Shown here one piece after another: positions 1-64,000 of a DNA stretch of 64,000 nucleotides. Source of the DNA: Candidatus Thorarchaeota archaeon (GTDB lineage: Archaea; Asgardarchaeota; Thorarchaeia; Thorarchaeales; Thorarchaeaceae). The stretch is taken from positions 64,039-128,038 of the forward strand of contig JAOUFI010000001.1 in the NCBI GenBank assembly GCA_029858305.1. Reading direction: 5' to 3'. The notes under the pieces are model-generated. The model did no database searches, was not told where the DNA came from, and saw nothing but the letters and a program-made list of their open reading frames with translations. A program made the position numbers and the translations under genes. Within the stretch, counting starts at the first letter, position 1; each line of letters begins with the position of its first letter.

Positions 1-183
1 TGCAAGAATGGAAGAAGACAGAGTTATGACTAACGCAAGTATTACCATTACTTTGATTCTTGTTCTGAAATGAAAGAAATGCTGCGTTTCTTTCTTTGCA
101 CTCCGAACCGTTTTAATCTGCACATCATACTAAGAGGGGCATCTCTGTTTTGAATTTGCTTCCGAGCTTAGCTTCGTGTGTTT

Positions 184-510
184 TCAAGTATTACCAGCAA
201 GAGGGCCCAATTTCATGATCCAAACTCCATCATTTGTAAGGCCTTCTGGAAGAATGATAGCAACAATTCCAGCTATGATGAGCAATATTCCGATTACAGC
301 GAACAGCAGAGCAAATGGGGAAAAGCCGGATATTGAGGTTTCAACACCCGAATAAGAGGATACTATTAACATGGATAATGAAAGAATGAATACAACCAGC
401 AAAATTGAGAGACCCAAGTATAAAACTGCGCGCCCATACCTCTTTCTCGTTGATTGTTTCTGAGGGACAGGTACTTCCTGAGAGGACTGCATGTATTCAC
501 CTGCAATCAT
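184..510 (-). CDS. small membrane protein, function unknown
   Basis: 108-aa ORF. A basic N-terminal segment is followed by two long hydrophobic stretches (LYLGLSILLVVFILSLSMLIV; FALLFAVIGILLIIAGIVAIIL). No family recognised. Confidence 0.4.
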   Translation of the reverse strand: MIAGEYMQSSQEVPVPQKQSTRKRYGRAVLYLGLSILLVVFILSLSMLIVSSYSGVETSISGFSPFALLFAVIGILLIIAGIVAIILPEGLTNDGVWIMKLGPLAGNT

Positions 511-778
511 TTACTCATAGAATCTATTAATCTTTTAGCAATTTCTTTGATTTCATTAAGATACCTTTTCATGCATTGTTCAATTCGATTAGCCTTGGGA
601 TTATCTTCTATGTTCTATGGTCCGCAGCATTCAAAGCCATCGTCAATAAGAAAGCAGAATCATCAATTTGGATGCATCAGAACGGCGAATGAATAAGGTT
701 GGACTTCAATCAAGTATTCCATTGACTTCTCAAAATGGCTAAAATTAGCTTCCAGTAAAAGAGGAGGATTTGCTACCA

Positions 779-1003
779 TCACTTCAATTTACTTGATATT
801 CTCCCAACCTGAATTCCAACATATATTATTGCAAGAGTAAGAGCAATCAAACAAGCAAGTATGAATTGTGTTGACCAATCAATCGTTGTTGAACCAAATC
901 CTGCCAGTGCGACGTATCCCAGGAGTCCTACTGAAAAAACTAGTACAGCATTTCCTGCATAGTCTATCTCAATTTGCTTATCATCATTGGTGGAATTGTC
1001 CAT
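779..1003 (-). CDS. small membrane protein, function unknown
   Basis: 74-aa ORF with two hydrophobic helices (AVLVFSVGLLGYVALAGF; FILACLIALTLAIIYVGI). No family recognised. Confidence 0.35.
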   Translation of the reverse strand: MDNSTNDDKQIEIDYAGNAVLVFSVGLLGYVALAGFGSTTIDWSTQFILACLIALTLAIIYVGIQVGRISSKLK

Positions 1004-1154
1004 TTAATTTCCCTCCAAGAATGACAGAACGCAGAAAGGAGTTAAACATATTCTTGATTCAACTGATTCGAGCATAATAATGCAAGAAAAAATAGACAAC
1101 AAAGGATGGAAGTACTCACAAAACCCTTGGACAACTCTAGGTACTGCGTGGACA

Positions 1155-4278
<3,124 letters not shown>

Positions 4279-4754
4279 AGTCATGTGTTGACACAGTATT
4301 ACCTGTTGTCCACAAAATCTGTGAACATGATCGATTGTTTACCAATCATGCCAAGGAGTTTTGTAATAACTTCGTATTTACGTTAGGTGTATATCCTATC
4401 GTTCTCGGTCAGTGTACTTCCATCCTCTGCAATCACTGCATTAACTTCTATCGGTGCACGGCACCAAAGCTAGTGCATTGACGGTCCTTCATCGGAAATG
4501 GCACCGATTTGATAGCCTGGTTCCGATGAGCCTTCATTCAGTGATTAGAAATTACTGAACTCCGGACCTAACTTAGCACGCATCGATAAATCGATGTGCG
4601 CTCCGGCAGCCTGCTTGGCTGACGATTTAAAGCTTGCTATGCGTCGAGGGCATTTCTGTTACCAGTATGCCAGAATCAGTCTTCGGCAACCCTTTCATAG
4701 CCGCCGGACAATACTATCTCTGCTCGACAAATGCACACTAAAATGCCAGAATTT

Positions 4755-4766
4755 CCGTATAAAGCT
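4755..4766 (-). promoter_or_regulatory. candidate TATA box for the 23S rRNA transcript
   Basis: The minus strand reads CTTTATAC (rc of 4757-4764), about 480 nt upstream of the mature 23S 5' end. This is the only clear TATA-like element I saw between rph and the rRNA. Confidence 0.2.
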
Positions 4767-4814
4767 TCCGCCATATGCACATGTTAAAAACAGGTTATAG
4801 AAGCGGTTCTAGAC

Positions 4815-5522
4815 CTATGGAGGAGATAACACCTGATTCTGGAGTTCGATGAGCTTAGAGATACCTCTCGATGCCACATCAAGCATCTCATTCAAAACTT
4901 CTCGTTTGAAGGTACTACCCTCTCCAGTGCCTTGAACCTCTACAAATTCGTTTGCAAGCATTACAATGTTCATGTCAACATCGGCTTGTGAGTCTTCAAG
5001 ATAACAGAGGTCTAGGAGAATTTCATTATTTACAATTCCGACACTGACGGCGGCTACGTTGTCAATAATTGGTTTCTTTGTGATAAGCCCAAGATTTACC
5101 ATGTAGTCCAACGCGTCACAGAGTGCGACAAATGCACCTGTGATGGATGCTGTTCTTGTTCCACCATCAGCTTGGATAACATCACAGTCTATTTTTATCG
5201 TGTTTTCACCCATGTTTTTCATGTCTACAGCTGCACGTAATGATCGACCAATAAGCCGCTGTATCTCTTGTGTTCTTCCACTGACCTTGTACCGATTCAT
5301 GCGTTCATTTGTAGATCTAGGAAGCATTCCATATTCAGCAGTGATCCAACCTTGACCACTACCATTGAGCCAACCAGGAACTCCTGTTTCTACGGTTGCA
5401 GTACAGATCACTTTTGTTTCACCTGTAGTAATCAATACTGAACCTTCAGGATGTTTTAGATATCCTCTCTTGAATTCGACAGGTCTGAGTGCATCGTTTG
5501 TTCTTCCATCGGCTCTGGACAT
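4815..5522 (-). CDS. rph: ribonuclease PH (bacterial-type phosphorolytic 3'-5' exoribonuclease)
   Basis: 235 aa. It has N-terminal [10 protein letters not shown], then [14 protein letters not shown]...[20 protein letters not shown] and [23 protein letters not shown]. All are hallmark RNase PH blocks. Confidence 0.9.
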
Positions 5523-5658
5523 CTCACAACCTCTTTTCTTGTGTTAGATTTCGAGTATTAATTAGTGTCGGGCAACATATCAGATACTTTTTTTGAGTGT
5601 ATGTCCATCAAAAAGAGTAGTGGCCCAAATTGCTGAGAACTGGAGGATTAGTTTTAGC

Positions 5659-6690
5659 ATGAAAGATGTTCAAAATCGTTTCAAAACAGCGCTAGATGAC
5701 ACAGTTAAAGAATGGAAGAGTCACGAAAAAGTAAGAGGAATCTTCGTCTATGGTTCATTTGCAAAGGGAACAGCCACCGCAAATTCGGATTTGGACATCT
5801 CTATAATCTGGGATGCTGACGAAGCACCAGTACGACTCATGTCTACTCATAAAGAAGTCCGTATTGATATGGTCTTCATGACAATTGGAGAAATCGAAGA
5901 GGTCCTCTCTCGCACTACTAGTGATGTGTTCAGAGTATCAGAGGTCGTCAATAGATTTCAAACTTCGCGCATCATACATGATCCAAAAGGTATGCTGAAG
6001 AAGTGGCAGAAAAGCGCAATGGAATATTCATGGCCAAGTGGAACAATCAGCGAAATGAGGAGAGCCGCGCTTGAGCTTCTATCTCGAGCGAAGAGTTTTG
6101 TTGAAGAAAATGATTATGCTAGTGCAATCTATGAGATGCGTGAGGGGCTCTTCCAATTCGGTCGAGTAATTTTGATGTCAAATAACATCTTCACAGTACT
6201 TAGGCCAGCTGAGGTGTTAATAGAAATACGAATGCTCGATCCTATGACATATCAGCTCTTTCTTCGGACATACAAACTTAGAGGACTAGACGAATCCAAG
6301 CTTCTCGTAATTCTTGAAAAATTAAGAACGTGGATTGAGAGAGCAGAAGAACGACTTGAAAACTCTGAGGAAACTAGTCTAACTACACAGACCACAAGAT
6401 TACTTGCACAAGCTCAGAGACAATATCATGGATCGCTCAATCTTACATATGGAGGAGATTATGAGCTCGCCACATTAGAGATGAGAGAGGCAGCCAATAC
6501 GCTTGGAAAAGCAATGGTAGTTCTCAAAGGAGAATTCAGCCCTGAAAAAACAGGTTTCATTGCCAATCTTAGGGATTCAGAGGCAGAATTCTTCAATCAG
6601 ATTCTTGTCGAATATGGAGCATATGATATCCAACCTGCAGAGATAAGCCGTATCATTAACGAAGCCCAGTTTCTTGCACACCGTACTTGA
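5659..6690 (+). CDS. Pol-beta-superfamily nucleotidyltransferase with a long helical C-terminal domain (KNTase/MNT-like)
   Basis: NTase motif GIFVYGSFAKGTATANSDLDISIIW followed by VRIDMVF. The C-terminal ~230 aa is helical. The track starts at a TTG at 5593; the ATG at 5659 (MKDVQNRF) is the more likely start. Confidence 0.7.
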   Translation: MKDVQNRFKTALDDTVKEWKSHEKVRGIFVYGSFAKGTATANSDLDISIIWDADEAPVRLMSTHKEVRIDMVFMTIGEIEEVLSRTTSDVFRVSEVVNRFQTSRIIHDPKGMLKKWQKSAMEYSWPSGTISEMRRAALELLSRAKSFVEENDYASAIYEMREGLFQFGRVILMSNNIFTVLRPAEVLIEIRMLDPMTYQLFLRTYKLRGLDESKLLVILEKLRTWIERAEERLENSEETSLTTQTTRLLAQAQRQYHGSLNLTYGGDYELATLEMREAANTLGKAMVVLKGEFSPEKTGFIANLRDSEAEFFNQILVEYGAYDIQPAEISRIINEAQFLAHRT

Positions 6691-6745
6691 TTGAATAATG
6701 ATAGACGGTTAAATTGATTAGACTCAAAATAGTGATGACCAATCG

Positions 6746-7357
6746 GTGGTCTTCATGCCCGAAAAAAAAGTTAGGATTCTCAAGCTTCTCAGTGTCGCAC
6801 TAACACGAGAAAAACAAGTCATACTCCTAGAAGAATTAAAGCGATACTCAGCAGCAACAAATTGGGTTATCAAGACCATTCTCAAAAACCTCCTGAGAAG
6901 TCCTGCTAGAATAAAAGAGGCAATTGAGGATACATTTGTGAAGGAGTATGACAATAGAGCGGTCTATCTTGACAATGTCATAGCATCTGCTCGAGCAGAG
7001 ATAGCGAAACATACCAAATTGGCAATGACAATACGGAGCATGAGAGAAAAGACTCCGTTTTTCCGGTCTGGAAGATTGATTTTGTCTCAGCCAATTATCA
7101 AGGTTGGAGATAAGGCAGTAGTACTCAAACTAATGGATAGAACTGAAATTGCGATACCATATGATAAGCGAAGTAGGAACCGGCTTGCACCCGAAATAGA
7201 TTCAATTCTCAGAGGAGAACCAAGAACACCTGATACATCTGGTATAATGCAACTCAATAAGAGGTATGAACGAATTCGGCTAACATGGAATAATGAGGGA
7301 TTCGTGGACATCGATATCAGAGCTTTCCTACCTGAGAATGATGACGTTGGCTTATAG
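6746..7357 (+). CDS. hypothetical protein; weak resemblance to the N-terminal (pre-RuvC) half of TnpB/OrfB-type proteins
   Basis: 203-aa ORF (alternative ATG at 6755). The overall pattern (KVRILKL...REKQVILLEEL...SAATNWVI, then beta-rich ...YERIRLTWNNEGFVDIDI at the end) resembles IS605-OrfB N-termini. No RuvC or Zn-finger part follows. Resemblance judged by eye only. Confidence 0.45.
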   Translation: MVFMPEKKVRILKLLSVALTREKQVILLEELKRYSAATNWVIKTILKNLLRSPARIKEAIEDTFVKEYDNRAVYLDNVIASARAEIAKHTKLAMTIRSMREKTPFFRSGRLILSQPIIKVGDKAVVLKLMDRTEIAIPYDKRSRNRLAPEIDSILRGEPRTPDTSGIMQLNKRYERIRLTWNNEGFVDIDIRAFLPENDDVGL

Positions 7358-7365
7358 AAATTAGA

Positions 7366-8247
7366 CTATATACTCCATGAAGTCACGGTCCCTGCGAAAT
7401 CAGCTGAAAACACTACTTCATTTTTTGGATCCCATTGAACTGCGGTGATTCCTGACAAAAGAGACCCTGTTGAGATTTCCTTGAGGCTATTCAGAGACCA
7501 GATACGAAGTGTACGGTCCCAGCTTCCCGATGCGAGTCTCTCTCCTGTAGAATCAATGGATAGTGAGCTGATGATATCTGAATGGCCAACCAATTCTTTC
7601 ATTTTAGTAGGATTTTCAATGTCTATCAACAAAATTTTACCACTACGTAGGCCTAAAGCAAGTTTTGAACCATCAATATTCGTAGCAATGGCACGTATGT
7701 TTTCTTTAATCCGACTCAACTGAAATTCGACTTCATATGAGCTCATATCCCATATTTTGCATTCCCCATCTAATGATGAAGTCACAAGTTTGGAGCCTTC
7801 TTTGATGAAGGCAAGACCGGTGATGTCAGTCCCGTGAGCTTGGAGATTCCTCATGGACTTAAGTGTGTTCAGAGAGAATACCTTGACCTCACCGTCGCGC
7901 GATCCTGCTGCTCCTTTTCCTTGGTCTGGAGTGGTTGTTAAAGACTTGACTTCAGACCCATGTTTAAGGATAGTGGGTTCTTCTGCACCTTTACTCTCCC
8001 ATAAACGAGTAGTATTATCCCAACTGCAAGAGAGAATCTTATTTCTATCACCAATGAAGAGTGTTGCAGATATTGCTCCTTCATGACCGGTAATCGTATT
8101 CTTGATTTTCCCAGATTTTGTATCAACAACGAAGATGTTCGCGTCAGTATTTCCGCATACTACATATCGACCCTTGGAATCAATAGAGAGACAGGTGAGT
8201 GGAAACAATAGACCATTTTCTTGACGAAATAAAATTGTCTTCTCCAA
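7366..8247 (-). CDS. WD40-repeat beta-propeller protein (about 7 blades)
   Basis: 293 aa with recurring GH...WD units: SCSWDNTTRLWE, SSLDGECKIWDM, SGSWDRTLRIWSL, GHEGAISA, GHSDIISS. Confidence 0.85.
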   Translation of the reverse strand: MEKTILFRQENGLLFPLTCLSIDSKGRYVVCGNTDANIFVVDTKSGKIKNTITGHEGAISATLFIGDRNKILSCSWDNTTRLWESKGAEEPTILKHGSEVKSLTTTPDQGKGAAGSRDGEVKVFSLNTLKSMRNLQAHGTDITGLAFIKEGSKLVTSSLDGECKIWDMSSYEVEFQLSRIKENIRAIATNIDGSKLALGLRSGKILLIDIENPTKMKELVGHSDIISSLSIDSTGERLASGSWDRTLRIWSLNSLKEISTGSLLSGITAVQWDPKNEVVFSADFAGTVTSWSI

Positions 8248-8317
8248 TCTGAATCACCGGAAGAGAGCCATCTTGTAAATCATTCGCAGCGGATGTTTAA
8301 AAGCTTGTAACATCATG

Positions 8318-9340
8318 CTACTTTTTCAGGTGCCGATAAACCAAAACTATGAAAATCAATGGAACAATGATGAGAGCTACGTAAAAGAGATATTGCGTAT
8401 CCAAAGGAAAAGTGATATTTCCTGCAACCTGTTCGACAACGAATGTTTCCAAGACTCTGCCAACTATCTCTAGACTTTCAGCACTACATTTGTCCGGGGT
8501 GTCTGCAAGAGTGTGCCATGAATCTGGAAAAGGGTAATGAATCAAATCCACTGCGGGGATGCGAGCGATAAGGAATGGGCTATGATCATCAGTGATTCTA
8601 GCACCTATAGTATCAAGAAAAGTATCATTATAGCCCATCTGGCTCGCTATTGACCATATAGCATTCTGCAATGATGATGTCGAGCTGCTTTCACGAGGGA
8701 TGATAAGATCAGAATCTCCCACCATATCAACTAAAATCATCGCGCGAATCGATTGCCTTCTAGAGGTATTGAGCGTGGACACATAATATGTTGAACCCTG
8801 AATCCAATCCCAGCCATCAATTCCGCCCGAGTCTTCTGCATCAAAAAACACGAGTTCAACTGTAGATCGAACAGAAACGGGTAGAATACGAGCTAATTCC
8901 ATAAGAACTGCAGTCCCACTCCCTCCATCATTTGCTCCAAGAACTGGCTTCGTTCTATTTAGTGGATCTGGATCTGCAGAAGCCTCAGGACGTGTATCGT
9001 AGTGCGCTCCCAGAAGGATGACTGCGTTTGTCGAGGAATTCCATGTAGCAATAATGTTTGTACATAGTGTTTCCCGATACGTAAAGTTCTGAAGGGTGAC
9101 GTTCCAGCCAAATGACTCGAGCGTTTCTTGAACATAGGTCTTGCACAGAGTTAGATTTTCAGATCCAGGCGGCCTTGGTCCGAAGGAACATTGTTCTAAG
9201 AGAAAATCATATGCGCTAGCTCCATCAAATGTTGGAGTATGGGTGATTTGCGCATTTACGAGTGTTGTGAATCCAGATAGTAGGATGATGACGACTGCGA
9301 TATATCCAAGGGCTCTCATTAGAATTGTTGACAGTTTCAA
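8318..9340 (-). CDS. membrane-anchored M28-family metallopeptidase / glutaminyl-cyclase-like protein
   Basis: N-terminal signal/TM segment. Family motifs are LLGAHYDTRP, GANDGGSGTAVLMELARIL, FFDAEDSGG and DDHSPF. Several N-x-S/T sequons and a C-terminal TM plus basic tail (YRHLKK). Confidence 0.8.
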   Translation of the reverse strand: MKLSTILMRALGYIAVVIILLSGFTTLVNAQITHTPTFDGASAYDFLLEQCSFGPRPPGSENLTLCKTYVQETLESFGWNVTLQNFTYRETLCTNIIATWNSSTNAVILLGAHYDTRPEASADPDPLNRTKPVLGANDGGSGTAVLMELARILPVSVRSTVELVFFDAEDSGGIDGWDWIQGSTYYVSTLNTSRRQSIRAMILVDMVGDSDLIIPRESSSTSSLQNAIWSIASQMGYNDTFLDTIGARITDDHSPFLIARIPAVDLIHYPFPDSWHTLADTPDKCSAESLEIVGRVLETFVVEQVAGNITFPLDTQYLFYVALIIVPLIFIVLVYRHLKK

Positions 9341-9356
9341 CCACCTAAGAAGGTTT

Positions 9357-10577
9357 TCAGTGAGAAGAGAGAATCCTTGAAAGAATGACTTGTTGGAGAA
9401 TATGAGGCAACTGCCTTGGAAGACTCTTCAAGACAACATAAGGGATATCTGCATATCCCATCTCTCCACGGGCTATCATTGCCATCACATCCGAAGCTAA
9501 TTTGTATCCGTTAACACTCGGAAGGATTTTCTCAGCAAAGGATGTTCCTTTGGATCCAGCCCATGCAGCCATTTGAAAATTCGCAGAAAACTCTTTTCTG
9601 CAGAGGGCATGGTATTCAGAGAGCTGAGTTGCATCATACCTACCATCCTGAAGTGCATTGTCAATCACATTGGCTGCAAAAATTCCTGATTGCATCGCAT
9701 ATGCAATACCTTCACCCATCATCGGGTCAACGAATCCTGCAGCATCTCCAACGAGAATAGCCCTATCGGCGACATTTTCACTTCCTAGTCCGTCACCGCC
9801 CAGGAAACACGTGCGTCTCTTGTCCAAGAGAAGAGGTATCCCTAATCTTTTCTCCAACTTCTTATGGAATCGATCAAAGATTGGACGAAGAGCGCGCATA
9901 TGCACTCCTGAACCTGCAACTCCGACGGCCAAATGTTCTCGCTTTGGAAATATCCAACCATAACTGATTTTGTCCTCAGCAGGTATTATTTCAAGAATAG
10001 AGGGATTGCCATTCATCGCCCTTTCCACTCCATCAGCACCAACATAGAAATCTGATTCCATTCCAAGCCCAACTTTTGTTAGGTCCTTCCGTAGCGGACG
10101 CAGTCCAAGAGACCGACTCACAACAGAGTTTACACCATCAGCACCAATGAGGAATTTGGATCGGAATTCACGACCATCCTTGAGGCGCACCAGAGCAGAA
10201 TCATTCGAAGTCCTTGCATGTACAACAGGTGTATTTTCCATTAATTCTGAACCCGCATTAACAGCTCGTTTTGCTAGATATTCATCGAACCTATCTCGGA
10301 AGACGGTGATTCCAATCATTTTGTCAGAGATGAATTCGGATTTTATGCCATTAGGCAAAGAAAATCTTAAACCAAATATTCGCTGCTCCACAAGGGCATG
10401 TGGGAGGCATCCTTTGAGAATCCTGATTCCACGATACATCACTGCACCTCCACATGCCTTCTCTCTTGGAAGGGGACTCTTCTCAAGTAACAATGTAGTT
10501 AGTCCTTGCTTTGAACATTCATATGCAGCGATAGAACCTGCGGGTCCTGCTCCGACGACCACCACATCGTAGGTCAA
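9357..10577 (-). CDS. geranylgeranyl reductase family flavoprotein (archaeal lipid saturation type)
   Basis: 406 aa. FAD-binding motifs YDVVVVGAGPAGSIAAYECSKQGLTTLLLEK and LIGADGVNS, plus GDAAGFVDPMMGEGI. Confidence 0.85.
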   Translation of the reverse strand: MTYDVVVVGAGPAGSIAAYECSKQGLTTLLLEKSPLPREKACGGAVMYRGIRILKGCLPHALVEQRIFGLRFSLPNGIKSEFISDKMIGITVFRDRFDEYLAKRAVNAGSELMENTPVVHARTSNDSALVRLKDGREFRSKFLIGADGVNSVVSRSLGLRPLRKDLTKVGLGMESDFYVGADGVERAMNGNPSILEIIPAEDKISYGWIFPKREHLAVGVAGSGVHMRALRPIFDRFHKKLEKRLGIPLLLDKRRTCFLGGDGLGSENVADRAILVGDAAGFVDPMMGEGIAYAMQSGIFAANVIDNALQDGRYDATQLSEYHALCRKEFSANFQMAAWAGSKGTSFAEKILPSVNGYKLASDVMAMIARGEMGYADIPYVVLKSLPRQLPHILQQVILSRILSSH

Positions 10578-10679
10578 ATAGCACCATAACCTCCTTTAGA
10601 ACAGATCTTTCTATAAACAAATGAGTTCCAGGTTACACGATTATTAACTATGAACCTTGAGCGCTAATTAGTCTTGGCA

Positions 10680-11504
10680 TCAACATTTGATGAAACTGAA
10701 AGAATCGCTCGCTCCTTCGTCATCAACCCCAAGTTTCTTTCGTATAATTGTCTCATAATCAGGATTAATCTCATACCCTATGGAGTTCCGACCTAATTCT
10801 CGTGCAACTCGTAGAGTCGTTCCGCTACCGGCGAATGGATCAAGGACTGTATCGCCTAGAAATGAATAGAGCCGTATACATCGACGCGGAAGCTCTTCAG
10901 GGAACGGTGCAGGGTGTTGTTCAGTTTTAGCTGAAGCTGGTTGAAAATCCCAGATAGAATTCTGTACCCAGTTTGTGAACTCGTCATGTGTGATCGCAGA
11001 CATCTCCTTTCTCTTTTTATCTACAGGAGGCCGCTTCCCACTCTTGGAGAAGACGATAATCCATTCATAGGGATATGATGCTAATAGGTTAGGAGGATAC
11101 GGGTATGACCCCCACGAACTGAATCGTACTGCTTTCCGCTTGTCCCAGATATACAGAGAATGAAAGTACATGTTGCCGAGGGAATTCATGAATGCCTCTA
11201 GATCTGTTAGGACTGGTTTTGTGAGCCTGCGATTAAACTTCGAAACAGTTCTTGGAAGGAGTATTGGCATTATATCAACTATTAGCTTGCCATCTGGCAC
11301 AAGAGTCCTCACGCATTCTCTGAACACTTCACAGAGAGAATCGAGATATTCATCATAAGTCGAAGAAGATTGGCCAATGGCATCTTTATGCCCATAATCT
11401 TTGAGTTGCCAATAAGGTGGAGATGTGACAATCAAGTGTACGGACTCATCAGGAATTAGGTTCATATTGCGACTGTCACCAATCACCACAAGATGGTTTG
11501 TCAT
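10680..11504 (-). CDS. DNA methyltransferase, beta-class, SPPY type (probable N4-cytosine or N6-adenine)
   Basis: Catalytic motif IV IVTSPPYWQLKDYG lies near the N-terminus. AdoMet motif I VLDPFAGSGTTLRVA lies near the C-terminus. This is the circularly permuted beta order. Confidence 0.85.
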   Translation of the reverse strand: MTNHLVVIGDSRNMNLIPDESVHLIVTSPPYWQLKDYGHKDAIGQSSSTYDEYLDSLCEVFRECVRTLVPDGKLIVDIMPILLPRTVSKFNRRLTKPVLTDLEAFMNSLGNMYFHSLYIWDKRKAVRFSSWGSYPYPPNLLASYPYEWIIVFSKSGKRPPVDKKRKEMSAITHDEFTNWVQNSIWDFQPASAKTEQHPAPFPEELPRRCIRLYSFLGDTVLDPFAGSGTTLRVARELGRNSIGYEINPDYETIIRKKLGVDDEGASDSFSFIKC

Positions 11505-11505
11505 T

Positions 11506-12672
11506 CTACTTTCGACCTCCGAAACTCAAGTCCCATACAATCACTTGTTCCTTTCTTCGAGTTGCATTTATTTTATCCCAGAGACCGCTTGCTGTCTTCG
11601 TGTACTCGCGTTCTACTATATAGGGGTCAGCCCAAGGTGCTATATTAGAAAAGAAATCGGAACCACGGACTAATTTCCCATGTACCATTCGATTTCCAAC
11701 GACAAAGATAATGATTGACTTGTCATGCACAACTTGGTCGAGGGCAAGTAAAGCCTCGCGCATTTCTTTTTCATAGGTCGAATATCGTTGGATTAACCCA
11801 TCACGAATTTTGCTTCTGTCTATCCCTAGAATTTCCATTACCAGCTTTGTATAGTACCCGGTATAATCCAGAGCATCAAAGTAGGGAGGGCTTGTGTACA
11901 CAACATCGATGGAATTTGATGGAATGATTTCATTGATTGCTCGTGTATCATATGAATGAATTTTGACAGATGGTGTTCCCTTTACGAAATCAATATGTTT
12001 TCGCACCTTTCGAATTAGCGTGGTAAAGAAATCTATCTGTCGAAGAGGGGGATTGATTTTTCCAATCGATGTTGATGTCCACAGCCATCCATTACAAGCT
12101 CTCGCTGCAAGGCATATTGCCCCGTAGAAGCATGCTAGAAGGAAAGGGGAGAAGCTGTCAGAAATAGATAATATCCTCATAATCTGCTCTGCCGTAGTTT
12201 CATGAAAATACTCAGCAGGAGCTGAAGGCATAGGAGAAGCAAATGGGAGAGATCGAGCTTTCTTTATTGAATATTCAAGATGAGTGAGTGTGAGTTCTTT
12301 GTCAATTGGTTCTGTCTTTCCGCGTGATATAATACAAGCAAGGGGATTGTTATCAACTCCTGTAACCTGAAGTCCTCGCAGTTGAGCCTCATAGATGATG
12401 GTGCCTGTACCACAGAAAGGATCCAGTAATCTCGAATTTTGTGCTAGTTGTGAGATTACATACGCTGCATCTATGGCGGACATTTTACCCCTATAGGGAT
12501 AGATACCATGGATAGAGTGCGGATTATTGACTTTATCAAGACATCTGAGGTTAATCTTTCTCTGAGGCCAATGAGCGTTCTCAACCTCTGATTCATTCAT
12601 AGCATTCACTGAATGGTAATATCTGGCTAATAAGCTGTCCAGTTTGCGTTTAGATGTCCCTGCAATCTTCAC
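11506..12672 (-). CDS. DNA methyltransferase, SPPY type, motif I before motif IV
   Basis: LLDPFCGTGTIIYEAQLRGLQVTGVDNNP (AdoMet binding) is followed about 170 aa later by VVYTSPPYFDALDY. The stop lies 1 nt before the start of the next methyltransferase gene. Confidence 0.8.
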   Translation of the reverse strand: MKIAGTSKRKLDSLLARYYHSVNAMNESEVENAHWPQRKINLRCLDKVNNPHSIHGIYPYRGKMSAIDAAYVISQLAQNSRLLDPFCGTGTIIYEAQLRGLQVTGVDNNPLACIISRGKTEPIDKELTLTHLEYSIKKARSLPFASPMPSAPAEYFHETTAEQIMRILSISDSFSPFLLACFYGAICLAARACNGWLWTSTSIGKINPPLRQIDFFTTLIRKVRKHIDFVKGTPSVKIHSYDTRAINEIIPSNSIDVVYTSPPYFDALDYTGYYTKLVMEILGIDRSKIRDGLIQRYSTYEKEMREALLALDQVVHDKSIIIFVVGNRMVHGKLVRGSDFFSNIAPWADPYIVEREYTKTASGLWDKINATRRKEQVIVWDLSFGGRK

Positions 12673-13297
12673 ATCCGGCTCTCGGTCTCAAGCCTAAACG
12701 GCGCATTATTTTACCGCCAGGTAGTTCATCTGGTGAGTCCGCCTGCTTTGATACCTGCATGGTAATGTGACGCCGACCAACTTCTCTGAAACCATATGCC
12801 ATAATCAACATCTGTGAGGGTATATTCGCCTCATACACTTCGCAGTATATGTCATCAACACCAGATTCTAGAAAGAATGTGGTAGCTCTCTTGATCAATA
12901 CGGTTGCGACTCCTTTTCTTCTTCGATTGGGGAGAACTCCTATCCCTGTAATTTCACCATAGATAGATGCCGCCTCTTTCTCAATGAAACATGCAATAAA
13001 TCCAGCATATTGTTCGGCAAATTTGGCAACAAAGATTCCCTCGGGTTCCAGTTTTTTTGCTTCCTCGGCAGTCAAGGGACAAAAAGGATCTGGTGATGCT
13101 AGAAAACAGCTATTATAAAGGTCAACAAAAGAGTCGATTTCTTTTATGTCAAGCGGATGTATTTTGATATAGTTTGGAGTTTCTTTGGCAATCCACCTCA
13201 ATTCCGCCAGCTTCAAGGCTTCTTTTGCTTCCGCTTTCATTATCAAATATGACCTTGATTCTGTAATATTGGGCGATTCAATGTTTTCAGAGGTCAT
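12650..13297 (-). CDS. GNAT-family N-acetyltransferase
   Basis: Acetyl-CoA motif GIGVLPNRRRKGVATVLIKRA with GNAT-like beta-alpha layout. The 3' end overlaps the methyltransferase start by 23 nt. Confidence 0.75.
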   Translation of the reverse strand: MTSENIESPNITESRSYLIMKAEAKEALKLAELRWIAKETPNYIKIHPLDIKEIDSFVDLYNSCFLASPDPFCPLTAEEAKKLEPEGIFVAKFAEQYAGFIACFIEKEAASIYGEITGIGVLPNRRRKGVATVLIKRATTFFLESGVDDIYCEVYEANIPSQMLIMAYGFREVGRRHITMQVSKQADSPDELPGGKIMRRLGLRPRAGCEDCRDI

Positions 13298-13359
13298 TAA
13301 TTATGTCCCTCTAAGATTAGGATACTGCCTTGATAACAATGTGTTGCTTTCTGCTAGAA

Positions 13360-14133
13360 TTATGTTTCAAAGACTCTATCGATGGACGCAATAGTTGCCT
13401 GTACTGTCTTTTCTATGGCTTCAATTATGAGCGGGTCTTGTTCTCCCGTCTGCTCGGTTTCGTCTTTCTGCTCTCCCTTTTGAGCGCCATGAAGGTTCCC
13501 ATCGCAAGACAGAATGGATGCAGCATCTAATCCACGTGTCTGTGCAAAAGTGAATACAAGTGAACTCTCCATTTCTACACACTTGACTTTTGCACGGGTC
13601 CATAAATCCAACTTGTCATAGATTGGATTTGCGTAATAGATATCGGTTGTCAAGCATATTCCAGCATGCACACGATTAGAGGGAAGAAGTTCGGAAATCT
13701 CATCAAAAAGAGCTGCAAACCAAATCGGTGATGCCACAGCAGGATATTCAATTGGGGCATAGTTCAGACTAGCTCGTTCATCTCTGACACAACCTGTGGG
13801 AACGACTACATTGCCTGTTATGACTGAGGGATCAATTCCGCCACAACTACCAAGCCGGATTATCACTTTTGCGTCAAGTTTTGCAAGTTCTTCTATACAG
13901 ATATGAGTCGATGCCACTCCCATCCCTGTGCCCGAAATAGTGACTGGATTGCCTTTCGGCGTATAGGCATGGTATGTCACCAGCCCTCTATATCGGGCGC
14001 GTTCTTCAGGATCTTTCATTTTTGACGCAATTACAGGCACTCTATCAGGATTGCCAGTAATAATGACGACCTTCTCAACATCGCCTTCTCCAACTCTTAA
14101 ATGCGGTTGAACTCTAATTTTCAAGGGATTCAC
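13360..14133 (-). CDS. nucleoside phosphorylase, PNP/UDP family (uridine or purine nucleoside phosphorylase-like)
   Basis: 257 aa with ITGNPDRVP, GTGMGVAST, IRLGSCGG and VEMESS blocks. Confidence 0.8.
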   Translation of the reverse strand: MNPLKIRVQPHLRVGEGDVEKVVIITGNPDRVPVIASKMKDPEERARYRGLVTYHAYTPKGNPVTISGTGMGVASTHICIEELAKLDAKVIIRLGSCGGIDPSVITGNVVVPTGCVRDERASLNYAPIEYPAVASPIWFAALFDEISELLPSNRVHAGICLTTDIYYANPIYDKLDLWTRAKVKCVEMESSLVFTFAQTRGLDAASILSCDGNLHGAQKGEQKDETEQTGEQDPLIIEAIEKTVQATIASIDRVFET

Positions 14134-14516
14134 CAGTGCCTTTGAGTTTCTAACACTTACTTTTCACTCTTCGGCTTTAGTAGTTTTTCACTAATCGGAA
14201 ATTGTTTGAATCCGATGCAGTACGCAGTTGACACAAACCCATTCACCACTAATGAAAAAGGACTTGCCAAATCTCGGTGAAGATGTGTTGCAGCTATTAC
14301 ACCGATTCGCACTAGTAGGATAATTCTCACTAAGGAAAACGAGTAGAAGAGATAATAGCTTGATGTCAGAATGTTCAATCAGCACCTATAGACACTTCCC
14401 AATTTTAATCATTAATATCCCTTATTAGGTCCCCACATCGTGATATCCGTCCAAAAAGTAATCCTAGTGCAACAAAGAGATTTATTTAGCGATACGGGAG
14501 CGGGGATTGATTCCTA

Positions 14517-14894
14517 ATGATTGAAAACATCAATTTTGAATACTATTGCTATAGATGTGGGAACAAGAATCAACGGATTCTACCATGTCCGAATGCTCCA
14601 GATTATCACTATAGTGATCTTCAATGCAGTAACTGCGGGGATGGTACAAGAGTCATCATAAGCCATTGCCCTAGTTGTTCAAGATTCATTTACTGGATAG
14701 ATGATACGTCAATCCCAGATCTTGTAGTAGGATTTGCCAGATACATGGTTCACAACATGCAAACAATGATTGACAAAGCTGCTCTACAAGGTGCAATCAT
14801 AGAAATAGACACACCTGACAAGTATCCGATTAATGCCAGCTGCCCGTGTGGAGAGAGTTTCGCAGTAGAAATTCCGATTCCTGATTTAGACTAA
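14517..14894 (+). CDS. Cys-rich zinc-ribbon protein, function unknown
   Basis: 125 aa with CYRCG...CPNAP, CSNCGDG...CPSCS and CPCG pairs. Confidence 0.55.
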   Translation: MIENINFEYYCYRCGNKNQRILPCPNAPDYHYSDLQCSNCGDGTRVIISHCPSCSRFIYWIDDTSIPDLVVGFARYMVHNMQTMIDKAALQGAIIEIDTPDKYPINASCPCGESFAVEIPIPDLD

Positions 14895-14958
14895 GAATCA
14901 TTTGTATGTTGGTAGCATTTTCAAGTTATTTTCAATTGAATAGAGTTGATGTGCCAGC

Positions 14959-15621
14959 TTATACTGCAGATTCGAGATTCCACATACATACTTCCTGAAG
15001 AGGACAATCGGTGCATCGAGGAGACTTTCTAAGACAAATCATGGCCACTAAATCAATAACGCCCCAGTAAAAAGCCCTGTTTTGGTTCCCTAAGTCAAAA
15101 GACTCCATGAAATCCCAAGCTCTTGGGTCATTTGGACCATTAAAGGTCAATCCAAACACTCGAAACATCAAATGGATTGTATTGCCATCGACGAGCGGCA
15201 TAGGGATGTGATATGCAAAATTCAGAACAGCAGAAGCCACATACTTTCCAACGCCAGGAAGAGTTGTTAATTTGTCAAATGCTTGCGGAATTGAGCCATC
15301 ATACTCCTCTATTATACTGAGAGCGGCTTTTTGGAGGTGTCGAGCCCTCACATTCTGGAGTCCTAAGGAGCAAATCATTGAGGCAATGGTATTAATGTTA
15401 GTCTTGGCAAGCCATTCTGGCTGCTCGAATCGTGTCATAAAATTGAGATAAATCCGAGAAACAGCAGTCGCTGTGGTGCGCCGAAGAAGCATCTCAGCAA
15501 TTAGCACATGATAGGGGTCAGTAGTAGATCTCCAAGGAAAATTTCTACCATTTGTGTTGAACCATTTGACAATAGAATTTCGTACTGTTCTACGTAATGC
15601 TTCAGTAGAGAAACTCCTCAT
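14959..15621 (-). CDS. MutY-like adenine DNA glycosylase (HhH-GPD core only, no NUDIX-like C-terminal domain)
   Basis: FPWRSTTDPYHVLIAEMLLRRT, HhH LPGVGKYVASAVL and VDGN. The 4Fe-4S loop is C-x6-C-x2-C-x5-C (CLRKSPRCTDCPLQEVC). Confidence 0.8.
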   Translation of the reverse strand: MRSFSTEALRRTVRNSIVKWFNTNGRNFPWRSTTDPYHVLIAEMLLRRTTATAVSRIYLNFMTRFEQPEWLAKTNINTIASMICSLGLQNVRARHLQKAALSIIEEYDGSIPQAFDKLTTLPGVGKYVASAVLNFAYHIPMPLVDGNTIHLMFRVFGLTFNGPNDPRAWDFMESFDLGNQNRAFYWGVIDLVAMICLRKSPRCTDCPLQEVCMWNLESAV

Positions 15622-15631
15622 TCACACATCC

Positions 15632-16192
15632 TCAAGTGCCTTCGAGTTTTTTTCTTATCACATTAATAATCTCTGAAGGATCTGACAGAACCGTAACTCC
15701 GTTCATGCTTCGCAACGTATCTACATTCTCTAATTCAATACGACGTGGTTTGATAGTGAATTTTATTCCGTCTGGCCCAGCCGTTTCGACAGGATCCGTG
15801 GATTGATCTACAGGATAGACATAGACAGGCGTACTTCCTTTGAGCGTCTGAGCCACTGCATTTGTAATCAATGTATCAGCAATTCCATGAGCAATTTTAG
15901 CTGTCGAATTGCCAGTGAGAGGTGCTACGAATAGCAGGTCATACTTGCCAATCTGAAGAGGTCCAGCAATGAAAGGTACATTGGCATTGGTTTCAGTCAA
16001 AAGCTTGTCAAAAGACGCTTTTAGACCGTCCCATAGTTTATACCATCTGAATACCTGCTCTCCAGCCTTTGAAACAATCACTGTGATTTTTAGATCCTTC
16101 AATTCTTTGAGTTGCAACATGGTTTCTAGAATCTCCTTGATTCTATCACCTGAACCTGTTATTCCCCATACAATTCGAATCACTGTAATCAA
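15632..16192 (-). CDS. archaeoflavoprotein AfpA-like FMN protein
   Basis: IVWGITGSGD near the N-terminus, plus LFVAPLTGNSTAKIAHGIADTLITNAVAQ. 186 aa. Confidence 0.75.
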   Translation of the reverse strand: MITVIRIVWGITGSGDRIKEILETMLQLKELKDLKITVIVSKAGEQVFRWYKLWDGLKASFDKLLTETNANVPFIAGPLQIGKYDLLFVAPLTGNSTAKIAHGIADTLITNAVAQTLKGSTPVYVYPVDQSTDPVETAGPDGIKFTIKPRRIELENVDTLRSMNGVTVLSDPSEIINVIRKKLEGT

Positions 16193-16302
16193 AGCTTGTT
16201 ATATTCGTCTACAGAAATATCTATGCCTGTTTTGTGGCTGACGAATAATTCAAAGAGCAATCAGATATATTCAGAAGGAAAGAATAGAAACAGGATGCGA
16301 AA

Positions 16303-17280
16303 ATGTACAGAGCAAGTGTTGGTATCACAACAAGTATGGAATTGAGTGCAACAAATTGGATAGGGCGTAATGCAGATTCACTGGGAGTTGAAGGAATATG
16401 GGTGGGAGAAGATATCGGACTAGGACAAGAAACTTCCATTCTCACCGCATCGCTATTAGAGAACACAACAAATGCTAGAGTTGGAACTGGCATAATCCCA
16501 ATATCAGTTCATAATCTCTCAACGATTGCCCGAACCGCACTCACCTTGCAGGAGCTTGGACGTGGGAGATTCGTTCTTGGAATAGGACTTGGGGGAATTC
16601 AAGATCTGCAAAGGCTAGGAAAACAAGTAGAAAGGCCTGTTAGTGCACTACGAGATGCAACACTGTCTCTGAAACGTCTATTCAATTCTGAGTCTGTGAC
16701 TGTGGAATCGGAACTGTTCACTCTTACAGACTACAGCTTACGGATCAGTCAATCAATTGAGATTCCAATATTTTTTGGAGTCCGTGGGCCCCAGATGTTG
16801 AAACTCGCCGGGAAGATAGCTGATGGAGTCATCCTCTCAGGACCTCAGGAGTATTTACGATATGCAATTGATACTATAGACAAAGTTGCATCGAAGAGAG
16901 AAATCGAGAAAGTGGTATGGTTGCCAACGATTCCGACCTTTAAGGGAGGAAGTGAAAAGCTAGCTAAACAAGTTGTTGCCTTAGTTGTGGCAGATACGCC
17001 AGAACAGGTGCTGGACCTGCTGGATATTGATCGAGAGCAAGCTATCAAAATACGTGAAGTTGTTGCAGCGTCAGGACCAAAAGCAGGCGCAGAATTCATC
17101 AATCAGCAATTCATCGATACGTTTGCTATCTCTGGAACAAAGGAACATATGGTAGATAGATTCGAGGAGGTACACAGGCTAGGAGCTACAGAAGTAGTTC
17201 TTGGACCTCCCTTTAGTGGGGAGTGGAGACAAGCAATGACTGAAATCTTCGAGGAGATTCATCGAAGGAGGGATGTATAA
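16303..17280 (+). CDS. luciferase-like (LLM class) F420-dependent oxidoreductase, Mer-like
   Basis: 325 aa, TIM-barrel LLM pattern (GVEGIWVGEDIG, FVLGIGLGG, IPIFFGVRGPQMLKLAG). Confidence 0.8.
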   Translation: MYRASVGITTSMELSATNWIGRNADSLGVEGIWVGEDIGLGQETSILTASLLENTTNARVGTGIIPISVHNLSTIARTALTLQELGRGRFVLGIGLGGIQDLQRLGKQVERPVSALRDATLSLKRLFNSESVTVESELFTLTDYSLRISQSIEIPIFFGVRGPQMLKLAGKIADGVILSGPQEYLRYAIDTIDKVASKREIEKVVWLPTIPTFKGGSEKLAKQVVALVVADTPEQVLDLLDIDREQAIKIREVVAASGPKAGAEFINQQFIDTFAISGTKEHMVDRFEEVHRLGATEVVLGPPFSGEWRQAMTEIFEEIHRRRDV

Positions 17281-17327
17281 TTCAGTGGGGAATAGCCATC
17301 AATCTCAGAGAGTCTGTTTCGGAGATT

Positions 17328-18194
17328 GTGGAGAAGGCGGTGGTTGCAGATAAGGGAGGAATGAACTCCATATGGATAACTGATTATCCGGCTGTAAGAG
17401 TATCACCTATTTTGGCCGCTGTAATAGCTGAGAAAACGAAATTTTGTAGGATAGGTGTGGGTCTCCTTAGCCCGTTAATCTATACGCCAAAACAAATCGT
17501 GCAATACATGTCCACCTTAATACGACACCACGGTAATAGATTTGATTTAATGATTGGTCCTGGTGATAAAACTAGATTGACGGACATTGGCGTTGAATAC
17601 GGGGGAGGGTCGACAATTGTAACTAGAATGGCAGAGTCGTTGGAGAGTATTCAAGAGGGGTTGTGTGATTTTGAAGACTGTCGTGTATTCTTGGGAGCAC
17701 AAGGTCCGAAGATGATTGAAACCTCAAAGAAATCAGATGGGGTGCTTCTAAACTACTCAGATCCCGAGATGATAAGATGGGCAATTGAAACATTAGGAAA
17801 CATTCCGGATTCGTTCGAAATTGGTATTTTTCCCCCGACACTCGTTGGAAACTCAGTTCATTGTAATGAGCAGCTAAGTATACGAGCCTCAGCAGGAGTT
17901 GTTGCTCTTGGGATGAGTCCATCACTGAAGAAGCGATTTGGACTAAACAAGGCGCTTCAACCAGCAGCTTCGCTCCTGAATGAGAGAGAGAAAATCGATG
18001 AGAGTGTGATTAATCTTATAGATCAGAACATTATTGACAGATTCTGTATCTGTAAAACACAAGAAGAAATCTGTAATCGCGCAAATCAATATGGAAACTT
18101 AGGAGTGACGCTGATCGTCTTTGGACCACCTCAAGGTGCAACTCTTGATGGTGTGAAACAAATAATCCATGCTAAGAAAGCCTGTGAGGCATAA
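17328..18194 (+). CDS. second LLM-class oxidoreductase paralogue; 5' end uncertain
   Basis: Paralogous to the upstream gene (MNSIWITDYP, FLGAQGPKMIE). Homology continues upstream of the GTG start to about 17283, where no canonical start codon exists (see findings). Confidence 0.75.
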   Translation: MEKAVVADKGGMNSIWITDYPAVRVSPILAAVIAEKTKFCRIGVGLLSPLIYTPKQIVQYMSTLIRHHGNRFDLMIGPGDKTRLTDIGVEYGGGSTIVTRMAESLESIQEGLCDFEDCRVFLGAQGPKMIETSKKSDGVLLNYSDPEMIRWAIETLGNIPDSFEIGIFPPTLVGNSVHCNEQLSIRASAGVVALGMSPSLKKRFGLNKALQPAASLLNEREKIDESVINLIDQNIIDRFCICKTQEEICNRANQYGNLGVTLIVFGPPQGATLDGVKQIIHAKKACEA

Positions 18195-18205
18195 GATACT
18201 AGATT

Positions 18206-19672
18206 TTAGTATTCGATGTAGTCACCAATATCCAAGCTATCTGTTCCGATTAGCCATCGTCCATCGATGTATGGATAGTCTCTTGTCAAATCTAACATTG
18301 ATTTAGACCCTCCCTGAGCAATTGTTAGGATTGGTTGAACCGAACTCACACCTGATTTTTGTTCTAATGCACGAAACAGTTGATAGTATTCAACCTGATG
18401 GTCTCCTGGTGTCATCGTCCAAACAATGATTCCCCTTGATGATAGGTAGTAAATTACCCATGGAAATTTCTTGATTGTTGAAAGAATTCGAGGTTTCCAA
18501 TCATCGTTACAGACTATCTCAAAACAGAAATTGGAGGACAATCTCGGAAGCGCAAAGACCAAGTAGGGAAGCGTTAGATTATGGCTCTGAATCTTTCGAA
18601 GAATGGTAGATATTTTCTTCGGGTCAATATTCATCCCTCTCATTCTTAAACTCTCACTAATTTTGCTGGGAGAAGCTCTTGCGTCTAACTGCATCTCTGC
18701 AGCGATAATGAAATCCTCCTTGCTAAAGCCCAATCTTGGATTAGTGGAGTTAAGAAGTGGGGGATATTCTTCCGGACTAACGATATGGTCAGTCTTCAAC
18801 ATGTTCTCCAAAGTATCAGGCAGTTGCCATGATTTATTATTAAACAGAGATATATCCGAAATTGCTCCTGATTGAGTCTGAATATGAATACTGGAGTAGT
18901 CAAAAATTGATTTTGCAACTGTTCTAATTGATTTAGTGAAGAATGATAGATTTTCTGCAAAGTTAGGAATGAGAAAAGTCGCATACCCGACATCAGTCAT
19001 AGCTGTCCGGAGGATACTCTTTGTGAACGGATATCGAGTCAAACCCCGCTCAATTGCACTCCATTCTATATCCTTCTGAAGAGTAAAGAATATCATGACA
19101 GATTGAAGATTAAATGCCGCATAATCGACTAGATGAACAGCTCTAAGGCTATTTCTCTCTCGAAGCCGTTCTAGGGATCGAGCAACAGTCCGAGGAGCTA
19201 CGTCAAGGATACTAGATGCATCAACGAGCGAAATGACCGGGTTCTTGCAGAGTACAGAGAGAACTGTTAGATCGGTATCACTGACGGGAGCATCTTCCAC
19301 AAGAAAAACGAAGTTATATGCAGATCTAATTGCACTTACAGAGAAGAGATTGAATTTTTTAAGAGTTCTAAGATTCTCAATCATCTTCACTCTGTATTGC
19401 TCATTGATTGGAACCATTGTTGGATTAGTTGGAGAGGTTGTGTATTCAGAATTCTCTTTTAACCTGTCGACAGCCTTGAGCGCGGTTTCCATGGTAATTG
19501 AACCAGCACAAAGGCCCAGGTATATTCTCATGGCGTCTAGATAGAATTGTACTGCAGGATCATCAACCTTAGGAATCAAATCGTCATATGGTGTTGTTAT
19601 AGATATATCATATGAACTAGAGTTGCGATTTGCCTTTTCTATTCCTGAATGAGTTTTGTTCAATTTTTTCAA
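18206..19672 (-). CDS. large regulator-like protein with two Lrp/AsnC-type wHTH plus ligand-domain modules
   Basis: Two wHTH-plus-domain modules: LTVLSVLCKNPVISLVDASSILDVAPRTVARSLERLRERN...NLQSVMIFFTL and IIAAEMQLDARASPSKISESLRM...ILRKIQSHN...FCFEIV. Confidence 0.55.
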   Translation of the reverse strand: MKKLNKTHSGIEKANRNSSSYDISITTPYDDLIPKVDDPAVQFYLDAMRIYLGLCAGSITMETALKAVDRLKENSEYTTSPTNPTMVPINEQYRVKMIENLRTLKKFNLFSVSAIRSAYNFVFLVEDAPVSDTDLTVLSVLCKNPVISLVDASSILDVAPRTVARSLERLRERNSLRAVHLVDYAAFNLQSVMIFFTLQKDIEWSAIERGLTRYPFTKSILRTAMTDVGYATFLIPNFAENLSFFTKSIRTVAKSIFDYSSIHIQTQSGAISDISLFNNKSWQLPDTLENMLKTDHIVSPEEYPPLLNSTNPRLGFSKEDFIIAAEMQLDARASPSKISESLRMRGMNIDPKKISTILRKIQSHNLTLPYLVFALPRLSSNFCFEIVCNDDWKPRILSTIKKFPWVIYYLSSRGIIVWTMTPGDHQVEYYQLFRALEQKSGVSSVQPILTIAQGGSKSMLDLTRDYPYIDGRWLIGTDSLDIGDYIEY

Positions 19673-19684
19673 CGCCGGATGATT

Positions 19685-20764
19685 TCATCCAGAGGGCGTG
19701 CGTGATGCCAAGTAGGACACCACACGCTCAAGTCGAGCTACTTTCTCGTGTCGGTCGGCTATAAATGTACATATCTCAGACGAATTGCCAACAAGACCAG
19801 ACATAACATGAGAAAGAGGAAGCCATGCCATATTATTCGGAACCTCCAAGTCGAGAAGAGTGAGCCCGGGACCTGATATTACTCGCGCTTTAGGGAAAGT
19901 TCCTGCTTGCGCATGCAAAAGGCGAGAAAAGTCAGATTCTACATCAAGGTCATCATGAATAATGACCATGACACGTTGATCGAGGCCAATGTTATGAATT
20001 TCGACGTAAGGATGCGCAAACTTCTTTCTTGCTTGAGCGATTCTCCTCCGAAGTGTGCGACTCGAGTCAGGTTTCAAACCCATTTCAGTATATAATGATG
20101 ATAGGCTAGTAGCAGTGACGTTGTAATCACCCTCAATTGCCGCTGCAATAATCATGTTATCTAAAACAATCTCTCTAGGAATACTTTGTTCGACAGTCCC
20201 CACCACGGGAAGAATATCTACATACCCTTTTGCTGCACCTATTGAAGCTTCTAATCGGAAGCCATCAGGAAAAGTCCAATTGTTCCCATCAAACAGTCCA
20301 AGATTCAGATGATGGGATATCTTCAAACACATAGAAGTGTAGATTGTGAGAGAGTAAGGTTTCTTTCTAAATCGATTGATTTGGCTTTGAAACCATTGAT
20401 ATTGACTATCAACAGAAGACAGGACTTCAAAATATACAAGAGAATTGAATGTTGAAGATATCTGTGACCGTAATGCCAAGGTGACCAATTTGCTTGATTT
20501 GAGCCATCGATAGAACTTCTCTAAAACGCCTGATTCCTCATTAGTAATAGCAATTCCAAAAATCATCTGGAGACCAATTTTCCCATAATCAAGATTACCT
20601 CTGATTTTCAGTCCATGCTCACGTTCGAGATTTTTCCAAATTTGATTAACTGCGGAACGAGTTACTGATGGCTTAAATTCTTCTGCGAGCCGAGCCTGCC
20701 GTAATGATGGATCAATCACCAACCTACTTAGTAATCTAAGCTCGCCAGGACTCATTGGATGCAT
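19685..20764 (-). CDS. paralogous double Lrp/AsnC-like regulator
   Basis: Two modules: LRLLSRLVIDPSLRQARLAEEFKPSVTRSAVNQIWKNLEREHGL...IGLQMIFGIAI and MIIAAAIEGDYNVTATSLSS...RTLRRRIAQARKKF...LDQRVMVIIH. Confidence 0.55.
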   Translation of the reverse strand: MHPMSPGELRLLSRLVIDPSLRQARLAEEFKPSVTRSAVNQIWKNLEREHGLKIRGNLDYGKIGLQMIFGIAITNEESGVLEKFYRWLKSSKLVTLALRSQISSTFNSLVYFEVLSSVDSQYQWFQSQINRFRKKPYSLTIYTSMCLKISHHLNLGLFDGNNWTFPDGFRLEASIGAAKGYVDILPVVGTVEQSIPREIVLDNMIIAAAIEGDYNVTATSLSSLYTEMGLKPDSSRTLRRRIAQARKKFAHPYVEIHNIGLDQRVMVIIHDDLDVESDFSRLLHAQAGTFPKARVISGPGLTLLDLEVPNNMAWLPLSHVMSGLVGNSSEICTFIADRHEKVARLERVVSYLASRTPSG

Positions 20765-20869
20765 AATGTCTTACCTACGTATATATGGCCAGATGTTAAG
20801 TTAAGAATGTTTTTGGCGGCCATTTTGTGATACCCTTGTATTATCTAGATAATGCATGTTTTAAACTCG

Positions 20870-21300
20870 AAAATAGCATGGCGCTGTAATGGCTCCTAGA
20901 GGGCATTCTAGTAAATCTCTCCGCACACCACTCCCTTATTATGCTCGATTGGGTGGTATGTTCTTGGATTCACACTGCAGACTGAGCTCATAGGTTAGGT
21001 GATACTGACCTAATTAGATCAGGCCATCTTACCTATCTAGTCAGAGGCAGGCGGCCGACTATGACACATAAGGTCAATCAGGTCGCAAAGGCTAGAGTGA
21101 CAGTCAGTGTATCCGCCATACCAGATAATGCCCAGCAATGAAAGGAGGTGAAAAGCGATTAGCACAGACAGGATACGAACTCTCTACGAGAGCATGACTA
21201 AGAATCGTGCTGCATTGGAGTTACTATCAATCGGTGTCGTGCGCGGTATCTCAACCGTTGTTCAACCGCCATGTGAAGATCCATGCCCATTCTAGTGGAT
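20870..21300. ncRNA. candidate structured RNA of unknown class (strand undetermined)
   Basis: No ORF of 60 aa or more lies in 20765-21393. The stretch is locally GC-richer than its AT-rich flanks. Local helices seen by eye: 20927-20933/20951-20957, 21180-21184/21188-21192 and 21191-21196/21206-21211. A possible closing pair is 20877-20883/21267-21273. Confidence 0.3.
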
Positions 21301-21640
21301 ACTAGATTTGGTAATTGGATTTGAAATGTAAGGCGAGTGAACTGCGTTTGAGGATTCCACGTTGCTGGACATTGGTTGGTATGGGATTCTTAGCTATTCT
21401 CTGCAGTGATAGAGTTCAATGAGAGACAGATTACAGAGAAACCGGCGATTGAATCCCAGAATGGCTTCTATGAAGCCATTGAAGGAGTCTAACGCCAACC
21501 AACTAGAAAATCGAAAGAGAACATGAAAAAAAGGAGAGAACCAGAATGCAACCAAGACCAGGAGATACAGATCCCTCACCTTTCTAAAAGAAAGAATACG
21601 GACTTTGTCCGTTTGAAAAATAATAGGAGAAAAGAAACGA

Positions 21641-21889
21641 ATGATAACTGAAAGAATCGAGCCAGTACTTGGAAACATCGTGACTTCCGAAACAGGCCGC
21701 GAAGTGGACCCGTTTACTGACCCAGAGGTTGTAAGATTGACTGCAATCAACCTTGAACTAGCAGTCAGAAACCTCATGACAGCACACGCTCCACCAGAGT
21801 GCCTTGTGATCACAGCTGACATATGCACCCACAAACTCATGGCTATTCCCACTGCTGATGGGGAGGTCAAGGTGCTTGTGTTCGAATAG
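21641..21889 (+). CDS. hypothetical 82-aa protein
   Basis: The ATG is preceded by GGAG 12 nt upstream. Composition is protein-like and acidic. It is preferred over the overlapping 167-aa antisense ORF, which looks compositionally random. Confidence 0.5.
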   Translation: MITERIEPVLGNIVTSETGREVDPFTDPEVVRLTAINLELAVRNLMTAHAPPECLVITADICTHKLMAIPTADGEVKVLVFE

Positions 21890-22078
21890 TGATTCATTGG
21901 TAGTCAAGAAAGAAAGACACATCCAATTCGAGAACGGTGGTTTCTCGAAGAGTGATAGTTAGACAAGAATAGAAAAGGAGTCTAAATAGCACCGAACAAA
22001 CACCTAGGTACTAAGGTTTCAAGAGTCTATAGACTTGGAAAAACCTTGCATAGACCGGTGTTTGGAGATAGACTATAA

Positions 22079-23506
22079 ATGAAAGTGGTCCAGAAGCATG
22101 ATGCGCGGAGTGACAACAGCTTGGACAAAAATCCATTGGATGATAAGGCAGATATTCCGGCCTTTAATGAAGATTTGGACCACATGGATATTCAAGAGGG
22201 GCATGAACCGCAGGATGGACTTAGAGCCTCTCTGACAGCTATTTTTTCATGGAAGAATTATAGAATTTATTTGATTACTGGATGGGTCTTCAATGCGTTC
22301 TCGTATCTCACCACATTCTTCAATCTCTATCTTTGGGATATAATTCCAAACCTAATATTCATTGGTGCTATAGGATCAATTACTTCTGCAGTAGCCACTA
22401 TTGCTCGTTTCTTCGGAGGTTATGTTGGTGATACTGTAAATCGAAAAAGCCTCTCTGTTATTTCATTTCTTTTGATGGGAATCTATTATCTGATGATTGG
22501 AATATTCATTGATCCTGTTTTCATCTTCATGGCGCTCATAGTTTATTCCTCAGTAGATCTCACCAAAAGTGGCTCGACAGCATACATTATGGATAATATG
22601 CCACAAGAACACAGTGGTCTTGCACTCTCATTATTTACAGCTGGGAGAGCGCTCTCCATTATCACACTTGCAGTCTTTGCTTTTCTCTACCCGTTTGTTG
22701 AGTTTGAGGCATATAGACAGCTCCACCTAGTAGGAGGTGTCCTACTCCTTGTCTGTACAATAGCCCGAGCGGCGTATCTTAAGAGCATCCCATCGAAAAA
22801 GAGAGAAACTGGAACGAAGTTATGGAGGTCATTTATACAAGACAATAGCAGAGCACTAAGGATTCTATTGAGAATGGTGCCAGGAATGGTAGTGGTATGT
22901 GTTCTAGACGCAATTAGTGATTCATTCTTCAATCTTGGTTCGCTTATCTATATGTATGACGTACTGTTCATTGATGTTCAATCAATAACTATCATGCTGA
23001 TAGTTACCCTAACGATACAAGTCCCACTCCTTCTAAAGATAGGACGCCTTTCTGACAAAAAGGGAGTAAAATCAATTGCGCTTCTTGTGTATACTGCAAT
23101 GCCAATTTCTGCAGCCCTCATGATTCTAGCCTACTGGTTTCCTAATTGGGCGCCATCGTCATTTGTAGATAGTGCCAACTTGATGATACCAGGACTTGGA
23201 GTGATTTTCAATTTCTCATTTCTTGCTGTTGTCCTGAAGTATGTAAATGATACCCTTTGGTATACTATTATGCTTGTTCTAATCCGAAAAAGGATGCCTG
23301 GGCAGGACACCTCAAAGATACTTGCTATGTTCTGGTTTGTCATCTACCTTGCATCATCATTTGGGCCATTCATTGGAGGGATGCTATCGGAAGTAACAAG
23401 TATCCTGAATCTCTTTGTAGTTGTACTAATACTGAACCTTCTGATTCTTGGAGCAATTGCACGATACGACCTCACCGAAAAAGGACAACAAGTTCCTAAT
23501 GATTGA
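22079..23506 (+). CDS. MFS-type transporter with an acidic N-terminal extension
   Basis: 475 aa. About 12 hydrophobic helices follow a 60-aa acidic cytoplasmic head. Confidence 0.75.
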   Translation: MKVVQKHDARSDNSLDKNPLDDKADIPAFNEDLDHMDIQEGHEPQDGLRASLTAIFSWKNYRIYLITGWVFNAFSYLTTFFNLYLWDIIPNLIFIGAIGSITSAVATIARFFGGYVGDTVNRKSLSVISFLLMGIYYLMIGIFIDPVFIFMALIVYSSVDLTKSGSTAYIMDNMPQEHSGLALSLFTAGRALSIITLAVFAFLYPFVEFEAYRQLHLVGGVLLLVCTIARAAYLKSIPSKKRETGTKLWRSFIQDNSRALRILLRMVPGMVVVCVLDAISDSFFNLGSLIYMYDVLFIDVQSITIMLIVTLTIQVPLLLKIGRLSDKKGVKSIALLVYTAMPISAALMILAYWFPNWAPSSFVDSANLMIPGLGVIFNFSFLAVVLKYVNDTLWYTIMLVLIRKRMPGQDTSKILAMFWFVIYLASSFGPFIGGMLSEVTSILNLFVVVLILNLLILGAIARYDLTEKGQQVPND

Positions 23507-23568
23507 CAAAGAATCTGTAATAGTTCAATGACACTAGTTTTTTAGAATAGACACACATACTTAGCAAT

Positions 23569-24231
23569 ATGAAAGGAAAGACCATACAAGATGATAAGAA
23601 AAGGATTCAAGAAATTCTTCATAGACTTAGTAACGCATACCAAGATGCTCCACCGACATACTTGTATTTCAACAATCCGTTTGAGATGGTCATTGCAACC
23701 ATTCTTTCTGCACGTGCCACAGATGCCGGTGTAAATAAGATTACGCCCGTGTTATTTGGAAAATATCCAAACTCAGTGAAAATGGCAAAAGGAGATGTAG
23801 AAGACCTTGCTCAAATTATCCGCTCTTGTGGAGCGTATAATCGGAAAGCTGCTTATATCAAGAAAACTGCAGAAATGATTTCTGAAAACTTCGGAGGAAA
23901 TGTGCCCAATACTCTTGATGATCTTATTACTCTACCAGGAGTGAGCAGGAAGACTGCGAATGTGGTTCTCCAGACTGTATTTGGAATCGCAGAGGGTGTC
24001 ATTGTTGACACTCATATAATGAGAGTCACCATTAGACTTGGTTTTAGTCAATATGATAAAAAACCAGACAAAATAGAGAAGGACCTCATGCAGCTTCTTC
24101 CAAGAGATAGATGGATTGACTACGCTCGCCTTATTGGAGCCCATGGTAGACAGACTTGCAAAGCCTCTCACCCAAAATGCTCAACATGCACAATCAACAA
24201 ACTATGCCCCTCATCAGAGATAGAGAACTGA
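23569..24231 (+). CDS. nth: endonuclease III (DNA glycosylase/AP lyase)
   Basis: HhH LPGVSRKTANVVL and VDTH. The 4Fe-4S loop is CKASHPKCSTCTINKLC (C-x6-C-x2-C-x5-C). Confidence 0.9.
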   Translation: MKGKTIQDDKKRIQEILHRLSNAYQDAPPTYLYFNNPFEMVIATILSARATDAGVNKITPVLFGKYPNSVKMAKGDVEDLAQIIRSCGAYNRKAAYIKKTAEMISENFGGNVPNTLDDLITLPGVSRKTANVVLQTVFGIAEGVIVDTHIMRVTIRLGFSQYDKKPDKIEKDLMQLLPRDRWIDYARLIGAHGRQTCKASHPKCSTCTINKLCPSSEIEN

Positions 24232-24293
24232 GTGTTATCGAAAGACGTTATAAGAGAATTTAATTGAACCCAGAACTGAGTTGCGTGAATACA

Positions 24294-25394
24294 ATGAGGA
24301 TTGGTATGGTGAGCAAGTTTGGTGCACCAGACGGGCTATGTATTAGGGCCAATGCAGTCCTCACAGGTTTGATTAAACGAAATCATGAGGTACATGCGTT
24401 CACTCAATCAAAGATAGTACATGGTCTTCCTATTGAGAGAGTGCACAGGTATAGGGCAATCCAGTTGAATCCACATTTTTCGATCGATTCTGTTACAGCC
24501 CCACGGACTATTGCAAAGCTGTGCCAAGAAAACAAAATCGAAGTCCTTCACATTCAAATGAACTCAGGAAGCACCGAGTTTTTATTGCCATATTTTAAGA
24601 AATCTTTGCCGCCCCTTGTCGTTACATACCATCTTGCCTATGCTGCGGGTGGATCGATATATACGACCCTGTTTGGCATAGCATGGAAAGCCTCCTTGTT
24701 CGCGAGTAGAAAATACAATCAAGTCATTCTAGTTGATCCTTCCCAAGAACCATACTTTCTTGAAAGCGGTTTTTCGGAGGATAGCGTATCAGTGATAAGA
24801 AATGGAGTTGATATAGACCTCTTTAAGCCAGATAGTACTAAGATGATTGATGATGGTATCGTCGATTTTGTGTACGTTGGTCGTCTTAGCTATGATAAGG
24901 GGGTTCATCTATTATTAGCTGCTTTTCAAGAGTATCATGCTGAGAATCCTAAAACCAGACTCACTCTCATCGGTGATGGCATGCTAAAGCACCAGATTAA
25001 CGGGTGCGTAGATGATGGTTCACTCTCTTGGCTAGGAGCAATTGAGCACGATGATATTCCAGCAGTCCTTCAGAGAATGGATGCATTTGTAATCCCGCAG
25101 AATATTGGAGGGCTTGGTTTGAGCGTTCTAGAAGCAATGGGTTGTGGGCTTCCAGTGATAACAACTGCTATTGGCGAAACGATTAAACTACTAGGAAAGG
25201 ATGAGGGAATCTTGGTCGAGCCTGATAATGTCGAAGCTATTGTCGAGGCAATGAGAATTCTTGCAGGGGACAAGAAGTTAAGACAGAGAATGGGTATGCG
25301 CTGCAGAAAAAAGGTTGAGGAAAAATACTCTTGGCAGAGTCAAATAGGTCAAATTGAGGAAGTATATAGAAAAGCCATCGAAAGAGCAAGGTGA
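24294..25394 (+). CDS. glycosyltransferase, GT4 family (GT-B fold)
   Basis: C-terminal GGLGLSVLEAMGCGLPVITTAIGE block (E-x7-E type). The track start is a TTG at 24264; the ATG at 24294 (MRIGMVSKF) is more likely. Confidence 0.85.
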   Translation: MRIGMVSKFGAPDGLCIRANAVLTGLIKRNHEVHAFTQSKIVHGLPIERVHRYRAIQLNPHFSIDSVTAPRTIAKLCQENKIEVLHIQMNSGSTEFLLPYFKKSLPPLVVTYHLAYAAGGSIYTTLFGIAWKASLFASRKYNQVILVDPSQEPYFLESGFSEDSVSVIRNGVDIDLFKPDSTKMIDDGIVDFVYVGRLSYDKGVHLLLAAFQEYHAENPKTRLTLIGDGMLKHQINGCVDDGSLSWLGAIEHDDIPAVLQRMDAFVIPQNIGGLGLSVLEAMGCGLPVITTAIGETIKLLGKDEGILVEPDNVEAIVEAMRILAGDKKLRQRMGMRCRKKVEEKYSWQSQIGQIEEVYRKAIERAR

Positions 25395-25476
25395 AAAAGT
25401 CGAGTTAATAGAGAAAACAACTTATGAGGAAAGAAACTCTGTTTGATTCAGCTAATTGATGCAGGAGAGAATATTA

Positions 25477-26769
25477 ATGCTAGATGTTCGATTCATCCGT
25501 GAGAACATAGACCTTATTCGATTGAACCTAGAAAGACGTAGAGATAAGGTCAAACTTCAGGAATTTGAGAGTTTTCTTAAACTTGATGATAGAATAAGAG
25601 CGCTTCAGAAGGAAATACAGAGTCTCAGAACACAACGAAATAGGCTTTCAAAGGAAGTGGGTCAACGGAAAAAATCTGGACAAGACGACTCAGAACTTGT
25701 GAAACAAGCAAACCAAGTGAACAAGAGAATCTCTGAAGTTGAACGTGAAACTGGAGAATTGCAGTCTGAACTCAAGAGAATACAGATGAGTATTCCCAAT
25801 ATACTTCATGAAAGTGTCCCATATGGTGTGGATGATCAAGATAATGAAGTTGTGAAAGAATGGGGCGGAAAGCCGGAATTTGATTTCAAGGTTCATAGCC
25901 ATGTGGACTTACTTGAATCGCTTGATATTGGAGACCTTCCAAGAGCAGCCAAAGTGGCAGGTTCTAGATTTTATTATCTTAAGAATGAACTTGTAATACT
26001 CGATCTTGCAATGCAGCAGATGGCATTGAACATGTTATTGAAGAAGAGATATTCTCTTGTATATCCACCATTCATGATGAGGCGGGAGCCATATGAAGGA
26101 GTGACGGATCTAGCTGATTTTGAAGATGTGATGTATAAAATCGAAGGAGAGGATCTGTATCTAATCGCAACATCTGAACACCCAATGGCCGCGATGTATA
26201 TGGGTGAGATTTTCGAACCTGCAGAACTCCCAATCAAACTAGCAGGAGTCAGTGCATGCTTTAGAAAGGAAGCAGGTTCCCATGGCAAGGATACAAAGGG
26301 AATCTTCAGAGTGCACCAGTTCAATAAGGTTGAACAATTCGTCTTTAGCCACCCAGACGAATCTTGGGATACTCACGAAGAGTTGATTCGAAATGAGGAG
26401 GAATATGTGCAGGCGCTCAAACTTCCATATCGCATTGTGAATTCATGTACAGGCGATATTGGTATTGTTGCCGCAAAGAAATATGATCTTGAATACTGGT
26501 TCCCGGGTCAACAAACATACCGTGAAGGTGGATCCTGCAGTAACTGCACAGCATATCAAGCCACACGTCTGAACATCAAATTTAGGATTAAGAAAGGGGG
26601 AACGGAGAAGGCTTTCGTGCATACTTTGAATAGTACTCTAATGGCTAATCCCAGAACATTGGTCGCTATTCTAGAGGTCTATCAACAAGAAGATGGTAGT
26701 GTTAAGATTCCTACTGCTCTCCACAAATATCTTCCTTCTGGAATGCGGGAGATAATTCCAAGAAAGTAG
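25477..26769 (+). CDS. serS: seryl-tRNA synthetase
   Basis: MLDVRFIRENIDL start, a coiled-coil arm, and class II motifs FRKEAGSHGKDTKGIFRVHQFNKVE and GGSCSNCTAYQATRLNI. The track start at 25456 is an upstream TTG. Confidence 0.93.
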   Translation: MLDVRFIRENIDLIRLNLERRRDKVKLQEFESFLKLDDRIRALQKEIQSLRTQRNRLSKEVGQRKKSGQDDSELVKQANQVNKRISEVERETGELQSELKRIQMSIPNILHESVPYGVDDQDNEVVKEWGGKPEFDFKVHSHVDLLESLDIGDLPRAAKVAGSRFYYLKNELVILDLAMQQMALNMLLKKRYSLVYPPFMMRREPYEGVTDLADFEDVMYKIEGEDLYLIATSEHPMAAMYMGEIFEPAELPIKLAGVSACFRKEAGSHGKDTKGIFRVHQFNKVEQFVFSHPDESWDTHEELIRNEEEYVQALKLPYRIVNSCTGDIGIVAAKKYDLEYWFPGQQTYREGGSCSNCTAYQATRLNIKFRIKKGGTEKAFVHTLNSTLMANPRTLVAILEVYQQEDGSVKIPTALHKYLPSGMREIIPRK

Positions 26770-26778
26770 CCTGATAAT

Positions 26779-28008
26779 TCACATGCCACCTTCCATACTC
26801 ATCTTGATTGCGTCATCAATTGATTTCTGAAGTGCCGGTGGAAGATCGGGAACTTTCAATTTCACAAAACCTCGTATAATGAGTGAAGTGGCCTCATCTT
26901 CATTTAACCCGCGACTCATGAGATAACTAAGTTGCTCAGCTCCGACCTTACCAACAGTAGCCTCATGACTTAACTCTGAGCCTTCTGCGCGAGCTGCAAG
27001 CATGGGTACTGCTCTAATCACTGCAGTGTTGCTGACTAAGAGTCCATCACATTCCAATCTACCTCTTGTTTCTCCAGAGAGTCCAATCAAATCTCCCCGA
27101 GCGATGATTTCGCACTCATCGGTCGCAATTGACCGTGATATTACCTTTCCATTGGACTTTGGAGCCTCAAGACTCAAGAGCCCACCAACATCATACTTCG
27201 AGCTTTTACTCCCATAAACAACCGAATACAAGTCAGTTTTAGCGCCAGGTCCGACTAGTCGGACCTTGGGAAAGGTCTGTATGGACTTGAGTGGACTTAG
27301 TATCGCATAACTTGAGATGAATGTGCCATTTTCCTCAACAATTGTTGCGGATCGGGGTCGTACATCTATCTTCTCACTCCATCGATGGACCATAGTAAAA
27401 GTGAGTCGAGCTTTCTTTTTGACATAGAACTCTGAAATCCCCAGATGAAGCGATTTTTCTACATTGGCTGGTGTGGCACACCCCGTGATGATATGAAGTT
27501 CAGAGCCCTCCTCAGCTATGATAATATTGTGAACATTCTGAACAGATTGGTTCTTCTTCATTAATAGACAACTCTGAACTGGCATCTCGATTCTAGATCC
27601 AGCAGTCGCCCGAATAAAATAGCCACTGTAATTTTCTAGCTCACTTCTTGCTGTGTACTTATCAGTGTCAACTTGGACTGCATTCCAGAGGTAATCATGT
27701 AGCCACTCGTATTTCTTGAGAGCCAGATCTGTGGGCATGACCTCAAGACCTTCTTGTTGAATTAATACATCTGCAAGAATACTCTCGTTATCGAACTGCA
27801 TGAAAGATCCTGAAACTCTCTTTTGTGAAGGATCAAATCCTACCTCTCGAACCAATGTGCGGTCCTGTTTCGAAATATTGTCAAGGGATTCCAAGTCACT
27901 AGGGTGGGAGGTGGAATATTCATACTCCTCAAGATTAATATCATCACCATATGGAGCCGTCTTTTCCCGTGCAGAACGTGCGCGTTTCTTAGTATTTCCA
28001 GATGGCAT
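26779..28008 (-). CDS. Fe-S cluster assembly scaffold protein, SufB/SufD family
   Basis: 409 aa with the beta-helix repeat pattern and the C-terminal block LSYLMSRGLNEDEATSLIIRGF typical of SufB/SufD. It lies directly downstream of sufC. Confidence 0.8.
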   Translation of the reverse strand: MPSGNTKKRARSAREKTAPYGDDINLEEYEYSTSHPSDLESLDNISKQDRTLVREVGFDPSQKRVSGSFMQFDNESILADVLIQQEGLEVMPTDLALKKYEWLHDYLWNAVQVDTDKYTARSELENYSGYFIRATAGSRIEMPVQSCLLMKKNQSVQNVHNIIIAEEGSELHIITGCATPANVEKSLHLGISEFYVKKKARLTFTMVHRWSEKIDVRPRSATIVEENGTFISSYAILSPLKSIQTFPKVRLVGPGAKTDLYSVVYGSKSSKYDVGGLLSLEAPKSNGKVISRSIATDECEIIARGDLIGLSGETRGRLECDGLLVSNTAVIRAVPMLAARAEGSELSHEATVGKVGAEQLSYLMSRGLNEDEATSLIIRGFVKLKVPDLPPALQKSIDDAIKMSMEGGM

Positions 28009-28020
28009 GAATGAACCTCC

Positions 28021-28803
28021 TCATCCAGCTATTTCAGCAAAAAAGCGTTCGTACCCTTTCTCCTCCAAAATAGGAATGTCACTCATATCACCAGTGTAGA
28101 CTAGTCTTCCACGTTGTAGAATGTAGATCTTATCCACCTCTAAAAACTCTAAGACATAACGATGATGGCTTATTATTACAAGTGTAGCATCACGCTTCTC
28201 TCTTATTGCCTTTAGTTCTCTTCCAACAATCTTGAGTGAATCGTAATCAAGACCACTATCAGGCTCATCAAGGAACATGATCTTGGGCCTCATTGAGAGG
28301 ACTTGAAAGAGCTCACTCCTCTTGGACTCACCACCTGAAAAGCCATCATTGAGTTCACGATTAGCCAGATTTCTGATCCCGAGTCTCTCAAAATCGTCGT
28401 ACAGGATTTGTTTGCATGCACACGAGTCCCCCATGAGCATTTCATCCTCATCCTTACATTGGTAGTCAGGACATACTCTGCAGATGAAATCATCAAGTTT
28501 GACACCAGGTATTCGCGGAGGAGTTTGGAAAGCGTAGGCAATTCCCATCCGTGCACGTTCGGTGATTGATTTGTGCAGAATCGATTTGCCATTGAATAAA
28601 ATATCACCACCTGAAATCTTGTACTCTGGTAAGCCCATAATTGCCTTAGCCAACGTAGATTTACCTGAAGCATTGGGACCAAGGATTGCGTATACCTGTC
28701 CAGCACTGAAAGTAAGGTCTACACCACTAAGAATTGGTATACCACTCACTTCAACCCGCAAGTCTTTAGTTTCGAGAAGGAAATCAGTATTCATCGGAAT
28801 CAA
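28021..28803 (-). CDS. sufC: Fe-S cluster assembly ATPase SufC
   Basis: Walker A GPNASGKST, Q-loop AFQ, signature NDGFSGGESKR and Walker B IMFLDEPDSGLD. It carries an unusual Cys cluster (see findings). Confidence 0.9.
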   Translation of the reverse strand: MIPMNTDFLLETKDLRVEVSGIPILSGVDLTFSAGQVYAILGPNASGKSTLAKAIMGLPEYKISGGDILFNGKSILHKSITERARMGIAYAFQTPPRIPGVKLDDFICRVCPDYQCKDEDEMLMGDSCACKQILYDDFERLGIRNLANRELNDGFSGGESKRSELFQVLSMRPKIMFLDEPDSGLDYDSLKIVGRELKAIREKRDATLVIISHHRYVLEFLEVDKIYILQRGRLVYTGDMSDIPILEEKGYERFFAEIAG

Positions 28804-28865
28804 CGTCTTCTGTAGTTAAACTCAATATCGACAAAGGTAGCCTCCGCCTATAATATCATGCGCTT

Positions 28866-29294
28866 CTATCGTGTATATGTACCCATTGTTTGAGCTAATG
28901 CAATCTTATGCTTCTCGCATAATTCTCTAAAACAGTTCTTATCCACGTTCTCCAAAGCTGGTACTTTTAGAGCATAGAGTGAGAAAATATATCGATGAGT
29001 ACCATAGGGCGGGGCAGGTCCGCCCCAATCAACAATCCCGAAGTCATTTTCAACCTGAATTCCAGGAATCGGTTCATCAGGTGTAATCTCATGAACGCCA
29101 GATGGAATGCCATGCAGCAGCCAATGAATCCAGTCGCCAACTGGAGCGTCGGGATCATTACAGATGAGACTAAAACTCCTTGTTTCTGAGGGTATATCAT
29201 CCCACGCAAGATGAGGTCGTTTATTCTCATGTCGATATGAGCACTTGTCAGGAATTGGTTGACCTTCTGTAAAATCATTACTCCATAGTCGCAT
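28866..29294 (-). CDS. YbhB/YbcL-family PEBP (Raf kinase inhibitor-like) protein
   Basis: NDPDAPVGDWIHWLL and GPAPPYGTHRYIFSLYAL motifs. Confidence 0.85.
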   Translation of the reverse strand: MRLWSNDFTEGQPIPDKCSYRHENKRPHLAWDDIPSETRSFSLICNDPDAPVGDWIHWLLHGIPSGVHEITPDEPIPGIQVENDFGIVDWGGPAPPYGTHRYIFSLYALKVPALENVDKNCFRELCEKHKIALAQTMGTYTR

Positions 29295-29457
29295 GAAACA
29301 TCAACTCAACGTATACTGATTTATAATGTCAGTAAACACACTTCTATATTTTCATGAACCCATTTTTAATCCAAATGATGAAGATGGCAATAGATGGTTT
29401 GGTCTGCGAACATTAGGCTTAAAACGAACTTAATGATTCCACTTTTGAGGCATATCG

Positions 29458-29928
29458 TTGACTAATGTACAAAAGACATTCGAAAGACTTGTTTCCCTCG
29501 CAATTCAGAGAGAGGAGGAAGCTTATGAGTTTTATATGAAGGCCGCTGAAGAATCAGAATTCAAGGCATCAGCGAAGCTACTCCAAGATTTGGCAAATCA
29601 AGAGGTCACGCACAAGGAAAAACTACAGACTGCTCTAAAAGCTGGTGTTTGTGAAACATTCAGTTGTGAAACAAAAAAAGAATTAGATGATATGGACCTG
29701 AACCAGTATTTAATTGATATTCCACTGCTACCATCTTCTACACCCCAAGACGTCCTTATTGTGGCAATCAAGAAAGAGTCTTCTGCCCATAGTTTCTACA
29801 AAGCTCTATCGGAGCTCACAGGGAGTGGACAACACCGAACCGTATTTGAAACCCTTGCAAAGGAAGAGGAGAGCCACAAGAACAGACTTCAACATATGTA
29901 TGATGACATTTTCCAGCCGGATATGTAA
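29458..29928 (+). CDS. ferritin-like / rubrerythrin-domain diiron protein
   Basis: Two E...E-x-x-H type helices (EEEAYEFY...EVTHKE; KESSAHSFY...EEESHKNRL). TTG start. Confidence 0.65.
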   Translation: MTNVQKTFERLVSLAIQREEEAYEFYMKAAEESEFKASAKLLQDLANQEVTHKEKLQTALKAGVCETFSCETKKELDDMDLNQYLIDIPLLPSSTPQDVLIVAIKKESSAHSFYKALSELTGSGQHRTVFETLAKEEESHKNRLQHMYDDIFQPDM

Positions 29929-29978
29929 AGAGAGTCATTCAGACTAGTGTTTACTCGTCTGCGTTTCAAGAGTCATCA

Positions 29979-31259
29979 CTAGATCATATGGAGATTAGGG
30001 GCTGCTAGGAAGGTTAGCCCTCGCTTTGTTAGCTCCTCGGCTGTTCGGTTTAATGATTGATGCTTATCGAGATAGTTTTGTAGATGTAGGGGCATATGCC
30101 CTGCTTCAACGATGTCTTCCTTTGTTCGGAAATAATCAAGGATATCACTTTGATATTCCCGTGCAGCTTCTGCCTTAGGAGTACCGCCTTCATGTTTTGC
30201 ACTGATGTTCTTCACATGGTCTGCCAATTCAAGAAGTTCGGGAAGTCTGTCATATGGTTGCCGGACAATGGACTTGTAGGTTTCCGTAATGTGATGCTCA
30301 ATGCGTACCACGTCTTCGAAATCAAAGGCTTTTCTAATCTGGGCTGCAAACTCGATGGTTTCATTATTGACACTATTCGAGAGATTAAAACCAATTAGAG
30401 GGCTGGTCCCATCGTCACGGCTAAAGAGTTTTGCAGTCATTAGGGTCCATAAGCATGCAAATGGGTTGTCATTACCCATGAATACGGAAATCTTGAACTC
30501 CATGTCGATTCCTAGCTTATACATCATATAACCCACTAGTACACTCCCGGGATTGATATTGAGCACCTGTTTTACACCATATGTTGTATAATAATGCAGG
30601 AATTCATCGGCCCATTTCAAAGGAAACTCATTAGGCATTCCAACGCCACCAAAATAGCCTGTGATTGTCGAGGGGCCACCAAGATGGACATTGACTGGAG
30701 CTCCATCAGGACCAGGGTATGTGCCCTTAGTGTCAAGTGTTTCAACATATGAAGAACCAAATACTTGCATAGCAGCGGCAAATGCAATGACATCATTGTC
30801 AGCAGTTTGTTCAGACATTTTCCGAACCCTGATGAAGCGACCTGGCATTAACTCACCTTTCGCAATAGCTTGTTTGGTTTCTGCCATCAGCCATGGAAAA
30901 TACTGACATGCACTAATCTCAAGAGTGACAGCAAAACTCTCATCGAATTTCATTGAACTTGCCTTATCACCAAGTACTCTCTTTCGATATTCAGGAATAG
31001 AAATGAAGACATGATTATCACGTTGATCTTGTAACCATAGAAGATCATCGACATATGGAGACTTCTTTGCCTCGAGCATCGCCATCAGGTTATCGAGCCT
31101 TCTTGCCTCCTCTGCTTTTCTGTTGATTTTGTTAATTCCCCCGTATTTATCAATCAACGCGAGAAGGTCAGTCACAAGCTGATTATCATCACTGAGTAAG
31201 AAATCATTGATTTCACTCAGTCGATTATTATCAATTCTTAGCTTTTTCCTATCAGTCAT
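29979..31259 (-). CDS. hypothetical 426-aa soluble protein, family not recognised
   Basis: Long ORF with normal composition and no TM segments. I recognise no motif. Confidence 0.6.
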   Translation of the reverse strand: MTDRKKLRIDNNRLSEINDFLLSDDNQLVTDLLALIDKYGGINKINRKAEEARRLDNLMAMLEAKKSPYVDDLLWLQDQRDNHVFISIPEYRKRVLGDKASSMKFDESFAVTLEISACQYFPWLMAETKQAIAKGELMPGRFIRVRKMSEQTADNDVIAFAAAMQVFGSSYVETLDTKGTYPGPDGAPVNVHLGGPSTITGYFGGVGMPNEFPLKWADEFLHYYTTYGVKQVLNINPGSVLVGYMMYKLGIDMEFKISVFMGNDNPFACLWTLMTAKLFSRDDGTSPLIGFNLSNSVNNETIEFAAQIRKAFDFEDVVRIEHHITETYKSIVRQPYDRLPELLELADHVKNISAKHEGGTPKAEAAREYQSDILDYFRTKEDIVEAGHMPLHLQNYLDKHQSLNRTAEELTKRGLTFLAAPNLHMI

Positions 31260-31406
31260 AGCTTTATGCCTTCCATCCAGTTCTGAGTGTTACGTAGAGC
31301 CCGATTGTACGGATTTTAGGGTGAAGCAGGTCCTAAAAAACCGTTCTGACCACCGCCATCTGACGCTCAAACTGCGGGATGCTCTTGGGAGAAGCAACTT
31401 AAATGT

Positions 31407-31997
31407 TCAAGACTCTTGGATTTCAGATTCCGACAGAACTTCTCCGCCATAGGTCATGTCGCGCAAATACGATCGAATAACAGGACCAATGGTCAATGTA
31501 ACTATAGACCCAATAATGACCTGAATTGAATTGACAGTTACCAACTCTGCCAAGGCTGCTCCAAACGAGTATTCAAGTATGAACATTTCTCCAAGTAAAT
31601 ATCCTAGCATCATGGCGGAAGAAGCGAGAATAACACCGGCAATATCCAACATACGGATACGAGTTTCTTTGAATGTCTTTGCACTAAAAAGACCAACAAA
31701 CATACCTTCCAACCCCTTTGCTATGAGAGTAATTGGAGCATACTGAGGCGCGACGATTAGATCTGCAAGTGCAGAACCTCCACCTCCAACAATGAACCCT
31801 CCAAGTGGACCTAGAATAAATCCACTAATCATTACTAATACGTCGCCAAGGTTGAAATATCCCGCTGTGGTTGGAAACGGGACCATAAGTATTATTGTTG
31901 CAACCATAGTTAAAGCAGTGAGAATGCCTATTAATGAGATATACACGGTCGTATTTTGATGTGCTGGACGGAAATATTCCACTGAACTCGCCTCCAT
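31407..31997 (-). CDS. ECF-transporter S (substrate-capture) component-like membrane protein
   Basis: 196 aa, 5-6 TM helices, with the Gly-rich block GDVLVMISGFILGPLGGFIVGGGGSALADL typical of ECF S components. Confidence 0.65.
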   Translation of the reverse strand: MEASSVEYFRPAHQNTTVYISLIGILTALTMVATIILMVPFPTTAGYFNLGDVLVMISGFILGPLGGFIVGGGGSALADLIVAPQYAPITLIAKGLEGMFVGLFSAKTFKETRIRMLDIAGVILASSAMMLGYLLGEMFILEYSFGAALAELVTVNSIQVIIGSIVTLTIGPVIRSYLRDMTYGGEVLSESEIQES

Positions 31998-32146
31998 TAC
32001 AGATACTCTGTTGGCGATTTTTCAGGGCAGGATGTATACATATAACCTTGAGCCTGCCATAGGAGAAGTGTTTTAACAAGAGTTACGTATTGGGAATGGT
32101 GGGTAGTTGAATATACTCCCATTTCTCTATATGAGAGGTAGGAAAA

Positions 32147-32527
32147 ATGAGCAAGAAATGGATACAAACTGCGGATTGGAAGAGTGAGAAACATATTCCT
32201 GCAATTGAAATCTCAAAAATTGAAAAGGGTCGGGTATATGTGAAAGTATCTGTTGGAAAGGAAATCCCACATCCTAATACAACAGCTCATCACATCAAGT
32301 GGATTGACCTATTCTTCTGGCCAGAGGATGAAAAATTTCCCTGTGAGATTGGTTACGTGAGTTTTGACACACATGGGGAATCCGTTCAAGGACCAGATAC
32401 AGGTTCTATTCACTCTGAGCCAATAACAAAGTTCGTCTTCACAACTAAAAAGTCAGGAACTCTGATGGCTACCGCCTATTGTAACATACATGGACTTTGG
32501 AAGAGCGAGGAAGAGCTCAAAATCTAA
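32147..32527 (+). CDS. sor: superoxide reductase (neelaredoxin-type, single domain)
   Basis: EKHIPAIE, HPNTTAHHIKWI and CNIHGLW. These provide the four-His-plus-Cys iron ligand pattern. Confidence 0.88.
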   Translation: MSKKWIQTADWKSEKHIPAIEISKIEKGRVYVKVSVGKEIPHPNTTAHHIKWIDLFFWPEDEKFPCEIGYVSFDTHGESVQGPDTGSIHSEPITKFVFTTKKSGTLMATAYCNIHGLWKSEEELKI

Positions 32528-32553
32528 ATCTATCAATACAACAAGTACAGGTT

Positions 32554-32600
32554 GGAGTCTGCCTGCAGAGTTGTAGCCAGACCTCCTCCATACTGTTTTT
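32554..32600 (+). terminator. hairpin plus T-run downstream of sor
   Basis: GGAGTCTG (32554-32561) pairs with CAGAC(C)TCC (32578-32586). It is followed by TGTTTTT. Confidence 0.4.
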
Positions 32601-32608
32601 CACTTTTG

Positions 32609-32851
32609 TTAAGAGATAATTTCTGAGATTATTGCACGATATATAGTAGAACCATCTGAAAGCCCTCTCACAGTCAAGCGCTTCCCAAGATGCGATGCAA
32701 ATTCTTCAGAACCATAGTCTGCAGAAACAGCTTCCCAAGGAAGAATCGCTGAAAGTCTGTATTCGATTTCCTCATCAGTTGTAATCACATATTGGTCCGA
32801 TATTTTTGAAAGAAGTCCCGTAATGATGATCTCTTCCATAGTAGCTCTCAA
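32609..32851 (-). CDS. hypothetical 80-aa acidic protein
   Basis: ORF with plausible composition. No family recognised. Confidence 0.4.
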   Translation of the reverse strand: MRATMEEIIITGLLSKISDQYVITTDEEIEYRLSAILPWEAVSADYGSEEFASHLGKRLTVRGLSDGSTIYRAIISEIIS

Positions 32852-32919
32852 CCTGAAAGATCTGCCTTTTTGATAGTCACATCTTGTGACTTCATCTTGT
32901 GTCCCTTAGAAGTGGCTTC

Positions 32920-32930
32920 GCTATATATAC
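32920..32930 (+). promoter_or_regulatory. TATA-box-like element GCTATATATAC upstream of the micropeptide cluster
   Basis: Centred about 36 nt upstream of the ATG at 32962. The identical 11-mer occurs at 36829-36839 with the same geometry ahead of the ATG at 36868. Confidence 0.35.
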
Positions 32931-32961
32931 TAATTCTGAGCAGTATTTCTTGTGAACTATT

Positions 32962-33066
32962 ATGGCTCTAGCAACTAACAACCGGAACACATCTGTGCTG
33001 AAGAACAAGACTGGCCGAGTTTACTCGACCGACGCAATCACCTATGCCTACCAGTATCGGAGGTAA
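32962..33066 (+). CDS. micropeptide 1 (34 aa) MALATNNRNTSVLKNKTGRVYSTDAITYAYQYRR
   Basis: Below the track cutoff. It shares the MAL start and the C-terminal STDAIT-AY-YR with the next ORF. 9 of the 12 aligned C-terminal codons differ only synonymously. Confidence 0.6.
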   Translation: MALATNNRNTSVLKNKTGRVYSTDAITYAYQYRR

Positions 33067-33072
33067 ATTATC

Positions 33073-33159
33073 ATGGCTCTATTAAAAAAGACAAGCAAGA
33101 ACACCTACAATAAGAGAATCTCTACTGATGCGATTACTCATGCTTACATGTACAGGTAG
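33073..33159 (+). CDS. micropeptide 2 (28 aa) MALLKKTSKNTYNKRISTDAITHAYMYR
   Basis: GGAGG lies 10 nt upstream, inside the end of ORF 1. Paralogue of micropeptide 1. Confidence 0.6.
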   Translation: MALLKKTSKNTYNKRISTDAITHAYMYR

Positions 33160-33165
33160 ATTACA

Positions 33166-33273
33166 ATGATATCTGAGAAGACATCTTTCAAGAATCATCC
33201 TACTACATCCAACGATAAGGCAAAACGTCGTTGTTTGACAAATGAAGAAGTGCTCTTACTCGAGGCGACATGA
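33166..33273 (+). CDS. micropeptide 3 (35 aa) MISEKTSFKNHPTTSNDKAKRRCLTNEEVLLLEAT
   Basis: Same AGGTA-ATTA-ATG junction as ORF 2. Weak similarity to ORF 2 (KTSKN vs KTSFKN). Its 3' end lies inside the terminator hairpin. Confidence 0.4.
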   Translation: MISEKTSFKNHPTTSNDKAKRRCLTNEEVLLLEAT

Positions 33274-33291
33274 GCACTTCTTACTTGTTTT
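33245..33291 (+). terminator. 11-bp hairpin plus T-run ending the micropeptide unit
   Basis: AAGAAGTGCTC (33245-33255) pairs perfectly with GAGCACTTCTT (33272-33282). The loop is 16 nt, and the hairpin is followed by ACTTGTTTTCG. Confidence 0.5.
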
Positions 33292-33306
33292 CGATTCATT
33301 AGCAAA

Positions 33307-33909
33307 TTAGCCATCAGTCTTCATGACCCAACGAACGAGTTCTGAGTGCATAGCATTTTCCTTGAAGAATTCATCACGATATGAAGTACTCTTGAATTCG
33401 AGAAGAATATGCTGCATACCAGCATCAAAGCCGATGATCTTCACAGATCTTGCAAGAGCATTTGGTCGGAAGACAATTACAGTCATGACCATAGACAGTA
33501 TGAAGATTGCTACGAAAATTGTCACCCATGGAGAAATCAGGCGCCCCCTTGATATCGAATCACCCAAGAAAATTAGTCCGAAGAACATGAACGCCATAGC
33601 CAGTCCATCTACTATTAAACAGAGGGATTTGTATCGATCCTCTCCTTCATCAGTGTAATAATGATCAGCACAGACTTGGATGGGTAGAACTTTGAGATTG
33701 GGTTGCGGGATGCCTCCCTTTCTTCGTACTGATGGATTATAATGGGGATCCCATTCACGTCGAAGGTATTGAGGTCGTCCTGTAACTATAGTCATTCGAG
33801 ATAGTGCTGTTGCACAAGCTCCGCAGACAGGGCAAGTTTTCGGAAATCGCGCTCTAGATAGATCTACACTAACAATGGGTTCATCAAAGTAATGCTTCTT
33901 TGGACTCAT
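33307..33909 (-). CDS. membrane protein with N-terminal zinc-ribbon-like CPVCG motif
   Basis: 200 aa with CPVCGAC...C...H, then two TM helices (LIVDGLAMAFMFFGLIFL; WVTIFVAIFILSMVMTVIVF). Confidence 0.5.
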   Translation of the reverse strand: MSPKKHYFDEPIVSVDLSRARFPKTCPVCGACATALSRMTIVTGRPQYLRREWDPHYNPSVRRKGGIPQPNLKVLPIQVCADHYYTDEGEDRYKSLCLIVDGLAMAFMFFGLIFLGDSISRGRLISPWVTIFVAIFILSMVMTVIVFRPNALARSVKIIGFDAGMQHILLEFKSTSYRDEFFKENAMHSELVRWVMKTDG

Positions 33910-34016
33910 AATATGTAGACTCCACCTTGGGTAAAGACAGATTTAATCTTAATAAAGAGTGTATCGAACTCGGCTATACTCAAGAATTATTAACACAAGG
34001 TTTACGGATTCTGGAT

Positions 34017-34586
34017 ATGTACTATGGTGAGAAAGTTTGCCTTAGGGCCTTAGAGCTAGAGGACTTAGATGCCGTGATGGAGAATTGGAACAATCTTGAG
34101 ATGAGAAGATACCTTGCCACAGCATGGCCCATGTCGAAGAATGCAGAGAGAAAATGGTTGGAACGTGTGACCACCATGGATCCATGGAAAGACGGAGGAA
34201 TGGTTCTTGCTATTGAAGACAAGAAAACACAGGAATTCCTTGGCACTGTGAGCTTTTTTGACATATCGAAGCAGAATCAGAGGGCTGAGCTTGGGATTGC
34301 AATACATAATCCAGAGAACTTTGGAAAGGGCTATGGAACAGATACCATAAGAGTCATGTTATGGGTTGGTTTTCATGTTCTCGGACTAAATAGCATATTC
34401 TTGATAACTTTGGATGAGAACGACCGAGCACAGCGGGCGTATGAGAAAGCCGGATTCAAACCAGTTGGACGATATAGACAAGCCACATATATGATGGGTA
34501 AGTTCCATGATTATATAATCATGGATTCTATTCGTGAAGACTTTCTAAAAGAGTACCCGCCAGGAACATATGTCAATGAGCCTTAA
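34017..34586 (+). CDS. GNAT acetyltransferase, RimJ/RimL-like
   Basis: LRALELEDLDAV start region, ...AELGIAIHNPENFGKGYGTDTIRVML and NDRAQRAYEKAGF. The track start is a TTG at 33927; the ATG at 34017 gives the typical ~190 aa. Confidence 0.8.
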   Translation: MYYGEKVCLRALELEDLDAVMENWNNLEMRRYLATAWPMSKNAERKWLERVTTMDPWKDGGMVLAIEDKKTQEFLGTVSFFDISKQNQRAELGIAIHNPENFGKGYGTDTIRVMLWVGFHVLGLNSIFLITLDENDRAQRAYEKAGFKPVGRYRQATYMMGKFHDYIIMDSIREDFLKEYPPGTYVNEP

Positions 34587-34700
34587 TTTTACGAAAGAGT
34601 GAAAGGTAAACCATCTCATGAAAACGTAACAACCAAAAGAGGGTTAGCTGATACGCGATAATGCCTATCAGACGGCTTATCACGCAGGATTTTCGATAAA

Positions 34701-36719
34701 ATGGAGCAGGTCCAAATGACGGATAAATCACTTGAAAATCGGGCAATCAATACAATCCGTTTTCTCTCTGCAGATGCTGTACAACAAGCTAATTCCGGAC
34801 ATCCAGGCATGCCAATGGGCGCTGCTGCAATGGCATACACTCTTTGGACTCGCCATCTTCGATTCAACCCAAAGAATCCCCAGTGGTGGGATCGAGACAG
34901 ATTTGTACTTTCAGGTGGACATGGATCAATGCTTCTATATTCCCTTCTACATCTGACTGGGTACGAGGTCTCATTAGATGACATTAGAAATTTCAGACAA
35001 TGGGAGAGTAAGACTCCTGGGCATCCTGAATGTTTCAAAACGCCAGGTGTCGAGGTTACTACAGGACCTCTAGGGCAAGGACTGGCAAATTGTGTTGGAA
35101 TGGCGATTGCTGAGTCACACCTCTCTGCTGTTTTTAATAAAAGTCAACATGGAATAGTCAATCATCATATCTATGGAATAGTGACAGATGGAGATCTTAT
35201 GGAAGGAATATCATCCGAGGCTGCATCACTCGCAGGACATCTGAGGTTAGGAAAAATCGTTCTGCTCTACGATGATAATAATATTTCAATTGATGGCAGC
35301 ACAGATTTGACTTTCACTGAAGACCGTGGAGCAAGGTTCGAAGCATTCGGTTGGCATGTTCAGAGGGTTAATGACGGGAATGATGTTGAAGCAATTGATG
35401 TGGCTATTTCGAAAGCAAAGAATGATCCTCGCCCATCTTTGATTATGTGCAAGACCCATATTGGATTCGGGATGCCTAGTAAGCAAGATACTTCTAAGGC
35501 TCATGGCGAACCAGCGGGAGAGGAAGAATTAGAAGGAGCAAAGAAAAACCTAGGGTGGCCTCAGCAACCTCGTTTCTTCATTCCTGATGATGTTCTGAAA
35601 CACTTTCGTGAAATTGGTGAGAGAGGTTTGCTATTGGAATCAAATTGGCAATCCATTTTTGAAAAGTATTCAAAGGAAAATCCTCAGCTGGCCGCTGATT
35701 ACGCAAGACGTATGAAGCATGAACTAGAGGCCGGTTGGGACAGCGGCCTTCCGACCTTCCCTGCAGATAGTAAAGGGATGGCCACACGAGCAGCGTCGGG
35801 AAAGACAATTAACGTTCTTGCTACAAAGCTTACGGAGCTCGTTGGAGGCTCGGCAGATCTAACACCATCCAACAAGTCATGGATTGATGGGAGTCAATCA
35901 TTTCAAGCCAAAACCCGGAACGGTCGAAATATTCACTATGGAGTACGTGAACATGCAATGGGCGCAATTGTGAATGGTATGGCTGCTCATGGAGGTATCC
36001 TACCCTTCTCAGCTACATTCCTCATGTTTGCAGATTACATGCGTCCAGCAATACGGCTCTCTGCACTTTCGAGACATCATAGCATTTGGGTATTCACTCA
36101 TGACAGTATTGGTGTAGGAGAAGATGGTCCAACACATCAACCCGTAGAACATTTAGCAGCACTTCGTGCAATCCCCAACCTCGTGGTAATTAGACCTGGT
36201 GATGCAAATGAAGTGGTGGAGGCATGGAAAGTTGCGATTTCTAACAGGAAAGGACCGACCCTTCTTGCCTTGACTAGGCAAAACATACCCGTAATTGACC
36301 GGACCAAGTATGCGGCTGCATCTGGCGCAAGTAAGGGAGCATATGTACTTGCAGATCTTGGTAAAGAGCCGGAGATAATCTTGATGGCTTCAGGCTCAGA
36401 GCTACATCTGATTATTCAGGCCGGAGAAAAACTCCACAAGCAAGGTATCAATGTGCGTTTAGTATCATTCCCAAGCTGGGAGCTATTCAGAATGCAGAGT
36501 CAAGAATATCGTGATTCGATTCTTCCTCGAAAGATAAAGAAACGTCTAGTTGTGGAGGCAGGAGTTTCTCAAGGTTGGGAATGTTGGGCTGGAGAAAATG
36601 GGAAGTATCTATGTGTTGATACATTTGGTTCATCAGCGCCAGCAGAAGTGCTATTTGAAAAATACGGTTTTACTGTTGAAAATGTCATTAAACTCGCCCA
36701 TAGTCTTCTCAATAGGTGA
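34701..36719 (+). CDS. tkt: transketolase, full-length single polypeptide
   Basis: 672 aa with [11 protein letters not shown], the GDG/ThDP motif region and [16 protein letters not shown]. Confidence 0.93.
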
Positions 36720-36828
36720 GTGAAAAAATTCTCTGTGAATCTTTACAAGGTTTCATAAACCTTCTATCACAGTTTAGAGGCATTATAGTCCTTTTTATCA
36801 CCCTAAATCTCATTGCTCATCAATATTT

Positions 36829-36839
36829 GCTATATATAC
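36829..36839 (+). promoter_or_regulatory. TATA-box-like element GCTATATATAC
   Basis: Centred about 34 nt upstream of the ATG at 36868. Identical to the element at 32920-32930. Confidence 0.3.
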
Positions 36840-36867
36840 AAAATTCACAGCATATCTTGGTGATCTA

Positions 36868-37818
36868 ATGGACACTTACAAGAAAATCATTCTAGCAACC
36901 TTTGCAGTACTGATGATAGGTATTGTTATGCCCCTTGCTGCTGCTCAAGGTAACAGCATAGAGTATCAGTATTCAGCGGGTATTGTCACCCTGACTACAG
37001 ATGATATCTCTATCAAAGTTACAGGTAATAATCAAGCCCCACACTTCCATTGGTGGGATCCAAACACTCCCACTGTTGACTATCATGTTATGTTTGTAAG
37101 AATGTTTGAGGCTAATGATACCAATGCAGATGGCATCTATACTAATGGTACAGATACCATGATTGGTGCACCCCTTGCCCTACCAACTATTGGATGGGAG
37201 TTCAGTGATTTTGTGGTAGATGAAGAAGGTGAAAACATCACTGCGGTTCACTTCAATTTCACAACTACAACTGAATTTAATCCACGACCTGAGGGTACCG
37301 GGATGGACTATGGTAATTTGCCAAATCTTACTGCATTCAACGTAACAATTGAAGTGAGAGTTCATCTCAATTTGTCAACACCTGGTGAGATGAAGTTTGA
37401 TCTGATTGTTGGTGGATGGGAATGGACCTATGAGGACTCTATTCTTGTCCTTCAGTTCAACCTTACCGAGAGCAATCATGGAGAAGTCCAAGGAGACAGA
37501 GATCCATCAGGTTTCCATAAGACTGGTACAATGTTCCAATTCGAGAATGGATACTTCCAGTACGAAGAAACCGCTCTTGCGGCAAATAATTCGCTTCAAG
37601 TTAGAGCAAGCTACGGCGAAGGCGTTGGATTGGAGGCTGGTCAAGCAATCTATCTAGCCTTTGAGAACTTTGGCAATGAAATACTAGAATATGATCCTAT
37701 CCTAGGTATCGAAACTTCGACTTCAACAGGCATTGTGTTTGACCCAATGACAATTGCATTGATTGGTGGAGCTGTGGTAGTTCTTCTGCTTGTTGCAGTC
37801 ATTGTCAGGAAACGATAG
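36868..37818 (+). CDS. surface protein with signal peptide, N-glycosylation sequons and a C-terminal TM anchor
   Basis: N-terminal hydrophobic segment ending AAAQG. Multiple N-x-T/S sites (NDT, NGT, NIT, NFT, NLT, NVT, NLS). C-terminal IALIGGAVVVLLLVAVIV plus RKR. Confidence 0.6.
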   Translation: MDTYKKIILATFAVLMIGIVMPLAAAQGNSIEYQYSAGIVTLTTDDISIKVTGNNQAPHFHWWDPNTPTVDYHVMFVRMFEANDTNADGIYTNGTDTMIGAPLALPTIGWEFSDFVVDEEGENITAVHFNFTTTTEFNPRPEGTGMDYGNLPNLTAFNVTIEVRVHLNLSTPGEMKFDLIVGGWEWTYEDSILVLQFNLTESNHGEVQGDRDPSGFHKTGTMFQFENGYFQYEETALAANNSLQVRASYGEGVGLEAGQAIYLAFENFGNEILEYDPILGIETSTSTGIVFDPMTIALIGGAVVVLLLVAVIVRKR

Positions 37819-37968
37819 TATTTAGCTATTTGGGAAGCAGATATTCTGCTTCCTCCATTTTTTTCCTGCTGTTCGGTTTATTTATACTCACTCATCGACA
37901 GCGCTAACCAAAAGATATATAGTTCGGTTCCTAACAATAAGGGAACGAACAAAGTTGGTAGAGTCGAT

Positions 37969-38433
37969 ATGGAGGACAATATAATCAGAGAGATGTGTTT
38001 CAATCTCTTGGATGTTGGTTGGCCTGCATATGTAACAACAATAGACAGAGAAGGTTTTCCACAGACACGAGCTATGTTTAATCTTAGAAACAAGGAACGA
38101 TTTCCAAAACTGGTTTCCTTTTTTGAACAGCAGGAACATGATTTCACACTGATTTTCACAACTAATACATCCTCTACAAAGATAGAGGATATCGGGGCAA
38201 GCAAGAGGGTTTCAGTGTACTATTGTGACCCAGAAACATGGAGGGGTGTGATGTTTAGCGGTCTTATTGAAATTGTTACAGATTCTAATATCAAGAAGTC
38301 AATATGGCATCCTGAGTGGTCCAAGTATTACATATCTGGTTATGATGACCCAGACCATACAGTTCTTCGGCTTATCCCTACTATGGCTAAAGGGTGGACT
38401 GGAAACCAGACATTTAGATTGGAGCTGAGGTGA
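37969..38433 (+). CDS. pyridoxamine 5'-phosphate oxidase-family (FMN-binding split barrel) protein
   Basis: 154 aa, with a pattern (GFPQTRAMF..., VYYCDPETWRGVMFSGLIEIVTD) like general-stress-protein-26-type PNPOx proteins. Confidence 0.65.
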   Translation: MEDNIIREMCFNLLDVGWPAYVTTIDREGFPQTRAMFNLRNKERFPKLVSFFEQQEHDFTLIFTTNTSSTKIEDIGASKRVSVYYCDPETWRGVMFSGLIEIVTDSNIKKSIWHPEWSKYYISGYDDPDHTVLRLIPTMAKGWTGNQTFRLELR

Positions 38434-38439
38434 TTCAAA

Positions 38440-38904
38440 ATGATGTCACAACGATCTGGTGGATTTCTCGTTACTCAGATTCACCACCTTGGAAGAAGAG
38501 TATTTACAGAACTACTAAAACAACATGAGATAGAGATAGGTCCAGGTCAAGGTAGAATTCTGTTTGCATTATGGCAAAGAGATGGAGTGCCAATCAATGA
38601 CCTAGTAGAGCGAACACTCCTGAGAAAATCAACACTTAGCGAATTATTGGATAATCTCGAGAAAGCAGGATATATTCAGCGCGAACAATCAGATGAAGAT
38701 AGAAGGAAAATCCTAATCAAATTGACAGAGAGAACACAAAAACTCCAGAAAGTCTACATCAACCTCTCTGTTGAGATGACTAAACTTTTCTATAAAGGAT
38801 TCAGTGATGATGAAATCAACGAATTTGAAGAAATGCTCAGACGAATTCTGGAGAATCTAATTCCTCATGATTCTGAGGGAGCTACTGAAGAAGAATCCAT
38901 CTGA
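38440..38904 (+). CDS. MarR-family transcriptional regulator
   Basis: wHTH INDLVERTLLRKSTLSELLDNLEKAGYIQREQSDEDRRKILIKLT. Confidence 0.8.
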   Translation: MMSQRSGGFLVTQIHHLGRRVFTELLKQHEIEIGPGQGRILFALWQRDGVPINDLVERTLLRKSTLSELLDNLEKAGYIQREQSDEDRRKILIKLTERTQKLQKVYINLSVEMTKLFYKGFSDDEINEFEEMLRRILENLIPHDSEGATEEESI

Positions 38905-38924
38905 CTGGCAGGAGTTTCTATGGG

Positions 38925-39734
38925 ATGAACAAAATAGTATTGCTAGGAACTGGAACTCCAAATCCGGACCCAGATAGATCTGGACCTTCAGTTGCAATAC
39001 TTGTTAACAAGTCAGTCTATATCATTGATTTTGGACCAGGTATTGTCCGACGCGCAACAGCAGCAGGAATCAATCCATCTCAAATGACTACTGCATTCCT
39101 TACGCATCTACATTCAGACCACACAACGGGGTATCCAGACCTTATCCTTACTCCTGCTGTTGTGGGAAGAACAGAACCTCTGGAGGTTTTCGGACCCAGA
39201 GGGATTTCAGATATGACCAACCACATCATGACCGCCTATGGTGAAGATCTAAGGGAGCGGGAAATATGGTCAACACTCTCAAATGAAAGAGGTTACATAG
39301 TGAACGCTCATGAAATAAGAGAGGGAATAATCTATCAAGATGATTATACAACTGTTGAAGCCTTTCGAGTCGATCATAGTTCATTGGAAGCTTATGGATT
39401 CAAGTTTGTTGTAGAAGATAGAATTATTGTAATCTCTGGAGACACGCGCCCGTCACCCAATCTTATAGCAAAAGCTAGAGGATGCAATGTTCTCATACAT
39501 GAGGTGTACACAGCTGAGGGTTTTAAGGAACGTTCCAAGGAATGGCAGAAATATCACTCAGAAGTTCATACATCAACCTATGAACTTGCAGACATTGCCA
39601 CTCTGGTAAAACCAGACCTGCTTGTTTTATACCACCAGCTTCATTGGACTCGCACGGATGATGAGCTATTATCAGAAGTGACACAGAGATATGATGGTAG
39701 GGTAGTTTCTGGTAAAGACCTAGATGTTTTTTGA
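38925..39734 (+). CDS. MBL-fold metallo-hydrolase (RNase Z/ElaC-like subgroup)
   Basis: LGTGTPNPDPDRSGPS, H-x-H-x-D-H (THLHSDHTTG), and downstream SGDT and HEVY blocks. Confidence 0.8.
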   Translation: MNKIVLLGTGTPNPDPDRSGPSVAILVNKSVYIIDFGPGIVRRATAAGINPSQMTTAFLTHLHSDHTTGYPDLILTPAVVGRTEPLEVFGPRGISDMTNHIMTAYGEDLREREIWSTLSNERGYIVNAHEIREGIIYQDDYTTVEAFRVDHSSLEAYGFKFVVEDRIIVISGDTRPSPNLIAKARGCNVLIHEVYTAEGFKERSKEWQKYHSEVHTSTYELADIATLVKPDLLVLYHQLHWTRTDDELLSEVTQRYDGRVVSGKDLDVF

Positions 39735-39816
39735 AAAGGAATTCACATTGATAGGAATAAGGGATAAAAGATACGAGAGATGGGGAGTTTATAATTATTA
39801 TCGAGAGGTGAATGTT

Positions 39817-39891
39817 ATGCACTTCGATGATGATGACATTTGGGAAGATGATGATGACTGGGACGATGATGACTGGGACGACGATGAGTAA
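39817..39891 (+). CDS. hyper-acidic Trp-periodic microprotein, copy A (24 aa) MHFDDDDIWEDDDDWDDDDWDDDE
   Basis: Below the track cutoff. The conserved 11-mer CGAGAGGTGAA lies 4 nt before the ATG. A paralogue at 45300 differs by synonymous changes and whole-codon indels. Confidence 0.55.
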   Translation: MHFDDDDIWEDDDDWDDDDWDDDE

Positions 39892-39929
39892 TACTCTCCA
39901 ATCTTACTAGTCTTTGCCAGTAGATTGTA

Positions 39930-39970
39930 CTCTTTTTATTGACGGGGCGATGTCGAAAGCAAGCCCCGTC
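39930..39970. terminator. T-run plus GC-rich 8-bp hairpin between convergent genes
   Basis: CTCTTTTTA, then GACGGGGC (39941-39948) pairing with GCCCCGTC (39963-39970). Confidence 0.4.
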
Positions 39971-39999
39971 CTATGTATTCCTTAAGAGGACAGTAAAGT

Positions 40000-41628
40000 C
40001 TAGGAAATTCGTTTTTTAAGGCTCAGAGTAAAAACAAGGACCAATGCAAGACCAATGCCAGCCCCAAGAAAGACTCGATTCATGTTGGGAAGAGTTACTG
40101 AAGTGGACTGAGAAATCGTTGTCCAGTATGCATCATTATTTGTAGTACTCGTCGTACTTGTTATTGTGGTGGTTGTGTCATCAAGTATCGAAGAGGTTGA
40201 GGTTGATGTAACTGTGATTACACCTCTGGGAGGTACAGGAATAGAGGTTGTTTCTTGCAGATACGAATCAACAGCATAACCTACAACTCGCTCAACATAT
40301 TCAGAGGTATAGGCATCTAATTGGTTATCAGAGAGACCATCTGGAATTTGATTGATGAGGTACTCATACTCTTCGATAGTGTAATCCTCGGCATAGAAAG
40401 CATTGTTTTGTATTTCTTGAACACGATTAGGATCTAACAATATTGGATTTGCCTGCACCTGAGCAGAGAGCCATTTCTGATAGGTATAAGACGACATAAG
40501 TCCCAAAATAGCAGGGGTTTCCCTTGCAACCACCATTGAAGGCACAAAAACTCCAATAAGGGGGGTAATTCCATATGCGCCCCACATGATGTTGAGCTTG
40601 CCATTGTATCTTGAATCTCCACTCACAGCAACCATGGAAGCCCCTGTATTTGGGTTGCATGCTTCTCCATCTATCGAAAAACTCACAGAACCAAGCTCTT
40701 TATCCCGAACATATCTTGATGATTTCTGCATCACATCGCTCCAGGTGATGAAACCATTTTCTTCATATATTTCATCAAGGGCGTCAAGCAAATATTGGTC
40801 TCTGCCGCTTGGTCCGCTGGCCAATCCAGGAAAGATCCGCGCGTGGTTTGCGCGTGTGTCATATCCATTCACGATATATTGGACATAGGCTTGAGTATTG
40901 CTAATCTCAAAGAAGGCGCCTGCGCCAAACCGGTCAATCACTCCAATGCAGGTAGCGATTGCTCCTGCTGTTGATCTGTAGTATGGACCTATCAATGACC
41001 GTGAGTTGTTTAGATCTCGAGCCACATCTTCAACAGACTCGTACTTTTCTAGTATCCACCTGTTTAGAACCAGATTACCTATCCCATATTCATGTTCTAA
41101 TTCTGGCATTGCTGTATTCATCACTGCAAGACCACGTTCATTGATTCCCATCGCATTGGTATTCACAGCAACAAAGGCAAATGACGAGGTAGTAGCAGGA
41201 ATATAGACCGGCATATTAAACAGGTCTTCAGGGGAATCACGATTCTTCATGAGTATAGGACGACCATCCTTTGTAGCATCGCCTGTCACAATTACTGAGC
41301 TACATTCTTCAGATTGGTTAGTATGTGGGTAAGAATTTTGGGGAGTTACTAATGACCTTGTTGAGGTGTAAGTGTCTTTAGTGATATCATGAATAGGATA
41401 AATTGTAACCAAGAGTAGCATGGCATTGAAAAAAGCCAAGAGAATTACCAATGTCACTACCTTGTCTATATTGGCCATGGCATATATCGCCAATAGGAAA
41501 CTATTATGAAAACCAAATAAACGAAGCCTCTCGCGCAATCCAACCTTCGAAGAAGAGATACTGTTTTGCAGTGAGGTCGTCTTTATGTAGTAGTTTTGAT
41601 AGACCAAATTCATCGCGGGGAATGACAA
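40000..41628 (-). CDS. membrane-anchored Ntn-hydrolase-type peptidase/acyl-hydrolase (C45/C69-like)
   Basis: Candidate nucleophile context EECSSVIVTGDATKDGRPILMKNRDSP after an N-terminal TM segment. Thr/Ser-rich linker (TSTSTSSILDDTTTTITSTTSTT) and a C-terminal TM plus KKR. The true start is probably the ATG at 41478 (MANIDKVV...), because the 41628 start abuts the divergent gene. Confidence 0.5.
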   Translation of the reverse strand: MSFPAMNLVYQNYYIKTTSLQNSISSSKVGLRERLRLFGFHNSFLLAIYAMANIDKVVTLVILLAFFNAMLLLVTIYPIHDITKDTYTSTRSLVTPQNSYPHTNQSEECSSVIVTGDATKDGRPILMKNRDSPEDLFNMPVYIPATTSSFAFVAVNTNAMGINERGLAVMNTAMPELEHEYGIGNLVLNRWILEKYESVEDVARDLNNSRSLIGPYYRSTAGAIATCIGVIDRFGAGAFFEISNTQAYVQYIVNGYDTRANHARIFPGLASGPSGRDQYLLDALDEIYEENGFITWSDVMQKSSRYVRDKELGSVSFSIDGEACNPNTGASMVAVSGDSRYNGKLNIMWGAYGITPLIGVFVPSMVVARETPAILGLMSSYTYQKWLSAQVQANPILLDPNRVQEIQNNAFYAEDYTIEEYEYLINQIPDGLSDNQLDAYTSEYVERVVGYAVDSYLQETTSIPVPPRGVITVTSTSTSSILDDTTTTITSTTSTTNNDAYWTTISQSTSVTLPNMNRVFLGAGIGLALVLVFTLSLKKRIS

Positions 41629-43161
41629 ATGAGCTCTGACGATGATTCACTAACTCAAGCCCAGAGAGAACTAGGCTTGAGGAAGATGACATGGCAGGGC
41701 ATTACAAGCCAAGTCAGGATAACTCTCACAGAGAGTGTATTCCTTGTAGGATTTGCGGTCACTGTATTAAACGCCCCTAACACACTAATTGGTATTTTGG
41801 CAGCTATTCCTTTCTTGGCACAGTTACTTCAGATTCCCTCGGTCTACATCATCCACAGAGCAGGAAAAAGAAAAGCTATCAATGTTATAACACAATTAGG
41901 CAACCGATTGGGTATTTTAGGAATGGCATTGATCTCATATCTCTCGGTATCTGATGTTCGCCTCGTTCTCCTAGTTGTTTTCGTAGCAGTTCAAGCTGTA
42001 TTCAATGGAATAGGCTCTCCTAGTTGGAACTCGTGGTTAAGGGATCTAGTGCCTGTCGATCGTTTAGGTAGATTTTTTTCTGTAAGAATGGCAGCAACTG
42101 GATTAGTTGCTATAGTTGTATCTTTACTTGGCGGTCAGTTCATTGGGCTGTGGACTGATGTATATATTCAAGATCCAAGCATAGGGTATTCGATCCTGTT
42201 CTTTATCGCCTTTCTATTTGGTATGATTGCAGTCTATTTCACCGCTACAACTCCTGAACCTAAATTGATTGTTCCAGATCGTGGGCAGAAGTTCTCACAG
42301 GTCATTACAAAGCCATTCAAGGATGATAATTTCAAACAGCTCATATGGTTTTCAGTTGTCTGGACATTCAGCACCGCTTTGGTGTCTCCATTCTTTACAG
42401 TCTATCTGCTAAACCGTGCAGGACTGGAGTTGCCAGCGATAACAATACTAGTTGCTGTTACTCAGCTTGTTAGTATTGTGTTCTTCAGGTTCTGGGGAAG
42501 ACTCTCAGATCGATTTAGCAATAAATCAATCTTGCAAGTATCAACCCCGCTCTTTATCATAAGCACACTAATGTGGACATTTACTGCGATGGCTGACTTC
42601 TATTCTATGAAGATACCGCTCTTGCTTCTAATTCATCTTGTTTCTGGTTTTTCATCAGCGGGTGTGAGCCTAGCCACTAGTAATATTGGTATGAAACTCG
42701 CACCAAGGGGCGAAGCCACATCATATCTAGCGTCAAGAGGGAGTGTGGTAGCTATTGCAGGAACTGCAGCGCCCCTAATCGGTGGCGCTGCAGCTGACTT
42801 TTTTACACAGTATGGATTCAGACTCGATTTCACATTCACATTTCCTGGCGGTAGTTTCAGCAATTTTCCGGCATATGATATTACTGGACTCGATTTCATA
42901 TTCATCATTTCAGCCATAATCGGATTTTATTCGTTATACAGACTATCCAAGGTCGAGGAAACTGGCGAAGTGGATGAACGGATTGTCATTGAAGCGATAC
43001 TTGAGGAAACTAGAAGAAATGTTAGAACATTATCTACTGTAGATGGGCTGCGGCAGACATTTCATTTTCCAGTGTCAGAACATAAAGATTCAGTGAGAAA
43101 AAGAAAGAAGAAACACATGCCTGAAGAGAAAAAAGATGACTCGGAAAAAAAAATTGAGTAG
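41629..43161 (+). CDS. MFS-type transporter
   Basis: 510 aa, about 12 TM helices, with a Lys/Glu-rich C-terminal tail. Confidence 0.75.
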   Translation: MSSDDDSLTQAQRELGLRKMTWQGITSQVRITLTESVFLVGFAVTVLNAPNTLIGILAAIPFLAQLLQIPSVYIIHRAGKRKAINVITQLGNRLGILGMALISYLSVSDVRLVLLVVFVAVQAVFNGIGSPSWNSWLRDLVPVDRLGRFFSVRMAATGLVAIVVSLLGGQFIGLWTDVYIQDPSIGYSILFFIAFLFGMIAVYFTATTPEPKLIVPDRGQKFSQVITKPFKDDNFKQLIWFSVVWTFSTALVSPFFTVYLLNRAGLELPAITILVAVTQLVSIVFFRFWGRLSDRFSNKSILQVSTPLFIISTLMWTFTAMADFYSMKIPLLLLIHLVSGFSSAGVSLATSNIGMKLAPRGEATSYLASRGSVVAIAGTAAPLIGGAAADFFTQYGFRLDFTFTFPGGSFSNFPAYDITGLDFIFIISAIIGFYSLYRLSKVEETGEVDERIVIEAILEETRRNVRTLSTVDGLRQTFHFPVSEHKDSVRKRKKKHMPEEKKDDSEKKIE

Positions 43162-43190
43162 AATTTTGCGATTGTAGGTATGAGTTGCCA

Positions 43191-44078
43191 ATGGTGGATT
43201 CTCATTCATTCTTATCATTGAAACGCCAAGGTGTATCAGGAAGAACCATTGATAAGAAAGTATTAGCTGCTAAGGTAAGAATGACCGCTAATATTGTGCG
43301 ATTATCTGATGAGAACGCAAACAAAGTGCTTCAACTGCTTGCGCAGGACGCACTATCAAATATTGTGCTCATTGCAGACTGTACTCAGTTGAGGAAGTGG
43401 TGTGATATTCGTATCTTACAAAGTGAAGACGGAATCAACGCAATTTTTTCTGTATATAGGGATCTTGATTTCTTAGCCACAGCATTTTGGTGCCAAGATG
43501 TGGCGTCATTGAAAATTCTCATGAAGGATTATGCTAACATCCTGGTAGGTAAGGAATTCGTAGCTATTTGTACACAAGAGCAGCTTGACCAATTTGGAGG
43601 GGCTTGTGTAATTTTGAAACCCATCAAGGAGCGACAGATGGTCGTTGATAGAGCAACCAAGCTGTATTGTGAATGTAAACGAACTCCAGTCAAACTGTCC
43701 ACTAATGACTCTGAAAAACTGAAAGAGCTGTACAATCTTTCAGGAACACCAGCTTGGACTCCAAATGCAATGCAGCTAGGACCGTTTTATGGAATTATTG
43801 AAACGGATGGTACAATTGCAGCTGCCGCAGGTGTTCACTTTATGACGCCATATGGTACTGAGATTGGGAATGTAGCTACACATCCAGATTACGTGAGGAG
43901 AGGGTATGCAGCGGCATGTATCAAGGCCGTAGTTGAGGATGTGCTTCACGATTCGGATCTTGTTATACTTCACTACTTTGAAGAGAATAAGCCAGCACAG
44001 CTGCTCTATGAAAAGATGGGATTCAGGTACTCGATAGCTGATCCAGTCTTCTTTGTGAGGGCAACGTGCGTTGGTTGA
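43191..44078 (+). CDS. GNAT-domain protein (acetyltransferase domain at the C-terminus)
   Basis: The C-terminal block IGNVATHPDYVRRGYAAACIKAVV...ENKPAQLLYEKMGF is GNAT-like. The N-terminal ~180 aa is unassigned. Confidence 0.65.
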   Translation: MVDSHSFLSLKRQGVSGRTIDKKVLAAKVRMTANIVRLSDENANKVLQLLAQDALSNIVLIADCTQLRKWCDIRILQSEDGINAIFSVYRDLDFLATAFWCQDVASLKILMKDYANILVGKEFVAICTQEQLDQFGGACVILKPIKERQMVVDRATKLYCECKRTPVKLSTNDSEKLKELYNLSGTPAWTPNAMQLGPFYGIIETDGTIAAAAGVHFMTPYGTEIGNVATHPDYVRRGYAAACIKAVVEDVLHDSDLVILHYFEENKPAQLLYEKMGFRYSIADPVFFVRATCVG

Positions 44079-44201
44079 ATTGGTAAATCAAACTTTTTTC
44101 CGTATAGGAAATTCCTCGTGGAGAAAGGATTGTAACGTGTTCATCAGATGATGATGACAGATTCTCTCTAGATGAAACAATCAATATTTTGACGCTATAG
44201 T

Positions 44202-45098
44202 TCAATCTCGACCATCTATCATATATTTGGTATTCAATCCAAGATTGTAAATCCGTTTCAAGGATTTTTCAGCATCAAAGAACCATAAGGTTTTGGCAAG
44301 CTTCCATTTGAATTTGAGCGTTCGATATCGCCGTAAAACCGCAGCTGATTGCTTTCTCAGAGCGTCTGTAGGAATCAAGGGATTCTTGCTCAACTCACGA
44401 AGTTCTTGAAGTTTAGATTCGATAGATAAAAGATCTCTATTCAAAGTTCTCTCAATAGCTTCTTTGATTTGTACTGAATCTAAGTGATCAGCCAACCGAA
44501 GGCGAGACCACCGCATAGTCTGCGCGCCCATAGATTTGAGTTGATTACTGAATTCCTTTGAGTCTAACAATGAATGTCCCTTTTCGTAGTCTAGGATTTT
44601 TCTACGCTCTCTAGCTCGCAATACGGGAAATAGAAGAACACCTGGCCTGAGTCGGACTCCTATTGATCTTCGTAGGAGACGTTCGACTCGCTTTTTCTGT
44701 CCAGGAGTTGGACTATTAAAACTGTAAGATACAATCGAGTAGGCTCGATAAGCGTGTGGGTCATCAAGCCGAGCTTTAATTCCAAGGATTTCACGAGTTC
44801 GAATGAAAGTGAGTGATGGCAATGATTGAAGTATATCAGTGTAGATGCCAACATTTGAGCCTGCAATAAAGAGCCCCTTCCCAACACGTACCAAATCGTC
44901 GTATTGCATTAATTTCTTTGAAATTCCTCGGATGCCATCCTTTGACCCGAGAAGCACAACTAGTCGTGATGTGCCCTTTAGATCGAGCTGGACAAGTTGG
45001 ATACTTTCAATATTCGTCTCGTTCACGATGATTAAACCATCCATAATTAGAATCTGATTGTGACTTAATACGCTTACATGAAAACCAGAGTGACACAC
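44202..45098 (-). CDS. hypothetical protein; central segment with a Cas2/VapD-like beta-alpha-beta pattern
   Basis: 298 aa (GTG start; alternative ATG at 45044). The segment YSIVSYSFNSPTPGQKKRVERLLRRSIGVRLRPGVLLFPV resembles the ferredoxin-fold core of Cas2-type proteins by eye only. The C-terminal part is helical. Confidence 0.5.
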   Translation of the reverse strand: MCHSGFHVSVLSHNQILIMDGLIIVNETNIESIQLVQLDLKGTSRLVVLLGSKDGIRGISKKLMQYDDLVRVGKGLFIAGSNVGIYTDILQSLPSLTFIRTREILGIKARLDDPHAYRAYSIVSYSFNSPTPGQKKRVERLLRRSIGVRLRPGVLLFPVLRARERRKILDYEKGHSLLDSKEFSNQLKSMGAQTMRWSRLRLADHLDSVQIKEAIERTLNRDLLSIESKLQELRELSKNPLIPTDALRKQSAAVLRRYRTLKFKWKLAKTLWFFDAEKSLKRIYNLGLNTKYMIDGRD

Positions 45099-45299
45099 TC
45101 GTGCGATAGCTATAACCGTTAAAATCTTTATTGTGGCTACCTAATCATCCTACTCTTATAAAAAGAGTTTGATAGATATTTTTTAAAAGTATAAAAATCG
45201 CATATATCTTATTTGGCTAAATAAGGGTCTATAAATCGCATATTGTGTGTTAGACATATTTTACATTTGTTTTGTCTACGCAAGCCGAGAGGTGAAAAA

Positions 45300-45383
45300 A
45301 TGGTCTTTGATGATGAAGATACCTGGGAAGACGATGACGAAGACTGGGACGACGATGATGACTGGGACGATGATGATTTCTAA
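45300..45383 (+). CDS. hyper-acidic Trp-periodic microprotein, copy B (27 aa) MVFDDEDTWEDDDEDWDDDDDWDDDDF
   Basis: Same CGAGAGGTGAA element, 3 nt before the ATG. The track instead lists Met/Thr-rich and antisense frames of the same repeat. Confidence 0.55.
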   Translation: MVFDDEDTWEDDDEDWDDDDDWDDDDF

Positions 45384-45481
45384 TTCTAGTCTGATTCGAT
45401 TCATCACAAATCCACCATCTGTCTGTATTTATCACCTGACTTAGAATCAGACAGAATACAATATCACATAGGTGTGAAATA

Positions 45482-45577
45482 ATGGGTAGTAAGAAACCGA
45501 CAACAAAGAAACCTCCTGCAAAGAAAGCAGGTGCAAAGAAAGAAGCGAAAGCTACTGAAAAACCAAAGAAAAAATAA
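45482..45577 (+). CDS. Lys-rich basic microprotein (31 aa) MGSKKPTTKKPPAKKAGAKKEAKATEKPKKK
   Basis: ATG with GGTG 8-11 nt upstream. It lies 98 nt after the acidic microprotein gene and is followed by a long hairpin and T-run. Confidence 0.45.
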   Translation: MGSKKPTTKKPPAKKAGAKKEAKATEKPKKK

Positions 45578-45589
45578 CAAATGACTACA

Positions 45590-45658
45590 ACTGGTGAGTC
45601 AACCCACCTGTTAAATTAGAACAGCTATGGAGAGACTCACCGGTCATCTTTCTTTTCC
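45590..45658 (+). terminator. 11-bp hairpin (one G-U) plus T-rich tract
   Basis: ACTGGTGAGTC (45590-45600) pairs with GACTCACCGGT (45634-45644). It is followed by CATCTTTCTTTTCC. Confidence 0.45.
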
Positions 45659-45767
45659 ATAACTTGTTATCTCTTCCAGCTATTTGTTATAGTCCTTCAT
45701 GACTGCGCTACAAGTGAGCATAATGCTAAAATGCAAGCTGACCAGTTCGGTGGCAACTGTGATTGGA

Positions 45768-46103
45768 ATGACAATAAAGCAATATCCCGATTATATCAAG
45801 AGCCTTGCAAAGGCGAAAATACCTTTTCCAGGAGTACAAGGATGGGTTGCTCAGGGAAAGGAGTTTCAGTTAGTCTTCTTCGAGATAGAATCAGGAGGGC
45901 AGGTTTCTCCACATAGTCATGGTGAGCAATACGGCTATGTGTTTGAAGGTGAAATGATTCTTACCATCGGAGAGGAAACAAGAACCTACCGAGCTGGAGA
46001 GTCATATCATATCCCAAAGGGAGTCATTCATCACGCAAAGTTCAATACTTTCGTTCGAGTCATGGATTTCTTCTTAGAGGCGGACAGGTATACGACAGAG
46101 TAG
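45768..46103 (+). CDS. cupin-domain protein
   Basis: Cupin motifs G-x5-H-x-H-x-E (GGQVSPHSHGEQYGYVFEGE) and G...H.P..V.H. The track start at 45699 adds an unlikely hydrophobic leader. Confidence 0.75.
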   Translation: MTIKQYPDYIKSLAKAKIPFPGVQGWVAQGKEFQLVFFEIESGGQVSPHSHGEQYGYVFEGEMILTIGEETRTYRAGESYHIPKGVIHHAKFNTFVRVMDFFLEADRYTTE

Positions 46104-46177
46104 ATTTATTTCGCCCGCTATTTCAAAGCGCTGTAATAAAACAACTGCACAAAAAAATCACTAGGAAGGCTCAGAAT

Positions 46178-47503
46178 GTGGATATAGAAGAAAATCAGCA
46201 ATCTGAACAAAATCTAACCTCAAATCTGTTGAAGAAAGGCCAATTTGTCACTGTTCTCAATCTTTCCTTAGTCACATTCCTAGTGTTACTGGGACTCAGT
46301 ATGGTCGCGCCTATTCTTCCGAGTTATGCTGAGAGCTTCCAGGTTTCGTATACATTAGTAGGATTTGTGATATCCTCCTTTGCAGTCACTAGAATGATGC
46401 TGGATATCCCGGCAGGTCTTCTTTCGAGAAAGCATGACAAAAAGATGATCATGATACTAGGTTTAACCCTGATTGTCATTTCATCAATCATGGCGGGATT
46501 TGCTCCAAATTATTTTCTACTTGTTATTGCAAGGATGATTGAAGGTGCAGGTTCCGCATTATATGTCACGTCAGCCACAGTCTTCTTGGCTCAAATCTCT
46601 GGAAAAGAGAAACGGGGGCAATGGATGAGTCTCTACTCAGGGATGTTGCTTCTTGGGAGTATTTTTGGCCCTACATTTGGGGGTATTATTGCTTCAGTAT
46701 TTGATATACGAGCTCCCTTCTTTGCATATGCTCTTGCAGCGGGATTGGGCATTATTCCTACTTTGACGCTCCCAAAGATAGAGAACTCTGAACTTGCCTC
46801 TGGTACTGATGATAAGAAATCAATACCACGAAACATGTGGCATGTTCTCACTTACCCCTCTTTTCTTCTAGCAACATTTGCAACCTTTGCTCTGTTCTTT
46901 ATCCGGACTGGAATACGAAGTACACTTGTTCCATTGTTTGCTGCAAACAATCTGGGACTAGATCCAGGTTTTATTGGAGGAATACTCACTGTCGCAGGAA
47001 TAACAACCGCTGTAACAATGGTGCCGATGGGAAAGCTTTCAGATAGAATTGGAAGAAGGAATCCTCTGGCACTATGTTTGTTGCTTTCTGCACTCATCGT
47101 AGTATGGATCCCCTATTCTGACGACCTGCTCGAATTGACTATCAATATGGCAATCTATGGGGCAATCATTGGACTATCGGGACCTATTGCTGCATTTGTG
47201 ACCGATGTATCCCCACAAAACAAGCTTGAGGTTTCCATGGGCCTCTATCGAATGATAAGTGATATGGGATTCATTGCAGGACCTCTGTTCCTTGGCTATT
47301 TAGCAGATATAACAGCAACTCCTGTAGTTGGTGAAACCCATTCAGGACTCATTAGTGTGCTACCTTTCATAGCAGCAGCAATAATCTTGGTGATAGCTGG
47401 TTTGACTCTTCTGACAGCACATGATCCAATAAGAGAAAGGAACAGACAGAAGAAACGCGATGTGGTCGAAGATGAGATTGACCAATTTCAAGAAGGGGCA
47501 TAG
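46178..47503 (+). CDS. MFS transporter (drug:H+ antiporter-like)
   Basis: 441 aa, 12 TM, with MFS loop motifs GLLSRKHDKKMIM and GKLSDRIGRRN. Confidence 0.85.
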   Translation: MDIEENQQSEQNLTSNLLKKGQFVTVLNLSLVTFLVLLGLSMVAPILPSYAESFQVSYTLVGFVISSFAVTRMMLDIPAGLLSRKHDKKMIMILGLTLIVISSIMAGFAPNYFLLVIARMIEGAGSALYVTSATVFLAQISGKEKRGQWMSLYSGMLLLGSIFGPTFGGIIASVFDIRAPFFAYALAAGLGIIPTLTLPKIENSELASGTDDKKSIPRNMWHVLTYPSFLLATFATFALFFIRTGIRSTLVPLFAANNLGLDPGFIGGILTVAGITTAVTMVPMGKLSDRIGRRNPLALCLLLSALIVVWIPYSDDLLELTINMAIYGAIIGLSGPIAAFVTDVSPQNKLEVSMGLYRMISDMGFIAGPLFLGYLADITATPVVGETHSGLISVLPFIAAAIILVIAGLTLLTAHDPIRERNRQKKRDVVEDEIDQFQEGA

Positions 47504-47766
47504 TAGCAATTCTTGGGCGAGGTTATTTTTCCTTCTTTCTGAAGAACTTTGATTATTTTGGATACCTCAGCTTTTTCAATTCCAGTTATTTCAGATACTT
47601 CACCCGCTTTCAGAGGTTTTGTAGCCTTTGTGAAGGCTTTATAGACAATTTCCTTGTTTTCTGGCATTAGAATTTTCACCAGTTCTTTATGTTCATAATT
47701 CATCCTTAAAAGAACGTTGCCACCACTCGGGAGTTTCCTAGAACATGGCAATTCATTAGAATCCAT
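47488..47766 (-). CDS. small winged-helix DNA-binding protein
   Basis: 92 aa. wHTH LKAGEVSEITGIEKAEVSKIIKVLQKEGKI. Confidence 0.55.
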   Translation of the reverse strand: MDSNELPCSRKLPSGGNVLLRMNYEHKELVKILMPENKEIVYKAFTKATKPLKAGEVSEITGIEKAEVSKIIKVLQKEGKITSPKNCYYAPS

Positions 47767-47887
47767 GTCGATACTTCCATTGTGATGAGATTGCTACTTA
47801 GTGTATGGAATAGATTATAGAGGGGAGCTTATAGCAGTGGTAGTCATTACAAATTGTGAGTGAATCTATGAGTGAGGAGAGCTCAGA

Positions 47888-50800
47888 GTGAAGGTAGAGA
47901 AACGAGATCGGAGAATTGTAGACTTTGATGATTCGAAGATTGAAGCTGCTATAACAAAAGCCTTCGAAGCGGGAAATATAGACACTAGTCCGGTTCGTGG
48001 CATCACAAAAGAAGTGGTTCAGATAATCCATGAACGCGGGAAGGAGGTCATCAATATTGAAGAGATACAGGATATTGTTGAAGACACTCTGATGCTACGA
48101 GGTTTTACAGATATTGCACGGCGATACATGAAGTACCGTGAGAAGCATCAGGAAGCCCGAAGAATCCTCCAATTGGTTGGCGTAGTGGATGATCTCAAGT
48201 TCGGTCCAAATGCGGCTACCGTGTTAAAGAGATATCTTCTGAAAAATGAGGAGGGCAAAGCTATTGAAACGCCATCACAGCTTTTCAGGAGAGTGTCTGG
48301 AGCTGTGGCGAGCATTGAGAAAAAGTATGATGAAAGTGCCGATGTAAAAGAATATGATGACCTCTTTTACTCTATGATGGCGAATCTTGAGTTTCTTCCT
48401 AATAGCCCAACTCTCTTCAACGCTGGCACAGCACTTGGTCAGTGCAGTGCATGTTTTGTACTTCCAATTGATGATGATATGAACTCTATCTTCACCTCAC
48501 TAAAGCATATGGCCATGGTTCAGAAATCGGGTGGCGGGACAGGATTCTCATTCTCGAGATTACGACCCAAGGGAGCCAGAGTTGGTACCACCGGAGGAGT
48601 GGCAAGCGGACCGGTTTCATTCATGCGCGCGTACGATACAGCTACTGATGTCATCAAACAAGGAGGTCGAAGAAGAGGCGCGAATATGGCGATACTCCGG
48701 TGTGATCATCCGGATATTATGGAATTTATATCATGCAAGTCCGATAAGCAGGCATTTCGCAACTTCAACATCTCAGTTGCAATAACAGAGAAATTCATGT
48801 CAGCATTGAGAAACGATGCAGAAATAGAGCTGATTAGTCCTCATACAAAGGAGTCAGTCAAGAGTATTAGTGCAAGAGCAATCTTCGACGCAATCGTGCA
48901 TAACGCCTGGAACACCGGTGACCCGGGACTCATCTTCATAGATCGGATTAATGAGAAGCATCCACTCAGCGGAGAACTGATCGAGTCTACAAATCCTTGC
49001 GTATCAGGGGATACTATTGTCAGTACTAGTAAAGGATTGATGAATATCCAAGATGTACCTGGTGTGATGAAAACTGCAAAGAAACTTGTCTTTCGTCTTC
49101 AGACAAAGGAAGGATATCAAGTCAAAGTGACCAGAGATCATCGAATCCTTACAATATCTGGATGGAAACAGGCAGGGGATTTGTGTAAAGGTGATAAACT
49201 ATGCCTTCAAGTTAATGAGGAGGGATTCGGTCAAACAGGCAATCTCCGAATTGGTCAAATTCTTGGATGGTATGTTGGAGATGGATGGAGTACTGGAAAG
49301 GATCGTCGAGCCACTCTTGCATTCTATGGAAGGGATAAAGGAAGGCTGACTCATTATTTCCTCAGCATTGTAAATGAGGAGCTCGAATCTGATTTAGTAG
49401 TAATAAAGAGCAAGAAACGAGAGGAGGTCAGGTCCAGGAGGATTTTGAAGCTTGTTCAAGACTGGGAGATGGAATCAAAAAATATATCGAAACTTTTACT
49501 CTCATCATCAATGGAATGTCAAAGAGGCTTTTTGCAAGGATTATTCAGCGCAGATGGATCAGTCCAAGGAAGCCACCAAAAAGGTTTCACAGTACGACTA
49601 TCTCAAAGCAATCTGGATGTTCTCCGTCGTGTGCAAATTATGCTACTCAACTTTGGAATCGTTGCCAAAATTTATTCGAATAGACGGAGTGAACAAAAGC
49701 GATTAATGCCTAACAGTAAAGGACAACCCAATCTATACAGAACCAGAGCGAGTCATGAGCTAATTATATCAAAAGAGAATATTGTGGAATTCCGAGATAG
49801 GATTGGTTTTCTCCTAGAGTACAAGCAGAAGCGATTAGTCGATGGTATAGAGTCATTAAAAGCACGTGGCCCTTACAAAGAGAGATTCTTTGCGAAATTT
49901 GAATCATTAACACCTCTTCAGGAAGAAGACGTCTTTGACATTGTTGCAACGCCTAGAGGTGGTTTTGTTGCAAACGGAATCATTGTGCATAATTGTGGCG
50001 AACAACCCCTATTACCCTATGAATCATGTGTTCTTGGAAGCATAAATCTCTCAAAAATGGTTAGAGAAGGCGAGGTTCATTGGGAACGTCTTGAGGAGGT
50101 TATTCGCCTTGCTGTTCGATTCTTGGACAATATCATCGATTTGAATGTCTACCCAGTTCCTGAAATTGAAACAGTAACGAAGGCGAATCGAAAAATCGGA
50201 TTGGGAATAATGGGATTTGCAGAACTCCTCATTCAGCTTGGGATTCCCTATGATTCAGAAGGAGGTCTTGAGAAAGCAGAGAAGATCATGTCTTTCATCA
50301 AACAGAGAGCAGAACGTGCCTCCTCAGAACTGGCAAAGATACGAGGGAATTTCGAGAACTTCGCCCTTTTGAAGAAACGCAACACTTGGAAACGTAATGC
50401 TACGTTAATTACCGTGGCGCCCACAGGTAGTATCGGTCTAATCGCGCAGACATCCAGCGGTATAGAACCATTATTTGCAGTGGCTCACAGTCGAATATTA
50501 GCCGAGGGTATCAATCTCAGCGAGGTGAATCCTCTTTTCAAAGTGATAGCTGAGAAAAGGGGGATATGGACAGATGAGATTGAACGTCAGCTTGTGAGAA
50601 CGGGGACTGTTCAAGACATAGATTCAGTGCCTGAAGATATCAAACGTCTCTTCAAAACAGCACACGAGATTGATCCAACATGGCATGTTAGGATGCAGGC
50701 ATCTTTCCAAAAACACACAGATAATGCAGTAAGCAAGACTGTGAATCTTCCAAATCAGGCTACCACAGAGGATATCGAACGTATATTCCTATTGGCTGAT

Positions 50801-50896
50801 GAGCTCCAGCTCAAAGGTATAACCGTCTTTAGGGATGGATGCCTTGATGGAGTTCAAGTCCTCTATAGTGGATGTACAAATTGTGAAGTTCAGTAA
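47888..50896 (+). CDS. nrdJ: adenosylcobalamin-dependent (class II) ribonucleotide reductase with N-terminal ATP-cone, interrupted by an intein
   Basis: ATP-cone VEKRDRRIVDFDDSKIEAAI. The active-site motif TNP|C...HN|CGEQPLLPYESC is split by 332 aa. The exteins total 670 aa. GTG start. Confidence 0.92.
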   Translation: MKVEKRDRRIVDFDDSKIEAAITKAFEAGNIDTSPVRGITKEVVQIIHERGKEVINIEEIQDIVEDTLMLRGFTDIARRYMKYREKHQEARRILQLVGVVDDLKFGPNAATVLKRYLLKNEEGKAIETPSQLFRRVSGAVASIEKKYDESADVKEYDDLFYSMMANLEFLPNSPTLFNAGTALGQCSACFVLPIDDDMNSIFTSLKHMAMVQKSGGGTGFSFSRLRPKGARVGTTGGVASGPVSFMRAYDTATDVIKQGGRRRGANMAILRCDHPDIMEFISCKSDKQAFRNFNISVAITEKFMSALRNDAEIELISPHTKESVKSISARAIFDAIVHNAWNTGDPGLIFIDRINEKHPLSGELIESTNPCVSGDTIVSTSKGLMNIQDVPGVMKTAKKLVFRLQTKEGYQVKVTRDHRILTISGWKQAGDLCKGDKLCLQVNEEGFGQTGNLRIGQILGWYVGDGWSTGKDRRATLAFYGRDKGRLTHYFLSIVNEELESDLVVIKSKKREEVRSRRILKLVQDWEMESKNISKLLLSSSMECQRGFLQGLFSADGSVQGSHQKGFTVRLSQSNLDVLRRVQIMLLNFGIVAKIYSNRRSEQKRLMPNSKGQPNLYRTRASHELIISKENIVEFRDRIGFLLEYKQKRLVDGIESLKARGPYKERFFAKFESLTPLQEEDVFDIVATPRGGFVANGIIVHNCGEQPLLPYESCVLGSINLSKMVREGEVHWERLEEVIRLAVRFLDNIIDLNVYPVPEIETVTKANRKIGLGIMGFAELLIQLGIPYDSEGGLEKAEKIMSFIKQRAERASSELAKIRGNFENFALLKKRNTWKRNATLITVAPTGSIGLIAQTSSGIEPLFAVAHSRILAEGINLSEVNPLFKVIAEKRGIWTDEIERQLVRTGTVQDIDSVPEDIKRLFKTAHEIDPTWHVRMQASFQKHTDNAVSKTVNLPNQATTEDIERIFLLADELQLKGITVFRDGCLDGVQVLYSGCTNCEVQ
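48998..49993 (+). mobile_element. intein with LAGLIDADG homing-endonuclease domain
   Basis: It starts with Cys (CVSGDTIV) and ends IVHN, followed by the +1 Cys. Two LAGLIDADG blocks are present (LGWYVGDGWS, LQGLFSADGSV). It is in frame and 332 codons long. Confidence 0.85.
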
Positions 50897-50960
50897 AGAA
50901 TAATAAATACCTGAAATCTCAGCTTCGGTCTATTCTTCTGAACTGATTGAGTGAAGGCAA

Positions 50961-51122
50961 CTATGACAGTGACAACTTGGATTGATTCGTTGCGTGCCTT
51001 GTGATTTCAAGATTGCATGATCTGTGTTCGATACACCACTCTTCACATTTCTTTGCCCATTTTTCTTCTTCATAGAGTAAATGACATTCCTCACATTCGA
51101 AAAGAGTTCCTTTCTTCTTCAT
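50961..51122 (-). CDS. small Cys-rich metal-binding protein (53 aa) MKKKGTLFECEECHLLYEEEKWAKKCEEWCIEHRSCNLEITRHA...
   Basis: Below the track cutoff. The pattern is CxxC...C...C...C. I recall similar small proteins in archaeal and bacterial metal/arsenic-related loci, but cannot name the family. Confidence 0.5.
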   Translation of the reverse strand: MKKKGTLFECEECHLLYEEEKWAKKCEEWCIEHRSCNLEITRHATNQSKLSLS

Positions 51123-51464
51123 GACCTAGCCATCAACAATAACTAATATCACACCTTTGATAGAGCTATAGGTCTAGAAAATAGTTATTTCTAACCTATA
51201 AATGAAAAGAGTTCATAAGACTTATTTTATAGCTATCGATGATATAATTCTTCTAAATCGCATTATAAGGACAAAGAACGATAGACTAATAAGTGAAATT
51301 TCAGATTATTCACTACTAAACAGAGATACAAACTACACACGCTATACGCAGGATTTGATATACATTAGGAAGACGTGTGATTGTAAAGACATACCATCGG
51401 AATAGCTACAAACATCCTACTTGTGTAGTCCTTAACGCTATCGCCGATCTGTGAGGTGAAACAA

Positions 51465-51674
51465 ATGAACAAGAAGAATGAATATAGAGAGAGATTGCCG
51501 ATTGCGAAATGGCCAGAACTAGAGAGAAAGATGGGGATTATAGCTCGAATGACAAGCGATCCTCCGCTCAAAAAGCTCCAAAAAGATACTCCTGAACTAC
51601 CAGAAACAACTGATGTCTTTCTGACATTTTTGAAGAGTCTCACCCAGAGTGAGAAAAAAATCTCACAAGGATGA
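51465..51674 (+). CDS. hypothetical small protein upstream of the KamA-family gene
   Basis: 69-72-aa ORF ending 9 nt before the KamA start. No family recognised. Confidence 0.3.
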   Translation: MNKKNEYRERLPIAKWPELERKMGIIARMTSDPPLKKLQKDTPELPETTDVFLTFLKSLTQSEKKISQG

Positions 51675-51683
51675 TGTGTTCCA

Positions 51684-52784
51684 ATGAGTTGGAAAAAACA
51701 ACTCGAAGAGGATGTTTCAAAAATTGATGAGTTGGTATCAGTCATAGATGTGAATGAAAATGAGAGAGAAATATTGGAGGATATTTGTAGCACGCATCCA
51801 TTAAGAATTTCAAGATACTATCTTTCATTGATTGATAAGAATGATAAGAGTGATCCCATCAGAAGAATTGCAATCCCTATTGTTCATGAACGTTACTTGG
51901 AGGGAAGTTATGATACAAGTGGGGAACACACAAACACCGTATTTCAAGGATTACAACACAAGTATCAACAAACTGCTGTCATTTTAGCGACAAATGAATG
52001 CGCAATGTATTGCAGGCATTGTTTTCGAAAGCGTCTAGTGGGTATAGATACAGATGAGACTTTACAGGATCTGTCCCGAGCTGTTAAGTACATAAAAAGC
52101 CACAAGGAGATCAATAATGTCCTGGTCACTGGAGGAGATCCATTAGTTCTCCCTAATGATAGAATAGAGACCTTTCTAAAAGCATTTTCAGAGATTGAAC
52201 ATCTGGATTTCATTCGATTTGGAACAAGAGTTCCAGTTACCTTTCCTCAGAGGATAACAGAAGATAGAGAACTCCTTAGAATATTGAGAGACTATTCTGA
52301 TAGAAAACAGATCTATTTTGTAACGCAATATAATCATCCAAAAGAAATTACTGAAGAATCAACTGAAGCAATTAAATGCATTTTAAGAACAGGAATAACA
52401 ATCAGTAATCAGACGGTTCTTCTAAAGGGTGTTAATGACAATCCAGATGTAATGGCTCAACTTCAAAGAAGCCTCGTTGAAATTGGTGTGGTTCCATACT
52501 ATATATTTCAATGTAGGCCTGTGAAAAGAGTGAAGAAACATTTTCAAGTTCGCTTATATGAAGGCTGCAAAATAATACGGAAAACAAGGAATAAGCTTGA
52601 TGGACATAGTAAGAGATTCCGATTTATCATGTCACATCCAACTGGCAAGATAGAGATTCTTGGGATTCAAAACGAACATTTTCTCTTCAAATACCATCAA
52701 GCGAAGGATTCAAAGAATCTTGGAAAAATCTTTTCAAGAAGAGTTAGTAAGACTGCAACTTGGTTGGATGAACTGGAAGAATAA
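51684..52784 (+). CDS. KamA-family radical SAM aminomutase (lysine 2,3-aminomutase-like)
   Basis: Radical SAM cluster CAMYCRHCFRKR. KamA N-terminal block HPLRISRYYLSLI...DPIRRIAIP, plus VTGGDPL and NQTVLLKGVND. Confidence 0.88.
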   Translation: MSWKKQLEEDVSKIDELVSVIDVNENEREILEDICSTHPLRISRYYLSLIDKNDKSDPIRRIAIPIVHERYLEGSYDTSGEHTNTVFQGLQHKYQQTAVILATNECAMYCRHCFRKRLVGIDTDETLQDLSRAVKYIKSHKEINNVLVTGGDPLVLPNDRIETFLKAFSEIEHLDFIRFGTRVPVTFPQRITEDRELLRILRDYSDRKQIYFVTQYNHPKEITEESTEAIKCILRTGITISNQTVLLKGVNDNPDVMAQLQRSLVEIGVVPYYIFQCRPVKRVKKHFQVRLYEGCKIIRKTRNKLDGHSKRFRFIMSHPTGKIEILGIQNEHFLFKYHQAKDSKNLGKIFSRRVSKTATWLDELEE

Positions 52785-53053
52785 TTGTATTTCAAACATG
52801 TTGTTTGATTGCTTTATGAGGGGGCGATTGACGATATCTTTGATTCCAAAAGTGTTGATACTACCGTACCGACTACTGGTGCGTAAATCTTGTATCCTTA
52901 TTGGTCTCAATTGACAACTCGTTGCTTAATTTTAACGTATATTGGATATTCAACTAAATCTAATGAGCTGGGGATTCTTTCAGCGAAACCGAATTTATTT
53001 GACACATTCTCAATGCTTAAGACTGCAAGACAAGACTCGAATATGACCCAAAA

Positions 53054-53863
53054 ATGAGCGCCCGCAATACAAAATTTAACGAAATCAGAAATCTGTTTAG
53101 TGGAAAAAAAGTTCTTGTTGCGTTCAGCGGAGGGGTAGATAGTACGGTGCTTGCACACATTGCAAAGGAAAGTGCAGTGAAATCCAAATTGCTGACTATC
53201 GACAGCATTACCTTTCCTCGGACAGAATTGCAGGCTGCTGAAAATGTGGCGGATGAACTGGGTATTGAGTTAGAGATCATTCAAGTGGATGAACTCGCAA
53301 ACAGAGACCTTGTTAAGAATCCCGTGGACCGATGCTATCACTGCAAGAAAGAGCTGTCCTCTGTTTGGCTGAAAAAAGCGCAAGAACTCAATATGGACAT
53401 GGTTGTAGAGGGTACAAATGCTAGTGAGATGGATGGGCACCGACCTGGAATAAAGGCTCTTGAGGAGGCGGGAGTCATATCACCATTCCGAGATGCAGGC
53501 ATAACAAAAGATGAGATTCGAGCCTATGCAAGAGAGGCAGGACTCTCAGTTGCTGATAGACCTTCTATGGCGTGTCTCTCTAGTAGATTTCCATATGGTA
53601 CTGAGATTACAGAGGATCGTGTTCGGAAAATCGATAGAGTAGAGAAAGAAGTCAAAGAACTCTTTGGCATCCAGTGTGTTCGTGCAAGATTCCATGGAGA
53701 TTTAGTAAGGATTGAGGTAGGTAGAGAAGAGAGAAAGAAGCTATTTGATGAATGCAAACTTGACGATTTGCAGAATCTAGCAAAGGCTGCTGGCTTCAAG
53801 TATGTTACTATTGATGCTTTTGGATACCGAACAGGTGCCATGAACGAAGGTTTAGAGCTCTAG
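53054..53863 (+). CDS. PP-loop ATP pyrophosphatase, LarE-like sulfur transferase family
   Basis: SGGVDS PP-loop (VLVAFSGGVDSTVLA), CYHCK, and ACLSSRFPYG near the C-terminal third. Confidence 0.85.
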   Translation: MSARNTKFNEIRNLFSGKKVLVAFSGGVDSTVLAHIAKESAVKSKLLTIDSITFPRTELQAAENVADELGIELEIIQVDELANRDLVKNPVDRCYHCKKELSSVWLKKAQELNMDMVVEGTNASEMDGHRPGIKALEEAGVISPFRDAGITKDEIRAYAREAGLSVADRPSMACLSSRFPYGTEITEDRVRKIDRVEKEVKELFGIQCVRARFHGDLVRIEVGREERKKLFDECKLDDLQNLAKAAGFKYVTIDAFGYRTGAMNEGLEL

Positions 53864-53902
53864 GCACGATGGGCTCAGCAATATTAGACACTTTGACTTT
53901 TG

Positions 53903-53926
53903 TTGCATGATTTTGTCTTCATGCAA
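53903..53926 (+). terminator. 8-bp hairpin downstream of the LarE-like gene
   Basis: TTGCATGA (53903-53910) pairs with TCATGCAA (53919-53926). The loop is T-rich. Confidence 0.35.
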
Positions 53927-54114
53927 TCTAGTAATTGAGACGGGAGCAACCAGTTATGCAACTTTCTGTACAGAGCTCTAATCAATTGCTGTTACGGTTG
54001 AGGTTATAATTTTGCTCAGACACTGTAGAGGTCACTGGTAATTAAATCTCGTTGATACTGATTGGTTGTACAAAGACGATCTGTATAACAGATAACAATA
54101 AGGATTGATTTCAC

Positions 54115-55563
54115 ATGCTTCGTCGAACTCTGCTGGTTCTTGTTCTAGTCTTGCTTGTTATATCACCAGCCTTACAATCTAGTGAGAAGTATATTAACAG
54201 CATTAGAATGGAAAGTGTAGCACTCCAAGATTCCTCCATAGAAACCATACCCGAGGTAAGTGGTTTTTCTTCGAATGTACTTCTGTCAACTGATGATTCC
54301 TCATACCCACACCATGTAGAGGTATCTATGACTATTAGTGATAATGGTACGCTCTTCGCAGGGTGGAAGGAATCAAATACACATAATGGACCTGGTATTC
54401 GTGTTAGTATAATAAAGTCCGTTGATGGCGGGATTACATGGACTAGTCCTTACAGTATGCCCATGTTTACAAGTGGAACAACAGGACAGTCCGATCCGTG
54501 GTTAGCTTGGTATGATGGGACTGTCTATTATACCTACTTGGAGTACTCGATAGCTGGTCCTTCGCTTTCTCAGATAACAGTTGCGAGGAGTGATAACTAT
54601 GGTGCTTCTTGGACACCTGTCACAGCATCATATGGAGCCTTTTTTGCAGACAAAGAGATGATGGTAATTAGTGATAATGGGACAATATACGTGGTATATG
54701 ATGACACAGACGATGCCACTATTATTGGAAATACTACAATTCGTCTTACTCGGTCTACGGATGGAGGCATAACGTTCCATGAGATATGCAATATTACTGA
54801 ACAAACTCCATGGAAAGGGTTACCATACATGGCTTTGAGTAGTGAGAGTCATCTATATGTTGTATGGCTCTACTTAGAGCCTGAAACATTAAACTGGGGA
54901 AATATCGAACTCTCAAAAAGCCTAGATGGCGGCAGCACATTCCAAGAGAGTCAGTTCATAAACAGTGATGGCAACTACTCTACATCAGCACCAGGCAAGA
55001 TTACTCTCCCCGTTGTACGATTTGATCAGAATGATAGGCTCTACGTTCTTTGGGCGGATGGCTTCGATGGTGGGGAGAATTCTTTTGACGTGTATCTCCG
55101 ATACTCCGATGACTATGGAGATACTTGGAGTGACCGTCTACGAGTAAACCCGACTGTGCAAGGAAATCAATGGAATCCAGAGATGTTCATTGATACTTAC
55201 GGGAAACTGCACATCGTCTATTATGATGAACAGGGAGGTTACTATAGACCTTATTACCGCTCCATAACGTTCGTGGGTGATGAGCACGATAATCCAGTAC
55301 TTGGCAATCCAATTCCTATTGCAGATTTACAAACTTCAAGCTCGTTCACAAGACCAGGTGAGTACATGTCTATCCAGATGGACTCAAATGGAGTTCTTCA
55401 CATAGTATGGACTGATGGTAGGAATGATGAAATGGATATATTCTATGCTCACGGAATCTACGGAGTTACCATTCCGTTGGAGTCGTCGATTATTCTTGCA
55501 GGAATGACTATAATGGTAATTGCAGGCATTGCATTTTACATACGAAGACGTTATAGAGTGTAG
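54115..55563 (+). CDS. BNR/Asp-box repeat (sialidase-like beta-propeller) surface protein
   Basis: Signal peptide; Asp-boxes SVDGGITWT, SDNYGASWT, STDGGITF, SLDGGSTF and SDDYGDTWS; C-terminal TM plus RRRYRV. Confidence 0.8.
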   Translation: MLRRTLLVLVLVLLVISPALQSSEKYINSIRMESVALQDSSIETIPEVSGFSSNVLLSTDDSSYPHHVEVSMTISDNGTLFAGWKESNTHNGPGIRVSIIKSVDGGITWTSPYSMPMFTSGTTGQSDPWLAWYDGTVYYTYLEYSIAGPSLSQITVARSDNYGASWTPVTASYGAFFADKEMMVISDNGTIYVVYDDTDDATIIGNTTIRLTRSTDGGITFHEICNITEQTPWKGLPYMALSSESHLYVVWLYLEPETLNWGNIELSKSLDGGSTFQESQFINSDGNYSTSAPGKITLPVVRFDQNDRLYVLWADGFDGGENSFDVYLRYSDDYGDTWSDRLRVNPTVQGNQWNPEMFIDTYGKLHIVYYDEQGGYYRPYYRSITFVGDEHDNPVLGNPIPIADLQTSSSFTRPGEYMSIQMDSNGVLHIVWTDGRNDEMDIFYAHGIYGVTIPLESSIILAGMTIMVIAGIAFYIRRRYRV

Positions 55564-55681
55564 CGAAGTATAAGACTTGCCAATTAGCCTCGTTGCTAGA
55601 CCATATGGCATCCATGATGTAGTACTGTATAGTAATAAGCACAGCGAACTGATACTAAGGAAACGAGGGAAATCTTACCTA

Positions 55682-56668
55682 TTAATTTTTGACCACATGG
55701 ATGGTTCCATTCTCCTTGATCAACATAGCTTCATTCCTACTTTCCAGGATTCGAAGAAGATCATGGCTCTCAGCTAGTGCTAAGACTAGTGAACTTACCT
55801 CATAATCTCCATAGACCATTCTTGATATCTCGTAGACTGTCTTTGGATTGTCCGAAAGGGAGTCAGCAGCTATGCGGAGCTTGTCGTCATATTCAGCACG
55901 CAATGTACTAATTCTAGCCTTAATGTCACGTATAGGCTCTCTGTGACCGGGTAATGCAACATAGCTCTCTTTTGATGAGATGCGGTCTAAGGAATCAAAG
56001 TAGGTCAGCATACCTATTTTTTCAGAACTGTCAAATGAGATACTTGGATTTGAACTGATATCACCCAAAATATGATCCCCACTAAAGATAACCTGTTGTT
56101 CGTCGCATACAAAGCATGTTGATCCAGGGGAGTGACCGGGAACCCAAACTGCCGAAATAGACCCAATGCCAGTTTTGAAGGATGCATCATCTTTGAAACT
56201 ATGAGCTTGGGGGACAGATTCTCCAATAGATTTGAAGAGTTCTGTGCGGCCTTCTTGTGCGAGCATCAAAGCTTCATTTCCTGGGACACCAGATGCTGCA
56301 ATCAGCTTAACAATTGAACCCATGTAGAGATCCATATATCTCTCATAATTGACCAGAGCCTCAGCATCCTTCTGATGAATCCACACTTCCGTGGAATTTT
56401 CATGAATATGCTCTCGTTCTCTGACAAATTGTGCTACCAGTCCAATGTGATCAATGTGACCATGTGTCAGGAGTATCTGTTCAATGTCTGACAACTTATA
56501 CGACATGGTATGAAGTTTCTGTCGGATTGCTGCTAGACTCTTAGAGGTCTTTGGACCGGTGTCAATCAGAGTGAGAGGTGAGCCCTCAATTAAGTAGCAG
56601 TTAATGTTACCGACAGGAAACGGAGTGGGTATCTCGATTCTTGAAACTCCATCGATTAGATTTGTCAT
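55682..56668 (-). CDS. MBL-fold metallo-hydrolase
   Basis: H-x-H-x-D-H (THGHIDHIG), GHSPGS, and a C-terminal helical extension. Confidence 0.8.
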   Translation of the reverse strand: MTNLIDGVSRIEIPTPFPVGNINCYLIEGSPLTLIDTGPKTSKSLAAIRQKLHTMSYKLSDIEQILLTHGHIDHIGLVAQFVREREHIHENSTEVWIHQKDAEALVNYERYMDLYMGSIVKLIAASGVPGNEALMLAQEGRTELFKSIGESVPQAHSFKDDASFKTGIGSISAVWVPGHSPGSTCFVCDEQQVIFSGDHILGDISSNPSISFDSSEKIGMLTYFDSLDRISSKESYVALPGHREPIRDIKARISTLRAEYDDKLRIAADSLSDNPKTVYEISRMVYGDYEVSSLVLALAESHDLLRILESRNEAMLIKENGTIHVVKN

Positions 56669-56857
56669 GAGGGATTAGACCAATTGAAGTATTGCTTGTA
56701 TTGGCAATATAAAGAAGGTTGTTCAGACTGACGAATAAACCTTCAAGCCTTTGTACAAGAGAACAATGCCAATGAATAGGGCAATTGCATTAATAGCGAT
56801 TTCAATAAGCCCTAATATCAGTCCGCGGGTTTCTGTTTCTTCACTTCATATTTGGAT

Positions 56858-58465
56858 CTAGATGGGCATCTTTCCTTCCAGCATTGTCGCACGTGAAAAA
56901 ATACGCGAAAAGTCATCATATTGTGCCAACTCTATGTACCTGACCCTCTCAACTACGCTCTCAATCAGAGCCCTATCTTTTAGAGATAGAAGCATTCTTT
57001 TAGCTCCGTCTCCAGCAGCGTTTCCAACAGGAATGACCTTCTCTATGTCAACCGGAGGTAAAAGGCCTATGGCTAGAGCATTTTTCGGATTAATGTAATT
57101 TCCAAATGCGCCTGCCAGCAGAAGTATATCGATATCCATGATATCTATCCCGGTAGATTTCATTAGAATACTTGCTCCTGCAAGAATTGCTCCTTTTGCT
57201 AGTTGCACTTGCCGGATGTCATTCTGGGTGAAAACTAGTAACTGCTGAGATTTATGTTCACCAGGTTTTGCGATAGTGTATGCCTTTTCTCCTTCAAGAG
57301 TTATTACTCTACTCGATTCCAAGAGTTTCCCATTCGAACTAATGATACTCGAAGCTTTCAGCTCTGCGACAAGATCAACGATACCTGAACCACAGATTCC
57401 TTTCGGTGGGGTGTTTCCTATAACGAAAATTTGGGGTGCCTGATCAGGGTCGATAATTGATAGATACTCGATAGCGCCTTCCTGCCCTCTCATACCATGT
57501 CGTATCATTGCACCTTCAAAGGCGGATCCTGCGGCAGCCGAGCAACAGAATAATTCTCCTTGTTTTGATAGCACTATCTCACCATTTGTGCCGATATCGA
57601 TTCCAAGCACAATCTTATCAGTAGTATCTAGCCGTTGTGATAAGATGAAGGCAGCTGTATCTCCTCCTACAAATCCTGCAATATTTGGAGCCAAGTATAC
57701 ATTAGCTTCCTTTATTTTGGTAAATCCTAGATCTTTGCCACTCTTGTTTAGAGCCTTTTTGACGACCGGTTCATATGGTGCGATTCCTAAGGATTTAGTA
57801 TCTAGTCCAAGAAGTAGATGATGCATCGCCGGATTTCCTACTATGGTCAATCTGACAATGTCTTGGAGATTCACTTGGTTTGATGATGCCAATTCAGTGA
57901 TGATTTCTTCAATTTTAAGGAGAACCGCATCTTTGAGTACATCAGGTCCATCATCCTCAACAACAGCGTATGTGATACGTGACATGACATCTTCGCCATA
58001 CATGATTTGAGGGTTCAGGCTTGCAGCATGGCCAATTTGAATGCCCGTTTCCAAATCTAAAAGATAGGCTACAATCGTTGTTGTGCCCAAATCGATTGCT
58101 ATACCTTTTTTATTCTCAAGACCTTTATCAAAGTCCAATTTCGTAGGAATTGCAATTCCATCTATGAGAATTTTGACTTGAGCTGCAGTTCCCATAATCG
58201 CGACACGCAAGTCGTTCTGAACCTTGTGCTGGCAGGCTAATCGTACTCCTCTCTTAATGTCTGACTCAGAGATGTGCATGTAATCAATTTTAGAAGGCAT
58301 TGGTGGAGGTTTCATCAAGACTTTGCATTTTCCACAAGTACCATATCCTCCACACTCTGAGAGAATATGCAAGCCCAATCCACGTGCAGCATTCAAAACT
58401 GTCGTTGTTTCATCTACATCAATTTTGATTCCTGAGGGTTCAAATGTCACAATTTTCCTAGCCAC
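56858..58465 (-). CDS. corrinoid activation/regeneration ATPase (RACo-like: plant-type 2Fe-2S ferredoxin domain plus ASKHA domain)
   Basis: N-terminal ECGGYGTCGKCKV...C ferredoxin motif. ASKHA phosphate loops GIAIDLGTTT and LGIDIGTNGE. 535 aa. Confidence 0.8.
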   Translation of the reverse strand: MARKIVTFEPSGIKIDVDETTTVLNAARGLGLHILSECGGYGTCGKCKVLMKPPPMPSKIDYMHISESDIKRGVRLACQHKVQNDLRVAIMGTAAQVKILIDGIAIPTKLDFDKGLENKKGIAIDLGTTTIVAYLLDLETGIQIGHAASLNPQIMYGEDVMSRITYAVVEDDGPDVLKDAVLLKIEEIITELASSNQVNLQDIVRLTIVGNPAMHHLLLGLDTKSLGIAPYEPVVKKALNKSGKDLGFTKIKEANVYLAPNIAGFVGGDTAAFILSQRLDTTDKIVLGIDIGTNGEIVLSKQGELFCCSAAAGSAFEGAMIRHGMRGQEGAIEYLSIIDPDQAPQIFVIGNTPPKGICGSGIVDLVAELKASSIISSNGKLLESSRVITLEGEKAYTIAKPGEHKSQQLLVFTQNDIRQVQLAKGAILAGASILMKSTGIDIMDIDILLLAGAFGNYINPKNALAIGLLPPVDIEKVIPVGNAAGDGAKRMLLSLKDRALIESVVERVRYIELAQYDDFSRIFSRATMLEGKMPI

Positions 58466-58769
58466 AAGGTTTCCCTACCTAATCAAGTATCTTGGATGTG
58501 GTTGATTGGGTTTGGTCTGCACTTCTATAAAACCATAAGATACCATAGCATCAAATAAAGCAACTGCTAGAGAGAATAACCTCTATGAAGTAAAGATGTT
58601 ACAAATGTTCAAGTCATAGGTAGGAGATGCAGTCAGTCATAGAGCGTCCTTTGTGACACCAGCTCTATGCTAAGCTTATTCATAATCCGTGTTCATCTTC
58701 CTCATATCAATTAATATCAGGCCTGTTTTGATTTATATATTATAAAAAGAACAAGTTCGAATTTTGTTT

Positions 58770-59066
58770 CTACTTGGCCATCATCTTAGCAGCAAGAGCA
58801 TGAATGTCTTCGAGCATTCTACGAATTCGAGGGTCGCTGAGACTATATAGTTTCCTAGTGCCATCGCGTCTTACATTCAAAATTCCAGATCGTACAAGCT
58901 GTGTAAGATACGCTGAAACTGTGGATTGAGATAAACCAATTTGCGGGAAGATGTCACACTGACATTGCTCACCGTCTGCGAGGAAATCGACTATCTTTAA
59001 GCGCTCTGGATTGCTCAAGGCTTTATGGAAATACACTCGCCATTCGGTTTCTTTATCAGTACTCAT
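58770..59066 (-). CDS. arsR: ArsR/SmtB-family metalloregulator
   Basis: 98 aa. NPERLKIVDFLADGEQCQCDIFPQIGLSQSTVSAYLTQLVRSGIL has the metal-site CxC ahead of the recognition helix. Confidence 0.85.
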   Translation of the reverse strand: MSTDKETEWRVYFHKALSNPERLKIVDFLADGEQCQCDIFPQIGLSQSTVSAYLTQLVRSGILNVRRDGTRKLYSLSDPRIRRMLEDIHALAAKMMAK

Positions 59067-59225
59067 AACAACACATCACTTTGGCATCTCTCTGTTTTGG
59101 TATGACAAGTATACACGCGAATTGCCCACCAAAACTGGACTCTCAAATATCCGCACTATATATCTCGATAAATCAATCTTTCTATTTCACTCTTTGAATG
59201 ATTGGATTGACATTGTACAAACCAA

Positions 59226-59519
59226 TCAAGCAACCTTTATGCCTAGTTTCTCAATCTCTCTGACAATAGCTGCTTCAATCGCAGCTGTGGAAGGATTAGC
59301 TCCTAGAGAGTGGGAGCCGACAACCACACCGCGATAGCCAACACGGAATTGCTTGGCTTGCTCACTCTCTGCTGAGTATTCTCTGTAATCCACTAATTCT
59401 CTGTATTTCTTTACAGCGTCATAGATTCTGCCAAGGAACCCTGTTTGGCTGCAACCACATACTCCTACAGGCATGAACACCATTACTGGAATCAAATCAG
59501 ACATACACTTCACCCCCAT
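59226..59519 (-). CDS. small thioredoxin-fold-like Cys protein, possibly ArsD-like
   Basis: VMVFMPVGVCGCSQTGF near the N-terminus recalls the ArsD MVFDPAMCCSTGVCG start. Similarity judged by eye only. Confidence 0.4.
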   Translation of the reverse strand: MGVKCMSDLIPVMVFMPVGVCGCSQTGFLGRIYDAVKKYRELVDYREYSAESEQAKQFRVGYRGVVVGSHSLGANPSTAAIEAAIVREIEKLGIKVA

Positions 59520-59914
59520 TCATCTCTTAATCGATCAATATGCCTTGCTATATCTTGAGCAATTTCGTTTACAATAATGTCACTATCATTGATCCTCCAT
59601 CTCTCATCTTGGCTTTCACTATATTTTCCCAAGTAGTCTTCTAGATTCATCTCCACAGCTGGTTCACTGCTGTACCTAGTAGTACCCTTCCCTGCACAGA
59701 GTTTACTGCATCCATCAATTGTGATTGTCGGGAATTTTCTCGCAAACTCTCTCTCAGCTTCATCCCCAGCCAAGAAGAGAGGGAGGCATATTGTCACTGT
59801 TTCGTTTGGTTTCAAATGATGCAATACTTCAAGTGTGGCAGCACGCGATATGTTCCCTCCCGAACATGCTTCACCGCTACAAGAGATTAGACCGACCTTT
59901 GGTTTGAATGTCAT
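59510..59914 (-). CDS. DGC-domain (putative zinc/thiol) protein
   Basis: GLISCSGEAC..., TICLPLFLAGD and TIDGCSKLCA (the name-giving DGC motif). Confidence 0.7.
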   Translation of the reverse strand: MTFKPKVGLISCSGEACSGGNISRAATLEVLHHLKPNETVTICLPLFLAGDEAEREFARKFPTITIDGCSKLCAGKGTTRYSSEPAVEMNLEDYLGKYSESQDERWRINDSDIIVNEIAQDIARHIDRLRDEWG

Positions 59915-60297
59915 TTTGTAGAACCTCCATGTTTGAGGATTAAATTCACAATATCATCAGCAAGAAGCCTACCACCACTTCCGATGTCAAGAACGGTCTC
60001 GGGTTTGTGTTCTTTGTTCTCTGCAAGAACCTTAGGTGTCATAATCTCCATGGCTGGCGTTCCTCCAACATGTTTCACAAGTACTGAGGCACATTTCTTT
60101 GGACATCCATCGATGGTATAGACATCAGACTCCATCACAATTCGCTTGGACTCTTTGTCATCGGTCATCAACAGTGGAAGACAGATGGTTGTGAACATAT
60201 CATTGTACTCACCATCTGATAATAGATAGGTGGCTTCCCTTGCTACCGCACCAAAGGCCTTTCCTATTCCACTACACGGAATTACAACTTTCTTCAC
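59911..60297 (-). CDS. DGC-domain protein, second paralogue
   Basis: VVIPCSGIGK, TICLPLLMTDD and TIDGCPKKCA. 4-nt overlap with the next gene. Confidence 0.7.
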   Translation of the reverse strand: MKKVVIPCSGIGKAFGAVAREATYLLSDGEYNDMFTTICLPLLMTDDKESKRIVMESDVYTIDGCPKKCASVLVKHVGGTPAMEIMTPKVLAENKEHKPETVLDIGSGGRLLADDIVNLILKHGGSTK

Positions 60298-60300
60298 GTT

Positions 60301-61152
60301 CTATTCCACCTTCTTTCCAATCTCTTCCTTCGCTTTTGCCAATGCATATACCATGTAATCTGACGCGTTTCTGAGCAATTCCAGTTCGTCAATATCATCA
60401 GGTTCAATGCGATACAACCATCCTCTATCGTACGGGCTCTCATTGATGAGCTCAGGACTATCTTCGAGCGCACGATTTGATTCTACTATTGTTCCTGATA
60501 GGGGAACAATAATTTCAATCATGATTTTTGTTGATTCCATTGCTCCAACATCATCAAACATATCCACGTGGGTCCCGGGCTCAACGAGATCCACAAAGTA
60601 CACATCAGATATCATCTGTTGGAGGAGATCTGATGCACCAATCCTGACATGGTTACCGTCGTCCCACACCCAGAAATCATTATCAGAATACTTCAAGCCT
60701 TTCGCTACTCGAAGAGTGAATTTGTCGAATTTCTCTTCGAGATACTCGATCTCACGAGAGGGTTTTTCAGAAACTGTGGATGATGTTCTCTGAGTTCTCT
60801 TATTCAACTCAGATGTAGCTACATCGACCATTTGTTTTACCTTTTCTTCGAACTCCTCGACTGAACCGACAAGATCGGGGACAGACAGAACAGTAAGATC
60901 ATTGCGTCCTCGGTCGAGTGCAAGTTCAGAGGAGCATTTTATTCCGCAACCGTCAAGACAAATCACATTTGATGTTCTATAATCACGCATCTCGCCAGGT
61001 CGTTCTTTAAAGAGAGCACCCATGCTCCCGATGACCGCATCATCGAATTCCTCTAAGAGCTTCTCTGCAACGGCTCTCGTGACTCTTCCACCCGGGCGGT
61101 CATATCCTGCGCAGGGAAGGATATACGTACGTACCACAAAATTACACCTCAC
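60301..61152 (-). CDS. fusion of a DGC domain with a glycine-cleavage-H-like lipoyl domain
   Basis: N-terminal ILPCAGYDRPG...CLDGCGIKCS. C-terminal VRIGASD...VGAMESTKIMIEIIVPLSGTIVESN...SPYDRGWLYRI, a GcvH pattern with the lipoyl-Lys codon at 60526-60528. Confidence 0.7.
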   Translation of the reverse strand: MRCNFVVRTYILPCAGYDRPGGRVTRAVAEKLLEEFDDAVIGSMGALFKERPGEMRDYRTSNVICLDGCGIKCSSELALDRGRNDLTVLSVPDLVGSVEEFEEKVKQMVDVATSELNKRTQRTSSTVSEKPSREIEYLEEKFDKFTLRVAKGLKYSDNDFWVWDDGNHVRIGASDLLQQMISDVYFVDLVEPGTHVDMFDDVGAMESTKIMIEIIVPLSGTIVESNRALEDSPELINESPYDRGWLYRIEPDDIDELELLRNASDYMVYALAKAKEEIGKKVE

Positions 61153-61457
61153 TTGGCTCGTTCAGTCTTAATTAGGTTTAGAATGTCTGCTTTTAGTGGA
61201 AAGAAGATAGCATCCTTCGGACACATCTTCTTGCATGCTTGACAGAATACTACACAGTTATACCGGTTTTCAACATCGACCCTCGGAGGATTCTCGCGTG
61301 GTCTATAGACTCTGTGTGGACAGAATTTGATGCAATCATACTCACCATTGCATCCATCACATCTATTGAGGTCTATGGTCGGCCACCATGGTATCTTCTC
61401 ACGATTAACACCCATGAAAGTCGTGCCCGGTCCGGATTCACTGGATATCATACCCAT
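61149..61457 (-). CDS. small 2x[4Fe-4S]-type ferredoxin
   Basis: CDGCNGEYDCIKFCP and CVVFCQACKKMCP clusters. 4-nt overlap with the downstream gene. Confidence 0.7.
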   Translation of the reverse strand: MGMISSESGPGTTFMGVNREKIPWWPTIDLNRCDGCNGEYDCIKFCPHRVYRPRENPPRVDVENRYNCVVFCQACKKMCPKDAIFFPLKADILNLIKTERAK

Positions 61458-61827
61458 TTTTCTTCAGCTCCCCTGTGACCTTTTCAATTGCCTCATCAGT
61501 GGTCATGTCCCTTACATCAATCGGCACCAAATCTGTCTTAACATTCAGACCCCTTTTTTCAAATGCATCTCGAAAGAGTTTGTATTGCATGGCTGGTGCG
61601 CAACCACCGATGAAGACTTTCTGTCCTTGTCGTAGAACATCTTCCAAATATCGGTCGCCATCTTCTTCACAAAGCTGTGGATGGATTATTCCATGTTTTA
61701 CAGGAAGCACCATCCTTATAGTGTTGATGAAATCCCAGATATCCATCTTCTCAAAGCCGGGACATTTTCCTGTGCATACACACATGATGAATGCCGGTTT
61801 CTCAGAGCTCATAGTGATGATCACCAT
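61438..61827 (-). CDS. MvhD/FlpD-like Cys-rich redox protein
   Basis: By eye it aligns with the hydrogenase delta subunit: FIMCVCTGKCPGF, IIHPQLCEEDG and KVFIGGCAP. Confidence 0.5.
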   Translation of the reverse strand: MVIITMSSEKPAFIMCVCTGKCPGFEKMDIWDFINTIRMVLPVKHGIIHPQLCEEDGDRYLEDVLRQGQKVFIGGCAPAMQYKLFRDAFEKRGLNVKTDLVPIDVRDMTTDEAIEKVTGELKKNGYDIQ

Positions 61828-61927
61828 CTATTATTGTAATTATCGATATATTTCGATATATCAGTTTTTCTATACACTTGCTTTGCAACGGGGTTTCCTT
61901 GAAAATCACCACAATACACCCATTAAC

Positions 61928-62983
61928 CTAAACGGGATTACCCTTCCAGAATTTTCGCTTGTTGAGGGCTTTGGATAGATATACCAAACCCAGCATAATT
62001 GGGACCTCCCAGAAAAGCCCCATTGTGGTACCCAAGGCAGCAATTGATCCAACACCATAGATTGATACAGCTGTAGCGATGGCTATTTCAAAGTGACTTG
62101 AAGACCCAATTATGACTGTAATAACACCTTCTCGATATGCAAGACCTGCAGCACGCGTCACAAAGAGATTGTACCCTACAACGACTGCAAACCCAATCAG
62201 TAGGGGTATCGAAACCAGTACGAGGAGGTCTGGATTGTCCAACATTACAGCCCCGTTAAGGGAGAACAATACAACCAGAGTGCTTAGGAGCGCAATTAGC
62301 GCAACCTTGCCAACAGCAGGTCTATATTTGTTTTCAAACCAGTCTAGTCCTCTTGTATTGATTAGGTATCTCCTACTCGCCAACCCAAGAACCAGAGGTA
62401 TTCCAATAAACAAAAGAACCGAAACGAAAAGAAGCCATCGGTCAATCTGGATAGCTGCAATCCCTGTAAGAAGGGCTACTATGGGAGCATATAGGAAGAT
62501 GATTGTTGCTGTGTTAAGACTGGTGTTAATGATATTCTGCTCTTGGTTGCCCTCTGCCAAGTAACCCCATACCAACACCATTGCAGTACAAGGACTTGAA
62601 GATAAGAGGATGATTGCTACTATAAGTTGGGGATTGCCTCCAAGGAAGATGTTAGCAAGCAAGAATCCCACAACTGGAGAAATGATCCAATTAGAGAACA
62701 GAGTGAGAATGATTGGCTTTGGTGCCCTACCTAGTTTACGAAGTTCAGAAGTCTGTATGTTGAGCATAGCTGGATACATCATCAAGAAAAGGAAGATACC
62801 AATGGGTATTGATATTCCTCCAAATTGTAATGATGCAATTACTTCACCGATGGATGGAATGAACTGAGATAACAAAATTCCTGCAAGCATACAGAAGGCA
62901 ACCCACAGAGGCAAATATTTCTCGAATAGTCCGAGACGTTTACTTTCCGTAACTGGGCTTTCACTCATAATATCACCATCCAA
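61928..62983 (-). CDS. acr3: arsenite efflux permease, ACR3 family
   Basis: 351 aa, about 10 TM, with the ACR3 signature Cys context SSSPCTAMVLVWGYLAEGN. Confidence 0.88.
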   Translation of the reverse strand: MDGDIMSESPVTESKRLGLFEKYLPLWVAFCMLAGILLSQFIPSIGEVIASLQFGGISIPIGIFLFLMMYPAMLNIQTSELRKLGRAPKPIILTLFSNWIISPVVGFLLANIFLGGNPQLIVAIILLSSSPCTAMVLVWGYLAEGNQEQNIINTSLNTATIIFLYAPIVALLTGIAAIQIDRWLLFVSVLLFIGIPLVLGLASRRYLINTRGLDWFENKYRPAVGKVALIALLSTLVVLFSLNGAVMLDNPDLLVLVSIPLLIGFAVVVGYNLFVTRAAGLAYREGVITVIIGSSSHFEIAIATAVSIYGVGSIAALGTTMGLFWEVPIMLGLVYLSKALNKRKFWKGNPV

Positions 62984-63369
62984 TAATTGGCGAGTTGAAA
63001 CAACGAACTTTTTCGATATTTAAATTCTTCCATAAGTAAACTAATCTCTTAATGATCAATCATGGAGTTGATTCTGCTTGCACCGATGTAAATGCAATTT
63101 CTCAATCCGATTGGTGCTCCAATAACCTTGTTTTGGGTGCCTTGACCGACTACCCCTAAATATCTGACCCCGTCGAGATCCGTACCCATTCCTGCTCCGA
63201 AGAACAGGAACAAGCTGCTTCTATGAGACATAATACATCGGAGGGGATTGATGGAAGGTGAGAGTGACTCTCATCCTCTTCCATCCGCAGTTTCCGCTAC
63301 GAATATCTTGTTAAAGAAAAAATGTAATTATAAGCAGATATAACCACAGTTCATTTAGAGGATTAATAA

Positions 63370-63957
63370 ATGAATAGAATGAATCCTAAGGTTGATGCAT
63401 TTCTAAGCAAAACCAAAAAGTGGCAAGAAGAATTCAAGAAACTAAGAAGAATCATTCTTGACTGTCAGCTAACCGAGGAATTGAAGTGGGGTAAACCTTG
63501 TTACACGTTTCAGGGAAATAACGTAGTTTTGATTCACGGATTCAAAGAATACTGTGCAGTTCTGTTATTCAAAGGTGCCTTGTTGAATGATGCCAAGGGT
63601 ATCTTAATCTCACAAACGGAGAATACGCAGGCAACGCGCCAGATTCGGTTCACCAATGTTCGAGAAATAGTCGAGATGGAACCCATCTTGAAAGCCTATA
63701 TTCATGAAGCCATAGAGGTGGAAAAGGCAGGTTTGAAAGTGGACTTCAATAAGACTACAGAATACACAATTCCTGAAGAGTTTCAAAAGAAATTAAACGT
63801 AAATCCAGCCTTGAAGAGTGCTTTTGATGCATTGACACCGGGACGACAAAGGGCATACCTTCTCTATTTTTCTGCACCCAAACAATCCAAAACTCGGGAG
63901 TCAAGGGTTGAGAAATTTGTACAACAAATTCTCAATGGAAAGGGATTAAATGATTAA
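63370..63957 (+). CDS. YdeI/OmpD-associated family protein (DUF1801-like N-terminal domain)
   Basis: NPKVDAFL...KWQEEFKKLRRIIL...EELKWGKPCYTF, and C-terminal AFDALTPGRQRAYLLYFSAPKQSKTRESRVEK. Confidence 0.75.
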   Translation: MNRMNPKVDAFLSKTKKWQEEFKKLRRIILDCQLTEELKWGKPCYTFQGNNVVLIHGFKEYCAVLLFKGALLNDAKGILISQTENTQATRQIRFTNVREIVEMEPILKAYIHEAIEVEKAGLKVDFNKTTEYTIPEEFQKKLNVNPALKSAFDALTPGRQRAYLLYFSAPKQSKTRESRVEKFVQQILNGKGLND

Positions 63958-64000
63958 TCAAATAAGAGAGAAATAAAATGTCAAAGGCAAAAGACATTGA

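Follow-up and report, generated by a model that had tools for sequence, protein, structure and literature searches.

PqqA and MftA are peptide-cofactor or RiPP precursors with a conserved C-terminal core. The Thorarchaeota peptides described here resemble them in length (~20-35 aa) and in that conservation is focused on a Tyr-containing C-terminal segment. In contrast, the Thorarchaeota operons have no maturase nearby, and the helical periodicity of the segment suggests a folded interface instead of a modification site. In aureocin A70 (aurABCD) and PSM-alpha (PSM-alpha1-4), tandem paralogous small genes share one operon, and these head-to-tail, partly paralogous and leaderless genes of ~20-35 codons in one transcription unit are similar in layout to the locus studied here. 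Their products, however, are membrane-active helices of hydrophobic or amphipathic character, and dedicated exporters or immunity genes accompany them, whereas the Thorarchaeota peptides are hydrophilic, basic in the case of ORF1 and ORF2, archaeal, lack a transporter gene and include a non-paralogous third peptide.

TnaC, SecM and the fungal arginine attenuator peptide are likewise encoded by short ORFs in which conservation falls on the final 10-15 residues and the ORF end overlaps the next translation or termination signal. Thorarchaeota loci of types A and B (see below) differ from these, as no regulated gene lies downstream and the N-terminus is also conserved within subfamilies. To our knowledge, three successive conserved ORFs correspond to no known arrangement of arrest or leader peptides. 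Small proteins of Methanosarcina mazei bind glutamine synthetase or GlnK/AmtB; they are encoded by single genes and belong to nitrogen regulation. They share with the Thorarchaeota peptides the size (~20-40 aa) and the proposed action in trans by binding to a larger protein, but there is no sequence similarity, and the Thorarchaeota set, from a different phylum, comprises three genes in one cassette that carries its own operators. Finally, the proteasome activators PAN, Cdc48 and Blm10/PA200 carry the C-terminal HbYX motif, which also acts as a free peptide of 6-7 residues and on the archaeal 20S proteasome (PMC12352868). ORF2 similarly has a free C-terminus of the form X-Tyr-Arg, but this ending coincides with an invariant, probable ribosome-binding site.

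The original prediction for our locus was a self-contained operon of three tandem micropeptide genes between a TATA-like element and a perfect hairpin. All its sequence statements could be reproduced in the window, i.e., the whole 64-kb stretch of DNA analysed (Table 1). A self-contained operon of translated micropeptide genes is supported; the small ORFs, their order and their own signals recur across relatives.

Table 1 Features of the micropeptide operon (positions refer to the window)
Feature	Position	Strand	Remarks
Palindrome GTCACA-TCT-TGTGAC, perfect	32876-32890		Candidate operator; sole perfect copy in the window
Direct half-site ATCTTGTG	32894-32901		Downstream of the palindrome
TATA-box-like element GCTATATATAC	32920-32930	+	Preceded by conserved AAGTGGCTTC
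GTGA, SD-like	32952-32955	+	6 nt 5' of the ORF1 start
ORF1 (ATG start), 34 aa: MALATNNRNTSVLKNKTGRVYSTDAITYAYQYRR	32962-33066	+	Basic (pI 10.3), hydrophilic; paralog of ORF2
GGAGGT, probable Shine-Dalgarno (SD) site for ORF2	33059-33064	+	Made of the two C-terminal Arg codons of ORF1
ORF2 (ATG start), 28 aa: MALLKKTSKNTYNKRISTDAITHAYMYR	33073-33159	+	Basic (pI 10.1); most conserved member
TACAGGTAGAT	33151-33161	+	End of ORF2 (two sense codons, TAG stop) plus 2 nt; probable ribosome-binding site for ORF3
ORF3 (ATG start), 35 aa: MISEKTSFKNHPTTSNDKAKRRCLTNEEVLLLEAT	33166-33273	+	Unrelated to ORF1/ORF2; conserved terminus EEVL[LM][LW]EAT
Hairpin, 11-bp stem, 16-nt loop	33245-33282	+	Arms 33245-33255 and 33272-33282, 100% complementary
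T-rich tract TTGTTTT	33285-33291	+	3' of the hairpin; probable transcription stop
Next gene	33307-33909	-	Convergent

The proposed C-terminal motif is shared by ORF1, which ends with STDAITYAYQYRR, and ORF2, which ends with STDAITHAYMYR. A back-translated pattern of this motif matched only these two ORF ends in the 64 kb, with 0.00 matches expected by chance. Alignment of the 12 C-terminal codons of ORF1 and ORF2 again gave one identical, nine synonymous and two replacement codons, exactly as reported before. Judged from their sequences, ORF1 and ORF2 are paralogous, with the tail consensus T-x-A-[ILV]-x-x-A-[YF]-x-Y-R. In addition, a 30-nt direct repeat (32941-32970 and 33052-33081; 73%) covers the upstream region and the first codons of each start. 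The junctions GGAGGTAAATTATCATG and ACAGGTAGATTACAATG are present, but function accounts at least equally well for their conservation, which had been attributed to tandem duplication, since the junctions are SD-like sites for the next cistron. An origin of the operon partly by tandem duplication is supported.

ORF3 had been regarded as a divergent third copy. This could not be maintained: it has no motif in common with ORF1 and ORF2 and keeps its own terminus, T-x-E-E-V-L-[LM]-[LW]-E-A-T, across loci. By sequence, ORF3 is a distinct conserved peptide and not a paralog. It is neutral to acidic, with a charge down to -4.3 in type B.

Related loci were recovered by synteny look-ups, degenerate motif scans of genomes and metagenomes, and a profile search. 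Together, these gave ~22 distinct loci of the same gene order; homologous small ORFs, therefore, exist. The three ORFs are open, constant in order and near-constant in size in ~20 loci, orthologs of ORF1 occur in ~20 loci, and two genomes harbour two operons each. The spacer between ORF1 and ORF2 (4-8 nt) covers all three relative frames, in keeping with separate cistrons. ORF3 is present in 17 of the 20 tabulated loci and additionally in L036 and L038; it is lost in L004, interrupted by a stop in L030, where it terminates with TAA, and missing or broken in L037 as well. L030 and L037 contain three ORF1/2-type copies each, and L039 has a solitary ORF1-type gene. Five bacterial matches from the genome scan and three metagenome matches had no small ORF at the site and were discarded as chance hits. 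As far as these searches reach, the peptides form a previously unannotated family found solely in Thorarchaeota-like Asgard archaea.

The operons fall into three genomic contexts. Type A, to which the window belongs by its neighbours, is flanked by genes for a desulfoferrodoxin, an ECF S-component, a membrane protein, a GNAT acetyltransferase and a transketolase; type B by a divergent wHTH gene and by SAM methyltransferase, TrmB and profilin genes; and type C by hydrolase, 3HCDH and MFS genes. Types A and B are followed by a convergent gene, and in type C a co-oriented MFS gene lies downstream (~200 nt away in L039). No neighbour gene is common to contexts A, B and C. A functional partnership with the flanking genes, which had been considered, is contradicted by the type B and C operons, which are surrounded by wholly different genes. 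The suggested co-occurrence with the membrane protein or the GNAT gene also failed, as both, together with the transketolase gene, remain syntenic in relatives without the operon. The 80-aa acidic gene, another proposed partner, is decayed in several loci with an intact operon; its product is unrelated to the type-B wHTH protein. A mobile-element origin was rejected because there was no match to viral contigs, no PHROG or PADLOC hit and no convincing flanking repeat; the stable synteny of each context across species does not point to mobility either. From the unrelated contexts, the absence of a shared neighbour, the convergent next gene in types A and B, and the operators that move with the cassette, the operon appears to be autonomous.

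The upstream palindrome is almost invariant across all type-A loci, and of the 18 sites with at most one mismatch in the 322 kb scanned, 16 are no more than 450 nt away from a peptide gene (contexts A and C). We infer that it is an operator bound by a factor; two palindromic candidate operators, the other being GGTTTG-N5-CAAACC, accompany the cassette between loci. The TATA-like element is located ~32-42 nt 5' of the ORF1 ATG in every type-A and type-C locus. The archaeal promoter architecture with a TATA box is well established, and by this analogy GCTATATATAC likely has promoter activity. SD-like sites precede all three ORFs, and two of them lie within the final codons of the ORF before. Types A and B have GTGA(A/T) upstream of ORF1 at a similar distance; GTGA-type elements are complementary to the 3' end of archaeal 16S rRNA, the gene for which lies outside the window. 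The ORF1-ORF2 junction invariably reads (C/A)GGAGGTA(A/G), followed by the spacer of 4-8 nt and ATG. At the next junction, TACAGGTAGAT is identical in 20 of 20 loci, although the search pattern permitted TAY MGN TRR, and the ORF2-ORF3 spacer is 6 nt in 16 of 17 loci. As GGAGGT and the invariant TACAGGTAGAT serve as SD-like sites, the terminal R or RR is constrained at the nucleotide level, too.

The hairpin is perfect over 11 bp, as described before. It is, however, not separate from the genes but overlaps the coding end and stop of ORF3: its 5' arm encodes E-E-V-L, and its 3' arm holds the TGA stop. It folds better than shuffled sequences (z = -3.7), and types A and B both retain its 9-bp core GAAGTGCTC/GAGCACTTC. 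Pairing was found in 84% of cells compared to 31-52% when the partner was slid, and L005 provides one clean compensatory change (G-C to A-U). A tract of 3-7 T follows 3' of the hairpin in all loci. Oligo-T has a known role in archaeal transcription termination; hence, hairpin and T-tract together probably act as the terminator.

Next, the dN/dS ratios across orthologous loci confirmed the purifying selection that had been proposed, as those of the last 13 codons are well below the out-of-frame controls. At dS ~1, they are 0.14-0.17 for ORF1, the tail of which lay outside the search pattern and is thus independent of it, and 0.10-0.16 for ORF3; the value of 0.04-0.13 for ORF2 is inflated by ascertainment. 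Frame-shifted controls gave 0.6-2.1 overall; for ORF1, the value is 0.40 in frame versus 1.46 and 0.68 out of frame. In four loci found without the pattern, ORF2 differs at codon positions 1, 2 and 3 by 0.04, 0.08 and 0.53, respectively, and third-position divergence is generally 3-10 times that of positions 1 and 2, pattern-independent loci included. The synonymous pattern, thus, survives the alignment of many copies. Conservation is strongest in the last 12-13 residues of each peptide, and the N-terminal parts have a dN/dS of 0.3-0.7 (~0.3 in ORF3). Part of this apparent peptide conservation is not selection on the peptide, as the SD sites and the hairpin also constrain the R/RR codons, the TAG stop and the E-V-L codons. 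Based on these codon patterns, the ORFs are very probably translated and selected micropeptide genes.

The original prediction that no family is recognisable was confirmed, as ORF1-3 of the window had no matches to Pfam and NCBIfam (E <= 10) or PADLOC and PHROGs (E <= 1). ORF1 and ORF3 of type B matched no Pfam or NCBIfam family at E <= 10, ORF1 matched no PDB sequence at E <= 10, an exact look-up of ORF1 gave no match, and neither did a search of the three concatenated peptides against 5.8 billion protein clusters. A search of 1.84 billion representatives gave 13 peptides of 29-70 aa, every one from this family (the entries of 59 and 70 aa are over-extended gene calls), and one 2297-aa protein without an individually significant stretch. 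As no known protein family was matched, the peptides likely represent a new small-protein system. Readings of the tails as PqqA-like E-x-x-x-Y, PIP-box, acidic dileucine or LIR-type motifs were rejected because key positions are variable.

How could the peptides work? Transcription would begin just 3' of the TATA box under the control of a factor binding to the palindromic operator, and would halt at the hairpin and T-tract. Each cistron would be translated from its own SD-like site, and because two of these sites form part of the end of the upstream ORF, the peptides are probably made together in fixed proportion. Each product is predicted to start with a disordered tail, which is basic in ORF1 and ORF2, and to continue as a short helix of two to three turns. 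Single-chain, single-sequence AF2 models place a helix at residues 23-32 of ORF1 with low confidence (pLDDT 65) and at residues 26-33 of ORF3 with a pLDDT of ~90. The conservation moment of the ORF1/2 tail peaks at exactly 100 degrees per residue, which is the alpha-helical periodicity. In the tail, A4 is found in 34 of 34 peptides and A8 in 31 of 34, and the aromatic positions accept exchange between Y, F and H. The window peptides have GRAVY values of -0.82, -0.74 and -0.82 (overall range -0.2 to -0.8) and no hydrophobic stretch.

In ORF1 and ORF2, the invariant T2, A4, [ILV]5, A8, [YF]9, Y11 and R12 would share one helix face with A-x-x-x-A at its centre. Such a small-xxx-small centre is a typical surface for tight helix packing. 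The helix faces may dock onto each other, giving an ORF1/ORF2/ORF3 hetero-oligomer, and/or onto a larger partner encoded elsewhere, and the basic tails may contact an acidic surface or nucleic acid. We tentatively favour this reading, in which the peptides act in trans as small proteins that dock by conserved helix faces. An obligate complex of three subunits cannot hold for the whole family, as L039 has a lone ORF1-type gene, and L004, L030 and L037 lack an intact ORF3. We also tried a size-compensating covariation between position 6 of ORF1 (T/G/R) and position 9 of ORF3 (L/W/A), which is broken by L036 (E/W) and L005 (A/L). This pairing had fitted types A, B and L030, but was set aside as evidence.

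Conservation limited to the C-terminal residues up to the stop would also be expected of a nascent peptide acting in cis. As arrest or leader peptides, the ORFs would act through their C-terminal residues in the exit tunnel and arrest the ribosome at the stop codon or close to it, which would control the next cistron, the SD of which lies within the stalled footprint, or the formation of the terminal hairpin. This is in line with the peak of conservation in the last 12-13 residues, the N-termini of variable sequence and length (22 to 37 aa), the confinement of low dN/dS to the C-terminus (0.04-0.17 in the tails versus 0.3-0.7 in the N-terminal parts), the SD of the following cistron in or beside the last codons, the ORF3 stop inside the conserved hairpin and, in type C, the same-strand MFS transporter gene downstream. 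In types A and B, however, the operon ends at hairpin and T-tract and a convergent gene follows; hence, there is nothing downstream to regulate. Furthermore, an alternative RNA structure was not found (whole-transcript z = -0.6), the ORF1 N-terminus MALATNNRN.SVLKNK is kept between types A and C, the N-terminal dN/dS is not 1, and helical periodicity with one variable face suits a docking helix better than a tunnel-lining segment. We consider this reading unlikely.

Alternatively, the peptides could be RiPP or peptide-cofactor precursors with the Tyr-rich tail as core and with maturation enzymes whose genes lie at other genomic sites. Tandem ~30-aa paralogs with an aromatic-rich conserved C-terminus recall precursors of the PqqA or MftA type, and several paralogs occur per locus and per genome. 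But in none of the three conserved contexts does a radical-SAM, YcaO, P450, peptidase or exporter gene adjoin the operon, the tolerance of Y, F and H at the aromatic positions argues against a specific cross-linked residue, and the PqqA spacing E-x-x-x-Y is lost, with D/E and Y/H/F at the matching positions. A precursor role is rather improbable.

A selfish or antagonistic cassette, i.e., a toxin/antitoxin-like module or multi-peptide antimicrobials such as leaderless bacteriocins or phenol-soluble modulins, would explain a compact unit of ~450 bp with its own promoter and operators that occurs in three contexts, is duplicated in genomes and is missing from some relatives. Tandem small paralogs (ORF1/ORF2) in one unit also fit, as does the change from cationic ORF1 and ORF2 to a neutral or acidic ORF3. 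Yet the peptides are strongly hydrophilic without a hydrophobic or membrane-active segment, no transporter or immunity gene is common to the contexts, PADLOC and PHROG hits are lacking, the family is absent from the viral contigs searched, and the contexts are stably syntenic across species. Such a role is therefore highly improbable.

ORF2 could also act as a free peptide of HbYX type, with its end M-Y-R binding to the alpha-ring pockets of the 20S proteasome and opening the gate. The penultimate residue is indeed Tyr in 20 of 20 three-ORF loci (MYR 13, IYR 1, TYR 4, KYR 2). However, T or K precedes this Tyr in 6 of the 20, so that only the majority of ORF2 copies (14/20 MYR or IYR) and not the family carries the motif; divergent ORF2-type members end with YRR, FRR or TVVR, ORF1 always ends with Y-R-R, where Tyr is antepenultimate, and ORF3 is left unexplained. 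TAC-AGG-TAG is fixed as a nucleotide sequence, being a probable ribosome-binding site, so that the Y-R ending may have nothing to do with the function of the peptide. We give this explanation very little credence.

Several observations had seemed to speak against three genes: the single frame common to all three ORFs in the window, ORF2 and ORF3 in frame with TAG between them in all loci, a 70-aa "fusion" (P0103) in the public protein library, an antisense open stretch of up to 101 codons in one locus, and a weak SECIS_5 hit over the UGA-holding hairpin. P0103 is no natural ORF2-ORF3 fusion, as the underlying L036 DNA carries a normal TAG; the gene was called under a code in which TAG=Gln, and P0101 is likewise miscalled, with TGA read as Trp. 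Selenocysteine was rejected because SECIS_5 scored 20.8 bits (E = 0.3) compared to a gathering score of 50, only the hairpin arm and no protein is conserved past the UGA, and L030 uses TAA to end ORF3. The untranslated-RNA reading was not borne out either, as no Rfam family reached threshold, the whole transcript folds like shuffled sequences (z = -0.6) and the 3' hairpin is its only structured part. Hence, a non-coding RNA with chance ORFs, an antisense gene (open stretches range from 35 to 101 codons, and the first codon position is the most variable site) or a single ~104-aa protein read through the in-frame TAA and TAG (7 of 19 loci have ORF1 and ORF2 in different frames) is largely refuted and scarcely credible, as the codon-position and dN/dS patterns match the annotated frames only.

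Genes of less than 40 codons are mostly missed or filtered in the annotation of archaeal genomes. In public data, only ORF1-type genes of ~29-37 aa are sporadically called, and two of these calls are wrong because alternative genetic codes were used. The operon is a clean case on which to test the discovery of small ORFs from evolutionary signatures at the codon level, and it illustrates that overlapping signals (SD sites and a terminator hairpin within coding sequence) can inflate apparent peptide conservation.

Thorarchaeota belong to the archaeal group closest to eukaryotes. In them, strong purifying selection maintains a dedicated cassette of three peptides with its own regulation, and some genomes have two copies. 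Returning to the docking-helix reading, it is conceivable, and we propose it with reserve, that the cassette is a lineage-specific, undescribed Asgard system in which stoichiometric peptides of ~3-4 kDa form a complex through Ala-centred helices and modulate a core machine of Thorarchaeota. The basic tails could, for example, reach a target protein that is acidic or bound to nucleic acid. In a still less conventional reading, the tails may, besides acting as free helices, serve as signals in the nascent chain by which the ORF1:ORF2:ORF3 ratio is set. As the peptides can be synthesised chemically, they offer a cheap and concrete experimental handle on Asgard cell biology.

We read window positions 32700-33500 and listed all ORFs of at least 20 aa. 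The original prediction proposed an operon of three tandem micropeptide genes, and the three ORFs are indeed present on the plus strand, each with an ATG start and all in one frame. Its codon count for the aligned C-termini of ORF1 and ORF2 (1 identical, 9 synonymous, 2 replacements) is exact, and its perfect 11-bp hairpin is confirmed with a fold z-score of −3.7 against shuffles. Back-translated T-D-A-I-T-x-A-Y-x-Y matched at the two expected places and nowhere else in the 64 kb (0.00 expected). The GC content of the window is about 42%. As a 30-nt direct repeat spans the leaders of ORF1 and ORF2, the leader before each ATG is part of the duplicated unit. The micropeptide operon is real and its interpretation was essentially right, except on three points: the status of ORF3 (a separate peptide, not a third member), what the conserved junctions mean, and whether the neighbors are relevant.

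Features of the micropeptide locus and its surroundings (window coordinates)
Feature	Position	Strand	Remarks
23S rRNA gene	1162-4271	−	Archaeal
80-aa acidic protein gene	32609-32851	−	Divergent; no family
Promoter palindrome	32876-32903		
GCTATATATAC	32920-32930		Sequence read; TATA-like in the original prediction
30-nt direct repeat	32941-32970 and 33052-33081		73% identity
ORF1	32962-33066	+	ATG start; peptide MALATNNRNTSVLKNKTGRVYSTDAITYAYQYRR
ORF2	33073-33159	+	ATG start; peptide MALLKKTSKNTYNKRISTDAITHAYMYR
TACAGGTAGAT (11 nt)	33151-33161		ORF2 end including TAG stop
ORF3	33166-33273	+	ATG start; peptide MISEKTSFKNHPTTSNDKAKRRCLTNEEVLLLEAT
SECIS_5 match (sub-threshold)	33237-33289		Hairpin with ORF3 UGA
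Perfect 11-bp inverted repeat	33245-33255 / 33272-33282		Followed by TTGTTTT
Membrane protein gene	33307-33909	−	Convergent; 200 aa; no Pfam family

Contigs encoding homologs of the membrane protein were fetched for synteny comparison. The same small ORFs adjoin this gene where the membrane protein is 65-98% identical. The L004 contig (69% identity) keeps ORF1 and ORF2 without ORF3, and in contigs L007 and L008 (53% identity) neither the small ORFs nor the acidic 80-aa gene is present, all other genes being syntenic. A degenerate pattern of the ORF2 tail plus stop was scanned against 185,579 species-representative genomes. It matched 16 places, and 11 of these lie in MAGs of Thorarchaeota or other Asgard archaea with the full three-ORF arrangement; the five bacterial matches have no ORF there and were rejected as chance. 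Eight further real loci came from a metagenome scan, and none from a viral collection scanned for the pattern. A profile of window ORF1 and ORF2, run against 1.84 billion representative proteins, recovered 13 family peptides, eleven of them 29-37 aa long and the other two, of 59 and 70 aa, from over-extended gene calls. A single 2297-aa protein, without any stretch that was significant on its own, came up as well. Loci L036-L040 were reached via these peptides, giving about 22 distinct loci in total. Among the loci other than the divergent L030 and L037-L040, those with an organism label are assigned to Thorarchaeota, Promethearchaeota or "uncultured archaeon". In the collections searched, the family was found only in Thorarchaeota-like Asgard archaea. 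Pfam, NCBIfam, PADLOC, PHROGs and PDB sequences gave no matches to the peptides, and literature searches returned no description of the family, which is unannotated.

Mis-called versions of the peptide genes are present in public protein libraries. The 70-aa "ORF2-ORF3 fusion" P0103 (L036, 1142-1354) is an artefact: the DNA has a TAG, which was read as Gln, and the gene's translation differs from the query. In P0101 (L037, 5001-5242), TGA was read as Trp, and P0105 seems to have been extended in the 5′ direction, across the promoter region. These entries call for caution in small-ORF mining.

The operon occurs in three contexts. In type A, to which the window belongs, its flanking genes are desulfoferrodoxin and the membrane protein. 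In type B, a divergent wHTH gene is on one side and a convergent Zn-ribbon/SAM-methyltransferase gene on the other, with TrmB and tandem profilins close by. Type C operons are flanked by hydrolase/3HCDH genes and an MFS transporter. The OWC2 and CAYHAA01 genomes hold both type A and type B operons. ORF order and sizes are constant across loci: ORF1 has 34-35 aa and the C-terminus [ST][TL][DE]AI[TG][YF]A[YF]xYRR, ORF2 28-29 aa and ISTDAIT[YH]AYxYR, and ORF3 35-38 aa and TxEEVL[LM][LW]EAT. In L030 (reverse complement of the 421-region), a third ORF1/2-type copy, MSTNVQSKNNLALKYVNRGRKMTNEALYYAFLTRSL, lies upstream, and ORF3 has an internal TAA with its C-terminus and the hairpin retained. ORF3 is entirely lost in L004 (4600-5500). 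Hence, ORF3 is dispensable in some lineages. L037 has three ORF1/2-type copies and, in third position, an unrelated ORF. The termini in L038 are AYMTVVR, ALVYFRR and AEVLALEAT, and in L039 two ORF1-type genes stand alone, each under a promoter of its own.

The neighbors named in the original prediction were a membrane protein, a GNAT and the 80-aa acidic gene. No neighbor gene is common to contexts A, B and C. The acidic gene is intact in four loci only (window, L002, L003, L023), truncated in L004 and L020, and unrecognizable in L010, L013, L029 and L033. The acidic gene and the wHTH gene of type B are unrelated, and the former looks like a decaying lineage-specific gene rather than an operon partner. 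The membrane protein contains two hydrophobic segments and a CxxCxxC cluster, with further Cys and His residues at a distance; a zinc ribbon is plausible. The protein occurs in about 90 protein clusters; all organism-named ones are Asgard MAGs, almost all labeled Thorarchaeota. Further neighbors are the GNAT (Acetyltransf_3), transketolase, desulfoferrodoxin and an ECF S-component. The 64-kb window has no tRNA and no 16S rRNA genes, and the rRNA genes appear to be unlinked. In the type-B locus L011 (about 1500-2600), a pair of neighboring profilin-like genes sits past the wHTH gene, at about 1.3-2.1 kb upstream from the operon. Pfam Profilin was confirmed for one of them (E = 1.4e-5), and the other was assigned by clustering with the first. 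The surroundings also include a DUF167/YggU gene and TrmB regulators.

Nei-Gojobori dN/dS over the last 13 codons was 0.14-0.17 for ORF1, 0.10-0.16 for ORF3 (both outside the search pattern) and 0.04-0.13 for ORF2, a value biased because loci were ascertained with an amino-acid-level pattern; dS was 0.4-1.4. Whole ORFs gave 0.2-0.4, the variable N-terminal parts 0.3-0.7, and the same alignments shifted by one or two bases 0.6-2.1. Pairwise differences at codon positions 1/2/3 among four loci found by synteny alone were 0.10/0.15/0.46 (ORF1), 0.04/0.08/0.53 (ORF2) and 0.15/0.00/0.51 (ORF3). An antisense gene was rejected, as the antisense open stretches vary from 35 to 101 codons, with the greatest variability at their first codon position. 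Rfam gave no families at threshold. The best sub-threshold match, SECIS_5 (20.8 bits vs. a gathering score of 50, E = 0.3), was judged noise: the frame lacks conservation past the UGA, and in L030 the stop is TAA. For the whole transcript, folding was on a par with shuffles (z = −0.6). On these results, the locus is protein-coding in the three annotated frames. A single ORF across the locus was rejected too, since the ORF1-ORF2 spacer is 4, 5, 6 or 8 nt and the frames differ in 7/19 loci.

GTGA(A/T) precedes ORF1. The two terminal Arg codons of ORF1 are always GGAGG(T), 4-8 nt before the ORF2 ATG, and TACAGGTAGAT is invariant in 20/20 loci, although the search pattern left the choice of Tyr, Arg and stop codons open at these positions. 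Ribosome binding thus places a constraint of its own on the terminal Arg residues and the TAG stop, and accounts for the conserved junctions no less well than the duplication proposed in the original prediction. The ORF3 ATG follows exactly 6 nt on, in frame, in 16/17 loci. ORF1 stops are TAA or TAG, and its spacer to ORF2 is variable. A ribosome-binding site is the simplest reading of TACAGGTAGAT; low-level TAG read-through to an ORF2-ORF3 fusion may also occur. The arrangement suggests coupled translation of the cistrons.

The 9-bp hairpin core, GAAGTGCTC/GAGCACTTC, shows conservation across type A and type B loci, and a T-tract always lies 3′ of the hairpin. In the core, 84% of cells pair vs. 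31-52% with a slid partner. There is one clean compensatory change (L005), and covariation support is modest because most columns are simply invariant. Two palindromes accompany the peptide promoters across the three contexts (window; L009-L040). GTCACA-N3-TGTGAC with a further half-site occurs in type A and C promoters; GGTTTG-N5-CAAACC, whose center often holds a GTCACA half-site, abuts the TATA box in type B and some type C promoters. L039 has one of each kind for its two adjacent genes. In 322 kb of fetched DNA, 16/18 GTCACA and 17/17 GGTTTG palindromes lie no more than 450 nt from a peptide gene, counts that are not statistically independent as the sites are homologous. Hence, the putative operators travel with the cassette. 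Their presence at the peptide promoters suggests that a dedicated transcription factor exists, perhaps with a regulon. Repeated TGGTCAC motifs (e.g., TGGTCAC-N4-5-TGGTCACAGAA), the reverse complement of the promoter half-site, lie 3′ of type-C peptide genes, between these and the MFS transporter gene (L037, 5150-5235; L039, 5112-5185).

The ORF1 and ORF2 peptides are hydrophilic and basic, with a pI of about 10; that of ORF3 is neutral in type A loci and acidic in those of type B. Across the 12-residue core of 34 ORF1/2-type tails, the periodicity of information content peaks at exactly 100 degrees per residue. Ala4 (34/34) and Ala8 (31/34) share one helix face with T2, [ILV]5, [YF]9, Y11 and R12; variation is greatest at positions 6 and 10, on the opposite face, and the aromatic residue at position 7 can be Y, H or F. 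Single-sequence AlphaFold2 predicts helices at residues 23-32 of ORF1 (pLDDT 65, low confidence) and 26-33 of ORF3 (pLDDT about 90). On these grounds, each peptide is best described as a disordered tail with a predicted two-to-three-turn C-terminal helix bearing one conserved face. At least one tested feature contradicts each rival account of the products: RiPP precursors, arrest peptides acting in cis, selfish or antagonistic peptides, HbYX proteasome ligands (as defined in PMC12352868), and a non-coding RNA or read-through protein. The best-supported reading is that the operon encodes co-produced, trans-acting micropeptides, which would dock, through the conserved faces of their helices, on one another and/or on a partner whose gene lies elsewhere.

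Follow-up and report, generated by a model that had tools for sequence, protein, structure and literature searches.

Hyper-acidic, tryptophan-periodic microprotein genes in Thorarchaeota and putative relatives across Asgard and TACK archaea

The window, which is the whole 64,000-nucleotide stretch of DNA from a Thorarchaeota (Asgard) genome analysed here, holds two very short open reading frames (ORFs), copies A and B, whose products consist largely of Asp, Glu and periodic Trp. Copy A encodes MHFDDDDIWEDDDDWDDDDWDDDE, a peptide of 24 residues that includes 17 Asp or Glu, has Trp at positions 9, 15 and 20 and carries a net charge of −17; the product of copy B, MVFDDEDTWEDDDEDWDDDDDWDDDDF, has 27 residues and a net charge of −19. 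These are the only ORFs of such composition in the 64-kb window, and a threefold Trp–acid pattern matches their two sites alone within it, compared with 0 matches in 100 shuffles. The two copies and the features that surround them are as follows.

39789–39796, forward strand: TATA-box-like TTTATAAT, about 25 nt 5′ of the copy A ATG
39804–39811, forward strand: Shine–Dalgarno sequence of copy A (core GAGGTGA, 39805–39811), 5–6 nt ahead of the ATG
39817–39891, forward strand: copy A, 24 codons and a stop (ATG at 39817, TAA at 39889–39891)
39930–39970, forward strand: T-run (CTCTTTTTATT) with an 8-bp GC hairpin behind it, 3′ of copy A (fold −25.4 kcal/mol, z = −3.7)
44202–45044, reverse strand: p280, an uncharacterised 280-residue protein, divergent from copy B (net charge +22, pI 10.25)
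45250–45269, forward strand: conserved upstream block TTAGACATATTTTACATTTG, unchanged in four orthologues, with a variable adjacent spacer
45286–45296, forward strand: Shine–Dalgarno sequence of copy B inside the identical 11-mer, with GCCGAGAGGTGAAAAAATG unchanged in four aligned orthologues
45300–45383, forward strand: copy B, 27 codons and a stop
45482–45577, forward strand: Lys-rich 31-residue microprotein MGSKKPTTKKPPAKKAGAKKEAKATEKPKKK (net charge +11), 98 nt 3′ of copy B
45593–45656, forward strand: conserved hairpin GGTGAGT...ACTCACC followed by TCATCTTTCTTTT, 3′ of copy B and the Lys-rich ORF

The Shine–Dalgarno sequences lie within an 11-mer, CGAGAGGTGAA, that has exactly two copies in the window (39802–39812 and 45286–45296). 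The heptamer GAGGTGA itself occurs eight times, three of them just 5′ of an ATG, namely those of a MarR gene, copy A and copy B. TTTATAAT is a candidate promoter element of copy A, and the block at 45250–45269 a candidate BRE/TATA promoter of copy B. Behind copy A, the T-run (39930–39940) and the hairpin arms GACGGGGC and GCCCCGTC (39941–39970) probably mark the 3′ end of its transcript, ahead of a convergent gene at 40000–41628 on the reverse strand. The stem of the hairpin at 45593–45656 is retained in four orthologues, with one pair altered on both sides in two of the four, and it is the probable terminator of a unit formed by the acidic and the basic microprotein genes.

A first-pass annotation of this DNA had described the 24-codon ORF with its 17 acidic residues and three Trp, the 11-nt element at 39802–39812, the second copy at 45300–45383, and the T-run and GC-rich hairpin, all of which are borne out; its TATA-like element is also present, but shifted rightwards by one base from the 39788–39795 given for it. 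Copy A had further been called invisible to the ORF track, which is not strictly so: its codons form the 3′ part of a 55-residue ATG ORF (39724–39891) in the window's ORF list. The same 55-residue ORF is predicted by a gene caller in a strain 99% identical to the window, and its N-terminal extension beyond copy A is not conserved. The genes around the two copies encode PNPOx, MarR, MBL, MFS, GNAT and cupin proteins and p280. Copy A is most likely a second, partly redundant copy that ends the PNPOx–MarR–MBL gene row. Its neighbours are acidic, and no basic protein adjoins it.

Both copies have orthologues at matching syntenic positions in other Thorarchaeota. Those of copy A lie 57–65 nt 3′ of the same MBL-fold gene (L139, L154, L171 and L173) and share 83–85% identity with its ORF, compared with 27–43% in the flanks. 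Phe3 and four Trp are kept among the A-type orthologues even where acidic residues give way to Ile, Gln, Gly or Val (L173). The C-terminus of copy A (...WDDDE) lacks the terminal Trp seen in these orthologues. In one relative (L001) copy A has decayed, with loss of the start codon, the Shine–Dalgarno sequence (core changed to GAGGCGA) and the Trp repeats and a change of TTTATAAT to TCAACAAT, and with retention of the T-run and hairpin region; in two others (L004 and L006) it is deleted. This decay and these deletions argue that intact copies are maintained. Close relatives can nevertheless do without copy A. An origin of copy A as an insertion specific to the window, as its absence from the closest relatives might suggest, is overturned by the orthologues in distant Thorarchaeota and by the L001 remnant. 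A second lineage, L139, carries both paralogues about 4.6 kb apart.

A recount of the codon differences between copies A and B agrees with the earlier one, giving six synonymous changes, two Asp/Glu swaps, two other replacements and three whole-codon indels. The indels cannot serve as the evidence for coding that the first-pass annotation had seen in them, because trinucleotide repeats slip in threes anyway. More informative are seven copy B orthologues, in which third positions make up 15 of the 17 variable columns (hypergeometric P about 2e-7). In 12 codons all variation is synonymous, and in four the amino acid is altered, two of these being Asp/Glu swaps. Among the orthologues the spacers diverge, while the Shine–Dalgarno sequence, ATG and stop remain conserved. 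Comparison of the sequences confirms copy A as a real coding gene in the Asp/Trp frame under purifying selection.

Pattern scans, which had been proposed earlier, yielded 52 loci with 28 distinct peptides of 17–44 residues. A Shine–Dalgarno core is found at 47 of the 52 loci and a C-terminal Trp or Phe in 23 of the 28 peptides; the 28, a set for which the metagenome pattern itself required M-x-F-acid4-x-W-acid4, show conservation of Phe3, of the Trp positions and of a terminal Trp or Phe. The TACK branch includes the peptide MVFEEEEEWEEEDWEEEEWEEEEW. A Methanomethylicia protein (L122) has a LysW-type zinc ribbon fused to an acidic-Trp tail and matches PF21344, NF041070 and PF09538. On these grounds we propose an undescribed family of Shine–Dalgarno-led, Asp/Glu/Trp-rich microproteins of 17–44 residues in Asgard and TACK archaea. 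Owing to low complexity, homology between the Asp-type peptides of Thorarchaeota and the Glu-type peptides of TACK archaea cannot be proved, and the two are joined by composition and motif.

The suggestion that no such family had been described holds for the resources consulted. Copies A and B matched no family in Pfam-A (hmmscan, E up to 10) or NCBIfam, nor did the Lys-rich peptides in Pfam or NCBIfam; exact look-up of ten family peptides in a collection of 15 billion proteins, a protein homologue search with a 53-residue Thermococcaceae relative and a scan of viral contigs returned no family matches. Literature searches by motif strings led to a paper on ObgE alone, and those by concept to no description of the family. 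Its absence from protein databases is attributable to the small size (17–44 residues) and low complexity of the products. The family spans two archaeal superphyla, one of which includes the closest relatives of eukaryotes.

Copy B has strongly basic neighbours on both sides. In each of the lineages examined, in Thorarchaeota and relatives, the gene for p280 is divergent from and adjacent to a B-type acidic ORF, with p280 identities falling from 82% to 34–39%. All 37 aligned p280 homologues have a pI of 10.0–11.2 (median net charge +27), and p280 is one of only two ORFs with a pI of at least 10 among the 49 ORFs of at least 150 residues in the window. Its AlphaFold2 model (pLDDT 86.7) shows weak similarity in Foldseek to PaaX, Rv0674 and Cas2 (E = 4e-3, TM about 0.26); no Pfam family was found in the 37 members scanned, and a profile search of PDB sequences returned nothing. 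On the other side, the Lys-rich microprotein gene is conserved, shows synonymous changes and has its own AGGTG motif. A Lys-rich microprotein is usually the next gene downstream of B-type genes: such ORFs follow acidic ORFs by 8–102 nt at L047, L138, L139, L162, L150/L163, L156, L165/L170 and L175, so that this order recurs in at least eight independent lineages, with a gap sometimes of only 8–44 nt.

Our preferred reading, which we judge about equally liable to stand or to fall, is that copy A is a translated gene for a disordered polyanion that would act in trans by docking on basic partners. The Asp/Glu runs would provide a long-range electrostatic pull towards strongly basic, typically nucleic-acid-binding surfaces, and Phe3, a Trp at every 5–7 residues and the C-terminal aromatic residue would act as hydrophobic or cation–π anchors. 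Docking might then neutralize, chaperone or competitively block the partner, in the manner of a nucleic-acid or acidic-tail mimic. The likeliest partners in this genome would be p280 (+22) and the Lys-rich microprotein (+11) beside paralogue B. The analysis shows the coding frame and purifying selection, and likewise orthology, the distribution of the family, the linkage of the genes and the complementarity of the charges; translation, disorder, binding and its effect are inferred. Several functions had been floated in the first-pass annotation, and the context, in which paralogue B is always accompanied by a basic protein (pI about 10.3) and mostly by a Lys-rich microprotein as well, favours neutralization of a basic partner or nucleic-acid mimicry; no partner of the Arp2/3, kinesin or coat-adaptor type that it had also invoked is encoded nearby. 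The parallel with DSS1/CSNAP discussed below, the two basic neighbours of copy B and the ABCE1 linkage in TACK archaea had escaped it. Several points temper the proposal. Copy A itself adjoins no basic protein, is dispensable to close relatives and lacks the terminal Trp. The TACK-linked gene product, ABCE1, has a pI of 8.4 and is not strongly basic, so a single class of partner may not exist; and ORFs with poly-acidic N-termini are of a type reported to abort translation in bacteria and eukaryotes (PMC9718836), so efficient synthesis is not guaranteed.

The linkage to ABCE1 suggests another trans-acting role, as a ligand of the translation apparatus: a free mimic of acidic-hydrophobic tails that docks on ABCE1 or translational GTPases and modulates recycling or initiation by competition. 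At 26 TACK loci, drawn from Thermoprotei, Bathyarchaeia, Nitrososphaerota and other Thermoproteota, a co-oriented Glu/Trp microprotein gene lies directly 5′ of ABCE1 (ABCE1 identities 49–100%), often with Cgi121 upstream and sometimes with an RPB9-type zinc-ribbon gene in between. The archaeal ribosomal stalk protein aP1 has a C-terminal peptide, EEEVSEEEALAGLSALFG, whose Leu and Phe engage NBD1 of ABCE1 and which also docks on translational GTPases (PMC6125642); the site on ABCE1 that the N-terminus of eIF3j occupies is similar (PMC7780240). However, the 64-kb window holds no ABCE1, neither of the two Thorarchaeota copies has a translation gene linked to it, and the bridge from Asp-type to Glu-type peptides consists of composition and motif. 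We consider this role unlikely for copy A.

It also seems improbable that the ORF works in cis as a sensor, in which translation of a poly-acidic, Trp-containing nascent chain, by destabilizing or arresting the ribosome, would tune a downstream gene. The genes concerned would be the Lys-rich ORF and the cupin gene here, and ABCE1 in TACK archaea. Acidic runs from codon 4 are the prototype of intrinsic ribosome destabilization (PMC9718836; 10.1101/2021.02.02.429294), and twin-ABC factors deal with such sequences in bacteria (PMC11162784, PMC11282234). The position of a leader, upstream of a co-oriented gene, is formally that of copy B with respect to the Lys-rich ORF and of the TACK relatives, which always lie 5′ of and co-oriented with ABCE1, at L042 with a gap of only about 50 nt; it is not that of copy A. 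A convergent gene comes next after copy A, beyond the T-run and hairpin, and after every one of its orthologues, so none of them can be the leader of a downstream gene; this points to action in trans rather than in cis. In Bathyarchaeia, moreover, a T-run and conserved promoter-like blocks separate the microprotein gene from ABCE1, and RNAalifold on the spacer before ABCE1 at nine Bathyarchaeia loci gave −7.8 kcal/mol with a covariation term of −0.07, no switch being seen in this limited sampling. A leader ORF would need neither a conserved C-terminal Trp or Phe nor linkage to p280.

Still less likely is a peptide that binds cations (Mg2+, Ca2+, Fe) or carries a metabolite on its C-terminus as LysW does. 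The carboxylate density is extreme, the C-terminal Glu of copy A resembles the C-terminus of LysW, which reads EDWGE, and the L122 protein combines a LysW-type zinc ribbon with an acidic-Trp tail. Copies A and B nevertheless have no Cys, no zinc ribbon and no match to PF21344 or NF041070; the C-terminal Glu is not conserved, since copy A orthologues end in Trp and copy B in Phe; no ATP-grasp (LysX/ArgX) or metal-transport gene is consistently nearby; and chelation leaves the conservation of Trp periodicity unexplained.

That there is no gene at all, and that copy A is either a drifting GAT/GAC repeat left open by chance or a small RNA such as a C/D-box sRNA, is scarcely credible. Tandem Repeats Finder does report repeats with a period of 15–18 nt, whole-codon indels are expected from any trinucleotide repeat, GAUGAUGA resembles a C box, and Rfam archaeal C/D-box sRNA models give sub-threshold matches (13–16 bits against gathering thresholds of 35–60; E-values 0.16–0.9). 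Against a repeat without a gene, TGG codons stay in register, and the sequence decays fast once the start codon is lost (L001); a non-coding microsatellite is rejected by the retention of Shine–Dalgarno sequence, start and stop across lineages and by substitutions that fall mostly on third positions (15 of 17 variable columns). The sRNA is rejected in turn because the gathering threshold is not reached, CUGA D boxes are absent, and Glu-type relatives, written with GAA and GAG, keep the same peptide architecture with no UGAUGA motif.

A different real frame is practically untenable: the +1 Met/Thr-rich ORF (39812–39910) has an ATG, but its pairwise differences comprise 0 synonymous and 133 non-synonymous changes, as the first-pass annotation had expected in favouring the Asp/Trp peptide, and stops interrupt it in copy B orthologues. 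In the antisense Ser/Gln-rich frame the third positions coincide with those of the sense frame, and it even scores better (121 synonymous versus 12 non-synonymous differences), so that the third-position pattern suits both equally. The antisense frame is excluded on other grounds: its 5′ edge carries a stop, and a start codon before the Ser run is missing at all 12 loci.

Among known systems, LysW/ArgW and the FYDLN_acid family are, like the archaeal peptides, small and very acidic prokaryotic proteins. LysW and ArgW are marked by an N-terminal four-Cys zinc ribbon, a conserved C-terminal Glu as the attachment site and linkage to a LysX or ArgX ligase gene and to genes of lysine or arginine biosynthesis, none of which holds for copies A and B; no ATP-grasp gene was found among the neighbours examined. 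In the aP1 tail, as in the microproteins, hydrophobic or aromatic anchors come after a stretch of acidic residues towards the C-terminus. Its anchors are Leu, Leu and Phe in a short helix rather than periodic Trp, and it is tethered to the ribosome by the P1 N-terminal domain, whereas copies A and B, with 24–27 residues, have no P1 dimerization domain and no LxxLFG tail.

The closest analogues appear to be DSS1/CSNAP, the ObgE tail and the acidic motif of eIF3j. In eIF3j/Hcr1, an acidic motif centred on Trp52 binds the RRM of eIF3b, with the Trp in a hydrophobic pocket ringed by Lys (PMC2824034), and the contact of the eIF3j N-terminus with ABCE1 (PMC7780240) offers a parallel, by analogy and synteny, to the ABCE1 linkage of the TACK peptides. 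Unlike these peptides, eIF3j is a protein of about 260 residues with a helical dimerization core and a single key Trp. To our knowledge, there is no archaeal eIF3. The ObgE tail of Escherichia coli, EEDDEDWDDDWDEDDEE, has nearly the same grammar, with Trp in Asp/Glu runs at a four-residue spacing; its EDWDDDWDE segment binds the positive DNA groove of YbiB in competition with DNA, and Trp is essential for high affinity (PMC10123104). This tail belongs to a 390-residue bacterial GTPase and has two Trp, whereas the archaeal peptides have three or four and are encoded by separate genes.

Of the free-standing analogues, DSS1/CSNAP is the closest. DSS1/Sem1 and CSNAP are small, acidic, disordered proteins that bind basic crevices of partner complexes, with DNA mimicry reported for DSS1 (PMC8442969). 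Like the archaeal peptides, they are products of free-standing genes, very small and acidic, with conserved aromatic residues amid Asp/Glu (Trp in DSS1, Phe in CSNAP). They are longer (57–89 residues against 24–27 for the archaeal copies) and restricted to eukaryotes, where their partners are PCI complexes, BRCA2 and RPA; DSS1 also differs in its C-terminal helix and non-repetitive motifs. The Pfam DSS1_SEM1 profile (E up to 10) matched neither copy A nor copy B; homology is not demonstrable, and the conserved acid-flanked aromatics of the 28 peptides resemble DSS1 in kind without proving descent. A further, purely conceptual parallel lies in large eukaryotic factors, in which acidic-aromatic boxes (AA-boxes) occur in eIF5 and eIF2Bε. 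Lysine boxes (K-boxes) feature in one account of eIF2β (PMC12439599), and the pairing of the two recalls the adjacent genes for acidic and Lys-rich microproteins.

A broader and distinctly doubtful conjecture is that free acidic-Trp peptides of archaea regulate basic nucleic-acid-binding proteins and ABCE1 and that, together with their Lys-rich partners, they are forerunners or independent equivalents of DSS1/Sem1, the eIF3j motif and the AA-box/K-box pair. The stable gene partners found here are a very basic and uncharacterised protein centred on Thorarchaeota, a Lys-rich microprotein and, in the TACK branch, ABCE1. They bear on charge-driven regulation in archaea and on how acidic-aromatic motifs of the eukaryotic translation and chromatin machinery arose. 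Hyper-acidic, Trp-anchored disordered ligands, of which the earlier examples were microproteins of eukaryotes (DSS1, CSNAP) or parts of larger proteins in the form of tails, would also exist as independent archaeal genes.

The window holds two very short acidic open reading frames (ORFs), copy A and its paralogue copy B, the latter lying between two basic genes:

39817-39891 (+): copy A ORF, ATG at 39817, TAA at 39889-39891, product MHFDDDDIWEDDDDWDDDDWDDDE
44202-45044 (-): p280, divergent neighbour of copy B, net charge +22, pI 10.25
45300-45383 (+): copy B ORF, 27 aa, product MVFDDEDTWEDDDEDWDDDDDWDDDDF
45482-45577 (+): Lys-rich microprotein gene, 31 aa, net charge +11, 98 nt after copy B

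The copy A product is 24 aa long, with 17 Asp or Glu and with Trp at 9, 15 and 20, and its start, stop and composition are as described in the first-pass annotation; peptide B has a net charge of -19. No other ORF in the whole window has such a composition, and a threefold Trp-acid DNA pattern matches only these two copies there and nothing in 100 shuffles. The 11-mer reported before both copies, CGAGAGGTGAA, is indeed confined to 39802-39812 and 45286-45296 in the window, in which GAGGTGA occurs just 8 times in 64 kb and a minority of the long genes have a Shine-Dalgarno-like motif. The TATA-like TTTATAAT upstream of copy A is also present, at 39789-39796 rather than 39788-39795. Copy A was, however, said to be invisible to the ORF track, which does show it, as the 3' part of a 55-aa ORF (39724-39891); in a 99%-identical strain the equivalent ORF has been annotated as a gene, its internal start there being GTG.

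Across seven copy B orthologues, collected by synteny and pattern scans, 17 of 81 columns are variable, of which 15 fall at third codon positions (hypergeometric P about 2e-7). Variation is purely synonymous in twelve codons and alters the amino acid in four (V/I, T/I and two Asp/Glu swaps), while the Shine-Dalgarno sequence, ATG and stop are invariant among aligned orthologues and the spacers divergent. This pattern bears out the proposed Asp/Trp frame, although the accompanying argument from whole-codon indels carries little weight, since a trinucleotide repeat slips in threes whether or not it is coding. Another reading frame as the real one is largely excluded: pairwise differences in the +1 Met/Thr frame are 0 synonymous versus 133 non-synonymous, and the antisense Ser/Gln frame, which has its third positions in common with the sense frame and outscores it (121 versus 12), is closed by a stop at the 5' edge and lacks a start codon at 12 of 12 loci. 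A non-coding repeat or C/D-box sRNA is likewise largely excluded, Rfam matches to the latter falling far under threshold.

In all close relatives, copy B has the ~280-aa minus-strand gene on one side and a cupin gene on the other. Orthologues of copy A (MHFDDDDLWEEEDWDDDEWDDDDDW) lie 63-65 nt 3' of the same MBL-fold gene in three other loci (L139, L154 and L171), and a more divergent one with a TTG start (MLFIDEDDQWIDEEEDWGDDVWEDDDDW) lies 57 nt past it in L173, with a convergent gene downstream in every case, which overturns copy A as lineage-specific. Across these loci, identity is 83-85% in the ORF versus 27-43% in the flanks. Since L139 has both paralogues, about 4.6 kb apart, the duplication is old. 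Copy A has decayed in L001 (MBL-fold gene 84% identical), where the ATG now reads ATA and GAGGTGA reads GAGGCGA, the TATA-like element is gone and the ORF is shortened to IHFDDDDE followed by two stops; the pseudogenised remnant spans 10805-11165, with the downstream hairpin still there. It is deleted in L004 and L006. Copy A is thus dispensable where B is kept, and decays rapidly after selection lapses.

Other features of the window merit mention. A 542-aa membrane-anchored AAT/C45-type acyltransferase-like gene (40000-41628, minus strand) is found only here and in the 99%-identical strain L172; L001, L004 and L006 have no such gene between MBL and MFS, which makes it a lineage-specific insertion or loss. 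The class II ribonucleotide reductase (47888-50896) contains an intein of ~332 aa (CVSGDTIV...IIVHN|C; 48998-49993, plus strand), and the L006 orthologue, 96-98% identical on either side, is without it. An archaeal 23S rRNA gene (1162-4271, minus strand) marks the window as archaeal, and, by the organisms named for homologues of its flanking proteins, it comes from a Thorarchaeota (Asgard) genome. This rRNA gene is solitary: no 16S rRNA, 5S rRNA or tRNA was detected by Rfam or ARAGORN in the 64 kb, so that the rRNA genes appear unlinked.

Every lineage examined has the basic p280 beside a B-type acidic ORF and divergent from it, even at identities as low as 34-39% and in one Hodarchaeota and one Promethearchaeota record; p280 occurs in Thorarchaeota and in a few records from other Asgard groups. 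Its sole annotation is hypothetical protein, and it has no Pfam family; its AlphaFold2 model is confident (pLDDT 86.7), with weak resemblance to PaaX, Rv0674 and Cas2. All 37 aligned homologues are strongly basic (net +18 to +31, pI 10.0-11.2), and p280 is one of two among 49 window ORFs with a pI of at least 10. The Lys-rich 31-aa ORF belongs to no family in Pfam or NCBIfam. It is conserved, shows synonymous changes and has its own AGGTG motif and a conserved downstream hairpin and T-run. In at least eight lineages, an acidic ORF is followed 8-102 nt later by a Lys-rich one.

Among the matches listed from a generic Trp-acid scan of one genome per species, Trp-periodic acidic runs form either tails of larger bacterial proteins or stand-alone microproteins, the latter in Thermoprotei, Bathyarchaeia, Nitrososphaerota, Thorarchaeota, other Asgard lineages and Micrarchaeota. 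Scanning metagenomes for ATG-x-Phe-acid4-x-Trp-acid4 yielded 43 loci, almost all tiny ORFs. All collected loci comprise 52 ORFs, 47 with an upstream Shine-Dalgarno core, encoding 28 distinct peptides of 17-44 aa; 23 of the 28 end in Trp or Phe and the most frequent Trp-Trp spacing is 5. The search pattern imposed the N-terminal motif, but not the short length, Shine-Dalgarno sequence or aromatic C-terminus. A viral contig scan gave 0 matches. The first-pass annotation knew of no described family like this; these microproteins do not qualify as members of any known family compared, with no match in Pfam, NCBIfam or a 15-billion-protein collection.

Related architectures recur. Actinobacterial proteins of ~130-160 aa (L035, L048, L052, L063, L124; Micrococcoides, Corynebacterium, Yaniella, Rothia) carry Pro/Ala-rich linkers and end in (WDDD[D])n tails, a recurrent bacterial tail form of the same motif. 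In Methanomethylicia (L122, about 1650-1975, match-bearing strand), a 90-aa protein has a LysW-type Zn ribbon fused with a long Glu/Trp tail whose last residue is Trp, and a 15-aa Lys-rich ORF (MAEKKPEEKKPKKKK, Shine-Dalgarno GGAGGTGA) lies 50 nt past it. A Thermococcaceae 53-aa ORF (L059, minus strand near 6845-6882; MQPPKKKKKVEDYEEE...EDWDEEEWEEEDWDEDEDW), with a Lys-rich N-terminus and an acidic Phe/Trp-periodic tail, resembles a natural fusion between both types of microprotein.

At 26 loci in TACK archaea, ABCE1 is immediately preceded on its own strand by a Glu-type microprotein (ABCE1 identities 49-100%), often with Cgi121 upstream and sometimes with an RPB9-type Zn-ribbon gene intervening. 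In nine Bathyarchaeia loci (L133 10081-10314, minus strand, and eight others), the spacer to ABCE1 is ~120 nt and has a T-run and strongly conserved promoter-like blocks (CGAAAAGTTTTTAGCA, TCTGATTTTAAGGCTCA, TATTTATG, TAGTTGCTG), which may be promoters; covarying RNA structure was not found there.

We infer that the acidic microproteins are translated, disordered and engaged in binding, and that they would act as acidic-aromatic docking peptides for basic surfaces. Pointing this way are a variable acidic matrix in which aromatic positions are conserved, the aromatic termini, a tightly linked basic protein of complementary charge and a Lys-rich partner. For copy B and the TACK relatives, a nascent-chain sensor ORF is plausible, as acidic runs at the N-terminus destabilise ribosomes. 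Copy A and its orthologues end a gene row, which rules out a cis-acting leader role for them and favours a product acting in trans. A ligand of ABCE1 or of a translation factor is a rival to the docking peptide, and a chelator or LysW-like carrier is largely excluded.

Docking by acidic-aromatic peptides has several precedents. The tail of ObgE binds YbiB in its DNA groove, in competition with DNA (PMC10123104), the eIF3j acidic motif has its Trp held in a pocket encircled by Lys residues (PMC2824034), ABCE1 is bound by the aP1 tail (PMC6125642) and by the eIF3j N-terminus (PMC7780240), and DSS1 and CSNAP are free-standing disordered acidic-aromatic proteins (PMC8442969). For such compositions, homology between the Asp-type (Thorarchaeota) and Glu-type (TACK) peptides, or a relation to the eukaryotic motifs, cannot be established from sequence. 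By its type, the family corresponds to the small acidic-aromatic disordered adaptor proteins of eukaryotes, as an archaeal variant that is much shorter and repeat-like.

Follow-up and report, generated by a model that had tools for sequence, protein, structure and literature searches.

Eukaryotic DSS1/Sem1 (PF05160) is a small, acidic, Trp-containing and disordered 'glue' of the proteasome lid, BRCA2 and TREX-2, and a DNA mimic. The archaeal peptides described here, two of which (copies A and B) are encoded in the stretch of Thorarchaeota DNA that was analysed (64,000 nucleotides, the window), resemble it in being tiny, about 70% acidic and presumably disordered, in placing Trp/Phe anchors within Asp/Glu runs and in their expected binding to basic surfaces; a Lys-rich N-terminus is a further likeness, found in the Thermococcales variants. 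However, DSS1/Sem1 has 70–90 aa, two acidic/aromatic binding sites and a C-terminal helix, whereas the archaeal peptides have 19–42 aa and no helix, and copies A and B (24–27 aa) consist of acidic/Trp repeats only, so that the two-site and helix criterion is not met. The genomic partners of the archaeal peptides also differ, these being a basic protein with a tentative PaaX/Cas2-like fold, a Lys-rich peptide and ABCE1, and no sequence relationship is detectable. Prothymosin-alpha and histone H1 provide another parallel, in that an extreme polyanion and an extreme polycation co-occur and could form a high-affinity, charge-driven complex; the archaeal polyanion and polycation, in contrast, are microproteins on one prokaryotic transcript, prothymosin lacks regularly spaced Trp, and no chromatin link has been shown for the archaeal pair. 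MgtL-type leaders and sequences with N-terminal D/E runs are likewise short ORFs with almost exclusively acidic first codons, and in TACK archaea the likeness extends to a position directly upstream of the gene for a ribosome-acting twin-ABC ATPase, but the Thorarchaeota units have no downstream regulated gene and conservation of the peptide extends along its whole length to the C-terminus. To our knowledge, an MgtL-type leader has never been described in archaea. Lastly, LysW/ArgW possess an acidic, Trp-containing tail that docks onto basic enzyme surfaces, but the microproteins are without a zinc ribbon, their terminal residue is not a conserved Glu, and LysX/LysZ/LysY genes are missing from their neighbourhoods. 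In Chloroflexota (L027, L081 and L093), LysW-type zinc ribbons were seen to carry the same acidic-Trp repeat, in a long version, as their tail.

The 27-residue Asp/Trp ORF of copy B is a real, conserved and unannotated archaeal gene. It is part of a module that comprises a divergent gene for a 274-aa basic protein, the acidic-Trp microprotein and a downstream Lys-rich microprotein, with the following features (window coordinates):

44202–45026, minus strand: basic protein of 274 aa, divergent from copy B (net charge +23, pI 10.3)
45251–45264, plus strand: conserved promoter-like motif TAGACATATTTTAC, about 36–50 nt upstream of the copy B start
45286–45296, plus strand: Shine–Dalgarno site CGAGAGGTGAA with the core GAGGTGA, 4–10 nt 5′ of the copy B ATG
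45300–45383, plus strand: coding sequence of copy B, acidic-Trp microprotein MVFDDEDTWEDDDEDWDDDDDWDDDDF, read directly (27 aa, net charge −19)
45482–45577, plus strand: coding sequence of the Lys-rich microprotein MGSKKPTTKKPPAKKAGAKKEAKATEKPKKK (31 aa, net charge +11)
45590–45659, plus strand: hairpin (45590–45644) and U-rich tract that close the two-ORF unit (−24.8 kcal/mol, z = −3.8)

Copy B starts with ATG at 45300, runs for 27 codons and ends with TAA at 45381–45383, and its translation is exactly MVFDDEDTWEDDDEDWDDDDDWDDDDF, which confirms the ORF, its coordinates and its sequence as proposed by a sequence-only reading of this DNA. The product is roughly 3 kDa in size and 70% Asp/Glu, with a bulky aromatic residue at each 5–7 positions. 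It contains neither Lys nor Arg, which makes it invisible to tryptic proteomics. That reading had given the Trp spacing as 6–7; regular spacing was found in both copies (positions 9, 16 and 22 in B; 9, 15 and 20 in A), but its real range is 5–7. It had also stated that both copies share the same upstream Shine–Dalgarno site, and CGAGAGGTGAA indeed has just one further occurrence in the window, at 39802, where it precedes copy A. Complementarity of the Shine–Dalgarno sequence to the 3′ end of 16S rRNA is established, and all Asgard orthologues have GAGGTG(A/G) 5–8 nt before their start. Farther upstream, TAGACATAyTTTACwCwTGATT is conserved in the B-type loci (window, L123–L134) and not upstream of A-type copies; a promoter role for this motif is inferred from the sequence. 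A six-frame scan of the 64 kb returned copies A and B as the only acidic/Trp ORFs, and the pattern W-ac3-x-W-ac3-x-W-ac2 matched twice in the window vs. not once in 100 shuffles.

Among metagenome loci that hold a homologue of the basic protein, the acidic ORF was present in every one with enough upstream DNA (16/16), down to 38% identity of the basic protein. Further syntenic orthologues of copy B were found in L053, L247, L248, L249, L251 and L246, with the complete triad persisting in the distant family members L247, L248 and L251, while a partner is missing from some members, namely the Lys ORF from L249 and L246 and the acidic ORF from L245. L001 is 100% identical to the window and thus holds no comparative information. 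Compared with L123/L124, the coding sequence of copy B is 93–94% identical and its flanks 60–63%. In the Asgard orthologues the ORF, Shine–Dalgarno site, start and stop are all conserved, length changes are all in frame, and the changes in the acidic ORF across loci are synonymous or of the D/E type. The N-terminal motif M-x-F-D-D-E-D-x-W is conserved, and among the 21 Asgard peptides the last residue is W in 12, E in 4, F in 3 and D in 2, i.e. W or F in 15/21, as it is in 12/13 TACK peptides. No neighbour of copy B is constant apart from the basic protein and the Lys-rich ORF. The latter ORF, of the form M(A/S/G)KKKPAxKK...KKKK, is found 53–101 nt 3′ of the acidic ORF in all B-module loci that extend that far, apart from the exceptions L249 and L246, and the exact peptide MGSKKPTTKKPPAKKAGAKKEAKATEKPKKK has been called as a gene in Logan SRR7132115. 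L123/L124 share the same stem CTGGTGAGTC...GACTCAyCGG followed by TTTCTTTTC, and a terminator role of the hairpin and U tract after the Lys ORF is inferred; a sigma-70 promoter/terminator scan is uninformative for an archaeon. With the hairpin and U tract in the window, and with a convergent gene coming next after the pair in L127–L131, the acidic and Lys-rich ORFs constitute a closed unit.

The basic partner was initially delimited as a 298-aa ORF (44202–45098, minus strand), but its homologues place the true start at the GTG at 45026, giving 274 aa. All 83 homologues derive from Asgard MAGs and none contains a Pfam domain; the named ones are mostly Thorarchaeota, some are assigned only to the phylum Promethearchaeota and one is from Hodarchaeota, and the family has 53 representatives among 1.84 billion proteins. 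The whole family is very basic (net charge +18 to +41, pI 9.9–11.4), with K111, K112, R116, R125, R127, R172, R175, K238 and K240 as invariant K/R residues. Neither Pfam nor NCBIfam matched the 274-aa protein, and a sequence search of the family against the PDB gave coiled-coil noise only, without similarity to any PDB chain. An AlphaFold (AF2) model (pLDDT 87.5) predicts a ferredoxin-like middle domain, which Cas2 chains match in Foldseek with TM(target) 0.4–0.54 over about 85 residues, and the best whole-chain match of the model is PaaX (8a39; E 1.3e-3, probability 0.93), with a TM of only 0.25. The predicted likeness to PaaX consists of a Cas2-like middle domain and, after it, a helical bundle at the C-terminus; unlike in PaaX, the winged helix is replaced by a second beta-alpha-beta-beta-alpha-beta domain, which is the N-terminal domain of the model, and the PaaX winged-helix criterion thus fails. 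A divergent, Cas2-fold-like gene had been claimed at this position; the divergence stands, while the PaaX/Cas2-like fold is only weakly supported by these model comparisons and in any case gives no function. No CRISPR-like tandem array was found in the window and no cas genes among the conserved neighbours. A relationship to the THUMP protein that takes the corresponding position in TACK loci was considered and rejected (hhalign probability 0.6%).

The other copy of the microprotein, copy A, lies in a different setting upstream of the module:

38925–39734, plus strand: MBL-fold hydrolase (Pfam Lactamase_B_2), directly upstream of copy A
39802–39812, plus strand: Shine–Dalgarno site of copy A, CGAGAGGTGAA
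39817–39891, plus strand: coding sequence of copy A, acidic-Trp microprotein MHFDDDDIWEDDDDWDDDDWDDDE, read directly (24 aa, net charge −17)
39941–39970, plus strand: GC-rich hairpin GACGGGGC...GCCCCGTC, 3′ of copy A and before the convergent Ntn-hydrolase gene
40000–41628, minus strand: Ntn-type AAT hydrolase with a C-terminal TM segment (Pfam AAT, 4.8e-12)
41629–43161: MFS transporter (MFS_1, 4.8e-29)
43185–44078, plus strand: GNAT acetyltransferase of 297 aa (Pfam FR47/Acetyltransf_1), a recurrent neighbour of A-type copies

The block bracketed by the two copies contains the Ntn-hydrolase, MFS and GNAT genes and the 298-aa ORF just as had been described. The region that includes the hairpin (39892–39990) has a folding energy of −27.9 kcal/mol (z = −2.5), and this hairpin together with the convergent Ntn-hydrolase gene leaves copy A without a co-directional downstream gene here. 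Outside the Shine–Dalgarno site and the coding sequence, the flanks of copies A and B do not align. Orthologues of the A type occur in L010, in the order MarR – A – GNAT with the GNAT gene directly downstream, and in L125, where the order MBL – A recurs and a GNAT gene adjoins the ORF. L125 has kept both copies, 4.6 kb apart, with a partner protein only 45% identical. Close relatives can dispense with copy A here, as shown by L123 and L124, which lack it at this position although their copy B is unchanged. As copy A has a conserved context of its own (MBL/MarR upstream, GNAT nearby), the copies are paralogues with different neighbourhoods. The claim of a second copy of the same microprotein is therefore borne out, both copies being retained in relatives with their own conserved neighbours, and the circumstance that would have refuted it, an idiosyncratic copy number without a conserved neighbourhood, does not apply. 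Between the two proposals of dosage and partner-specific variants, these distinct conserved neighbours, including those of both copies in L125, favour the latter. Each type has its own neighbours: B is always accompanied by the 274-aa gene and the Lys-rich peptide, and A follows MBL/MarR and is linked to the GNAT gene (L010, L125).

Membership of the microproteins in a much wider archaeal class, linked to ABCE1, goes beyond what the sequence-only reading had recognised. ABCE1 is an essential ribosome-splitting ATPase common to archaea and eukaryotes. A pattern scan of genome contigs yielded at least 120 matching stretches, and among the matches listed conserved acidic-aromatic ORFs are found in Asgard, Bathyarchaeia, Thermoprotei and Thermococcales. 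At least eight Thermoprotei/Bathyarchaeia (TACK) loci carry a Glu-type version ending in Trp directly upstream of ABCE1, the ORF being co-directional and 9–190 nt before ABCE1 or a TFS–ABCE1 pair, and the same holds for L250 and L253; a co-directional gene to be regulated is absent downstream of the copy B pair and of copy A, in contrast to ABCE1 or TFS within this distance in the TACK/Bathyarchaeota loci. Bathyarchaeota-type contigs (L250, L253–L255) show the order basic protein, microprotein, ABCE1 and so connect both settings, and in the Thermoprotei loci the peptide is present and an adjacent basic protein absent. The copies of Thermococcales, L104, L121, L043, L099 and L102 do not adjoin ABCE1; the 64-kb window yielded no ABCE1, and the Thorarchaeota gene is not near it. 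The Thermococcales ORF was seen in at least three MAGs, cultured model genomes being outside the scope, and TATA-like promoters of their own accompany the Thermococcales and TACK versions. It should be noted that the D:E ratio is 310:76 in Asgard vs. 29:248 in TACK and that, the peptides being of low complexity, the case for homology between the Asp-type versions of Asgard and the Glu-type versions of TACK is one of synteny and architecture and not of alignment statistics.

Pfam and NCBIfam profiles gave no match to the microproteins, none of ten peptides looked up had an exact match among 15 billion predicted proteins, and neither a concatenated A+B query nor the 53-aa Thermococcaceae version had a protein-database match, probably because low-complexity words are not indexed. 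Gene callers omit or mis-frame the acidic ORFs, and no description of them was found in the literature on small acidic archaeal proteins or on ABCE1/Cgi121/THUMP neighbourhoods. A viral origin, or a role as anti-defence DNA mimic, was rejected, since a scan of IMG/VR gave 104 matching stretches but no more than about 10 small ORFs, and neither enrichment nor synteny was seen.

Our best explanation is that copy B is a translated, disordered polyanion that binds its basic partners. We hold it tentatively and give it somewhat less than an even chance of being correct; translation and binding are both inferred, without direct evidence of either. A small self-contained transcript would yield the acidic peptide, expected to be intrinsically disordered, and the polycationic Lys-rich microprotein (+11), divergent from the gene of the 274-aa basic protein (+23). 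By charge, the acidic peptide would attach to basic surfaces on the partners encoded with it, with Trp/Phe as presumed hydrophobic anchors, and as a putative outcome the partners would be neutralised or chaperoned, or nucleic acid would be competed off by the peptide as an RNA/DNA mimic or antagonist. Copy A, its paralogue, would operate in another setting (MBL/MarR/GNAT). The position of the microprotein directly before ABCE1, and the order basic protein, microprotein, ABCE1, point to the ribosome and translation apparatus, with RNA-binding or ribosome-associated basic proteins, as the likeliest arena. A trans-acting product is the simplest reading of a closed pair and of a copy A that has no co-directional downstream gene (window, L125), and with the basic partner on the opposite strand, translation of the ORF cannot control that partner in cis. 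The regularly spaced Trp may also be what allows a chain this acidic to be translated in the first place; when acidic nascent chains destabilise the ribosome, bulky residues within the exit tunnel counteract this (10.1101/2021.02.02.429294). Against the polyanion reading stand the family members lacking one partner and the Thermoprotei loci without an adjacent basic protein, and it is just this composition that aborts translation in bacterial and eukaryotic systems (PMC9718836), with a cis-acting sensor being at least as natural a fit.

A sensor of this kind is the main rival, possible although in our judgement rather unlikely: the ORF would be a cis-acting, deliberately hard-to-translate leader that reads the state of the ribosome. 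Its poly-acidic run from codon 4 would destabilise the ribosome and the next, poly-Lys ORF would stall it, the frequency of completion would report ribosome stability (Mg2+, polyamines, recycling capacity), and the outcome would set downstream expression, of ABCE1/TFS in TACK and of the Lys ORF or the fate of the transcript in Thorarchaeota. We know of no demonstration of intrinsic ribosome destabilisation for archaeal ribosomes, which counts against such a sensor. The order of poly-acidic and then poly-basic ORF in Thorarchaeota speaks for it, as does the position 9–190 nt upstream of the twin-ABC ribosome-splitting ATPase ABCE1 or of TFS–ABCE1 (at least eight TACK loci; L250, L253). Moreover, bacterial and eukaryotic translation is aborted by N-terminal D/E runs, which proteomes avoid (PMC9718836; 10.1101/2021.02.02.429294), MgtL of E. 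coli is a Mg2+ sensor by this very effect (10.1101/2021.02.02.429294), and the E. coli twin-ABC ATPases YbiT/EttA relieve poly-acidic destabilisation and poly-basic stalling (PMC11162784). However, the Thorarchaeota pair ends in a hairpin and U tract or meets a convergent gene, so that nothing lies downstream to regulate, copy A is solitary in the window and L125, the copies of Thermococcales, L104, L121, L043, L099 and L102 are away from ABCE1, and the most constant neighbour is on the opposite strand; a conserved C-terminal aromatic residue and N-terminal motif would, in addition, be unnecessary if translation aborts early. The ABCE1 synteny in TACK and Bathyarchaeota can also be taken to favour a free acidic-aromatic docking motif for the ABCE1 pathway, which we consider quite doubtful. 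The peptide might be a decoy of the C-terminal tail of aP1, the acidic, hydrophobic-ended tail of the ribosomal P-stalk that recruits ABCE1 and translational GTPases, or an eIF3j-/Lto1-like adaptor whose acidic/Trp end docks an ABCE1 partner. An acidic Trp motif is present in eIF3j, and Lto1 requires its C-terminal Trp for Fe–S loading of Rli1/ABCE1; most of the peptides have W or F as their last residue behind an acidic run. The C-terminal hydrophobic residues of aP1 bind NBD1 of archaeal ABCE1 and activate it, but the stalk motif is a helical L/GxxLF (PMC6125642) and nothing similar is present in the microproteins. Furthermore, the Thorarchaeota gene lacks a nearby ABCE1, 6/21 Asgard peptides end in D or E, and no partner has been identified.

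An archaeal homologue of DSS1/Sem1 is suggested by the visual resemblance to human DSS1 (...VWEDNWDDDNVEDDF), by the Lys box followed by EEF/EEW repeats in the Thermococcales versions (cf. SEKKQP...EEDDEFEEF in DSS1) and by the Asgard host lineage, but we regard it as very improbable, given a BLASTP E of 0.11–0.31 for a single pairwise comparison, a peptide one third the length and without the C-terminal helix, and the lack of any PCI-domain or BRCA2-like neighbour seen. Membership in the family was rejected, as Pfam DSS1_SEM1 gave no match at E <= 10 to copies A and B and six archaeal relatives (human control, 2.7e-23). Almost no credence can be given to a carrier or precursor peptide, be it a LysW/ArgW-like amino-group carrier tail (C-terminal EDWGE) or a RiPP precursor modified by the GNAT and MBL enzymes. 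Copy A and a few orthologues do end in W-D-D-D-E, the LysW-type zinc ribbons of Chloroflexota (L027, L081, L093) bear comparable tails, and GNAT and MBL genes adjoin the A-type copies; however, neither copy has a zinc ribbon (CxxC...CxxC) or any Cys, W, F, D and E all occur as terminal residue, without a conserved Glu, ATP-grasp (LysX), radical-SAM, YcaO and protease/exporter genes are not conserved in the vicinity, B-type copies have neither GNAT nor MBL as a constant neighbour, and the RiPP precursor criterion of a conserved adjacent modifying enzyme and a leader/core organisation is not met. That there is no gene at all, i.e. a chance frame over a GAT/GAC/TGG-rich tandem repeat or a DNA- or RNA-level repeat element, appears scarcely credible to us, even though Tandem Repeats Finder gives 15–21-nt periodic units inside both ORFs, gene callers leave them uncalled or mis-framed, and 0/10 peptides occur in the 15-billion-protein collection. 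The pattern never arose in the 100 shuffles, frame, Shine–Dalgarno site, start and stop are conserved where the partner protein is just 38% identical, with synonymous or D/E-type changes, and the lineage switch from Asp to Glu (310:76 vs. 29:248) preserves the peptide and not the DNA. Peptide-level conservation effectively refutes this last reading.

Taking the Asgard and TACK loci together, it is conceivable, though on balance somewhat unlikely, that they represent an ancient archaeal system predating the Asgard–TACK split, in which a poly-acidic Trp microprotein and a dedicated basic protein (with a poly-Lys microprotein in Asgard) would act in ABCE1 ribosome recycling, either as an eIF3j-/DSS1-like counterpart or as a hard-to-translate ORF pair that gauges ribosome stability and tunes ABCE1. 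The acidic ORFs are unannotated yet conserved across four archaeal groups, with strong translation and transcription signals, they are built of an N-terminal poly-acidic run, the one kind of sequence known to disrupt bacterial and eukaryotic translation, and their physical coupling to ABCE1 recurs in several lineages. The case illustrates how conserved coding sequence of fewer than 30 codons can be hidden by low-complexity filters. Either of two readings would reveal new biology in the lineage closest to eukaryotes: if the polyanion reading is true, a new class of polyanionic adaptors or chaperones for basic proteins; if instead the sensor reading is true, the first archaeal nascent-chain sensor of ribosome state.

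Copy B, the acidic-Trp microprotein ORF on which this analysis centres, lies in the window beside a divergent gene for a basic protein (P0001) and 5′ of a Lys-rich ORF; its paralogue, copy A, lies further upstream:

1162–4271, minus strand: complete archaeal 23S rRNA
39817–39891, plus strand: copy A, peptide MHFDDDDIWEDDDDWDDDDWDDDE
44202–45098, minus strand: P0001 ORF, divergent from copy B; true start GTG at 45026, 274 aa
45286–45296, plus strand: 11-mer CGAGAGGTGAA, the SD site 5′ of copy B
45300–45383, plus strand: copy B, 27 codons, ATG start, TAA stop, peptide MVFDDEDTWEDDDEDWDDDDDWDDDDF
45482–45577, plus strand: Lys-rich ORF MGSKKPTTKKPPAKKAGAKKEAKATEKPKKK, the window's member of a conserved Lys-rich gene

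The sequence-only reading had taken copy B for a second copy of an acidic, Trp-periodic microprotein, and this is upheld: it matches copy A in type, and CGAGAGGTGAA recurs in the window only at 39802, 5′ of copy A. A degenerate pattern (W-acidic3...W-acidic3...W-acidic2) matched copies A and B in the window and appeared in 0 of 100 shuffles, a six-frame scan of the window found no third acidic/Trp ORF, and both ORFs carry an internal repeat period of 15–21 nt (5–7 codons). No alignment of the two loci extends beyond the SD and coding sequence; hence the duplication is an old one of gene size. Between the copies lie, as described earlier, an Ntn-type hydrolase with a TM anchor, an MFS transporter, a GNAT acetyltransferase and a minus-strand unknown; the last is present, but its proposed length of 298 aa has to be corrected to that of P0001. 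The window has a GC content of 42% and is archaeal by its 23S rRNA; no 16S or 5S (Rfam) or tRNA was matched anywhere in its 64 kb, so that the rRNA genes appear unlinked. Its class II ribonucleotide reductase (47888–50896, plus strand) carries an intein (CVSGDTIV...GIIVHN|CGEQ) at NPC|GEQ; the orthologue at locus L125 (669 aa) lacks an intein, and that at L127 has 1114 aa.

A profile scan of JGI metagenomes with the basic protein returned 19 loci. Of these, 16 include sufficient upstream DNA, and every one of the 16 has a divergent ORF of the form M-[HVYC]-F-D-D-[ED]-D-[IVT]-W-..., each time with GAGGTG(A/G) 5–8 nt 5′ of its start, and a Lys-rich ORF (MAKKKPAKK...KKKKK, 21–33 aa) followed 53–101 nt 3′ in 14 of the 14 loci reaching far enough (a further locus, not counted here, breaks off at MPKKK). 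Whether copies of this gene keep the same neighbours had been set out as a check; for copy B the basic protein and the Lys-rich ORF are such neighbours. The full triad also occurs in L053 and in the distant family members L247/L248 and L251; L249 and L246 have the acidic ORF without the Lys ORF, and L245 the reverse. Between the window and the related loci L123/L124, identity is 93–94% for the acidic coding sequence, 60–63% for the upstream region and spacer, and 72–73% for the basic protein, and a motif, TAGACATAyTTTACwCwTGATT, is kept about 30–50 nt 5′ of B-type starts. In the window the Lys ORF is followed by a hairpin with a 10-bp stem (−24.8 kcal/mol, z −3.8) and then by a U-rich tract, an element that recurs in L123/L124. 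In L127–L131 the next gene is convergent and acetyl-CoA-synthetase-like. It follows that the pair of microprotein genes makes up a closed, bicistronic unit. The acidic peptides carry charges of −17 and −19, and the Lys peptide +11.

Several further features of the module may be recorded. The acidic–Lys spacer (45384–45481, plus strand) is poorly conserved (32–65% identity among non-identical loci) and holds an inverted repeat, AGTCTGATTC...GAATCAGAC, of unremarkable folding energy (z −1.4). The 31-aa Lys-rich microprotein (39% Lys) looks like a free-standing lysine-rich tail. A 2026 preprint (10.64898/2026.07.02.735847) describes Asgard histones whose N-terminal tails are Lys-rich, as well as tail acetyltransferases, and the GNAT gene lies 1.4 kb away, any link being purely hypothetical. 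L249 has a second small acidic ORF (2692–2805, minus strand; MSESKESKPVVDESWDDVPLPEEYWGDEFEDDELDVW), which is likewise Trp-terminated and converges on the end of the gene for the basic protein.

The 83 homologues of P0001 all come from Asgard MAGs, chiefly Thorarchaeota; none has a Pfam domain, and a PDB sequence search found no chain related to the family, which is strongly basic throughout (net charge +18 to +41, pI 9.9–11.4). An AlphaFold model (26-sequence alignment, pLDDT 87.5) predicts three parts: a beta-alpha-beta-beta-alpha-beta domain at the N-terminus, a second, ferredoxin-like domain and a helical bundle at the C-terminus. The best whole-chain Foldseek matches were PaaX (8a39, E 1.3e-3, prob 0.93, TM 0.25), whose winged helix is missing here, and PaaX-like Rv0674, and Cas2 chains matched the middle domain, so that the earlier label ‘Cas2-fold-like’ is fair but weak; the window offers the protein no CRISPR context.

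With their small size and low complexity the acidic peptides are out of reach of protein search tools, and relatives could be traced solely at DNA level: Pfam and NCBIfam models did not match them, and none of ten was present in a collection of 15 billion proteins. GTDB genomes were therefore scanned with a DNA pattern and every match translated, giving at least 120 matching stretches. Among the matches listed, the bacterial ones were mostly acidic-Trp tails on larger proteins, and about 19 archaeal loci held stand-alone ORFs of 24–60 codons, nearly all D/E with Trp every 4–7 residues and in the majority Trp-terminated, from Thorarchaeota, ‘Promethearchaeota’, Bathyarchaeia, Thermoprotei, Thermococcales, Micrarchaeota and Methanobacteriota. 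At L253 (3993–4166) and L254 (3767–4087) automatic gene calling had misread the acidic ORF, once in the +1 frame, where GAAGAA became a Lys-rich ‘KKTTGEKKATGKRKSGKKK’, and once by extension to 106 aa; such errors help to explain the family's absence from protein databases. In Thermococcales (L054 4666–4899; L070, minus strand; L116 514–687) a Lys box is fused to the acidic part (M-x-PPKKKK-...EEF/EEW repeats...-W, with a canonical AAAGTTTATAAA promoter and GGAGGTG SD), which may correspond, in one chain, to the Asgard acidic–Lys pair. Chloroflexota/Anaerolineae loci (L027, L081, L093) encode LysW-type zinc-ribbon proteins (CPxCG...CxxC) whose acidic-Trp tails, 30–50 residues long, share the repeat type of the microproteins, a repeat that may serve generally for docking.

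In at least eight Thermoprotei/Bathyarchaeia loci (among the matches listed, L003, L019, L046, L050, L059, L065, L080 and L101), a Glu-type ORF such as MRLEEEWEEEWEEEEEWEEEEWEEEEWEEEW or MVFEEEEEWEEEDWEEEEWEEEEW lies directly 5′ of, and co-directional with, ABCE1/RLI, the ribosome-recycling twin-ABC ATPase, which is absent from the window. A TFS/RPB9-like gene intervenes in three of them, and the opposite flank holds genes for Cgi121 and a THUMP protein. These Glu-rich ORFs are Trp-terminated, and in L059 (minus strand) the ORF ends 9 nt 5′ of the TFS start. An exhaustive profile search turned up distant homologues that match the basic protein of Thorarchaeota along almost its entire length (E 1e-10 and 7e-10; one annotated Bathyarchaeota), on contigs ordered Cgi121 (with THUMP and Sua5 in L253–L255), basic protein, acidic-Trp ORF (MSEDKDKKDEDWSDDEGWEDEDWEDDDADDEDEEEW or MEEDDWGEEGDWEEEEWEEEGWEEEEW), ABCE1. 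The Asgard context, with the basic protein, is thereby joined to the TACK context, with ABCE1, which argues, on gene neighbourhood, that Asp-type and Glu-type peptides are one old family. The D:E ratio is reversed (310:76 in Asgard, 29:248 in TACK) with the architecture unchanged, showing that selection acts on the peptide, not the DNA.

Copy A has a context of its own. The Thorarchaeota locus L010 has the order PNPOx-like, MarR, A-type ORF (TTG start, ...YFDDDDLWEEEDWDDDEWEDDDDDW), GNAT, its three neighbours corresponding to window positions 37969–38433, 38440–38904 and 43185–44078. In L125 a distance of 4.6 kb separates the two copies: B adjoins basic protein and Lys ORF, A lies directly 3′ of an MBL hydrolase, and GNAT lies between them, even though the basic protein of L125 is only 45% identical to the window's. 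L123/L124 have at this place neither copy A nor the genes for MBL, Ntn hydrolase and GNAT, so that copy A is the more dispensable of the two or else has moved. Where dosage and partner-specific variants had both been entertained, these neighbourhoods support partner- or context-specific paralogues rather than simple dosage.

Copy B is shown to be a real gene: it carries translation signals, evolves under purifying selection, shares a closed unit with the gene for a polycation and is tied by genomic position to a very basic protein. A chance ORF receives low weight. As to function, our leading but tentative explanation, held at somewhat under even chances, is that a disordered polyanion equipped with aromatic anchors would bind its basic partners and neutralise or chaperone them, or compete with nucleic acid for them, in a context related to the ribosome or to translation; this mechanism as a whole is inferred. 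The regular Trp may also be what lets such a chain be made at all: ribosomes are destabilised by acidic nascent chains, an effect that bulky residues in the tunnel counteract (10.1101/2021.02.02.429294).

The main rival, which we consider unlikely though still worth weighing, is that these ORFs act in cis as sensors. In bacteria and eukaryotes, D/E runs at the N-terminus cause translation to abort (PMC9718836); in E. coli, destabilisation by poly-acidic and stalling by poly-basic sequences are exactly what twin-ABC factors relieve (PMC11162784); and the TACK ORFs precede a twin-ABC ATPase, ABCE1. Against this reading, no gene that could be regulated lies downstream of copy A or of the Thorarchaeota units, the constant partner is encoded on the opposite strand, and the aromatic C-terminal residue is conserved. 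Docking in the manner of a stalk tail, eIF3j or Lto1, to which we give low weight, could draw on the documented stalk–ABCE1 contact (PMC6125642), but the peptide motif differs from that of the stalk; a LysW-like carrier or RiPP precursor is likewise given low weight.

No family model, database entry or literature description of the acidic-Trp ORFs was found. The nearest known systems are eukaryotic acidic-Trp disordered adaptors, with DSS1 homology rejected for the archaeal peptides, which match no Pfam model, and bacterial acidic leader peptides, from which the Thorarchaeota arrangement departs and to which the TACK position 5′ of ABCE1 comes closer. Without settling the function, we rate the acidic-Trp gene family and its module as categorically new.
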